Source: Malacoraja senta (taxonomy: Eukaryota). From it: DNA of 64,000 nt. The stretch is from positions 26,102,001 through 26,166,000 of the forward strand of contig CM075988.1 in the NCBI GenBank assembly GCA_038087875.1, in the 5' to 3' direction. The translations under genes and the position numbers were made by a program. The notes below the pieces were generated by a model, which was given only the letters and a program-made list of their open reading frames with translations, was not told the origin of the DNA and did no database searches. Positions 1 through 64,000 of the stretch are shown here, piece after piece (within the stretch, counting starts at the first letter, position 1; every line of letters starts with the position of its first letter).

Positions 1-315
1 ATGTTGGGGGAGTCCAGAACCAGGGGCCACAGTTTAAGAATAAGGAGTAAGCCATTTAGAACGGAGACGAGGAAACACTTTTTCTCACAGAGAGTGGTGA
101 GTCTGTGGAATTCTCTGCCTCAGAGGGCGGTGGAGGCAGGTTCTCTGGATGCTTTCAAGAGAGAGCTAGATAGGGCTCTTAAAAATAGCGGAGTCAGGGG
201 ATATGGGGAGAAGGCAGGAACGGGGTACTGATTGGGGATGATCAGCCATGATCACATTGAATGGCGGTGCTGGCTCGAAGGGCCAAATGGCCTTCTCCTG
301 CACCTATTGTCTATT
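1..315 (+). mobile_element. CR1-clade LINE 3' end (young family)
   Basis: ORF2 C-terminus TRGHSLRI...FFSQRVVSLWNSLP...FKRELD and (ctattgt)n tail. Confidence 0.92.
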
Positions 316-319
316 GCCA

Positions 320-1210
320 CCCAAACCATCCCCTCCCAAGGTACTTTCCCCTGCAACCACAGGAGATGAAACACTTGTCTCTATACCTTCTCCATCACCT
401 CCAACCAGGGACACCAAGAGACCTTCCAGGTGACACAGAGGTTCAGGTGCACATCCTCTAACCTCATCTACTGCATCCGGTGTTACCAATGTGGACTCCT
501 GTACATCGGTGAGACCAAAAAGAAGACTTGGTGACAGTTTCACCGAACACTTGCACTCGGTCCACCAAGGACCACTGGATGTTCCGGTTGTTAAGTATTT
601 TAACTCCCCTTCCCATTCCCACGCTGACCTTTCTATCCTGGGCCTCCTCCATTGCCAGAGTGAGGCCACAAGCAAACTGAAGGAACAGCATCTCATATTG
701 CGCTTGGGTAGCTAATGCCCAATGGTATGAACATTGAATTCTCCAATTATAGGCAGCCTCTAACAACTCCCCTCCCCCATCTCCTCCACACCCTCCCCCC
801 TTTCTTTTCTCCCCCTCTCCCCCGTGCCCCATTGGACCCGCTCATATATCCCCCCTTCCTCTCCACCTACACCTGCATTCCTTCCTCTAGCTTCACAATT
901 GTATTTCACACCTCCTGTCATTTCATCACTGGCCTTTGTCCAATCATCTGCCCATACCCTCACCCCCCACCTGTGTTCACCTGTCCTGATCCTCCTCTCT
1001 TCCAGCTTTCTCCCCCCTCCTGTTCCTGAACCCGAAACGTCACCTATCCATGTTCTCCACAGATGCTGCCTGACCCGCTGAGTTACTCCAGCACTCTGTG
1101 AAACGTCACCTTTCCATGTTCTCCACAGATGCTGCCTGACCTGCTGAGTTACTCCAGCACATGGTATCTTTTTTTGTAAACTAACATCTGCAGTTCCTTG
1201 TTCCTACACT
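320..1210 (+). mobile_element. Penelope-like element fragment (degenerate GIY-YIG plus tandemly duplicated terminus)
   Basis: Frameshifted NLIYCIRC...YIGETK...EHLHSV...YFNSPSHS; terminal ~66-bp unit repeated at about 1033 and 1100. Confidence 0.85.
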
Positions 1211-1300
1211 TCCACTGCTCCTTTGCTCCAGTGCTGGTGGTCTTCATGTGGTGGTCACTGGCCAACTCTGTAGCCATGGCTCGCTGGATGCCATGTGGTC

Positions 1301-1605
1301 AGTTTAGCTTAGTTTAGAGATACAGCGAGGAAACAGGCCCTTCGGCCCACTGAGTCCGTGCCGACCAGCGATCCCCGCACACTAACACTATCCTACACAC
1401 ACTAGGGACAATTTACAATTTACAAAGCCAATTTGACTACAAACCTGTACGTCTTTGGAGTGTGGGAGGAAACCGGAGATTCCGGAGAAAACCCACGCAG
1501 GTCACGGGGAGAACGTACAAACTCCATACAGACAGCACCCGTAGTCAGGATGGAACCCGGGTCTCTGGCGCTGTGAGGCAGCAACTCTACCGCTGCGCCA
1601 CCGTG
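1301..1605 (-). mobile_element. tRNA-derived V-SINE (HE1-like), full length
   Basis: Head gcacggtggcgcagcggtagag (A box) and gggttccatcc (B box), V-domain gtgggttttctccgg...ttcctcccacactccaaagac, CR1-like tail ending (taaac)n. Confidence 0.88.
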
Positions 1606-3842
1606 CTGCCCCAGTGCGCCTGTTGTTGGAGGGCGACACACTCCTCTCGCTGTCACGGGGAAGGGTCTTTGCGCTGCGACTCGCTCCCCGGCAGCTGCAG
1701 TAACCATGAGCTATAGCTGCAAGCCAGGTCCTGATGGATAAGCTGCGAGGTGCCCCATCACATAGACTCCCCCCATTGTCAGAGTGAGGCCCAGCACAAA
1801 TTGGCGGAACAGCACCTCATATTTCTCTTGGGTAGTTTACACCCCAGCGGTATGAACATTGACTTCTCTAACTTCAGGTAGCCCTTGCTTTCTCTCTCCA
1901 TCCCCTTCCCAGTTCTCCCACTAGTCTTACTGTCTCCCTCCGGGGACGAATAAAGTTTTATGGTATCGGATCATGAGGAAGGAACACATTTAAAATAATT
2001 GTTTTAATTAGATACTCAAAACTTTTAATTCCATATTTCCAGCCCCCAGCAACTTTCTCAATAGTGTCAATAAACACAGATTTATAATTGAACTATATTA
2101 TTGAGCGTTACATTACATAACTTGGTAAAACTTGCACATTAGTTTCAAGTTATCACTCATTGTCCTTATTAAATGAAAGCTTTTTAACTCCTTGTTACAT
2201 GGGAACGCTAACTGCTTCACAGACTGAAGCATCTATGGAGCGAAGGAATAGGTGATGTTTCGGGTCGAGACCCAATCTCGACTCGAAACGTCACCTATTC
2301 CTTCGCTCCATAGATGCTGTCTCACCCGCTGAGTTTCTCCAGCAATTTTGTCTACCGTCGATTTTTCCAGCATCTGCAGTTCTTTCTTAACCCCTTCACA
2401 GTCTGAAGCACTGGAATGGGATGGAAGGGAAGGTTTGCTACACATTTACTTCCATCTGCATGTCGCGAACAATCCTCACAATCTTATTCACTGCAGATGT
2501 TTTGGAAGTGAAGTTGGGGTCATTTGTCTTATGTAACGCATGTATCTAAGAACAGAGAATAATCGCACATTAATTGAATCATTGCATTCCACAAATTGTG
2601 CTGCAATTGTGCTTACGTAAGGCCAATTGTCTCCACACCCTTGCTAGACTTCAGTGCTTGAAGAATGTTGGAATTCTGGGACATATAAATGTCATCGAAT
2701 TATAAAAAGCAAGGAAGGTCAGAATCCTTCAGATATGATTTACATAACTGTCCTGTTCACTAATTGGTTATATTTATAGTTCATAATTATGATGAATGAC
2801 GTAATTGATGGTTATTTGGATAACTGATCTGGTTAACTGTTGCGGTTGAATGGGTATTGGTGTTGATTGGTGAAGACTGATGATGGTTTATGACGATCAG
2901 TGCCGTTTCATGGAGGAATTTTCATTCATTGATCTTTGGGATGTGGGTGTTGCTGGAATGGTCCCCAACTACTGACTGTCCATCACCAACCCAAGGAGCT
3001 CACCTTGATGATGCTGCCACACAGCTGGGGGGGAGGGAGGATCAGCAGGAATGAGGAAGCAGGAAGTCTTTCCAAGTCAGGGTGGCGTGGGGCCACCTGC
3101 AGGGGTTACATGCTGGTTGGGGTTTTCCCATGAACCTGCTGCCCTTGTCCTTCCTGGTGGGAGAGCTCACAGGGCTTTGCAGGGCTGGCAGAGTAAATGG
3201 ATCTGGTGGTGGAAGGAAGGGATAGTTATAGGCAGTGGATAGTCAGATGCCAACTACCCGAAACATGAACACTGAACCCAGTCATCAGTCACAGGAACGA
3301 TTTTGCAGAAGACGGTGGAGTAATGTCGGTGTCTGGACACTGATAGGAAGAGAAAATAAACTGGAAGCAACAAGATGTTGGTCAACAGGTCAATGTTATG
3401 AAGGAGAGAAGCTGAATCCATCAGTACATGGTTGTAGAGACAAGGAACGTCAGACGTTCGAATCTTGAGCAAAACCCAAGGACTGGAGGAAATCAATAGG
3501 TCAGGCAGCATCTGTGGAAGAATGGACAGGCGATGTTTCAAGTTGGGGCCCTTCGTCTGACTGATTATAGAAGGGGGGAGGGGTGGGACAAAGTCTAGAA
3601 AGTGATGGGTGGATACAGGTGATTAGGGGTTTGACTGGCAGAGATGGGTGGAATAAGGGACAAAGGCTAGAGATGAAAAGGAAATAAAAGGAGGTCAGAT
3701 AAGGAGAGAAGAGGATTGAAATATGAAGAGTGAGGGATGGGACCCAGCTCCACCCAGCTCCACCAAGGCAGTGGCTATGTTTCTGGCATGCGATTGAGAA
3801 ACATACCCATCCATTAGAAAAAGAGTAATGGGGGTAAACAAG

Positions 3843-4415
3843 GTGTGTGTCACAGTGTGTGTGTGTGTGTGTTTGTGTTTGTGTCAGTNNNNNNNNNNNN
3901 NNNNNNNNNNNNNNNNNNNNNNNNNNNNNNNNNNNNNNNNNNNNNNNNNNNNNNNNNNNNNNNNNNNNNNNNNNNNNNNNNNNNNNNNNNNNNNNNNNNN
4001 NNNNNNNNNNNNNNNNNNNNNNNNNNNNNNNNNNNNNNNNNNNNNNNNNNNNNNNNNNNNNNNNNNNNNNNNNNNNNNNNNNNNNNNNNNNNNNNNNNNN
4101 NNNNNNNNNNNNNNNNNNNNNNNNNNNNNNNNNNNNNNNNNNNNNNNNNNNNNNNNNNNNNNNNNNNNNNNNNNNNNNNNNNNNNNNNNNNNNNNNNNNN
4201 NNNNNNNNGTGTCAGTGTGTGTGTTTGTCAGNNNNNNNNNNNNNNNNNNNNNNNNNNNNNNNNNNNNNNNNNNNNNNNNNNNNNNNNNNNNNNNNNNNNN
4301 NNNNNNNNNNNNNNNNNNNNNNNNNNNNNNNNNNNNNNNNNNNNNNNNNNNNNNNNNNNNNNNNNNNNNNNNNNNTCAGTGTGTGTGTGTGTGTGTCAGT
4401 GTGTGTGTGTGTCTG
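3843..4415 (+). repeat. (TG)n / GTGTCA microsatellite spanning N gaps
   Basis: Directly visible. Confidence 0.9.
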
Positions 4416-4967
4416 CATGCAGGGGGAATGTAGAGACTAAACACAAACAGCAGCCGAGGTGAGGATTGAACCGGGGTCTGTGGCGTTGTGAGGCAGTGGC
4501 TCTTGTAGCTGTGACATTACGCTGTCCTGGGGCATTGCATGGGTCAGGGATTTCCAGGACTTGCAGAGAGAGAGGCGATGGTTGTTTATAAGAGCAACAG
4601 TTTCTTTCTCCTTAACCCAGCATTTCAAGCTTTAAGATTCATCTTTCATGAATGACTGAATCTTTCACCTGATTTCCCTTTTTGTTTGTGAGGGGAGAAT
4701 AATTTTCCCATTTGGCCAGTGTATTTATGTAATACATTTAAGCTTTGTAGTTAATTCCCTTGAAATTATATAAAAGTTGCGCTCTGCTTCATTGCTGCCT
4801 CTTGCTAACCTGAAGGCAATAACTCACGGTTGCTAAGAAACAGCAGGTGATAAAGGGCAGGCAGCGCCTTCTTTTCAAGGTCACCATCGCTTCTGTTATG
4901 TCAGCACATTTTTTATCAAACCTTTTCGCCACAAGTCTGAGAGGTCAGTGAGAAAGACAGAAAGTGA

Positions 4968-5245
4968 GAGATACAGCGCGGAAACAGGCCCTTCTACCCC
5001 ACTGAGTCCGCACCAACCAGTGATCCCCACACACCAACACTATCCTACACACAATTTAAAATGTTTACTGAAGCCAATTAACCTACAAACCTGCTCGTCT
5101 TTGGAGTGTGGGAGGAAACCGGAGCACCCGGAGAAAACCCACGCAGGTCACGGGGAGAACGTACAGACAAGCACCCGTAGTCGGGATTGAACCCGGGTCT
5201 CTGGCGCTGTGAGGCAGCAGCTCTACCCGCTGTGCCACCGTGCCG
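4968..5245 (-). mobile_element. HE1-like SINE
   Basis: Homologous to 1301-1605. Confidence 0.85.
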
Positions 5246-5781
5246 CCCTCAACCTCCACTGGGTGGTATGCCATGACGTGACTAGGCTTCACCCTTTAGC
5301 AGCCACCTGTGCTGCCGGCTAGTAATCAGAGATGCGGGAAGGGATCGGGGTCCGTGGGGTACGTGGGCTCTGGGTGGGGAGCAGGGGGTCTTTCCTCCAG
5401 ACACCCAGCGGAGAGAAGGTTGCTCTCCGTCCACAGTTGAAGGTTTGTGCCTCTGCCAACACTGACCAATCTGAACCATGCACGTCCCACACCGTGTCAG
5501 GGCAATGGACAACTTCCAATCCTGCATGTCGGTCTGTCAGCTGTCCTTGAGACCTTGCATGGCTTTTAATCAGCTTATGGTTGCCTTGGTTACAGTTCTC
5601 CATGGCTCTCAGCTCCTGATTAGACCTAGTTTTCCTTTTTCCCCTGGAAGGTCCTGCGGTCAACATCACCCTGGATAAGAGGACAGCCTGGATAATCTCA
5701 AGGGTGTGTTATTGTCATATGTCCCAGATAGAACAAGGTCATTCTTGCTTGCAGCAGCACAACTTACCATGGACGGCAGAG

Positions 5782-6085
5782 TTTTACTTTAGAGATACAG
5801 CATGGAAACAGGCCCATCGGCCCACTGAGTCCACGCCAACCATCGATCACCCCGTTCTATGTTATTCCACTTTCTCAGCTAATCTCTGCACATGAGGAGC
5901 AATCTTACCGAGGACAATTAACCTACAAACCCGTACGTCTTTGAGATGTGGACGGAAACTGGAGTACCCAAGGGAAACTCACACGATCACAGGGAGAACA
6001 TGCAAACTCCACACAGACAGCACCCAAGGTCATGTTTGAACCCGAGTCTCTGGCACTTGGAGGCAGCAGCTCTACCTGCTGCATC
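5782..6085 (-). mobile_element. HE1-like SINE
   Basis: Homologous to 1301-1605. Confidence 0.8.
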
Positions 6086-6349
6086 ATTGCTCCAACTCTT
6101 TCCAAATACTGAGGTACAAGCCACCTGTTACAGGAGCCCAGGGCACTTATCCAGAATATTACACTCGCTTGACTAGTCTTGTAAAGAAACACTTGTGGAA
6201 AGACATGAAATAAAACAGAAACTGCTTTAAATACTGAGAAACCAATGTGGTAATTGGAAAGAACCAGACGCTGTGGGTTTGGTCACTTTTCTCAGTAATT
6301 GTCAATTTGCAAGAATTGCCCAGGGTTCTCTGGGAATTAACAATCGATC

Positions 6350-6403
6350 GGGGTGGAAGATTGCAACCTTCACGTGGTCCACCCTGTTTCGACTAATGCA
6401 ATC
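6350..6403 (+). ncRNA. Minimal HDV-like (CPEB3-like) self-cleaving ribozyme
   Basis: P1 GGGGTGG(6350-56)/CCACCCT(6379-85) with G1.U wobble; P2 GATTGCA(6359-65)/TGCAATC(6397-403); P3 ACC/GGT; L3 TTCACGT; G6386 for P1.1; tiny P4 T-TTCG-A; J4/2 CTAA with putative catalytic C6393. Confidence 0.88.
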
Positions 6404-6484
6404 AACTCGACGTGCACAAACGGAAGATCAAATAGAACAAGTTGTCCAACAAGTTTAGGCTGTGCACGCCACACGAAAGAAGAC
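6350..6484 (+). mobile_element. Ribozyme-headed short non-autonomous retroelement (Vingi/Ingi-type SINE), full length
   Basis: Starts at ribozyme G1 and ends ccacacgaaagaaga; flanked by caatcgatc (6341-49) and caattgatc (6485-93), a probable TSD; second copy at 19915-20046. Confidence 0.8.
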
Positions 6485-6829
6485 CAATTGATCTTTCCGA
6501 AACCGTGGTGGGTAAAAACCTTGGAGAAAGTCACGGAGGGGGTCACTGACCCTCGGACTATCCTTGATCGGACTTTACTGGCTTTACCTTGCACTAAATG
6601 TCATTCCCTTACCATGATTCTATACACTGTAAATGGCTCGATTGTAATCATGTATTGTCTTTCCGCTGACTGGTTAGCACACAACAAAAGCTTTTCACTG
6701 CACCTCGGTACACGTGGCAATTAACTGAACTGAACCGAAACAATAGTATTTTTCATTTTCCTTGGAGGATACAAAAGGCTATTTTAAGTGGGCAGAATGA
6801 TGGGGAAATGACATGAGCAAAGCTTCATG

Positions 6830-7280
6830 AGTTAGACCGAGCAGCCTCAAGTCACGGCACCCCTTTGCCACGCAAGCCCGGGGGCTGCTCTGCACAACAC
6901 CGGCTGACGCATCTGGGGCTGCCTGGGTCGGGACGGGATGGAGAGACCAGTGGAAGTCAGCGGAACCATCTAGGCTACACCATTGCATCGATGACCCCAT
7001 GGACGTCCCTGGCCAAGACCTGCCCCGAAAGCAGTGGACAACCCTCAACCGCTTGGGGACAGGCATCAGGCGCTATGGAGTGGCGATGAAGAGGTGGGGC
7101 CTCGTGGACAGCGAGTGCCTCCTGCGAGTGTGGGGACAGTGGAGCACATGGTCACCAGTTGCCCCAAACACCGGCCACCGAATGATGAACGAGGTCTGAT
7201 TGACCTGGACGATGACACGTTGGCCTGGCTCGCCTCAACGGAGCTGCAGGTCTAACAGACACACGACAGAAGAAGAAGCA
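6830..7280 (+). mobile_element. 3' fragment of a Vingi/Ingi-like LINE ORF (C-terminal zinc-knuckle region)
   Basis: Frameshifted PGQDLPRKQWTTLNRLGTG...MKRWG...C.CG...EHMVTSCP...LAWL*, followed by the tail cacacgacagaagaagaag. Clade assignment is from recall. Confidence 0.7.
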
Positions 7281-7714
7281 GAGCTGGCAGTTGTACTGTA
7301 GGTACACAATGTGAAATAGTGTTCTGAGAAATGTCATCCACCTGAAATATTATCTCTTGTTCCTTTTCCCACAGATGCTGCCTGTTCTGCTAAACCCTTT
7401 ATTATTATTTCAGGAATCTCTCCTCCCCTATCGATGCTTCAACAACCTCATGTAATCCCTGTGTGAAACTCTCAACTAATGAGGAATGAAATTTCGTTTT
7501 AGTTTTAGTTAGGAGATACAGCATGGAAACAGGCTGTTTGGCTCACCGAGTCCACGCCAACCAGCGATCATGTTGCAGTTATATAAGATGTTGGTGATGC
7601 CACATTTAGAGTATTGTGTTCAAACATAACCCAATACTTAATCTTCTCTTGCAAATGTAACTTGTTATGGTTTAATTTGAGACAAACAGAAAAAAAACAA
7701 CTATCAATGTATCA

Positions 7715-8311
7715 ATTTTAATAACTCATTCCATTTATTTTTCAAGGTATTATTTTACAATTGTCCTTTCCTGCTGTGAGTGAAGTCACTGAACAACCAC
7801 ACACACACACACACACACAGACACAGTGACCAACTGACAGTGCTATACACCAATATTAATCACACTCTACTTAACACAGAGACATCAGTGCAACAACACC
7901 TTACTGTGGATGGGATGGAGTAACTGAGCCCCACCCTGCTCATATTTACTGCGCTCACACGTGTAAACAAACACACACACACGTACACGCACGCATCCAC
8001 ACATGGTTATGCAAGTACATTCTGGCAATACTGGAATATATCAAACTGAACACAACTGCTACTAACTACCCGACAAATATGCACATTTTGAAGATGACCA
8101 TCGCACGGTAACATGGGATAATCCACGGACATGCCACAAGATCGGTACATCATTTACTGCTACCAGTGCGTATATGTTTTAATTCAAGAACCGTGAAGTT
8201 ACTGAGCAACGCTTGGAGTCGCTGCATCGTCAGGAGTGTTAGTGAGGGGTCTTCAAAGACCTGTCCAAGATGCAACCATTCCGTAGCTTCAGATCTCTTG
8301 TTGACTTGTCC
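7715..8311 (-). other. FXYD6: Probable FXYD6 terminal 3' UTR exon with poly(A) signal
   Basis: Acceptor gctttcttgtaccag at 8312-8313; transposon-free sequence; AATAAA (minus strand) at 7734-7739 and ATTAAA near 7717-7722. Confidence 0.6.
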
Positions 8312-10160
8312 CTGGTACAAGAAAGCAGACACACAAGGTATTTAACACATGTGTAGGAAGGAACTGCAAATCGTAGACACAAAATGCTGGAGTAACTCAG
8401 CGGGACAGGCAGCATCTCTGGAGAGAAGGAATGGGTGTCGTTGCGGGTCGAGACCCTTCTTCAGACTGGTCAGATATTTAAGATAGTTCAATGCTGGGAT
8501 TTATTTATTTATTTCTCTCTCTCATTTTCCTGGGGACGATGTCTCGTTTCCGGGAAGCACCATCAGGTTGTTGGAAATCCTCACCGGGGTTCGACACGTG
8601 AAATATCAAAACCCGACCTTCCCAAACTAGTTTTGCTGCTCCGGTGTTGGAGACGCAGTTGGCTCTTTACTCTATTCTCCACTCTAATTATAAACACTGA
8701 CTGATTCGTCTTCAGTGTGCCACACCCCAATGTGAAATCTAAAGTTCAAAATGGGCAGTAAAGCACTTGGCAAAAAGTGGAGTGCGTTCCTGTTATGGTA
8801 CGTAATAGCTACTTCCATACAGCCATCGGGCTATTAAACTTGGCTCGGACAAAACTCCGAACATTAATAGCCCATTATCAGTTTATTTATTCATGTGTGT
8901 ATATATTTATATAATGATATATGGACACACTGATCTGTTCTGTATTCATGCCTTCTGTATTCTGTTGTGCTGAAGCAAAGCAAGAATTTCATTGTCCTAT
9001 CTGGGACACATGACAATAAGCTCTCTTGAATTCTTCTTGAACTTGTGTATGAAGTCTGTGTCATCTTGTGGTCCTGCCTCATGGTTATCAGGGGTAAGAT
9101 TCATGCCCCTCTATCTATAGTTACGTATCATGAATTACAGCAAAGAAACAGACCAACGTCTTTGTTTCAGTTCTAATGCTCCACAAGCCTATGGACATCT
9201 TATTTAATTTTGTAGCACAAACTTCATATTGTCATTTTGCTTTATTTCCAACAAGAACCTTGTTCTCAGGACCAGCGCGTTCTTCCTGATTTCTCTCATG
9301 TATGTCTTAGATCTGCTTTATTTCATCTGTGCTTCTTCCTGAAGATTAATAGGTCGGGTTATTAACAAGTAGAAGTTTAAGAAAGAACTGCAGATGCTGG
9401 AAAAATCGAAGGTAGATAAAAATGCTGGAGAAACTCAGAGGGTGAGGCAGCATCTATGGAGGGAAGGTTCCTTTGCTCCATAGATGCTGCCTCACCCGCT
9501 GAGTTTCTCCAGCATTTTTATCTACCTTTAACAAGGAGATGTGTCTGTTCTTAGCCTTTGTTAGACACAGCGGATCGCACTCGGGGAGAACCTGTTCTAT
9601 TAACAGGAGGCAATGTTAAATCTGACTCCAGAAACACACCACTATTTGTGAGCTGACTGTGCCGTGGTTCTGCCTGATCTGATCCCCTTGTCAACATAGT
9701 AATGTGTGTGAGAAGCTGGACTTTCACATTGCAACAGAACGGACTGCTGTCAACTGGACCTGACTCGATGGTTGTGAGTAGACCCGTCCTAGGCTCAGGA
9801 AGCCAGGTAGAATGTATCCTGCCTGCCACGTACTAACCTTTAGTTTTAGCAATCAAGACACAGCATGGAAACAGGCCCTTCAGCCCACCACATCCATGCT
9901 GACCATCAATCACCCATTCACACTAGTTCTATGTTATTCCACTTTCCCATCCACTCCCTACACAAAAGGCATGATTACAGAGGCTAATTAACCTACAGAC
10001 CCACCTGTTATTGGGATGAGGGAGGAAACCGGAGCACCCGGAGGAAACCCACGCGGGGCTGTGCCATGGAAATCTCTGCCAGGTGCAGAAGAACCTTCTG
10101 GAATTTGGTGGCACAAATTGGAAGTAAATGGGATCAGGGTCTTACCGTGATGGGTCCTCT

Positions 10161-10192
10161 TCAGTTCTCGACCTTGGCTGCTGTTTCTGTTG
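10161..10192 (-). CDS. FXYD6: FXYD6 last coding exon ([10 protein letters not shown]; whole exon 10146-10192)
   Basis: Acceptor ctctttgtttaaag; TGA followed 15 nt later by donor ACG|gtaaga. Confidence 0.92.
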
Positions 10193-22274: not shown

Positions 22275-23030
22275 ATAGACAATAGACAATAGACTATAGG
22301 TGCAGGAGCAGGCCAATCGGCCCTTCGAGCCAGCACCGCCATTCAATGTGATCATGGCTGATCATCCCCAATCAGTACCCTGTTCCCGCCCTCTCCCCAT
22401 ATCCCTGACTCTGCTATTTTTAAGAGCCCTATCTAGCTCTCTTTTGAAAGCATCCAGAGAACCGGCCTCCACCGCCCTCTGAGGCAGAGAATTCCACACA
22501 CTCACCACTCTCTGTGAGAAAAAGTGTTTCCTCGTCTCCGTTCTAAATGGCTTACTCCTTATTCTTAAGCTGTGGCCCCTGGTTCTGGACTCCCCCAACA
22601 TCGGGAAAATGTTTCCTTCCTCTAGCGTGTCCTTAACAATCTTACATGTTTCAATGAGATTCCCTCTCATCCTTCTAAACCTCCAGAGTGTACAAGCCCA
22701 GCTGCTCCATTCTCTCAGCATATGACAGTCCCGCCATCCCAGGAATTAACCTTGTAAACCTACGCTGCACTCCGTCAATAGCAAGAATGTCCTTCCTCAA
22801 ATTAAGGGACCAAAACTGCACCACAATACTCCAGGTGTGGTCTCACGAGGACTGGTACAACTGCAGAAGGACCTCTTTGCTCCTATATTCGATTCCTCTT
22901 GTTATAGAGGCAACATGCCATTCTCTTCTTCACTGCCTGCTGTACCTGCATGCTTACTTTGATAGACTGATGTACAAGGACCCCCAGATCCCGTTGTACT
23001 TCCCCTTTTCCCAAACCTGACGCCATTTAG
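22275..23030 (-). mobile_element. CR1-clade LINE 3' end, same family
   Basis: Near-identical to 1-315 and extends further 5'. Confidence 0.92.
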
Positions 23031-23847
23031 ATGGGACTGATCAGAGCTGGTTTGTGACTGGGTGGAAAGTCCCGGCCTGGAGCCACAAGGTGTTAGATGT
23101 GGCCTCTCACCACCGTTAGATCAGGCAAACAAGATTGGCATTGGTATGATGTGTAGGAAGGAACTGCAGATGCTGGTATACACTGAAGAAAGACACAAGG
23201 TGCTGGAGTAACTCAGCGGGTCAGGCAGCATCTGTGGAGAAAAGGAATAGGTGACGTCCCGAGTCGAGACCCTTCTTCAGACTGGGTGCATTTCACACCC
23301 TTCAGAACATTGAGCAAAGCAGTAGTGTTAGAATGGGAACCATTTCTGCGTAGTGATGCCCACAAACAGCACATTGATTATGTAGAAACAAGGAACTGCA
23401 GATGCTGGTTAATACACAAACAAAATAAAGTGCTGGAGTATCTCAGCAGGTCAGGCAGCATCTCTGATGAACACTGTGGGAGAGGGGAGAAGAAAGCTGG
23501 AAAAGGGGCAGAGGCAGTTCAAAGCACGGCAGATAATAGGGCAACATGGGCCAGGGAAGGGTTTGATAGGCAGATGATGGAACAAAGTCCAGAGTTAAGG
23601 ACAGAATGTATGAGATAATCTTGAGGAGTTTTGGATTGTTAAGCCAGAGGGAGGAAAGTGGAATGGAGGGAGTGGGTTTGGAGGGGAGAAAAAGATGAGA
23701 GTCCATGCCAGGACACAGGGAAGGGAAGGGGGTGGAAGAGAGGAGGGGGGGGAAAAAGTGGGATGTTTGAGGAGGGGGGGGGGGGTGATCATGATCAGGT
23801 AATCATTTTTTTGGTAACTGGATGAAAGGTGAATATTGGCCAGACCC

Positions 23848-24150
23848 AGCAGCGCAGCGGGTAGAGCTGCTGCCTCAATGCAGCAGAGACCTGGGTTCAA
23901 TCCAGACCTCGGGTGAAGTCTGTGTGCAGCTTCTCCCTGTGACCACGTGGGTTTCCTCCGGGTGCCCTGGTTTCCTCCCACATCCCAAAGACCTGGGTTT
24001 TTTAGGTTAACTGGCCTCTGTAAATTGCCCCTAGTGTGTGGGGAGCGGGATAATGGGAAAGTGGGATAAACATAGAACTAGAGTGATCAATATCCAGTTG
24101 GACTGGGCGGGCCGAAGGGCCTGGTCCCATGCTGTATCTCTCAATTCACT
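23848..24150 (+). mobile_element. HE1-like SINE, plus strand
   Basis: agcgcagcgggtagagctgctgcc...ctgggttcaatcc head, V-domain and tail. Confidence 0.82.
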
Positions 24151-24662
24151 TCAATAACTCACATCCCAGATCTTTAGATTCATACAATTTGGAGACAGGC
24201 CCTTCGGCCCATCTTGTTCACGCCGACCAAGACATGGTCCAATCCCTCCCTACCTATGTCCAAGACACCTCACACACTCTTCGTTCTTCAACCACGCATC
24301 ATCTACACTAGTCCCACCTGCCCTGCATTTGGCCCAGGTCTTTCTAAACCTATCCTATCCACGTTTCTTAAACATTGCAATACTACCTGCCTCAACTACC
24401 TCCTTCCACACACACACCACCCTTTGTGTCAAAACGTATCTTTCCCCCCCCCCACACCTTGAACCTATGTCCTCTGGTTCTTGATTCCCTACTCTGGGCA
24501 AAGACTCTGTGCGTTTACCCGATCGATCCCTTGCATCATTTTGTTGACTGCAAACCCACACGTGATCTTGCCCCAGAGACAAACGAAGGATTCATCCGAA
24601 GGTGTTTCCCTGAAAGGCAATGCCCCCGCCTGACAGTGCAGTAGTGCAAGATGCTGGATTAA

Positions 24663-25372
24663 AGCCCCTGTCCCACTTACATGTCCCTGGCACGCAAATT
24701 ACGCGACCCTCGTGGTCGCGTTGAGCCGCGAAGGTCGCGCGCGATTTGTTGAGCCGCGAAGGTCGCGCGCGATTTCATGCGTACACACAGCCGTCTGGAG
24801 CGCGTGACGTCATTTGAAGATGGACACAAAGCTGGAGTAACTCAGTGGGACCGGCAGTGTCTCTGGAGAGAAGCAATGGGTGATGTTTCGGGTCGAAACT
24901 CTTCTTCAGTCTGAAAAGGGCTTTGACCCGAAACGTCACCCATTCCTTCTCTCCAGAGATGCTGCCGGTCCCGCTGAGTTACTCCTGCATTTTGTGTCCA
25001 TCTTCAATTTTCTTGGCCCCGCTCTGGGAGTAGAAGTGGGGGCGGATCCGGACCGCAACGGCCGTGAGCCCCAGGCCGAGCTCGGCGATCGTTTGCCTGC
25101 TTCTGCTGCTGTTGGAGGTGAGACGTTGCGTTGCGCCAGGGTCTTGGGCCTGTCCCACTTTGGCCGTCAGTTACGCGACAGGCCGTTGGCCCGCGAACAT
25201 TTTGTTCGCTACAAAAATTTCGGAGCCCCGCGCGATGTCGCGCACAACTACATACCCCTCCGCGCTTCTCAGTGGGACCGGCCCCGCGCGGCCATACGAT
25301 GCCCGTGCGCCTCAACGCGACCTCAAGGTCGCGTAATTTGCGTGCCAAGGACATGTAAATGGGACAGGCCCT
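24663..25372. mobile_element. PIF/Harbinger-like non-autonomous DNA transposon (MITE)
   Basis: ~45-bp imperfect TIRs (agcccctgtcccacttacatgtccctggcacgcaaattacgcgacc / ggtcgcgtaatttgcgtgccaaggacatgtaaatgggacaggccct); TAA TSD at 24660-62 and 25373-75; CpG-rich interior. Confidence 0.85.
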
Positions 25373-25519
25373 TAACTCACCCGGGTTACTCCAGCTTTTT
25401 GTGTCTATCTTTGGTGTAAAGCAGCATCTGCAGATTCTTGCTACACAGTACAGTCGTGCCACAGTTCTGCAGTGCAACGCCCAGGGATGTTTTTGAGCTC
25501 ATGCCCCAGGTTCTACACT

Positions 25520-26240
25520 TGGGTAGCCTGCGCTGGATGGTAACTGGGGACTTCTGATATCACTCCAGGCAAGCGAGCCACCACTGATCCTTGGTCCTCG
25601 CACCACGATGAATCAAAGGCATCTTTCTGAATGTAACAGGTGGGATTTGTTCCACAAAACACACACATCCTTGACCTTTCCATTATGAACTGAACATGTC
25701 CAGGATGTTCACTGACTGCTCTTTGAATCACAACATCATTTAATGACAATGCGTGCCACAGTTTTCACGCTGCGGTTTTGTGAGCGTGCGACTGTCCAGA
25801 CTCTCAGATGCATGATCCGCGGTACCGGCAGTGGGAGGGTGAGGGAATAGAAAGCAGCCAGCATTGCTTGAACAAGAACCCAAGTCCTTCACTGATGCTG
25901 GTCTGCCAAACCAGACCACTGTCCTGGACTCTGCTTCTCCTTCTTCGGCAGTCCCTACAGTTTGAAGATGCCTTGCTTCTACTCCAGTTCTGAAGTGGAG
26001 GATGAGGCCAATATATGACGTGTGCTCTGCCCAATAGATGGACTCAAGGTTCTCCATTCCATCCCAAAAGCTCTTCCCAGACCTGGAAGTTGAGGTTGAG
26101 AGTTTGTGGTCCAGGTACTATATCTCTCAGCCAGGCTTTAGAACGACAGCAGAGATATCATCTGCTGCCAAGGCCTTGTTGAGTGTGTTCAATTTGCATC
26201 AACCATGAACGATCTTGTTCATCAACCAGCCTTGTGAGAG
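25520..26240 (-). mobile_element. Old, degenerate RTE-like LINE reverse transcriptase fragment
   Basis: ADDI-like motif near 26150-26170 and an ASES..TLTK remnant near 25770-25815; heavily frameshifted. Confidence 0.4.
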
Positions 26241-29221
26241 CATGGAACTTTGAATCACACACCTGGCCCTACATGATGACTGTGTCGAACATGATGCCAA
26301 ATTAAACTAATCCCTTCTGCCTCCATGTGATCGATATCCCTCCATCCCTGGTCTGTTTACATGCCTGTCTAAAGGCTTCTTAAACACCACTCTTGTATCT
26401 GCCTCCACCACCAGCCCTGGCAGTGTCCCAAGCACCCACACACCACTCACTGTGTATCAATAAATTGTCCCTCACATCTCCATTAAACTCCCCCCCTTTG
26501 ATTTTAAATCTACGCCCGTTAGTATTTGACATTTCCACCCTGGGAAGAAGATGCAATAATTGACAAGAATTGAAGAAATTTGGAAACTAAAGACCCAGAT
26601 CATGTGTATATCCTATTCCACACTCACTACTCTACTCTAAATTGTCATGCTCTGAAACAAATCTACTTCATCAGCATTGGCTTCACAATACTAACTGTTT
26701 TCACTGTCACCATCGCTCCTCATGGTCCAATGCCAACATGCTGTTCTGGTTGGGACTGTTGCTTTGCCCATGGCCCTCCTTGGTTATGGCCACCGTTTGG
26801 ACAGACAGAGAAGGACCAGGTGGTCAGCATGGTTCATATCTAGGGCCCATCACCACTCCCACCCTGATGTGTGGGGGAGCAGGGCTCGCAAGCATAATCT
26901 TCAAGCCAGCCAGTGATTGTTTCTGCAATATCCCATGACTTCACGGGTACTTGGTTCGGGCACTTCAAACCACCCGTGACAGCTGGCCAATTGATGATGC
27001 GGTTTGATTTCAGGCGAACCAATTATAGATTGTGTGTGCAGCAGAGCTTTGAAGTAAATAGAACCATCACACTAACAGAATACAAATGTGCCCCACACCC
27101 AGATACTGGCGGTTGATTACTTGATCTTTCAGACTGTGTTAGAACAAACATTAAGGAACAAAACCCAGATGGCACAAAACTCCAGGACAAACTCCAGCAC
27201 CACCCATGCAGAGGGTGAAATATCAACCCGTTCTCATTCAGCAACTGGCTGATCACATAGATTTTCAAGTTTTGTTTAAGACAGAAGGCAGAAAAGGAAT
27301 GAATGTACAAAAGATGTAAATACGTGATCACATATTCATATGTGTGCAGCTGACAGCACTTTAAATACTAAACCCTCAGATATGGAACTACGAATGGAAG
27401 CAAGTCCAAGAACTAAATTATTTAATCTGATCATCAGAAACATGACATTCGTGTTACACTGCAGAGACTTTTGTTGGTGTGTTTAGATCATTGGCTTATG
27501 GTGTTTAAAGCAGACACAAGGAACTGCAGATGCTGCTTGACAAAATAAGACACCAAGTGCTGGAGTAACAGCAGGTCAAGAAGCATCTCTGGAGAACATG
27601 GATAGGTGACGTTTTGGGTCGGGCACCATCTTCCTGACTCAAGGTCTCGAGACCCTAATTGTTACTTATCCATGTCTCCGGAGATGCTGCCTGACCTGCT
27701 GAGTTACTCCAGCACTGTGTTTTGTTTAGAATGTCTCATCATGCCAAGCTGATTGCTAAGGTACCAAAGACTTTGGGAACTGGGGTGTATATTGTGAAGT
27801 GTATTCTGCTTCAGCCTCTACAGACAAACCCACAACAGAGACAACTAATACACAACAGAACACATCTGCACAAGAGCCTCTAAGGAACAGCATCAAATAC
27901 GATTTGGTACTGAGCTGCCCAAGGAGGTAGCATAGAGTCATCAAGTGATACAGGCCCTTCGCCCCAACATGTCCCATCTACACCTACCAGCATTTGGTCC
28001 CTATCCCTCCAAACCTGTCCTATCCATGTACCCGTCTAACAGTTTCTTAAACGTTGGGATAGTCCCAGCCTCAACTACCTCCTCTGGCAGCTTGTTCCAT
28101 ACACCCACCACCCTTTGTGTGAAAGGATGGACTGCTTTCACACTTGTGTGATCAAATATTTGGAGAAAGAGGTAAATGTCAGCGTTTTAAAGGAAGGGAA
28201 GGGGCTGGGAGGTTTACAGAGCACAGGACGGAGGCTGCTGGAAACGCAGCCAGCAACATAAGAGGGATTAAGATGAAGGAAATGCAAGAGTCCAGAATTG
28301 AGGAGGTGGAAGGATTGCCAAAGATTACAGAACTGGTGGGAATTAAATAGATAACAAATGTTTTGCTTGGTCTATGTGGCGTCGTAGGAGATGTGAGATT
28401 GAAGCATTACTGAACGGTTTCATATCTTGTCGGTGTGAATGCGGTTTCACCACCTCTGTGTCTCTCTCTGCAGACTGTGGACGCTCCACATTGACCTCAT
28501 GAGCAAGGCTGGAGAAGACAAATGTGGTTTTATGTGATACCAAGGAAGTGCAGATGCTGGTTTATACCGAAGAAAGACGATGCTGGAGTAACTTAGCGGG
28601 TCAGGCAGCATCTCTGCAGAGCATGGATAGGTGACTTTTTGGGCTGGGTCCCATCTTCAGGGAATAGTCCAGACAAGACCTATCCATGTTCTCCAGAGAT
28701 GCTGCCTGACCCACTGACCCCTGACTCCAACATTTTGTGTCTTTCTATGGTTTTATGTAACATTCCCATCAGGTTGCAGAAATAGTTTAGTGTATGTGGT
28801 TTTATTGCCATGTGTACCAGGGTACAGTGAAAAACTTTTGTTGCGTGCTAACCAGTCAGCAGAAAGACAACACAAGATTACAATTGACTCATTTACAATG
28901 TAGAGATAGGAGTAGAGATTTAAAAGTGTGGAGCGATTGTAATGAGCGATTGTCGATCCACTTCCGTGAGGAGCTCACAAATAGTCGGCTGGGTCGGGCG
29001 CCATCTTGGATCAATTATCTTAAGACTGTCATTATTTCTAGATGGCCAGTGACGCATGCTTCAAACAACACTCGTCAGGAATCCCAGATTGCCTGACGTT
29101 GGAACTAAACAAACTGCTACAGGTAATCTTGCGTAACAGCAGCTAAAAATATCTCAGATTGATGTTACTTCAGGTGGGGTGGAGAACAGGCTTTATAATC
29201 TCCATAAACAAGACTATCCAA

Positions 29222-29602
29222 AACATACAAGATTGTTAAGGGGTTGGACACGCTAGAGGCAGGAAACATGTTCCCGATGTTGGGGGAGTCCACAACTAGG
29301 GGTCACAGTTTAAGAATAAGGAGTAAGCCATTTAGAACGGAGACGAGGAAACACTTTTTCTCACAGAGAGTGGTGAGTCTGTGGAATTCTCTGCCTCAGA
29401 GGGCGGTGGAGGCAGGTTCACTGGATGGTTTCAAGAAAGAGTTAGATAGGGCTCTTAAAGATAGCGGAGTCAGGGGATATGGGGAGAAGGCAGGAACGGG
29501 TACTGATTGGGGATGATCAGCCATGATCACATTGAATGGCGGTGCAGACCCGAAGGGCCGAATGGCCTACTCCTGCACCTATTTTCTATTGTCTGTTGTC
29601 TA
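29222..29602 (+). mobile_element. CR1-clade LINE 3' end, same family
   Basis: Near-identical to 1-315. Confidence 0.92.
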
Positions 29603-31067
29603 TAACTGATCTCCCAGTCTGGCAAGGTCTCAGTTTTTAAAGGTGTGGGAAGGAACTGCTGGTTTAAATCGAAGATAGACACAAAATGCTGGAGTAACTC
29701 AGCGGGGCAGGCAGCATCTCTGGAGAGAAGGAAATGGGTGAAGTTTCAGTTCTGAAGAAGGGCTCGACCCGAAGCTTCATCCATTCCTTCTCTCTAGAGA
29801 TGCTGCCTGTCCTGCTGAGTTACTCCAGCACTTTGTGTCTATTTCAGTTTTTAAATGCTGTGTGTTTGCAGCTTCATGGGAGTTGTTCCTCCCCAACTCC
29901 AGTCTCCCCATCCCTCAAACACACAACAATCTCTGGGTTCATTCAGGACGGCATTCCTGACATCTCCAAACTCCATTGACCCAACTTTGGCAGCAATGAC
30001 TTTAGCTCCAGAATTCCCTTCCCAAGTCTCACTGCCTTTCATTCCCTCTCGTGCAAGAAGGAGCTGCAGATGCTGGTTTAACCTTCCACGTGTTCATTGA
30101 GCAATGCAGTCCCTTTGAAATATTTATTTTTAAACTTAGTGAAGCCGCTGAATTAATTCTTCCCCGCTCTGAGGGTTGCCCTCGGGGATTTCAAGTTTGA
30201 AACAACAATGTTTGCTTTGCACTGACATTCAGATTCTCACCTGCAAACCTCTACACTTTTGTTTATTTAAATCGGAGTCGTATTTCTGAGAAGCTGTGGG
30301 AAAATGGAGAGGATGAGGAGAAGCAGGGTGAAGGCTCAAGTGTACAATCCAGGAATGACCGTCTTAATGCCCTCCCAGCAAAGGAATCATGTGGGCACGT
30401 GCATCTTGCAGGGTGGTGAATCTGTGGAATTCTTTGCCACAAAGGCCGTGGAGGCCGTCAATGGATATTTTTGAGTCAGAGATAGATAGATTCTTGATTA
30501 GTACAGGTGTCAGGGGTTAAGGGGAGAAGGCAGGAGAATGGGGTTAGGAGGGAGAGATAGATCAGCCATGATTGAATGGCGGAGTAGATTTGATGGGCCG
30601 AATGGCCTAATTCTGCTCCTCTTTCATGATTAATTTGTGCAATTCTGGTCACCCCATCATAGGGAGGATGTGTAGGCTTTGGAGATGGTGCAGAAGTGGT
30701 TTATCAGAATGCTGCCTGAATTAGAAGGTATTACTTATAAAGTATATATAAAATTCTGATTGGTATAGATAGGGCAGAAAGTCAGAAGCTTTTTTCCCCC
30801 ATGGTGGAAAAGTCAAAGACTAGAGAGTAGAGCTTTATGGTGAAAGGGGCAAAGATTAGAGGAGGTAAGTTGGGGATTTTAAAAAATGTAGGGGCAAAGT
30901 GCCTGGAACGTGTGGGTGCCTGGAACGTGCTACCAGGGGTGGTGGTGGAGGCAGATATGATGGTGGTGTTGAAGAAGCTTTTAGATAGACACATGGGTAT
31001 GCAGGGAATGCAAAGGGGAATAGTTTAACTTGGCACCAAGTTCAACATTGATCCTGTGTGCCAAAGG

Positions 31068-31231
31068 AAGACACAAAAAGCTGGAGTAACTCAGCGGGAC
31101 AGGCAGCATCTCTGGAGAGAAGGAATGGGTGGTGTTTCAGGTCGAGACCCTTGACCCGAATCGTCACCCATTCCTTCTCTCCAGAGATGCTGCCTGTCCC
31201 GCTGAGTTACTCCAGCTTTTTGTGTCTATCT
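31068..31231. mobile_element. Palindromic Penelope-terminus (MER6-like) element; related copies at about 2230, 8350, 9370, 10757, 12005, 21775, 23150, 27515, 28540, 29645, 35895, 40460, 41258, 45660, 55430
   Basis: Inverted arms gacacaaaa.gctggagtaactcagcgggacaggcagcatctctggagagaagg; 11-bp direct repeat tgtgccaaagg at 31057-67 and 31232-42. Confidence 0.85.
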
Positions 31232-32329
31232 TGTGCCAAAGGGCCTGTTTCTGTACTGCACATGGAGACATCAACAAAGTACAGCTTTCAGAGTATCTGT
31301 GGTAAATGAGTCTACTGTGCTATTTAGAGAACAGCCAGGATAGAGTTTGGAAGTATTCTTATTTAGCCGGTAACAGAAACCTGGAGAGTCCAGAACTTGA
31401 TCCTGGTAAAAATAGAATATTATGCAGCATGTGTGATATTTTGAAATAAAATATGGGAAGGGGAGAGATGATTTGGCATTGATCATCACACAACCATTTC
31501 AAACCAGGTAACAACTTTGCCGATATTACACGAGTTATATCCAAATCCACTGCCCCACCTCGACCAAGTTCCATGGCCACATCTCACTGTTGATTTCACT
31601 GTGTATAACGCAGTTCTTTGTGGCACCAGTTCTAATCATAGCCTTTACATTCACACATGAACCTCTTCTGCTTGGTTTATCAAGCATCCAGCTTGATGCA
31701 AGGGTCTACATTGAAGATAGACACAAAACGCTTGAGTAAATCAGCTGGAGAGAAGCAATGGGTGACGTTTTGCCACAATATGAGTACTGGCTACAGTTCT
31801 GGTCATCATGCTGTGGAAGGATGTTGTTAAACTGGAAAAGTTGCCAAAAGGATTTACAAAGATGTTACTGGATCTGGAAGAATTGAGTTCTAAGGATTAG
31901 CTTGGATGGGCTGAAGAAGGGTCTCGACTCGAAACGTCGCCTATTCCTTCTCTCCAGAGATGCTGCCTGTCCCGCTGAGATACTCCAGCATTTTGTGTCT
32001 ATCTTCGCTTTAAACCAACATCTGCACTTCCTTCCTACACTAAAGGGTTTGCATCACTGTTTCTGATCTCCAGCATGGCTGTGCTTGGAGCGACCGATTG
32101 GGTAAAACACAAGAGGTTTTAGTGTGTTTCTAGCTCATGCCTGAGAGCTCTGGGCTTCCTGGAAGACAGTGAAGAGGCAGCTTCACTCCCGACCCAGGGT
32201 GTTTGATGAGACTGCGTACAGTCTACGCGTATTGATTTGCCTTTAAAGCAATGGGAAGTCCAATTTCTGAGAGACTGAGAGAGCACGTTGTGTGAAACAG
32301 AGAGAGAGGGAAAGAGCAATGGAGAGAGA

Positions 32330-33460
32330 GCGAGAGAGGAGGGGTGAGGGGGAGAGAGGAAGGGTGAGGGGGAGAGAGGAGGGTGAGGGGGAGAGAGGAG
32401 GGGTGAGGGGGAGAGAGGAGGGGTGAGGGGAGAGAGGAGGGGTGAGGGGGAGAGAGGAGGGGTGAGGGGGAGAGGAGGGGAGGGGGTGAGGGGGAGAGGA
32501 GGGGAGGGGGTGAGGGGGAGAGGATGGGGGGGGGTGAGGGGGAGAGGAAGGGTGAGGGGGAGAGGAGGGGAGGGGGGTGAGGGGGAGAGGATGGGGGGGG
32601 TGAGGGGGAGAGAGGAGGGGTGAGGGNNNNNNNNNNNNNNNNNNNNNNNNNNNNNNNNNNNNNNNNNNNNNNNNNNNNNNNNNNNNNNNNNNNNNNNNNN
32701 NNNNNNNNNNNNNNNNNNNNNNNNNNNNNNNNNNNNNNNNNNNNNNNNNNNNNNNNNNNNNNNNNNNNNNNNNNNNNNNNNNNNNNNNNNNNNNNNNNNN
32801 NNNNNNNNNNNNNNNNNNNNNNNNNNAGAGAGAGTGTGAGAGAGAGAGAGGGTGAGGGGGAGAGAGGAAGGGTGAGGGGAGAGAGGAGGGGTGAGGGGGA
32901 GAGAGGAGGGGTGAGGGGGAGAGAGGAGGGGTGAGGGGGAGAGAGGAGGGGTGAGGGGGAGAGAGGAGGGGTGAGGGGGAGAGGAGGGGAGGGGGTGAGG
33001 GGGAGAGGAGGGGAGGGGGTGAGGGGGAGAGGATGGGGGGGGGTGAGGGGGAGAGGAAGGGTGAGGGGGAGAGGAGGGGAGGGGGTGAGGGGGAGAGGAT
33101 GGGGGGGTGAGGGGGAGAGAGGAGGGGTGAGGGGGAGAGAGGAGGGGTGAGGGGGAGAGAGGAGGGGTGAGGGGGAGAGAGGAGGGGTGAGGGGGAGAGA
33201 GGAGGGGTGAGGGGGAGAGGAGGGGAGGGGGTGAGGGGGAGAGGAGGGGAGGGGGTGAGGGGGAGAGGATGGGGTGGGGTGAGGGGGAGAGGAGGGGTGA
33301 GGGGAAGAGGAGGGGGGGGGTGAGGGGGAGAGAGGAGGGGTGAGGGGGAGAGGAGGGATGAGGGGGAGAGGAGGGGTGAGGGGGAGAGGAGGGGTGAGGG
33401 GGAGAGGAGGGGTGAGGGGGAGAGGAGGGGGGGTGAGGGGGAGGGAGAGGAGGGGTGAGG
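32330..33460 (+). repeat. G-rich polypurine minisatellite (unit about GGGGTGAGGGGGAGAGAGGA), with an internal gap
   Basis: Directly visible tandem repeats; source of the spurious Pro-rich ORFs. Confidence 0.95.
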
Positions 33461-33479
33461 TTTTTTTGAGCGGTTTTCT

Positions 33480-35260
33480 CAGCGGGCTGATAAACACATC
33501 TTCCTTTACCCATTGCCCCCCGTGTTGGCTGGGCTGGGCTCCCACACAAGGCGGGGGGAAGCGACCCCCCAACGCGGCACATCCCGGCCAGACACACAAA
33601 TAACCCCCCAACCCGTTGACTCGGTGAATGTAACGAGGTTCCTTCCACAGACAGTGAAGGGAGAAGGTAAAGCCCATTCCCCACTGGTGAACAGCTCCAC
33701 ACAATGGGGGGGGGGGGGGGGGGGTGGTTTCTTGTCTAGTCTCCCCAAGCGGAGGGTTTGGTGTAAACCACAGGTCCAATGTGACAGTCAATGTGTTCGC
33801 TGCCGCCGGTCCCGTTCACACGGAGGATGGTATGGGATGGGAGGTGGTGGGGGGGGGGGGGGGTGGAGGATGGGGGGAGGGGGGAGTCTGGAAGGGGGGG
33901 GGGGGTGTAGACGGATCCCTCTCCCACAGTCACAGACAGACAGACAGACAGACATTCCCATCACATCCACCATACTGAGTGTATTGTGTAGATCGCGGTG
34001 TAAATGTCCCCCCGACCCCGCGACAACGCCCCGACACACACACACACACACACACACGGGCCGGGCACCGTCTACAGGGGGGACACAGACAGACAGACAG
34101 AGGGGGGAGACACGGCGATGTCGCCCCCACACACACACACACACACACCTCTCCCCGGATCAACACCCGCCAGCGCACAACACAACACACCGGCTCTGCC
34201 ACACTCACTTACTCACACTCAACACGTTCCACACGCGGCTGGGATGGATGAAAGANNNNNNNNNNNNNNNNNNNNNNNNNNNNNNNNNNNNNNNNNNNNN
34301 NNNNNNNNNNNNNNNNNNNNNNNNNNNNNNNNNNNNNNNNNNNNNNNNNNNNNNNNNNNNNNNNNNNNNNNNNNNNNNNNNNNNNNNNNNNNNNNNNNNN
34401 NNNNNTTACCTCTCCGCATTCTCCTCCCCGGATGAAGCAGACGGTCGCGACCCCCCTTTACAACCAGCGCCGGCTCGTCTGAGCGCGGAGAGGGGCGGGG
34501 GTCTCGGCTGCTGTCTGTCTGTCTGTCTGTCCGTCTCCCGGCNNNNNNNNNNNNNNNNNNNNNNNNNNNNNNNNNNNNNNNNNNNNNNNNNNNNNNNNNN
34601 NNNNNNNNNNNNNNNNNNNNNNNNNNNNNNNNNNNNNNNNNNNNNNNNNNNNNNNNNNNNNNNNNNNNNNNNNNNNNNNNNNNNNNNNNNNNNNNNNNNN
34701 NNNNNNNNNNNNNNNNNNNNNNNNNNNNNNNNNNNNNNNNNNNNNNNNNNNNNNNNNNNNNNNNNNNNNNNNNNNNNNNNNNNNNNNNNNNNNNNNNNNN
34801 NNNNNNNNNNNNNNNNNNNNNNNNNNNNNNNNNNNNNNNNNNNNNNNNNNNNNNNNNNNNNNNNNNNNNNNNNNNNNNNNNNNNNNNNNNNNNNNNNNNN
34901 NNNNNNNNNNNNNNNNNNNNNNNNNNNNNNNNNNNNNNNNNNNNNNNNNNNNNNNNNNNNNNNNNNNNNNNNNNNNNNNNNNNNNNNNNNNNNNNNNNNN
35001 NNNNNNNACACACACACACACAGACTGACACTGACACTGACANNNNNNNNNNNNNNNNNNNNNNNNNNNNNNNNNNNNNNNNNNNNNNNNNNNNNNNNNN
35101 NNNNNNNNNNNNNNNNNNNNNNNNNNNNNNNNNNNNNNNNNNNNNNNNNNNNNNNNNNNNNNNNNNNNNNNNNNAAAGGGAGCGCGACTGGGTCTCCCGA
35201 CAGAGACAGAGCAGCCGCCCCCAGCCCGGCCAGTGACGGCACCACCACCACCACCCCCCC
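33480..35260 (-). promoter_or_regulatory. FXYD6: CpG-rich putative FXYD6 promoter and non-coding first exon (donor at 34410)
   Basis: High CpG/GC content between gaps, GC box ggggcgggg at 34492-34500, minus-strand donor GAG|gtaa at 34410/34409. The ATG exon has an upstream acceptor, so a non-coding exon 1 is required. Confidence 0.55.
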
Positions 35261-35489
35261 CCCTGCTTTCTCCTTGTGCATATTCCTTTGTGACTACCTG
35301 AGTCCCTGAGTGTGAACAACTCGGGTGTGAACAAGGGGCGGACAGGACAAGTGTGGCCGTGTTAATGCACGAATCATTCATGTCCTTCAGCAGACGTGAA
35401 TACCCGTGTGTAAAACCCAGACGTGAATCCATCAAAGTCCCAATCACTCAGATCAGCCCAGTTTGGGATCAGCTCCATCCACGCCCCCA

Positions 35490-35845
35490 AGAAATTGGAG
35501 TGAATTGTGGACGCAGCCCAGACCATCGCACAAACCGGAGTCTGAAAACGCACACCTCCAGATTCAGGGACAGTTTCTTCCCGGCTGTTATCAGGCAACT
35601 CAACCATCCTACCACAACTAGATAGCAGTCCTGTCTACCTCATTGGAGACCCTGGTACTATCTTTGATTGGACATTATTGGACTTTATCTTGCACTAAAC
35701 CTTATTCATGATATCCCCATCAACAAGTATCTTCACTATGGACAGCTTGATTGTAACCAGGTGTTGTCTTTTCGCCGACTGGTGAGCATGCAACAAAAGC
35801 TTTTCACTGTATCTCGGTAAGCATGACAATAAACTAAACTAAACT
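35490..35845 (+). mobile_element. Rex1/Babar-like LINE 3' end; related pieces at about 6545-6735, 18110-18380, 36725-36781 plus 37711-38068
   Basis: Encodes THTSRFRDSFFPAVIRQLN; shared 3' UTR ending gacaataaactaaact. Confidence 0.75.
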
Positions 35846-36781
35846 AGATTCAATGTCCTTACTCCAAATCTCAATAAAAAGTTAGTCTTAGCAATAGGAA
35901 GGAACTGCAGATGCTGGTTTAAACTGAAGATAGACACAAAATGCTGGAGTAACTCAGTGGGACAGGCAGCATCACTGGATGGATGGTCACATTTCGGGTC
36001 GAGACCCTTCTTCAATCTGGTCTGAAGAAGGGTCTCGACCCGAAAGGCACCCATTCCTTCTCTCCTGAGATACTCCAGCTTTTTGTGCCAATCTAGTTTT
36101 AACAATGCTGACCATGAACTTATACAAGCGGTCCCAATCCAGCTGACTGATGGGCAAGTTGGAGAAAGATGCCAGGTGTAAGGGCAGTGTAGAGGGATTG
36201 TCTGGCACCAGAGGGGATGTTAACACAAAGCCCCTGCTCTCTCAGGGAAGAGGTTCCATGGTGCAACGTTGAGGAGTTCTCCTTGGTGTCCACATCAATA
36301 TTTGAAACTGGAGCACCCGGAGAAAACCCACATGGTCACACGGAGAACATGCAAACTCCACACAGGTAGCACCTGAGATCAGGATGAGTTTCGGAGCTAT
36401 AAGGCAGCAGCTCTACCCGCTGCACCACTGCATATTAAACACTCACTCATGAGTAAGGTCAATGACAAGAAGTTTTGCTGGAGAAATGTTGTTCACAGCC
36501 TGGTTACTTTGTGATGATTACTTCTCAAAAATCAAAATGGACATCACCTCCTTCCCTATTTTTTAATTAAAAGCCTGTGGTTGGTTCACCCACCCCCCCT
36601 AGTGAAACACTTAAAGCAGTTCCCACCATGCTGAGCCAAATAATCAGAACCCAATGCTGTAGACCAGTAAGACACTTCTAATAATTCATTCTTAGCGAGC
36701 ATTCTGACAATCTGATAAACTTATACCTCACGCTTCCTCGGCAAGGCCAGCAGCATAATCAAGGAACAGTCTCACTTGGTC

Positions 36782-37710
36782 CACAAAAATGCTGGAGAAA
36801 CTCAGCGGGTGCAGCAGCATCTATGGAGCGAAGGAAATAGGCAACGTTTCGGGCCGAAACCCTTCTTCAGACTGATAGGGGGGTGGGGAGAAGAAAGGAA
36901 AAAAGGAAAAAAGGCAGAGGAGCAGCCCGAGGGCTGTGGGGGGGGAGGAGACAACCAGAGGGCTGATGAAGAGGAGGGGACAGCAAGGGCTAGCAGAGTT
37001 GGGAGAATTCAATGTTCATGCCCCCAGGGTGTAGACTGCCCAAGCGGAATATGGTGCATTTCCCCCAATTTCCGGTGTTGCTCGCTGTGGCCATGGAGGA
37101 GACCCAGGACAGAGAGGTCAGATACGGAATGGGAGGGGGAGTTGAAGTGCTGAGCCACCGGGAGGTCAGGTAGGTTATTGCGGACCGACCGGAGGTGTTC
37201 GGCGAAACGATCGCCAAGCCTCCGCTTAGTCTCACCGATGAAGATCAGCTGACATCTAGAGCAGCGGATGCAATAGATGAGGTTGGAGGAGATGCAGGTG
37301 AACCTCTGTCGCACCTGGAACGACTGCTTGGGTCCTTGAATGGAATCGAGGGGGGAGGTGAAGGGACAAGTGTTGCATCTCTTGCGGTTGCAAGGGAAAG
37401 TACCCGGGGAGGGAAGGGAAGAATTGACAAGGGAGTTACGGAGGGAGCGGTCTTTGCGGAAGGCGGACATGGGGGGAGATGGGAAGATGTGGCGAGTGGT
37501 GGGGTCACGTTGGAGGTGGCGAAACTGACGGAGGATCACTTGTTGTATGTGACGGCTGGTGGGATGAAAGGTGAGGACTAGGGGGACTCTGCCCTTGTTG
37601 TGAGTGGGGGGATGGGGAGAGAGAGCAGTGTTGCGGGGTATGGCAGAGACCCTGGTGCGAGCCTCATCTATGGTGGAGGAGGGGAACTCCCGTTCCCTGA
37701 AGAATGATCG
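36782..37710 (-). mobile_element. Penelope-like element 3' portion (GIY-YIG endonuclease plus hammerhead-bearing terminus), nested in a Rex-like LINE
   Basis: ORF 37009-37539 reads CNRKRCNTC...NLIYCIRC...FIGETKRRLGDRFAEH...VAQHFN; 10-bp duplication tcacttggtc at 36772-81 and 37711-20. Confidence 0.9.
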
Positions 37711-39524
37711 TCACTTGGTCACTCCCTCTTCTCCCCTCTCGTATCAGGCAAAAGGCACAGAAGTGTGAAAACGCACACCTCCAGATTCAGAGACAGTTTC
37801 TTCCCAGCTGTTATCAAGCAACTGAACCATCCTACCACAACTAGAGAGCAGGGCTGAACTACTATCTACCTCATTGGAGACCCTCGGACTATCCTTGACC
37901 GGACTTTGCTGGCTTTATCTTGCACTAAACATTATTCCCTTATCATGTATCTGTACACTGTAAATGGATTGATGGTAATTATGTATTGTCTTTCCACTGA
38001 CTGGTTAGCATACAACACAAAGCTTTTCACTGTACCTCGGTACATGTGACAATAAACTAAACTGAACAATATTTTTTGAATGATTCTGTATATGAATAGC
38101 ATTAAAATGTTTTCTTTTGTTGAACAAGGTAGACTGAGATCCAATGGCATATTATGCAATAATTGCTAATCATCTGTTTACTGGCCTTGAAAATATCATC
38201 TTTACACAGATTGTCATTCTTCAAATTGACCATTTCATTATTTCATAGGTTTTTAAATATTGGAAATTAAATTAAAGTTTGTGATATTTCATCTTCTTTC
38301 CATTCTGTATTTGGCTAAAGAAGTTAGTTCAAAGTTTCAACTTTTTGGTAGAAGTTTTATGGAAACTTTGGTTACAGGTTAATTGTGGTCTGAATTATTT
38401 CATCCAACAAGTTGCTCAGTGGTTTTAAGGTATGTGACCATGACAGATGTCCTGTAGTTGATAACTATGTGCCAGCTGCCATAGTCATGAAGTCTTAGAG
38501 CTATGTGGCATGGCCCAATTTCTTCTTGCCAACTAAGTTGACCATCTGAGCTAGTTCCACTTGACTGCACTCGGACTAATCCCCATCAAATCTTTCCTAT
38601 TCAGGCACCTGCTCAAGTGACTTTTAAATGCCATAATTGTACACCTCTATATCACTTCCTCTGGCAACTCGTTCCATACACGCATCACTTTATGTGTGAA
38701 AAAGTGACCCCTTAGGTCCTTTTTAAAGATTGTCCCCGCTTACCTTAAACCCGTGCCCTCTAGTTTGGAAAAGAGAGAAGGCAAGTTAGTTTTAAGTTGC
38801 AGACTGGGTTGGGAGCAGGGATGGATGAATAGGACAAAGGGAAAATCCATGACAGGCCAACATTCACCAGGGTTGCTGTTGAGATAGTGGTCAATAGTTT
38901 AGGGTAGTCACAAAATGCTGGAGTAACTCAGTGGGACAGGCAGCACCTCTGGAGAGAAGGAATGGGTGACGTTTCAGGTTGAGACCCTTCTTCAGACTGG
39001 TGCAGGTTAAAGGTGGTAGTTAGTGATACGCAGAGTTAGACAACGGCAGCGGGGCAGACAGTCTATGCCAATGAAATGGTCGAGTGATCGGAAGATACAG
39101 CATGGGAACAGGCCCTTTGGCTCACCGAGTCCACATGACCAATGATCACCTTTTCACACAAGTTCTATGTTATTCACTTTTCCATCCAGTCCCTGCACAC
39201 TGGGGGCAATTTAAAGAAGCCAATTAACTTATAAAGCCGCAAATCGTTGGGATGTGGGAGGAAACGGAGCTGCCGGAGGAAGCCCATGCAGTCACAGAGA
39301 GAACATGCGATCTCCACATGCACACAGCACCTGAGGTCAGGATTGAACACTGACTCCCTGAGGCAACGGCTCTACACGCTGCATCATTGTACAACCAATA
39401 TCTAAGATATAGCAGACCTGACCAGTTCTGATTCTCTAGAGTAAATAAGAACATAGACAATCCTCATGCCTGGAAAGAATTAAAGGCAATTCTAGAAATA
39501 ATATCTTGCCCTGTATGGAATGTG

Positions 39525-39960
39525 TTTTAATTCCCCTTCCCATTCCCACACTGACCTTTCTGTCCTTGGCCTCCTCCATTGCCAGAGTGAGGCTAAACGC
39601 AAATTGGAGGAACAGCACCTCATATTTTGCTTGGGCAGCTTACAGCCCAATGGTATGAATATTGATTTCTCTCACTTCAGGTAGCCCCGGCATTCCCTCT
39701 CTCTCTATCCCTCCCCCACCCAAGTCACACTAGCTCCTCATTTTCACCCAACAAACAGCTTATCCTTTATCATCGTTACTTTTTTGCATATCCTTCATTC
39801 ATTGTTCTTTATCTCTCCACATCACCATCCATATCTCTCATTTCCCTTATCCCTAACCAGTCTGAAGAAGGGTCTCGACCAGAAAGATCACCTATTCCTT
39901 CTCTCCAGAGTTGCAGCCAATCTCGCTGAGTTACTCCAGCTTTTTGTGTCTATCTTAAAC
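39525..39960 (+). mobile_element. Penelope-like element 3' fragment
   Basis: Similar to 600-760 and carries the ctgaagaagggtctcgac terminus. Confidence 0.8.
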
Positions 39961-42900
39961 AGCTTGCCTTCCTCAAGGTATTGCATGGAGCTAAATACTG
40001 CAGCACTGCTAACACGAATAGTCCTTGGACATGAGCTGCCAATTCAGTCAGCTCTCTCAATCACCGAGTGTGGGTGGATCGTGAAGTATCTGCCCGGTGT
40101 AAAAGCTGGCCATTTAGCATCTTCTACATCTGTCCTGCAAAACCTGGCTCTATCCCCCACTTGTGTGTTGGAGAGAAATCAGAGGTTGTAGCAGTTTTGT
40201 AATCTTTTCCTTCCACCACGCTTATATGCATTTACTGGAGTCAATGATCTCATGGCATTTCAGAGGAACAGTTTCAGCCAAAACATTGACAGCAAGCCAA
40301 AGAATTCATGACAGCTGTCCAGAAGCTTGGTGGAGCGGTAGTCTTAAAGGAAGAGAGCAGGAAGGTTTATGGATAGGATCCTGAAATCTGACGCACGGCT
40401 GCCTCCAATGGAGACCAAGCAACTTAGGTCAATCAAGAGGGAAGAACTAAAGGTTCATGGATAGGAAGGAACTGCAGATGCTGGTTTAAACTGAAGATAG
40501 TCACAAAAAGCTGGAGTAACTCAGCGGGACATGCAGCATCTCTGGAGAGAAGGAACGGGTGATGTTTCGGGTCGAGACCCTTCTTCAGACCGGATCACCC
40601 ATTCCTTCTCTCCAGAGATGCTGCCTGTCCCGCTGGGTTATTCCAGCTTTTTGTGTCTATGAAGGGACATGGATGTCTTGAGGGATTATACAGGCGCAGG
40701 AGAAACCAGGGATGTGATGGATGGAGGCTTGGGAGATTTAAAATCAAGTGTAATCATTTTAATATTTTTGATACAGGAAACTAATTTAAGAGGGAAATGA
40801 TCATCGATAAAACAGGATTAAGATTAGGATTAAGGATCAACAAAGCTGGACGGGTGAGGAGAGGGACGTGCATTCACTGGTCGATCCTCACGTCCAAGGA
40901 AGGCAACGGCGGGAGGCCCTGCAGCAGCCTGGGGCTGGCCTGGATCGGGCACCGCTCATAACAGCTAGAGGGCGGTCTGGACTTTGCATGCGGGATCAGT
41001 AGACATTTTCTGTACAATTTGCTGATTGGGATGTGCTCAGGTATGGCAACACTCTACTGGACTGGTTGTAAGAAAATAATTGCACTGTGTGTTTGCACTT
41101 TGCACATGTGACAATAAACTGCCATTGAACTACAGTGATAATTTCTGCCCAATCAAATGGTGATACATCCCTTAAACGGGTGTAGATTCCTAGACTAGAT
41201 TAAGGAGTGATTTAATTGACCTCTTTAACATTCATGAAGGATTAAATAATTTGACAGTGGAGTGACATCACACATCAACATCAGTCTGAAGAAGGGTTTT
41301 GACCTGAAACATCGCCTATTTCTTCGTTTCATAGATGCTGCCTCACCCGCTGAGTTTCTCCAGCATTTTTGTCTACCTTAAATAATTTGACAGAATTGAT
41401 TGGTGGGGAATTTAGGACAAAGGAGGTTTGCCTTAAAATGATTGAGGAATGATGAGAAAAAGTCTATCTCGAGGCTTGGTGGTCAATATCTACAACTGGC
41501 ACTCAACTGAAAATGGAACAGTTGGGAATGTGTGTAGTTTTGTTGGCTGCATTTGCAAAGGATTAAGGCTTCACGGATTATGATATCGATTAGCCACGAA
41601 GACCCCGTAATCCACTTGAATACAGGTGGTCCTGGATGATGGCAGGAATGGGCAGAAATCCCAGTGAAGTCTGGCCAGAGTCACACGCAGAACATAGTAC
41701 CGTACAGCATAGGAGCAGGCCCTTTGGCTCACAATGTCTGTTCCAAATCATGATGCCAAGACCAACTCTTATTTGCCTGCACACCCTTTAGGTATCTCCA
41801 TTCCCTGCTATCCAAATGACTGTTAAAAGCTACTATCATAACCCACCTCCACTACCATTCCCAGTAGCACGTTCCAGGCACACACTGCCCTCTGTGTAAA
41901 AAAACTTGCCCTGCAAATCTCCTTTAACTTTGCCCCCTCACCTTAAAGCTTTGTCCTCTAGTATTTGCGACCTTTTTTAAATAAATGGACAATATTAGCA
42001 GATATTTTCATTCTGAGCGAAATGTTCTGATTGTCCACCCTATCTATGCCTCTCATAATTTTATATACTTCTATCAGGTCACCCCTCAACTTTCAGCATT
42101 CCAGAGAAAGCAATCCAAGTCTGTCCAATCTCTCCTGTGGCTAAAGACCCCGTAATCCAGTAAACCCCGTAATACCATTTATAAAGCCTCCACATGCAGA
42201 ACTGCACATGATGCTCCAAATGTACCGAACCAAAGGCCTATATAGCTACATGTTGAACTACCCTGGAACAAAAAAAATGCTCCATTCTTACTAGGATAGA
42301 TGTTTATGACATTTACCATCTTCTCACAAGTCAAGACAAAAGCCATTAAATATGAATGAAAATATATCTCATTTTATTTTCTAAAGAAAACAAAATTGAA
42401 TACTATATTATAATATTTACAATAAAAGATCTATTTCTACATTCAAGTTTAATACAGTACATATATTATGCTTTCAAGTTATTGGTGTTCAAGGTGCTTT
42501 GGCCAACATTGGATGTCAATCTGTATTTTCAATACTGAAGGAGTTTAAGATCTCAACTTCTAATGCTCAAATTAAAACTTCTGATCCCTTTCTTACAAGA
42601 AAATGCAATGCTTGTTTCTGTACTTTATTGATTAAAGTGAATAGAAAAATATATCACATCAACCATATATAAATAAAGTAATATTTCATCAATTCTTCAC
42701 ATTTGTGGGCAATTTATCATCTATGAAGACAGGAAGGCTGGATTGCGGCTTTCTTGGAACTTCAATTCAAAGTCAGGCAATTCATTTGGAGAAATTAGGA
42801 ATATTGTTTATACAAAGTGAATATAGGTGGGGAGGTACTTCTTGCAAAAATAAATGGATGCTAACTGAATGAAAATTAACTCTGAGATGAATGGGCTTGG

Positions 42901-43366
42901 GTTAGGTAAGTGTTAGTAAGGGCTTTTCACAACTCCCCAAGGCCTCAGTATTCCTTACCACTCTGTGCTCCAGTAGCTCTGGGTTCCTGTGCAGTTGTCC
43001 CCTCTCAGCGGCTGTACCTTCTGCTGCCTGGTCCCAATTATTTGGTGTCCTCTCCTTAACCTCTCCTCTAGCTCTCTCTTCTTTCAGAAAAAACTCCGCC
43101 TTTCACCCAATAGTTGAGCCCTGAGATCTCCTTATGTGCCTTGCTATTAAATTTTGTTTGATAATTTCCCAATAAAGTGTCATGGTGCGTTTTTGTTACA
43201 TCAAAGTGCTGTATAAATGCAAGTTGTTGTTATCCTCACATTGCCAATGTACTCTCCTCAGGTGCAGAGCGCTCACGCACACAACAGGAGCAGTCTACAT
43301 TGGCCACCAACCTGCATATCTTTGGGATGTGGGGGGAAAGCAGGAGAATCCATAAAAAAATTGAAA

Positions 43367-43656
43367 GTTTAAGAATAAGGGGTAAGCCATTTAGAACGGA
43401 GACGAGGAAACACTTTTTCTCACAGAGAGTGGTGAGTCTGTGGAATTCTCTGCCTCAGAGGGCGGTGGAGGCCGGTTCTCTGGATGCTTTCAAGAGTGAG
43501 TTAGATAGAGCTCCTAAAGATAGCGGAGTCAGGGAGTATGGGGAGAAGGCAGGAACGGGGTACTGATTGTGGATGATCAGCCATGATCACATTGAATGGC
43601 GGTGCTGGCTCGAAGGGCCGAATGGCCTACTCCTGCACCTGTTGTCTATTGTCTAT
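43367..43656 (+). mobile_element. CR1-clade LINE 3' end, same family
   Basis: Near-identical to 31-315. Confidence 0.92.
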
Positions 43657-44194
43657 AAAACACGTATGGCCACAGGCTGTTACAGGCTGTAGAATGAAGG
43701 AAAAGCACATTCTTAAAGCTTTTCAATAACTTAAAAAAGTTCCATGATCCTTGGATTTGGCACTATTTTTTATGATAATGTTTTGCTTTTTTTTTTAAAG
43801 AGAATTGTAATCAAGGTCTTTCAGAAGATGTGATCACACGATGGTACTCTGCACAACTGTCAGGGGAGGCAAGCTGAGTGATGGACGATGTTGTCCAATA
43901 TACAAGAAGGTTGAATTGCCACGTGACTGCCTCATCTCATTCCTTCAGTCCTGATGCTCAATTGATATCAGTGCTGTCAAAACAAGTACGTTGGCTCCTT
44001 AGCATTGCAGGAGTCAATCTGCGCACTGACACTGAACAGAAGCAAGTGATATCCTGGCCAAATTCTGATGAGTTCTGGGCCAAAGCACCTACAGCCCCAG
44101 AGCCAGTCTATTCACAACCTTTGTTCATAGTCAATGGCCAACTGCTATTTGCTGCACTTTATCCCATATTTGCCTGAATCTGTGCAAAAGAAGG

Positions 44195-45416
44195 CAGAAT
44201 TTGAAATGCAAATTTTAAGGCATGTAAACTGAGTTTTGCATTAGTGTGCAAACAATATGGTGCCCCAGGGGTATGTCTACAAGTCTAAACACCATTGGCC
44301 AATCCTCCCAACACACACATTCCCAGCCTATATTCACTGCCACTTGCACTCCTTTGAGTGTGGAAATTAAACTCTCTTCAAGTCAATGGGCCACAGATAA
44401 GCATTTTTGAACCTTAATGAACATGATTCTTTTCTAAATTTCCAAAGAAACTGACTGTATTTTAGGCTCTGTATCTTAAAACTAATTTTCAGTCATAATA
44501 AATTATGTTGTGCTGGATCTCCAATTGAAAATCTCTGGCAAGACCTTTGAAAGGAGGGAGCGTTTACATTCAGAGCCGAAGTCACATCCCAATAACCTTT
44601 GGATTCTGTAGGAATTTTCACAATAAAGTAACATGAAGTAGTGAAAGGCGGACAAAGTAGTCCGATCGACAAGGTGTGGCATCACCAGTTGATGTGCGGA
44701 TAAATGTTCTCTGCGTTGATTGAGTAAACCTGCACTCCACACCAATACAAACTCTCTTCCTTGTAGCTACTTTCAGTGCCGGATAAGTGATAGGCAAAGT
44801 CTCTTGCCCTGATGAACTTCTTTTATAAAAGTGCCACTGTCTGGGATGAACAATCACGGTTAGTAGTTGACTATGTATTCACTGTCAGTCATTGTCATTA
44901 CTTGTTACTCTGTGAAAATAAAGGACAAAACATTAGATATGGGAAGATGCAATTTAACTCTGCACTTGTTAATATTCAGTAACAGTGATCGACTTCATAA
45001 AATGGCCCTATTATGAATGCTTTACACAATATGATAATCCCGTCAGGATTCATTTCAGACTGAATAGAGAATTCATCCTGTTCAGACACACACCCAGAAT
45101 TTGAAATGCAAATTTTAAGGCATGTAAACTGAGTTTTGCATTAGTGGGCAAACAATATGGTGGCCCAGGGGTATGTCTACAAGTCTAAACACCATTGGCC
45201 AATCCTCCCAACACACACATTCCCAGCCTATATTCACTGCCACTTGCACTCCTTTGAGTATGTGGAAATTAAACTGTCTCTTCAAGTCAATGGGCCACTA
45301 ATAAGCATTTTTGAACCTTAATGAAGTATGATTCTTTTCTAAATTTCCAAAGAAACTGACTGTATTTTAGGCTCTGTATCTTAAAACGAATTTTAAGATA
45401 CAGAGCCTAAAATACA
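44195..45416 (+). repeat. Local direct duplication (44195-44489 and 45095-45394) with a terminal 26-bp hairpin (45361-45416)
   Basis: Copies start 900 bp apart and are highly similar; tgtattttaggctctgtatcttaaaa-cgaa-ttttaagatacagagcctaaaataca. Confidence 0.93.
44898..44909 (-). CDS. TMPRSS13: TMPRSS13 probable terminal coding exon (SNK*)
   Basis: Strong acceptor gtcctttattttcacag followed by AGT AAC AAG TAA; an alternative candidate exists at 44159-44179. Confidence 0.6.
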   Translation of the reverse strand, partial: SNK

Positions 45417-48400
45417 CTCACTCCCTTGGAAATCACATTTAGCCACCTGTCTTAATACAAATAACTTGCATGGCTACATGTTCCTTGGGCAACACTTGGA
45501 AAATTCAACAACATCCTAGCCGACTGGCAGCAAGACCAATCTAAATATTATATAATCAATATTAATAAATTTTATACTAAATAATCTAATTATAAAGATT
45601 CTCTCCTCCATGACCCGTTGTGTCTGCAGTATGTTGACCGCATTAACTCACCAAGGTTTCTTCAAAGGTAGACACAAAATGCTGGAGTAACTCAGCGGGA
45701 CAGGCAGCATCTCTGGAGAGCAGGAATGGGTGACGTTTTGGAAGAAGGGTCTCGACCCGAAACACCACCCATTCCTTCTCTCCAGAGATGCTGCCTGTCG
45801 CACTGAGTTACTCCAGCATTTTGTGTCTGTCTTTGATTTAAACCAGCATCTGCAGTTCTTTCCAATACAAGATTTCATCAACATCTTTTTCAAGCCTGCG
45901 ATTTCTACAAGAGCTATGGGTACCACCATCTGAAAATTCCTCTCCAAATCACATACCAGCCTAACTCGCAAATACATTGCTGAATAATGGGGTATAATCC
46001 TTAATAATAAGCCTGAGCATAGCAGCAGTACCACCACAGAGACATCCATCTTGTACCTTGCTACCATATCCTAACCCATGCCCCACTCACTCTGAGCTAC
46101 CTGTTCGCTAGTTCCTAGTGTATCTACAGCTCGATTTTAACAGCTGACATGCATACAAACATCCCCAAGGCCTTGTCATTTTTATCTCTGTGAACTCCTC
46201 CAGCCTCCTGTAATCCTCCAAGAGTTCCCTACTTTTCCAATTCTTGCCTTCACACATCCTGAATTTCCTTCACCCAACCATGGTCTGTCGACACTCTCGT
46301 GAAAACCCAGGGATATTTTAGTAGATTAAAGGAAGATTATTCTTATCACACACAATTTTCCTTGATGAGCATAGGACTGGGTGGCATAGTTACCTCCATT
46401 TGTGCGTAGGTCCATTGTACGTATTTCAGCATGTTTGTGTAAACACCTGGCTTGTTAACGCGAGCACAACCAATCCCCCAGCTTGTAACTCCAGCGAGGT
46501 AATAGATGCCGTCTGCTTTACATACCAGGGGCCCACCGCTGTCACCCTAGGTTTGAAAGAGAACATTTCCACAGTTAGTCTTAAGGTGATTGAAACATAG
46601 ACCACGAGCACTATCGAATGGCTTGCCGCTTGTTTCTAACATATTGGCATTTATTTCATATTGAAGTGCTGAAAAGTTTAACCTTGTATTCGAAAGGTGA
46701 AGTATCATTACTTGGAACAGAACATGGATGATTGGTAGGGGTTTTTATATCTGATTAGACACTCCAGCACTCCTCGGGATGACCAAAGATTAGAGCGTCA
46801 ATTTATCTCAGTTATTGTACTGATTGTCCTCCGTGACTCTGTCAAGTGGCACTCCGTCATTCCTCCGCTAGAACAGCAGGTTTTCATGTTCCAGTTTCGA
46901 GAGTTGAGCACAAACGCTACCCTGTTGAGGGGCCTATGCCATCTGTGGTGGCAGATTTTCCTGAGACATTGAAACAATGTATTTCAATGTTGCCCTTGCC
47001 TGTGCAGTAATACAAGCTTCCTATTTAAGGAATGTCGATCTCTGTGAATGAGATGAGTAACGAACTTCCAGTGATGCCCATCCCCATTGCCATCAGCAAG
47101 CGGGCAATGATCAGACCCGGATCATTTGGGACTTCATGGTGGACCTCTAGTGCTGACAGACAGTGTGGATTTGCTAAGTTTCTAACTCGCACCTGACAGG
47201 AGTCGACTCCCCCCATGAGCTTGCCAGCACAGATCATGTTTTCTGTTACACGTCCACTGTAGATTTGTCTCGTGTTACACGTTGTTCTGCTGATGATGTT
47301 AACTGGAGCTTCCAGGAGGTAGTTAGAAGCCGAGTCTGAAATGAATGACACAGGGAATTACACTCAGGAGGTCGGACAGGCTGACTACCCAGCCTTGAAC
47401 GAAACAGGCAAATGAATTAAAGTTGCTACATCAAATATCATTACAGTAGCGAATTAGTATTATTATTGAAAATAAATGGCATATTACACACCTGGTAGTT
47501 CAACCACACCTTTAACATATCAGAACAAACCAGGAACTTTCACAAAACATAATTATTTAAAACTACACACCTTGCCAATAAAAGTGATATTAGGACATAG
47601 GTTCATGATTATAAATCTGAGTCGAAGATTTTCAAAGGGGAAAGCGAGAGAGTTTTAAGGAGGGAATCGCAGAGTTGAGGACAACATTGAGAGCTAAAAG
47701 CAAGACCTTCAATAGCTGGCAGATCAAAATCAGGGATGTGCGAGATGTCAGATCTGAAGACATACCACAATCTCCAACCCTTTGAGCTGAAGGGGAAATC
47801 CAACCCCATACCTTTTATTTACTTATGGAGAGGTTTTGTACCTACATTTTGGAGTTTCCACTGATTCATTAAAAATGATGCCATTGATATGCCCTGACAA
47901 GAGTTACTGGTCAGAAATCAACATGGGTTTTTTTGCAATGATAACTTCAGCTTTTAGCATTTCCCAATGAAGAAACAACAACCTTGATCCATATAAAAAA
48001 GGCAAGGTCTTGTGAAGGAATGTTGCCACACTCTTCAAATCCCTTTATTTTGTCTAACTACGGTGATGGTGGCAAATTACAGACAGGACATAAGGGGATA
48101 GAAACACAAGATGCCCCACTGCATTGCCCCACTGCATTGCCCCACTGCCTTACTTACTTGCACCTTCATCGACACGACCAAATCCTGTGATCCAGCAACT
48201 TGATCCATCGGGGAATTGCTGGTTGGCGGTTGGCAAACAGGCAGGCATGATTTTATCTGAAAAATAAATGATGCATGACGCTACAGTAAAGATAAGGTGA
48301 TTTCACAAGCATGTATGTTACAGCAGATCCTTACGGAATTTCCCTGGCCTCCACAATAGACACCACCAGTCCCTATGTGTTTGGGATGGTTCAGTGCACG

Positions 48401-51400
48401 TGTCTAGTCGTGGTCTGATGTCACACCACTGTGGCATTTGTGCAGGATGTCACATTTGAGGAAACACCAGCATCTCCAACGCTTCGAGATTAAGGGAAAA
48501 TCCCACCCCATGTCTTTTGTTGTTCAATCCTCTGAAAGCTGACACAAGGTTCTGTCCATAGCCCCGTAGGGGTCATGGTGTAGAGGGATTGGGATTAACC
48601 TCCACAAGGTTAGAACTTAGAAGGGTCCCATTCACCAGCCCCTACAACCTCTCCCGTGAGAATGAGAATTTGCTCATAATTAAGAATAATTGCTCTAATA
48701 ACCAAATTGATTTCGGACATTGACTGGGTATCTCAGAAATGAATTCCAATTGGACTGTTAGGGTGATGGTCAATATACAAATGTGTGATGTTGCAGTTTG
48801 TTACTTTAGAGGATTTGTGAGAATGCAACAAATGTGTCATTGGCCGTGGCCAAGTGGCATCAGCAGGACATTACCTGTAAACACCAATGGTGTGTGAAGC
48901 TTCAACAAAGCAATGTCATTATCATTGGAGTCTTGATTGTAGTCCCTGTGCACGATAATTTTTGAGACGAAACTCAGTTTGGCTTTAAAGAGTTGCCTTT
49001 GTGAAATTAAACCACTGTAGACTTTCCAATTGGATGTTTCAAATGCTTCTTCTCTGCAATGAAAGAAAGGCCAATCTCAGTTTCTAAGGCTTTGATTGAT
49101 TCTCTCACTGGCTGATACACACGTTTCCTCCCCCAAACTCGTCGACCACAATGCCAAGCAGCATGAACACACATGAAATGTCAGGGGTCCTCATTCAGCC
49201 TAATAGTAACCCTGACGATATCACTGAAGCCCCAACCTGATATTTGATCCCAAGGACTGACAAGATATCAGTGAGCATATTCCCACCAGGAGTCAAAGGC
49301 CATAAGGCAAAGACTTTAAATGTTTTGTACAGTTTCCTTGTGGGACTTGAAGATTTTAGTGTTAGAGATACAGCGTGGAAACATGCCCTTTGGCCCACTG
49401 AGTCTGCGCTGACCAACGACTTCCCATGCACTAGTTCTATCCAACGCACGAGGGACAATTTACAGAAGTCAATTAATCTACATAAACGTGGATGTCATTG
49501 GAATGTAGGAGAAAACTGGAACACCCGGAGAAAACCCATGCATTCACAGAGAGAACGTACAAACTCTGTACAGACAGAACCCATAGTCAGGATCGAACCC
49601 GGGTCTATGGCGCTGTGAGGCAGCAAATCTACCGTAGCACTGTGCCACCTTTTACATCGATCTTCAACTCCCCCACCCTAGATCCTGTCCCCCTACTGCT
49701 CATCTTGCACTATAGCTGAAGACTCATTTATACTCACTCAAAGATGCAGTGACGTGCAGTGATCACCCAGTCACGTGAAATGATGGTCCCACCACACACT
49801 GGCTTTGACTGGTAGTGGAGACTAACTTGCCATGGCCAATTCCCCTCTTTGCTTGCTGTTCCACCCACGATTCTGGATGATGTCTTGTACCTTTTGCCAC
49901 AATCTATATGCAAAGAGATAATATTCAAACAATTTAGTTTCTATTTTTGATTGTTCCTAAGGATAAGTTCCAAATTCATTATATACCCCAGTCCATCATG
50001 GGCATAGCCCTTCCCTCCATTGAAATCATCCACATGACGTGCTACTTCAAGTAGGTGGCATCTATTATCAGGGATGCTAACTCTCCGGGCCATGCCTTCT
50101 TCTCACTGCGACCGTTAGGCAAGAAGTACAGAGACTGAAGTCTCACATGAACAGGTTCAGAAACAGCTACTTTCTACCACCATCAGCTGCTTGAACCAAC
50201 CTGCACGATGCTAACATTAGCTCAGCAACTGAACACAATGGACCACCTCTGGAACTATCATGGACATGTTTCCTAATTGTATCTTGCACTCAGGCAACAC
50301 ACAAAAACATAATTTACACATAAACTCTACAAGACAGTGAAAAGCAAAAGACTAGCTTTTTTAGCAGATTTTTTTTTGTCTTGTAGAATGTATGGGTAGT
50401 TTAAGTTTTAGTCTACAGTCTGTGAACTTGTCTTGCTGCTGAAGACAACAACCTGGCTGCTCAACACCCGGCTTGAGATGTAACTATTCCTTTGGTTTAT
50501 GTTTCATTCGCAAGAAGAAGCTGCTGAAAGCAACATTGTCATCATGCCTGTACCTCACTGCACTTGGCTAGACTTGAAATATCATTGATATGTTTACCTC
50601 TATTGTGTCAACAAAATGGTTGACCTTCAGTGGCAATGATATAAACCTGCATTATCAATGGATTATAATAGATAATAGCATCTTGAACAGGATAGAGGAG
50701 GAGTATATACTGTTACAGACAATGTAAAGGGGATTTCATTACATTTCTAACCTGCACTCAACCTACCTAGTAAGTAGATAACAGTAGCACCGTGTTTAGG
50801 ATTGAATGAATCCCATTGCCCGGGATTGAAACTTTTTAGAAATAAAATTATTTAGTTTGAGCACAATTATGCTTACCAACACAATTTAGACTGACGACAT
50901 CTTTCGTCGGGCACTTGGTGCTGAAAGAAAGGGCAAGTCATTAATGATCCATCACAGATCAATGTTAGGCCAAAGCAGATTACAGTGCAGATTCATGTGA
51001 CATAGGGCAAGGTCATTGCAGGGTAACTGTTGGCTGATGTGATGTGTGATTAAACACAAGGTGTATTTAAATCTGAGCATAAAAATGAAAACTATCCGCC
51101 ACAAATTCTTCAATCCTTTTTCATGACTACATTCAAATTGTGACACTGTGTGTATTTGAGAAACAATGACTTCTCCTAAAACTGCAAGCCTCTACTCTCC
51201 TGCAGACACGGATTCTCATGTTCAGTTTGTGGGCTTCTGTTATTTGCATCACATTTGCAATGGGGGCAGTAAGTTAAACAACCCTAACCAATGCGAATGT
51301 CTTTAGATGAACAAGTAAACCCAAGGCTGAGCCTAGAGCACTAGGGGTGGGAGGGTTGATTGTCCAGCTGTAGTTACATAGAACATAGAACAGTACAGAA

Positions 51401-54400
51401 CAGGAACAGGCCATTTGGTCCACAATGTCTGTGTTGAACAAGATGCCACGTTAAACAAATCTAATCGACCTTTTGATGATCCATATCCCTCCATTCCCTG
51501 CATATACATGTGCCTATGCAAAAGCCTCTTAGACACCACTATCTGATCTGCCTCCATCACCATGCCTGGCAACGTGTTCCAGGCACATATCACCTTGTGT
51601 AAAAAACTTCAAGCACACATCTCCTTAAAACAATGCCCTTCTCAACTTAAAACTATGCCTTTTGGTCTTTGACATTTCAACCTGGGAAAAAGGTTCTGAC
51701 TGTCTACCCTATCCATACCGCTCATAATGTTATAGACTTCTATCATGTCTTCCCACAGCCTCCAACACTCCAGAGAAAACAACACAGGTTTGTCCAACAT
51801 CTTAGCGTGACATTGGGTAGAACATAGAACCAAAGCCTGTTGCAGCCTGAGCTTCCTGGTCTTTGGGGCCTCATCCGATACACTGATTGTTGATCTATTT
51901 CTCCAAGGATTTCATTTGTCAGTATCCTGACTTTTTATGTCTCCACGTGACAACTTAACCTCATAATTTAACCTCATGCAATTATTTGTCATTTCTTTCA
52001 CTGGTTATTTTTGGTACGGCCATATCATAATCTAGATAATTCTCTAGAGCTGAAAGACTATATTCTACACTCTGGAATGTTCCCTATTCACTGCCTGTTG
52101 TACTTGTGTTTTGGATTGATTCTACTCATGTACAGTACGATTTGACTGGATAGCATACAAACAAAGACTGATGGAGACATAAGAGAGAATGCAACAATAT
52201 TTAACTGCAGGGCTTCCTGCTACACCCTGTTCATCTGCTCCTTGTGTCCTGCGTGACATTTACCTTCTGCAGGTGACAATAATAAACCAATGCCAATGCC
52301 CCGCATCCCAAAGACATAAGGGTTGGTAGGTTAATTGGCTGCTGTAAATAGCCCCTGGAATGTAGGTGAGTGATGTAATCTGGGAGAGTTGACGGGAATG
52401 TGGGGAGGATAATGTGGTGGGTTCCGTTAGTAGGAGGTTAGTGTAGAGGTCATCCTACACGCTCTATGACCCGACGACAAGTCTCTCCAAGGAGCTCAAC
52501 AGCCCCTGTTCTTATTTTATTTAACAACCAGTAACACACACCTGGAGCTCAGGATACTTTGCAGGTTGGTCAGTTTTGGTGCTGCGTTGATAACAAGGTT
52601 TGAAGAAGAGTCTCCAATCAAACGCTTGGTTTGGTAATAACTGAAAAACAATTGCACAAGATGATCTTCCAGTGGTCGAACAATGTTGTATCCATTTAAT
52701 CTGAAAGAATATAAACTATGCTACAGCACAACAAAATGCTACCAAAACCACTGCAGATGAATGTGCAGATACTAGCGTTCAGAGGCAAGGGGGGAGACTG
52801 CTGGAACTTGAGAGAGAATGCAATAATATGGTCATATGGTAAGTGAAAGATATGGGGCCAATCAGGGACTGAGCAGGAAAGCTGCTCATTACAACTAATG
52901 CATGAAGGGTAAATCCAGCAACTGCAGGCCAATCAGGTTTATTTCAGAGGTGGACAAAGTGTTGGAAAATATAATAAGGTATAGAACTAACAATCACTTG
53001 GACAAGTATGGTTTGATTACTAAAGTCCGCATGGATTTATTAAAGGTTTTGAATGACAATTGTGTCAAATTTTGCTTTGAATGGACCTCGACCTTCATGC
53101 AATTAACCCTTCACATTCTGTACCAATATTCAACCCATGTCTGTCATAACTTAGCATCCCCATCATAGACGACTGCACCTCCTACAAGCCTCCAGCATCC
53201 CAACAGTAGGCCTTCCTGCTACACCCTGTTCATCTGCTACTTGTATTCTGCATGCCATGTCTAGACACTCGATCAATGTACCTTGTGAATCCCAGTTGTT
53301 GACATGTCTTGACTGCCAAAGTTTGACTCCAGGCTGTGTAACAAACAGGTGACCATTGCTTTTGTTCCCACCCGTAGACCTCCAGCTGTGATTCCATTCC
53401 GTTGAATCGCACTGGAAGAGTAAATTAAGTAATGGTTTAATTAAGTTATTTCCCTTTAATGGAAGATGTTTAATGAATGAGTGTGGGTCAAGCAGCTTAC
53501 CACATCCCAGTTCATCGCTGTTGTCCTCACATTCACTTATGCCATTGCACCGGATCACCGAGCTGGAGCAGCGGCTAATCGACTGTGTTGGATTCTCCTT
53601 CACGAACTTGACTAGCAGGAGGAAGCAAAGTAACTTGTTGACATTGTGTCAGTACATTATGAGATGTACATGTACTTGTGAGCGATTGTAAAGGACATTG
53701 TGGGATGAGTAGGCAATTATTCCCCTGATTATCGACCATTATCTAATTGAATGGTGAGAACAGCAACAAGGGGGCTGGATGGTGTTTTTCTGTCCCCATG
53801 TCCCTAATATGGCTAGCTGTTCAACTAACCTGAATCACCCATGGAGTGACCAGTAATGTTGGAAATTAAGAACAGAAGAAGACAACTTCTTCTTATAATA
53901 CAAACCCACTGTGTCAGTGAATGGCGGTTTCAGGGGATGAATGGCCTGCGTGTCCCTTGATTCCTGATATCCCTTCTTTACCATTAGGCAATGCCAAGTA
54001 ACAGATTCATCAGCTGGACTGTGTGTGTGTGTGCTTCCCACTGGCCATTCAGCTTTTCATTTTAGCCTTGTGTTCTTCAGCTACTGTCATCCACTCAATT
54101 ATTCATGTTTCACCAACGGAACTAGTTTAAATTTACTTACTAACAATCCAAGCACCAATGCCAACAATCGAAAGGCCCAGAAACAGGGAGATGATATAAC
54201 AGTAGGTCCTCCTCTTTGGATCGCAGCATTGTGTAGATTTGGTACCTGAAAGAAAACAGAGAAGATACTAAGGATTTTACACTAAGGGACAGACTGAAAT
54301 ACCTTGTGACTGAAGTGAACATACATATTGGTGAATCTCCTCGCCAAGTCTCCTAACTTGTTGGATGCACAATTGATACAACAACTGTGACAATCAGGGA

Positions 54401-55162
54401 AAATTGCCATTAAGTTCCACCAGGCTCATGACAAATTGCCACAGATGTTTATCCATAAAGTGTACAGTGAACAAGTAAAATTAAACATTCTGTGGTCTGA
54501 AATGTCCTGACCCAAAATGTCACCTATCCAGATATTGCCTGATCTCTGTACTTGCCCTTTGACATGACACACTGAACATTCAGGGGCTCTGCATCATGCA
54601 CTTTTGCCCAAAGACTCTATTACTGAACACTATAGTTTACAAATCCCTGTTTCATTCATCAATAGAATTTATCTTGATTAATTTCTTAACTCAAACAACT
54701 TTCTCTGCTATAAGATCTATATCTGTTCATGAATATGCATCCACACTGAGTTATGTATCTGACACACTTATATAATTAGGAACAAGAGTCTGTCTCATTA
54801 GACTCATCAGTCGTACACATGCACTCCCTCATGCATGGACACGTTCACCTGCAGAGTTAAACTCAGTCACGAATACAACACTCCCAGACACAATAAGACA
54901 TGTGTTCAAGACACATCCAAAACCTACTTTTGCCTTGGGTGACTTGAGTTGGTGGATGTGTTGGTCCTGGAGTGGGGATGTAATAAGGTTGGTATGCGGC
55001 ATTCCCAATGCCAGGGTAAGGTGCAGAAGGATATTGTCCAGAGCTGCTGTAAGGAGGTTGGCCCTGGGGCACGCTGGGGTAGGGTGGTGGTGGAAACCGT
55101 TCCTGGTTTTTTTTGTACGCTGGAGGTTGAATGTGTTCAGGCAAGTAATTGCCATAAAAGTT
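44898..55162 (-). CDS. TMPRSS13: TMPRSS13-like type II transmembrane serine protease, 5'-partial: join(complement 54928-55162, 54141-54245, 53501-53611, 53282-53411, 52542-52640, 50877-50920, 49738-49903, 48875-49053, 48158-48256, 47193-47335, 46394-46546, 44898-44909)
   Basis: 1476 nt open frame across GT-AG introns: Pro/Tyr-rich tail, TM, truncated 4-Cys LDLa ending SDELGCVRF (TMPRSS13-like), SRCR, R|IVGG activation site, His (TARHC), Asp (DIALLKL), Ser (GDSGGP), S1 Asp (GVDSCQ). Synteny with FXYD6. Confidence 0.9.
46394..46546 (-). CDS. TMPRSS13: TMPRSS13 catalytic Ser exon (GDSGGPLVC...[16 protein letters not shown]...AQME)
   Basis: 153 nt, phase 0/0, donor GAG|gtaact. Confidence 0.97.
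47193..47335 (-). CDS. TMPRSS13: TMPRSS13 protease-domain exon (LLEAPVNII...[15 protein letters not shown])
   Basis: 143 nt, contains the S1-pocket Asp, donor CAG|gtgcga. Confidence 0.96.
48158..48256 (-). CDS. TMPRSS13: TMPRSS13 protease-domain exon (DKIMPACLP...CWITGFG)
   Basis: 99 nt, acceptor tttattttcag-type, donor CAA|gtaagt. Confidence 0.95.
48875..49053 (-). CDS. TMPRSS13: TMPRSS13 catalytic Asp exon
   Basis: Encodes WKVYSG...[28 protein letters not shown]; donor CAG|gtaatg. Confidence 0.95.
49738..49903 (-). CDS. TMPRSS13: TMPRSS13 activation site and catalytic His exon
   Basis: Encodes [11 protein letters not shown]|IVGG...WPWQVSLH...CGG...WVITARHC; donor TGA|gtgagt. Confidence 0.96.
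50444..50520 (+). mobile_element. Short Vingi-like LINE 3' tail
   Basis: [11 protein letters not shown] followed by cattcgcaagaagaag, the same end architecture as 7220-7280. Confidence 0.45.
50877..50920 (-). CDS. TMPRSS13: TMPRSS13 SRCR exon 3 ([14 protein letters not shown])
   Basis: 44 nt, acceptor ctttctttcag, donor TTG|gtaagc. Confidence 0.9.
52542..52640 (-). CDS. TMPRSS13: TMPRSS13 SRCR exon 2
   Basis: 99 nt, phase 2/2, encoding [33 protein letters not shown]; acceptor tgtttttcag, donor CAG|gtgtgt. Confidence 0.85.
53282..53411 (-). CDS. TMPRSS13: TMPRSS13 SRCR exon 1
   Basis: 130 nt encoding [13 protein letters not shown]...WSPVC...KTCQQLGFT. Confidence 0.93.
53501..53611 (-). CDS. 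TMPRSS13: TMPRSS13 LDL-receptor class A exon
   Basis: Encodes [24 protein letters not shown]; donor GTG|gtaagc. Confidence 0.93.
54141..54245 (-). CDS. TMPRSS13: TMPRSS13 transmembrane exon ([35 protein letters not shown])
   Basis: Acceptor ttttctttcag, donor TTA|gtaagt; basic residues followed by a hydrophobic signal anchor. Confidence 0.9.
54928..55162 (-). CDS. TMPRSS13: TMPRSS13 cytoplasmic Pro/Tyr-rich exon ([16 protein letters not shown]...TQVTQGK)
   Basis: Acceptor ttctttattacag, donor AAA|gtaggt, phase 0/1. Confidence 0.82.
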
Positions 55163-55960
55163 CTGTAATAAAGAAAGAAAATAATTCAATATTAAATAAT
55201 TAATTTCACACCTTTCCTATTAACACCAATTGCATGGGGTCTGAAGAATTGATTGATTGATTGATTGATTGATTAGATTTTATTGTCATTTGAACCTCAA
55301 AGAGGCTCAAACGAAATTCCATTTCCACAGCCATACAAACAAAACAATTCCTACACGACACACAAACAATTCAATCTACAGACAAAACATCCATCACAGT
55401 GAATCTCCTCCTCACTGTGATGGAAGGCAAAGAAGGGTCTCGACCCAAAAAGTCACCTAGTCCTTCGGAGATGCTGCCTGACCTGCTGAGTTACTCCAGC
55501 ACTTTGTGTCTATCTGTGTGCCTAGTGATTTATTTTACCCAAATCGAATGCTTGGACACACAGTATACCACTGTATACAGTGTTTTGTGCCAACACTGAC
55601 AAACTGCTCATTATATTTTTAGTGTTGGTGGGAAGCGTATAGTTGCATTCTGACATTACAGCTCTGATTACACCTCATTGGCTGTCAGGGTTTTGGTTTG
55701 GGATGTTGTCAGATTGTGAGAGGTGCCATATAAATGCAGTTATTGCCTCTTCTGCTCCACCAGCATGACATATGAGTTCCTTTCGCATCAGTCAATTTGA
55801 GGGTGATTGTAAATTTGGGCCAAGTTACAATGGAGGGTTAAGGTCAGGAAGGACACAAGGAACCAAGCCAGCATTCTTACCCTCAGGGTGGGTGGGGTTT
55901 GAACTGATTACAAGAGTTACAAGGCAGAACAGTAATGAATCACAGGTTTCAATGGAATTT

Positions 55961-58900
55961 AATAGTAAGATAAAAATGAGAACTTAGCAGTTTGAAGTTT
56001 GATCTTTATTTTATGAGGAGTTACGTTGGTGATTACGCGAAGAACCCCGCCAGTGTGCCTGCGCGTCAATGTTCGAAGCAGCGGTGTGAAATCACAAAAA
56101 ACAACAAACGAAGTAATATAGTAACATAATAAAATGAGTAATTCAAGAACTTCCATCTGACCTTTATGATAGAGGGTTGGGTCGTGGTGGGCACGTAATC
56201 ACCAACGTAACTCCTCATAAAATAAAGATCAAACTTCAAACTGGTGAGTTCTCATTTAATGTTACTATTTTACTTCGGAGTCACGTGAGTGACTACGTGA
56301 AGATTTTAAAGCTTTGTGATTTCATGCCGCAGACAAATCCCGGCTTCTCACTGTATTGATTGACTCGGAACGAGAAATAATCAATAATGCATGAATAATA
56401 ACATTTGCCTGACAAATGCAGTAATTCATTTATTTGAATAAAAGAATTAACAGTATCCCCTTTAACCCAGGGAAATTTAAGCAGAACTTAATATAGTATC
56501 TGCAAACAGCCCCGTATTGGCAATAGGCCGATGGTAAAAGTGTTGAAACACCAACTTATTAGATCACCCGGCGGCTGTGAAAATATGGTCGACGGGACTT
56601 CCTTCGCCCTGGTCGTCAATGTTGCTGCTAAACTGAATGGAATGTAAAACCATCAATGTTCACACCTGCAGCAACCAAAACTTGTTTTTAACCATCTTAA
56701 AATAGTCTGGACTGACACTATCTTGTATGGTTTTTCGTGAATGATAAACAATCTTGTTTTCATATTTCATAAGACCTTTGTAGCCTCAATGTATTGCAAC
56801 AAATATGTCTTAACATATAGACATGGATCCATAGAATATGCTAATAAAACACTCTTGAATCCTATCACACCTGATCCTACTTCATTTGAGTAGGTCATAA
56901 AATGTAAAACATAACATAATCCTGAGGTACTTCCATCCTGTGTATCTGTAACTTTTGTAATGTTACAAGTGCCATAAGCATGACTACCTTCATGCTGAAC
57001 TTGGCCAAATCAGAATCGTACCAAGACTCCATTGATGAAGTAGCTTAAAACAACTCTATATTCCAGATTCCCTCCTAGGTTTAGAAGGTCTGGAATTAAA
57101 ATTTCTTTCATTAATCGGGAAATAAAAGAACGAAACTCAACAGGATGTCTTTCCAACCTCATCAATAAAAACAAGGAATAATATACTTCTGTCTGAATAA
57201 ATCACACTAACTCAACCCCTTAAATAGAGGTAAATCCAAGACATTTGAGACATGTGCCATACAACATTCCATATTCTTTTATACACAGAAATTATTTCCC
57301 CTCATTCTTTACATAATGGGAAAGCAGCATTTACAGAGTCACAACTCAGATTCACAAATGTACTGCTTTTGAGTACTCTTCCGCCAGACTGCTGTAAGCA
57401 TGTCCACAGCATGCCCAGACAATCCTCTTTTTTAAAACCTGCATCCATACAGGCATATTAGCTTTGTATAGCTTTACCCTTTACCCTGGGTAAATTACTA
57501 CCCTTTCAATTGAATCAAATAATCAATTGTTGTAAGTATCGTTAAACTTAATTTCTCGCTGGATGAATTAAACCCAACTTTCAAAAGTGGTTTGAATAAT
57601 TTGAGAGATATAACTCACTAATTCTCTTGTTCGTCCTAATTAGGACATCATCCAGTTAAGCCATCCACATCTGTCCTTGGACTCTAATTAGCCCCAAAAT
57701 TGGTTTTACCAATTTAGTGAAATTCTAGGAACTGAAGTTAACCCGTTAGACAGAACTTTGAATTGCCATAATTGTTCCTTCAGATAATTTTGGCTGTTTT
57801 TGCCTTAATATGTTCCCATAAGAACCAGGTCCACCTACCTCCTTTGTCATCTGAGTGACCTGTGGTCTCTGGCTCCACGCTTTTTCGTTTTCCTGCTGCA
57901 GGACATCAACTGTGCACCTGCTTCAATGGTCGATTTGATCCTGATGTAGGTCCAGGATTTTGTATGATGTCTGAAAGGATACGTCCTCTTTGCAGACTTG
58001 ACGACCATTGATGTTGTGATCAACTTTGCTGTTTTTGCCTCATTATCCAACTCTTTCCCACGATTCATGAGGTTTTTTCTCTGAAGAATAAGTTGAATGA
58101 CTGCACATTGCTGGGCTTTACAGAGTTGCTGCAACTTTGGGTTGATGGTGGACCGAATGGCATACTTCTTGAAACAATTCATCTTGAAGTGGGTGCTACA
58201 TAGCAACCTTAGTGCCACTTGATGCATTCCATCCATGGCCTCCATCCATTGTTTTGCAAATTGCAGTTGTTCATCAACCCAGCAGCTTCAATATTCTCTG
58301 CAGTTTACTTTCCTTAGGCTTACATGCCTTCGCCCATCTGACCCCTTATCTTGGTTCACTGCTAGTACTTTCAGCAATACGCAGTTCCTTGGGATCTCGT
58401 GCTTTTTTGGCATTTTCATCCATCGTAAGCTGCTAGAGCTGATGGCAGACACAATAGTTGATCACAGAGGCCACTTCCTTTCCAAGTGGCTCTCCTGACT
58501 CTGACGGGGCAGCGAATCGTACTGCCAGGAGTAAAACATCTGGCAGCTGCCGTCTTCGCTTGTATCGGCCTCACCGTCAGACTCAGGGTCAGAACTCTCA
58601 CAGAGCAGCAAATCGTACTGCCAGGAATAGCCCATCTGGCAGCTGCCGTCTTCACTTGTTTTGGAAACTCTGCTGACCCTGTGCACGCGCCTCATCAATG
58701 AGCCCTTTACTAGGTGCTGCTGACCTGGCTTCTGGAGCCTGGCTCTGACATCACTCCTCCTGGAGTATGTTTTGTTGGAGCAACCTGTGTACAGGTTCTC
58801 CATTTGGAATATCCACTCAGAAAGTGGTATCCAGCCTTGGAGGTGAATCCCAAACTGACTCTTGCTCCATGGCCCTGACTTGTATGTTGCCTAGCGCCCA

Positions 58901-59255
58901 ACTGACGCTGGCTCCGTTCTTTTCTTTAATACACAAGTCCACAGTTCGCCCCGCTCCCAGCCGGCGACTGTTGTAGGGTATGAGGCAGTCCTTTCCCGAC
59001 TTCATTCCCGCAGCTTTTTATCGACTTTGCCTTGCCCCACTGGTGCTGACTAAATTCACTTCAGCCCCAATATCCCCAGTCGCTATGCTGTCCGCTGGCG
59101 ACTGTACCGTGGTCAGAGGCGGCTGGTCGCCGACCGCAATCTCGCGACTCTCTATCGGCTGTGCCGCTCGCCTCCTCCCCTTGCCCGTTAAAGTCGTTAA
59201 ATTTGACACAGAACATGGGAAGTTCCAGATTTAGTTCACAGCTTGAAATCAATTA
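55961..59255 (-). mobile_element. Decayed DIRS1-like tyrosine-recombinase retrotransposon
   Basis: YR remnant (FTFHS..AAT...VPVDHIFTAAG*S...FQHFYHRP, about 56500-56670); RT remnant (FTKLVKPILG...*LDDVLI, about 57640-57745); low-complexity gag-like region 57850-59210; terminal inverted repeat/ICR-type structure 55961-56270. Confidence 0.85.
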
Positions 59256-62123
59256 ACTTAAAGCTAACAAGACTGCTATCGGTGTTGGAAAAACTTATTT
59301 TACTTTAAAGAAAATCAGCATCTCTTCTGGCATATTCTGCTTGGTATGTTTTTTGGTAACCTCACTGACAGCTTCTAGACTGGCATTGTCACACCTGCCC
59401 TTGTTTGAGATGGATACAGTCATACCCATTGGTCCCAGACCTATGCTGACTGGTGCTCGACTGATACACATAGTTTCCAGATTGTTCGTTCACACTGTGG
59501 AACTGGAATGGGCAGCATGGTGGTGCAGCAGGTAGTGCTGGTTCCTCTCTCCTGATCACCAGTGCTGATTGGGTGTATACATGTTGCGTGGGCTTCCTCT
59601 GGGTGCTCAACCCATCTCCCACATCCCAATAATGTGCTGGCTGGCAGACTGACTGACGAGTGCAAACAGCCCATGTGCTGGGTGGGTGGAAGGAGAATTC
59701 CCTCCAGACTCTAACCCTCACCGCTACACTCAGAGCAATTTACAGTGGCCAGTTAGCTCATCAACCTGTGCATCTTTGGGACATGAAAGGAAACCAGAGC
59801 CACAGAGACAGTCAGAGGGAGAATGAGCAATCTCCACAGAGACAGCACCATTGGCCAGAACTGAACCCAGATCTCTGGTGCTGAGAGACTACTAGATGTG
59901 CCACGTTGATGCCCAAATCACACAAGGCTTTGATGTGGTTGTTGAAAATGCAACAAAAGGTTAAATTTTCTCTTTGGATGCCCAGCTTATCTCTCTCTAC
60001 CACAGCTTTTGATTAACAGCGGCACTTTGCTTTTGAATAGAGTGCTTCTCCACTTGTGAGGAAGAGCAACTTTAGAGAATTCAGAAGGATTTTCCTAACT
60101 TATCGGGTTAGAATATTGAATCTGTTACTGGGGGAAAACATCTAGAGGAAGAGATGGAATGAAAATTTATTTATCTGATAAAATAACTGCTGTAAATATT
60201 GCAACAAGACATGTTGAAAATATGCGAACAATAAAAAGAAAAAGAGTAACATGGAGAGGTAGATGGTAAGGTAATTCATCTCAAAAATCTTCCCACTCCC
60301 AGTTCAGATGCTGGAGGCTAGCTGTCTGATTTAATTAACACATTTTACAATGTGAAACTCATTCAATATTGGGAATTTGGTTTTCAAATCCAAGGCCATG
60401 CCATATCAATCTTTGATGCCAAGACTATGTCAGTTTTGACCAGATACAGTAATAATGACCATTTTGGCAGTAATGCCGACAAACCTATTTGTGATAGGAG
60501 CGGAATTAGGCCATTCGGCCCATGAAGTCTACTCTGCCATACAATCGTGGCTGATCTATCTCTCCCTCCTAACCCCATTCTCCTGCCTTCTCCCCATAAC
60601 CCCTGACACCTGTACTAATCAAGAATCTGTCAATCTCCGCCTTAAAAATATCCATTGACTTGGCCTCCATTGCTGTCTGTGGCAATGAGTTCCACATGTT
60701 CACCACCCTCTGGATCGACGGACCTCCACAGTCTCCATTAGAAGCACGGATCAATAAAATTGACATGCATTTCAGCAAAAGTCACTTCAAACCCCTATAC
60801 TCATCTGCACGAGGTCTAATTGAAAATTTTAATGGAAAAAAACAAAACATTTTTAATTATATAACTAATTTCAAACTCTCCGTAGATCTTTACGTAAAAT
60901 CCTTTGACATCAATTTGAAGAAGGGTACAAAGGTTCTCCCAGTGTCTTGGTCAATAGTTATTTTGTGGCTAATACCTACATTGGAAGACCTAGTCACCAT
61001 CACACTGCTATTTGTGGGAGCTTGTGTACAAAACTCTTGCAGAACAAAAGTGAAATACTCAAGATATATGGTCATATAAGGGATGTTAGCCTGGAGTGGG
61101 AATGTTCAATATATTAGCTAGTGTGTCTAATTGACAATCTGAATGCAATTAAATTTATTTCCATTGATAAATATCTGATTCCTTTCACTAGTAAGGGTAA
61201 ATAATAATGTGCAAAACTTGCATTTTTCATTTTAGTTTAGAGATACAGCGTGGAAACAGGTCCTTCGGTCTACCAAGTCTGTACCGACCAGCGATCACCT
61301 GTACACTACTTCTGTCATACACTCAGGCAATTTACAGAGGCCAATTAGACTTCACACCTGACTGTCTTTGGAATATGGGAGGAAACCGGAGCACCCGGAA
61401 AAAATCCGTGTATTGCAGATAAACACTGTCACTTCTCTTTGTTCCTTTCTTTTTTTCTGACGTGGGGATATGCCCAGCCTGACCCTCCTGTCATCTCTTT
61501 CTTCTCTGCATCTTGCAACGCCTACCATCTTTTGTTCATGTTCTCATTCTCTAACTGTTTGCATTGACTCATTCACCAAATAGTCTTGTTTACAGTTTGT
61601 CCCCATGGACACCTGTGCTTTACCCGATCAGATGCTGTCCTCTCCACCACCCTCCCTCGTGTTTAATGGGCTTCTTTTGTCTCGGTTCTGCCAAATAGTC
61701 TTCAACCAATATATTCACCATTTCAAATCCACAGATGTGGACTGACCTGATGAGTATTTCCAATTGTTTTCTCAAAGTTTTCCAGCATCTGCAGTTTTTT
61801 TTTTGTTTTTCAAGAGATAAATAGACTTGCTCCTTCACTCAACATCCATATTTCTTGTTCCAAGGTTCATGTTTAATAGCTAGGTAGCAATAAAGCTTAA
61901 GTAGTAGATGTGATGTGCTTTCAGATCATGGTGGACTTTGTCAGTTTGTTAGTTCATGTATAAAGTTTCCAAAAACTGTTGCTGTAAGCAGCTACACCCA
62001 ACTCTTGACATTTGAAACTGCCAAATGTTTCACAACTCGAAAGGTATAGCTGCACTGGTAACTTTCAACTATACAGCTTACATTTGCACTTTCAATGCAG
62101 TTACACACAAACCATCGGCTCAC

Positions 62124-62186
62124 CTTGGAAAGGAAAGGGTATGACTCACATTTGGTATAATTAAAGGTGAGATATATCAGCAACAT
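62124..62186 (-). CDS. Candidate TMPRSS13 ATG exon (MLLIYLTFNYTKCESYPFLSK), unconfirmed
   Basis: ATG in frame with a strong phase-0 donor AAG|gtgagc, compatible with the phase-0 acceptor at 55162. No recognisable homology; the true exon 1 may lie outside the window. Confidence 0.25.
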
Positions 62187-64000
62187 ATATCACTTTGTTC
62201 AGCTGGCTACTGCACCGATACACAATACGTATCAGTGGGTTTGCCAAACCTACACAAAGAGGTTGCTCTGAAGTCACCAAGTAGCTAAAGATAGATCTCC
62301 AGAGTAGAACAAAAATCATGAAACTACAAAACAATGGCTGAGATTGATAAACAAGTAATGTTTAATTGAAAGTCAATTATTATGTTAGTGAAAAATCTCC
62401 GTGCATTCCATTGGGCTCTACATTGATCAGTGAAGTGAACAACAATCAAGAGGAATGTGGAGGCAATACAAATGGGAAGGATGTAATCCAACTTTTTGGA
62501 ATTTGCCCAATCATATTAGAGGTAACCCTCTAATTCTCCATTTAACAAATTCTGCTGCATTCTTTGTTTCTGTGCATCTTTAGAAGTACATGGGAGAGAA
62601 CGGCAAGGAAGTACCAAAATATCTCAAGGTGATTCACACAAGTATTTTCAGCCAAAACATGGCACTGAAATTCATGGAGAATTATTAGGACAGATGACTA
62701 AAGTTAAAGCAGAAGTATTTTAAAGTATTGTTCCAATATATCTTTATATGGTTTAATGTTCGATGTTTTGTTTAAAACTCAGACATTAAAGCACCTTACA
62801 AGGTTTTAATGCTGCTGGAGTATTATATAAGTACTTTGCTGTTTAACAATGAACTTAAGGAATGGACTTTGGAAGAGGTGAGGAAAGTTTTAAGATTGAT
62901 CCCTCCAGGACATTGTCAGGACCTTTTAAAAAAAACACACACAAAACTCCAAATTTTTTCAATCACAATTTAAACCAACTTTCCACTTTCTCATAATTTC
63001 TATTGTTCCCTAATCAACCACTCTATCAGTATCACATCTGCAATATTCAGGTTGCCTTACGATTTTGATTATAGATGACTGTTTTAACTAAAGGAATTCC
63101 ACATCCCAATGATCTATTTAACCTGACCCAATCAATGTAACCACTGGGGATCCAAGTGGGATTACAGGAGAAGCTTTTCAGTCTTTCAGGAGGAGCTGGC
63201 CTACCTGAAGGGGAATAGATGAGGTGAATTTGTGAGATTAACATCCTATAATGACATGTCCACACTTATTTATGAGGAGAGAATTTTTTTAAATCACAGC
63301 AATATCAGTTATTGCTGTTCGGGGTAGTGGATTAAAATGATCACTTGTCGATCAGTTGCTACAAGGCAGTTGATCCTGGGCCTCTCAAAATGAGAGTGTT
63401 AATAAGAGTAAGAACACATAACAAATAGAAGATTGCAGAGGCCATTCACTGAGATCATGGTTGCTCCTTCATGCGTTAAATACTCTTGTGTATGTGACTT
63501 CCACTCGGCTTCCAAATTTGCATGGATTGCCTTTGGAAGCGGATTATAACAAGCGTACCCACCATAATGTGTGCATAGGAGACTTTCTACAATGAGCTTT
63601 TATGTTCACATTACTTATGAGGGAAGAACATTTCTTTAACACAAGATCAACCATTGCTGTTAGAGGCAGTGGGTGAAGCTGACCGCTAGTCAACCAGTTA
63701 CTGTAAGGCAGCTGGTCTGTGGCCTCGCAGAATGATAGCGTTAGAACGGGAGCCAGTGGGGGTTATTCAATAAGATCATGGTTGATACTTCATTTGTCCC
63801 TTTCCCACTGCCCAAAAAACCATCAATCTCAACCCTCAACATATTCAGTGACTCGGAAGCATTGACATCAAGAACAGAAACAATGCAAAGAATGCTGCTG
63901 AAATATGTCCAAAAACTGCACCTATTTTACAAGGGAAGGTCCCAAGATGACTCACATTCTGCCTCTCCACTGTCTGCAAAGCATGATTCAGCCATGTAAT

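What the first reader, a model, noticed from the sequence alone, without database searches (positions are those of the whole stretch)
6350..6484. A SINE whose head is a minimal CPEB3-like HDV ribozyme rather than a tRNA
Seen: 6350-6403 folds without a mismatch into the HDV nested double pseudoknot: 7-bp P1 with G1.U, 7-bp P2, 3-bp P3, L3 UUCACGU, and J4/2 C-U-A-A. P4 is reduced to a U-UUCG-A stub, giving only 54 nt. The probable left TSD (caatcgatc) ends immediately before G1, so the inserted copy begins at the predicted cleavage site. No Pol III A/B boxes are apparent. The 3' half has a cgtgcaca/tgtgcacg stem and a (GAA)n tail. Established: L3 UUCACGU followed by P1'-GU is the arrangement in the mammalian CPEB3 ribozyme, and HDV-like ribozymes define the 5' ends of R2, RTE and L1Tc/ingi retroelements. 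Inference: this is a promoter-less non-autonomous retroelement that cuts its own 5' end out of read-through transcripts. I cannot tell whether this family has been described in cartilaginous fish.
Basis: partly seen in the sequence, partly recalled or inferred. Interest (0 to 1): 0.92.

Follow-up and report, generated by a model that had tools for sequence, protein, structure and literature searches.

The report
Retroposon headed by minimal HDV-like ribozyme
This is one copy of a very common 134-base jumping element whose first 54 bases fit a stripped-down hepatitis-delta-type self-cutting RNA, so it probably trims its own front end out of host transcripts, though cutting was not shown.

Summary
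Window 6350-6403 fits the HDV-like nested double pseudoknot with no mismatch: P1 7 bp with G1.U, P2 7 bp, P3 3 bp, L3 UUCACGU, a C-G P1.1 pair and J4/2 CUAA. P4 is replaced by a 5-nt linker.

- **Chance:** a strict descriptor hits only this site in the window, and 1 of 400 surrogate windows.
- **Rfam:** two HDV models align end to end in the predicted register, but far below their gathering scores.
- **Family:** reads and contigs from several related organisms show thousands of pieces. The family's 5' edge lies at G6350, with unrelated upstream flanks. Its 3' edge lies at 6483, followed by (GAA)n.
- **Second copy:** 19915-20046(-) is 5'-truncated and has a perfect 13-bp TSD.
- **Pairing:** two metagenome contigs carry the same core with two compensatory P2 pairs.
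- **Partner:** a LINE tail at 6830-7278 ends in the element's terminal 19 nt.

Cleavage is unproven. In poly(A)+ RNA about 95% of reads covering G1 continue upstream, and no read starts pile up there.

It is best filed as a ribozyme-headed non-autonomous LINE parasite, like R2 SIDEs or NARTc, and not as a Pol III SINE. It is a new variant of a known design.

This scan had already noted the same family many times elsewhere in this genome.

The parts
6341..6349 (+). left target-site duplication caatcgatc, ending immediately before G1
   Evidence: the right copy at 6485-6493 differs at one CpG position
6350..6483 (+). whole 134-nt retroposon copy (ribozyme head, body, tail)
   Evidence: The family edges at 6350 and 6483 come from loose ends of reads and contigs.
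6350..6356 (+). P1 5' strand GGGGUGG; predicted cleavage is 5' of G6350
6357..6358 (+). J1/2 (AA); 6357 is A or G across the family
   Evidence: A>G 44-69%
6359..6365 (+). P2 5' strand GAUUGCA
   Evidence: two compensatory pairs against L001/L002
6366..6368 (+). P3 5' strand ACC
6369..6375 (+). L3 UUCACGU (U20, C22, A23 and G25 as numbered in CPEB3); C6371 pairs with G6386 (P1.1)
   Evidence: PMC4836649; primer in PMC10274809
6376..6378 (+). P3 3' strand GGU
6379..6385 (+). P1 3' strand CCACCCU; 6381 is G in about two thirds of family reads (U5.G32 wobble)
6386..6387 (+). J1/4 GU: G pairs with C6371, U lies opposite U6370 (CPEB3-type weak P1.1)
   Evidence: PMC4836649
6388..6392 (+). 5-nt linker UUCGA in place of P4
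   Evidence: both Rfam HDV models delete P4 here (20 or 35 nt reduced to 5)
6393..6396 (+). J4/2 CUAA; C6393 is the predicted catalytic cytosine; 6394 is U, G or A across the family
6397..6403 (+). P2 3' strand UGCAAUC
6411..6468 (+). body: 8-bp stem CGUGCACA/UGUGCACG closing a 42-nt loop
   Evidence: also present in copy B
6470..6483 (+). 3' end cacacgaaagaaga, shared with the LINE tail and followed by (GAA)n in the family
6485..6493 (+). right target-site duplication caattgatc
19915..20046 (-). second copy, 5'-truncated at ribozyme position 11 (no P1 5' strand); perfect 13-bp TSD attgacaaaccat at 20047-20059 and 19902-19914
6830..7278 (+). 5'-truncated, frameshifted LINE 3' end: ORF stop at 7253-7255, last 19 nt CACACGACAGAAGAAGAAG; probable autonomous partner
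   Evidence: Pfam gives nothing and the Atlas gives only a faint zf-RVT lead

Best explanation
Window 6350-6483 is one copy of an abundant, promoter-less, non-autonomous retroposon. Its first 54 nt are a P4-less (minimal) HDV-like self-cleaving ribozyme.

**Proposed cycle.**
1. A copy lying in sense orientation inside any host transcript is read through by the host polymerase.
2. The head folds into the nested double pseudoknot and cuts just 5' of G1. This class of ribozyme needs no sequence upstream of the cut.
3. The released RNA therefore starts with a complete ribozyme.
4. The reverse transcriptase of a LINE that shares the 3' end (CACACGACAG followed by (AAG)n) copies it by target-primed reverse transcription. 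This makes the TSDs, the variable (GAA)n tail and frequent 5' truncations.
5. Only full-length copies regenerate the ribozyme.

**Shown here:** the fold, the exact 5' edge of the family, the TSDs, the tail shared with a LINE, the abundance, and the presence of copies inside longer transcripts.

**Inferred:** catalysis, mobilisation in trans by that LINE, and how the 3' end of the RNA is formed.
For: - **Perfect fit.** The sequence fits all HDV-like core features. All 18 pairs are paired in 4 sequences, against 27-47% for slid controls.
- **Low chance.** The strict descriptor hits only 6350 in the window and 1 of 400 surrogate windows.
- **Rfam register.** RF02682 (17.5 bits) and RF00094 (16.4 bits) both align end to end at 6350-6403 and 6348-6405. 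P4 is deleted and CUAA lies on the model's GCUAA.
- **P2 covariation.** Metagenome contigs L001 and L002 keep the same core. P2 changes from GAUUGCA/UGCAAUC to GGUGACA or GAUGACA/UGUCAUC. That is two pairs changed on both sides and one wobble change.
- **Family 5' edge.** In one search the 5' junctions lie at 6350 in 1159 of 1417 RNA reads, 266 of 387 contigs (X3) and 148 of 201 contigs (X1). Flank consensus agreement is only 0.35-0.44.
- **Abundance.** 5385 and 2305 contigs were laid in two DNA-type runs. Many runs from several coded organisms hold the element.
- **Tolerated variants.** The three high-frequency variants in the head fall at J1/2 (A/G), at a P1 position that stays paired (U-A or U.G), and at the free J4/2 position. 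CUAA and CGAA are, from my own knowledge, the antigenomic and genomic HDV forms.
- **Retroposition.** Both window copies have TSDs, and copy B is 5'-truncated.
- **Partner.** The LINE tail at 7260-7278 equals the family's 3' end.
- **Precedent.** Ribozyme-headed non-autonomous elements and P4-less HDV-like ribozymes that cleave in vitro are both published (PMC3414825, PMC5786205, PMC6765202, preprint 10.1101/2023.06.13.544163).
Against: - **No cleavage evidence.** In oligo-dT RNA-seq of a related organism, about 95% of reads covering 6350-6352 carry upstream sequence (1417 loose ends against a depth of about 1494). No place where molecules begin was flagged. The test is weak. About half of the transcripts should be antisense, cleaved RNAs may be unstable or lack a poly(A) tail, and most copies are old.
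- **Rfam.** Scores lie far below gathering (17.5 against 44; 16.4 against 50). The CPEB3 model gives no hit.
- **Thin covariation.** It rests on one independent lineage, and the search pattern itself fixed positions 16-39.
- **L001 and L002 flanks.** These two contigs also share about 300 nt upstream of G1, so the ribozyme is not shown to be terminal there.
- **Conservation.** Dispersed copies are not significantly more conserved in the head than in the body: 7 of 54 against 17 of 80 variable sites, Fisher p 0.26.
- **Weak core.** P1.1 has one G-C pair, and there is no P4 to stack on it.
- **Partner head unseen.** No full-length partner LINE is in the window, so its 5' end could not be compared.
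Confidence: 0.7

Rival explanations
1. The head is a true descendant of an HDV-like ribozyme, but it is kept for a role other than cutting. It could be a compact 5' structure that binds the LINE protein, helps complete cDNA synthesis, or shields the 5' end. Cleavage would be weak or lost.
For: - RNA-seq shows no cleaved 5' ends.
- P4 is absent and P1.1 is weak.
- Kojima 2018 (PMC5786205) reports that the 5' parts of RTE and Vingi LINEs are retained even in the middle of SINEs, where cutting would truncate them. This hints at another function.
- The review PMC13708176 describes the R2 ribozyme fold as protecting the RNA 5' end.
Against: - Without cleavage or a promoter, nothing explains why the family starts exactly at G1.
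- All catalytic-core nucleotides are intact, including C6393, which varies in only about 3% of reads.
- P4-less HDV-like ribozymes do cleave in vitro (preprint 10.1101/2023.06.13.544163).
Confidence: 0.15
2. The 5' end is set by transcription initiation. The head would double as an internal promoter, as the first 77 nt (Pr77) of L1Tc/NARTc are both promoter and ribozyme. Cleavage would be secondary.
For: - There is precedent in PMC3383444 and PMC4748587.
- TTCGA at 6388-6392 loosely resembles a B-box core (read; only 7 of 11 positions match the consensus as I recall it).
Against: - ARAGORN and Rfam find no tRNA, 5S or 7SL-like head, and I saw no A box.
- About 95% of RNA reads across G1 come from read-through transcripts. 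However, poly(A) selection would miss Pol III products.
Confidence: 0.08
3. The resemblance is chance. The 54 nt merely happen to fit the HDV descriptor, and the head has an unrelated origin.
For: - Helices alone occur by chance about once per window.
- Rfam E-values are only 0.12 to 1.9.
- The nested-fold energy is no better than that of shuffles (z +1.06).
Against: - The strict descriptor hits 1 of 400 surrogate windows, and the real hit lies on the one base that is also the family's 5' end.
- L3, P1.1 and J4/2 match known ribozymes nucleotide for nucleotide.
- P2 covaries in unrelated contigs.
Confidence: 0.03

Closest known systems
R2 SIDEs and R2/R1 hybrid SIDEs of Drosophila (PMC3414825)
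   Same: These are short non-coding elements made of a 5' HDV-like ribozyme plus a LINE 3' end. They have no Pol III promoter, are processed from co-transcripts, and are mobilised in trans by the LINE machinery.
   Different: SIDEs insert site-specifically in 28S rDNA, have large ribozymes with P4 and long J1/2, and are rare. This element is dispersed, exists in thousands of pieces, lives in a vertebrate, and its ribozyme is 54 nt without P4.
NARTc / RIME / SIDER, the non-autonomous partners of L1Tc/ingi in trypanosomatids (PMC3185411, PMC4035085, PMC3383444)
   Same: They are dispersed bipartite non-autonomous elements whose first ~77 nt are an HDV-like ribozyme shared with the autonomous LINE.
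   Different: There the same 77 nt are also an internal promoter, the hosts are protists with polycistronic transcription, and the tails are poly(A). The core sequence also differs. Here no promoter activity is known, and sharing of the head with the LINE was not testable.
Minimal (P4-less) HDV-like ribozymes: drz-Mtgn and theta ribozymes (preprint 10.1101/2023.06.13.544163, citing Riccitelli 2014)
   Same: Same reduced architecture: P1, P2, P3 and P1.1 with a short loop in place of P4, about 50-60 nt. Members of this class are proven to self-cleave in vitro.
   Different: Those are almost all in Caudoviricetes phages, often next to tRNA genes. That paper's search, which included human, mouse and protist genomes, found nearly 99% of hits in phages and only 12 in bacterial genomes. 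This one heads a retroposon in an animal genome.
Mammalian CPEB3 ribozyme (RF00622; PMC4836649, PMC10274809)
   Same: L3 UUCACGU is identical, positions 1-38 have the same numbering (U20, C22, A23, G25), P1.1 has one G-C plus a U-U, and GU follows P1.
   Different: CPEB3 is a single-copy intronic sequence with a full P4 and different P1 and P2 sequences. The Rfam CPEB3 model gives no match here. This is not a member; the resemblance is confined to the catalytic core.
HDV-like ribozymes at the 5' ends of LINEs: R1, R2, R4, RTE, Ingi, LOA (listed in PMC5786205)
   Same: Same role: the ribozyme defines the 5' end of a promoter-less retroelement RNA.
   Different: Those are autonomous, coding elements. 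The clade of the partner LINE here was not determined. Earlier notes of this scan call it Vingi-like, a clade not on that published list.

Membership tests
HDV-like (delta-like) self-cleaving ribozymes | Nested double pseudoknot: P1 and P2 crossing, with P3 and P1.1 inside | tested here: met
   7 + 7 + 3 + 1 standard pairs, none broken
HDV-like (delta-like) self-cleaving ribozymes | G at +1 forming a G.U wobble at the base of P1, with the cut site at the 5' edge of the motif | tested here: met
   G6350.U6385. The family's 5' end coincides with G1. The cut itself was not observed.
HDV-like (delta-like) self-cleaving ribozymes | Catalytic cytosine opening a 4-nt J4/2 (C-N-A-A) | tested here: met
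   C6393-U-A-A is aligned to GCUAA of RF02682 and RF00094. The C varies in about 3% of reads.
HDV-like (delta-like) self-cleaving ribozymes | Conserved L3 nucleotides (U20, C22, G25) | tested here: met
   PMC4836649
HDV-like (delta-like) self-cleaving ribozymes | P4 helix | tested here: not met
   Only a 5-nt linker is present. P4 is absent from the published minimal HDV-like ribozymes, so it is dispensable for the class (preprint 10.1101/2023.06.13.544163).
HDV-like (delta-like) self-cleaving ribozymes | Rfam gathering score of an HDV-type model | tested here: not met
   17.5 against 44 (RF02682) and 16.4 against 50 (RF00094). These models do not score P2 and penalise the loss of P4.
HDV-like (delta-like) self-cleaving ribozymes | Covariation supporting the helices | tested here: inconclusive
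   P2 has two compensatory pairs and one wobble change, from a single other lineage. P1 position 32 alternates A/G opposite U5. P1 positions 1-5 could not be read because they lie at the ends of the alignments.
HDV-like (delta-like) self-cleaving ribozymes | Divalent-ion-dependent self-scission giving a 5'-OH and a 2',3'-cyclic phosphate | not testable with these tools
   RNA-seq read starts gave no positive signal. A bench assay is needed.
CPEB3 ribozyme (RF00622) | Match to the family model; location in the CPEB3 intron of mammals | tested here: not met
   No RF00622 hit at E up to 10 on 73 nt. The sequence is a dispersed repeat.
CPEB3 ribozyme (RF00622) | L3 UUCACGU with a one-pair P1.1 plus U-U | tested here: met
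   one search compared with PMC4836649 and the primer in PMC10274809
SINE in the strict sense | Head derived from tRNA, 5S, 7SL or snRNA with an internal Pol III promoter | tested here: not met
   ARAGORN finds none and Rfam gives no such match.
SINE in the strict sense | LINE-derived 3' end, TSDs and dispersed high copy number | tested here: met
Bipartite non-autonomous LINE (SIDE / NARTc type) | 3' end shared with an autonomous LINE | tested here: met
   The 19 terminal nt of the LINE tail (7260-7278) equal the family's 3' end when the common C variant at 6476 is used.
Bipartite non-autonomous LINE (SIDE / NARTc type) | 5' end shared with the same LINE | not testable with these tools
   No full-length LINE is in the window. 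No P4-bearing or LINE-continuing variant rose above the listing limits in the reads. An earlier scan note (s1-140056) claims such a LINE head; I did not check it.
Theta ribozymes | P4-less HDV-like ribozyme | tested here: met
Theta ribozymes | Phage genome context, typically beside a tRNA gene | tested here: not met
   The context is an animal repeat. The core pattern has no match in viral or prokaryotic contigs.

The most novel reading that the evidence does not exclude
The single-copy mammalian CPEB3 ribozyme may descend from the head of this retroelement lineage, meaning a LINE and its short parasites carrying a CPEB3-type core. The shared features are L3 UUCACGU, a one-pair P1.1 with U-U, and GU after P1. 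If so, CPEB3 is an exapted transposon ribozyme, and this 54-nt form is its P4-deleted sister. My evidence shows only core identity over about 22 nt, which could equally be convergence.
Probability: 0.2. Interest if true: 0.85.

Novelty: new variant of a known kind. Interest (0 to 1): 0.62.

Why it matters
- **Ribozyme range.** It would place the smallest natural class of HDV-like ribozymes, the P4-less forms known so far almost only from gut phages, inside a vertebrate genome in thousands of copies, and give them a clear job.
- **SINE-like success without Pol III.** It shows that a SINE-like parasite can thrive with no Pol III promoter, using host read-through transcription plus self-cleavage.
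- **LINE clades.** Published work lists which LINE clades carry 5' ribozymes and which clades spawn bipartite non-autonomous elements (PMC5786205). If the partner proves Vingi-like, this would add a 5' ribozyme to a clade listed only among the second group.
- **CPEB3 origin.** The core offers a concrete candidate relative for the orphan mammalian CPEB3 ribozyme.
- **Tool use.** A 54-nt natural ribozyme that leaves a defined 5' end could also be a handy tool.
- **Host effects.** Intact sense copies in introns could cut host pre-mRNAs.

Tried and rejected
- **Rfam on the whole window and on 73 nt**. Only sub-threshold HDV-type hits appeared, with no CPEB3 hit and no tRNA, 5S or 7SL hit.
- **Nested MFE folding**. 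It is no better than shuffles (z +1.06 and +0.26), which is expected for a pseudoknot and so uninformative.
- **Read-start pile-up at G1** in two oligo-dT RNA-seq runs, tried twice. None was found. I also compared 5' with 3' junction reads (911 against 1031; 764 against 948). The small deficit is about what the lower read depth over the head than over the 3' part (roughly 0.85), expected from 5'-truncated copies, would give.
- **Search in reads and contigs for a P4-bearing or LINE-continuing version of the head** (min_share 1). None was listed.
- **Core pattern in prokaryotic genomes and viral contigs**. No match.
- **Rfam on L001 and L002**. No HDV hit at that search size.
- **Clade of the LINE tail.** Pfam gave nothing and the Atlas gave only a faint zf-RVT lead. 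The clade is left unassigned.
- **Head against body conservation among copies.** Not significant.
- **Papers not held.** Kojima 2011 (PMC3002237) and Ruminski 2011 (PMC3308841) could not be read.
- **Rejected: the P4 'U-UUCG-A stub'** as a real helix, because it competes with the U-U of P1.1.
- **Rejected: a Pol III B box at TTCGA**, because only 7 of 11 positions match and there is no A box.

Full report
**1. What is in the sequence**

One search shows that window 6350-6403 reads as follows:

| Part | Sequence |
|---|---|
| P1 5' strand | GGGGUGG |
| J1/2 | AA |
| P2 5' strand | GAUUGCA |
| P3 5' strand | ACC |
| L3 | UUCACGU |
| P3 3' strand | GGU |
| P1 3' strand | CCACCCU |
| J1/4 | GU |
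| Linker | UUCGA |
| J4/2 | CUAA |
| P2 3' strand | UGCAAUC |

P1 has 7 bp closed by G6350.U6385, P2 has 7 bp, and P3 has 3 bp. C6371 pairs with G6386 as P1.1, and C6393 opens a 4-nt J4/2.

The one point I would reword is the 'P4 stub'. Pairing U6387 with A6392 would take away the U that lies opposite U6370 in a CPEB3-type P1.1. The five bases 6388-6392 are better seen as a loop that replaces P4.

- The left TSD caatcgatc ends at 6349, and its right copy caattgatc lies at 6485-6493.
- The 8-bp stem 6411-6418 with 6461-6468 appears in the MFE fold.
- The copy ends in gaaagaaga.

**2. Is it more than chance?**

I wrote a descriptor and scanned the window and 400 first-order Markov surrogates.

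- Helices alone (P1 7 bp, P3 3 bp, P2 at least 6 bp, free linker) occur 1.15 times per surrogate window, so they prove nothing.
- Adding the P1.1 C-G pair and C-N-A-A leaves a single hit in the real window, at 6350.
- That strict descriptor gives one hit in 400 surrogates.
- The real hit also lies on the one base that is the family's 5' end (section 3), which makes chance negligible.

Rfam gives only sub-threshold matches, but they are telling. RF02682 (17.5 bits against a gathering score of 44) and RF00094, HDV itself (16.4 against 50), both align from their first to their last position on 6350-6403 and 6348-6405. Both use the predicted register, delete P4 (20 or 35 nt reduced to 5), and place CUAA on the models' GCUAA. 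These models do not score P2. The CPEB3 model gives no hit. ARAGORN finds no tRNA-like head.

**3. The family**

A second copy lies at 19915-20046 on the minus strand.

- It starts at ribozyme position 11, so it lacks the P1 5' strand.
- It has a perfect 13-bp TSD and ends in (AAG)3.
- It is a typical 5'-truncated product of target-primed reverse transcription.

Public runs from several coded organisms hold the element's 31-mers, both DNA-type and RNA-type runs.

Laying reads and contigs on the locus showed these points:

- Depth is zero in the unique flanks and very high on 6350-6483.
- 5' junctions lie at 6350 in 1159 of 1417 RNA reads (X39), 266 of 387 listed contig ends (X3), 148 of 201 (X1) and 40 of 52 (X15).
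- Upstream consensus agreement is only 0.35-0.45, so the flanks are unrelated.
- 3' junctions lie at 6483 and continue as AGAAGAAGAAG.
- 5385 (X3) and 2305 (X1) contigs were laid on the 70-nt head stretch.

It is not observed for this family.

**4. Variation in the head**

Only three sites in the head vary at high frequency, at the level of subfamilies:

| Site | Position | Variation | Effect |
|---|---|---|---|
| 6357 | 8, J1/2 | A>G 44-69% | Unpaired |
| 6381 | 32, P1 | A>G 57-89% | Consensus is G, giving U5.G32; this copy has U5-A32; both pair |
| 6394 | 45, free J4/2 position | T>G 12-38%, T>A 3-9% | CUAA or CGAA |

From my own knowledge, CUAA and CGAA are the antigenomic and genomic HDV forms, and CPEB3 has CGAA.

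The other variants run at 1-12% and are mostly CpG decay. The catalytic C6393 changes in about 3% of reads.

By rough reasoning, three random substitutions would all be structure-compatible about 7% of the time, so this is mild support only. The head is not significantly more conserved than the body among dispersed copies: 7 of 54 against 17 of 80 variable sites, p 0.26. That is what neutral decay after insertion predicts. P1 positions 1-5 could not be read because they lie at alignment ends.

**5. Independent support for P2**

A scan of metagenome contigs with a 24-nt core pattern found two AT-rich contigs, L001 and L002.

- Outside the pattern they keep GGGGUGG at the right distance.
- Their linker has one extra U.
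- Their J4/2 is also CUAA.
- Their P2 differs: GGUGACA or GAUGACA pairing with UGUCAUC.

Relative to the window, pairs 13/51 (U-A to G-C) and 14/50 (G-C to A-U) changed on both sides. Pair 11/53 changed on one side, to G.U.

On the four-sequence alignment all cells pair. With the 3' partners slid by 1-3 columns, only 27-47% pair.

There are three caveats:

- This is one other lineage only.
- The pattern fixed positions 16-39 by construction.
- The two contigs also share about 300 nt upstream of G1 and satellite-like repeats downstream, so the ribozyme is not shown to be terminal there.

**6. The likely partner**

At 6830-7278 lies a frameshifted LINE 3' end.

- Its ORF stops at 7253-7255.
- Only 23 nt follow the stop, ending CACACGACAGAAGAAGAAG.
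- The element's 3' end is cacacgaaagaaga in this copy.
- About half of family reads carry C at 6476, which makes the match with the LINE exact.

No other such tail is in the window. Pfam finds nothing in the C-terminal pieces, and the Atlas gives only a faint zf-RVT lead. I therefore leave the clade open. Earlier notes of this scan call it Vingi- or Ingi-like; I did not test that.

**7. Does it cut?**

This was not shown. I used both read-laying runs on oligo-dT RNA-seq of a related organism.

- No place where molecules begin was flagged.
- 1417 loose ends against a depth of about 1494 means about 95% of reads covering the first bases of the element continue into upstream flank.
- The 5'/3' junction ratio (0.81-0.88) is about what the lower read depth over the head than over the 3' part (roughly 0.85), expected from 5'-truncated copies, would give.

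So most element-bearing poly(A)+ RNA is uncleaved read-through transcript. This agrees with a promoter-less element, but it gives no positive sign of cleavage. The test is weak for four reasons:

- About half of the transcripts should carry the antisense strand.
- Cleaved introns and uncapped 3' fragments are short-lived.
- 5' fragments lose their poly(A) tail.
- Most copies are old.

**8. Comparison with what is known**

[quoted passage not shown] - Drosophila R2 SIDEs and R2/R1 SIDEs are exactly 'ribozyme plus LINE 3' end', and they cleave in vitro (PMC3414825).
- NARTc, RIME and SIDER share the ribozyme-bearing Pr77 head of L1Tc/ingi (PMC3185411, PMC4035085).
- A review already notes hundreds of intergenic HDV-like ribozymes with conserved downstream and variable upstream sequence. 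It also notes that some SINEs use hammerhead or HDV-like ribozymes (PMC6765202).
- P4-less HDV-like ribozymes are known and active, but nearly 99% of them are in Caudoviricetes phages (preprint 10.1101/2023.06.13.544163).
- CPEB3 has U20, C22, A23 and G25, a P1.1 of one G-C plus a U-U, and a 4-nt J4/2 (PMC4836649). A mouse primer reads GTTCACGTCGCGGCC (PMC10274809). The core here is identical in these respects.

Text searches of the held library found no paper linking HDV-like ribozymes with sharks or skates, or the CPEB3 ribozyme with Vingi. Only two held papers, a 2018 analysis and a 2026 review, mention both Vingi and HDV-like ribozymes, and the passages I read from them do not assign a ribozyme to Vingi.

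**9. Verdict**

The element is a ribozyme-headed, LINE-dependent, non-autonomous retroposon. The design is known. What is new is the P4-less 54-nt ribozyme, the CPEB3-type core, the vertebrate host and the very high copy number.

This scan had already noted the family many times on other DNA of the same genome. Those notes served as leads only.

- the surrogate-window control for chance;
- the Rfam register;
- P2 covariation from metagenome contigs;
- the quantified 5' edge of the family;
- the negative RNA-seq test for cleaved ends.

Noticed in passing
window 6547-6740: This is a different repeat family just downstream. Reads give it a sharp 5' edge at 6547/6548, with a conserved upstream continuation (agreement about 0.8), so this copy is 5'-truncated. 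It ends in an (AACTG)-like tail at about 6722-6736. In 15 + 14 RNA reads from another locus, the ribozyme element's tail is joined directly to this family (table 5c). That could be coincidence or a composite subfamily.
   Followed up: partly
L001:854-908(-) and L002:598-652(+): Two AT-rich metagenome contigs (JACSEG01...) of unknown, eukaryote-like origin carry the same minimal ribozyme core with a covarying P2. They share about 300 nt upstream and about 120 nt downstream of it. They hold internal duplications (193-nt and 416-nt spacing) and 54-67-nt satellite-like repeats. It is unclear what mobile unit, if any, the ribozyme belongs to there.
   Followed up: partly
window 6380 onward, seen in run X39: 58 RNA reads diverge after 6380 to a consensus GCCATTTCGACCAATGCGATTCAACC (agreement 0.67). 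This is a minority subfamily with a shortened P1 3' strand and an altered P2 3' strand. It may be decayed, or a distinct head variant.
   Followed up: no
window 5000-6100 and 7500-7570: These are repeated SINE-like units: 5065-5142 with 5905-5982, 5170-5232 with 6019-6081, and 5780-5849 with 7501-7570. They contain a GGGATTGAACCCGGG motif that resembles a tRNA B-box region.
   Followed up: no
window 33000-33120 and around: A purine-rich G/A satellite (GGGAGAGGAGGGGAGGGGGTGA-type units) explains the GC skew of 0.64 at 32-34 kb. Masked N runs total 2799 nt in ten blocks.
   Followed up: no
window 6374 (ribozyme G25): Among dispersed copies, G25 shows G>C (3.0%) and G>T (2.4%) on top of CpG-type G>A (6.7%). 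This is more transversion than at most neighbouring sites. The meaning is unknown.
   Followed up: no
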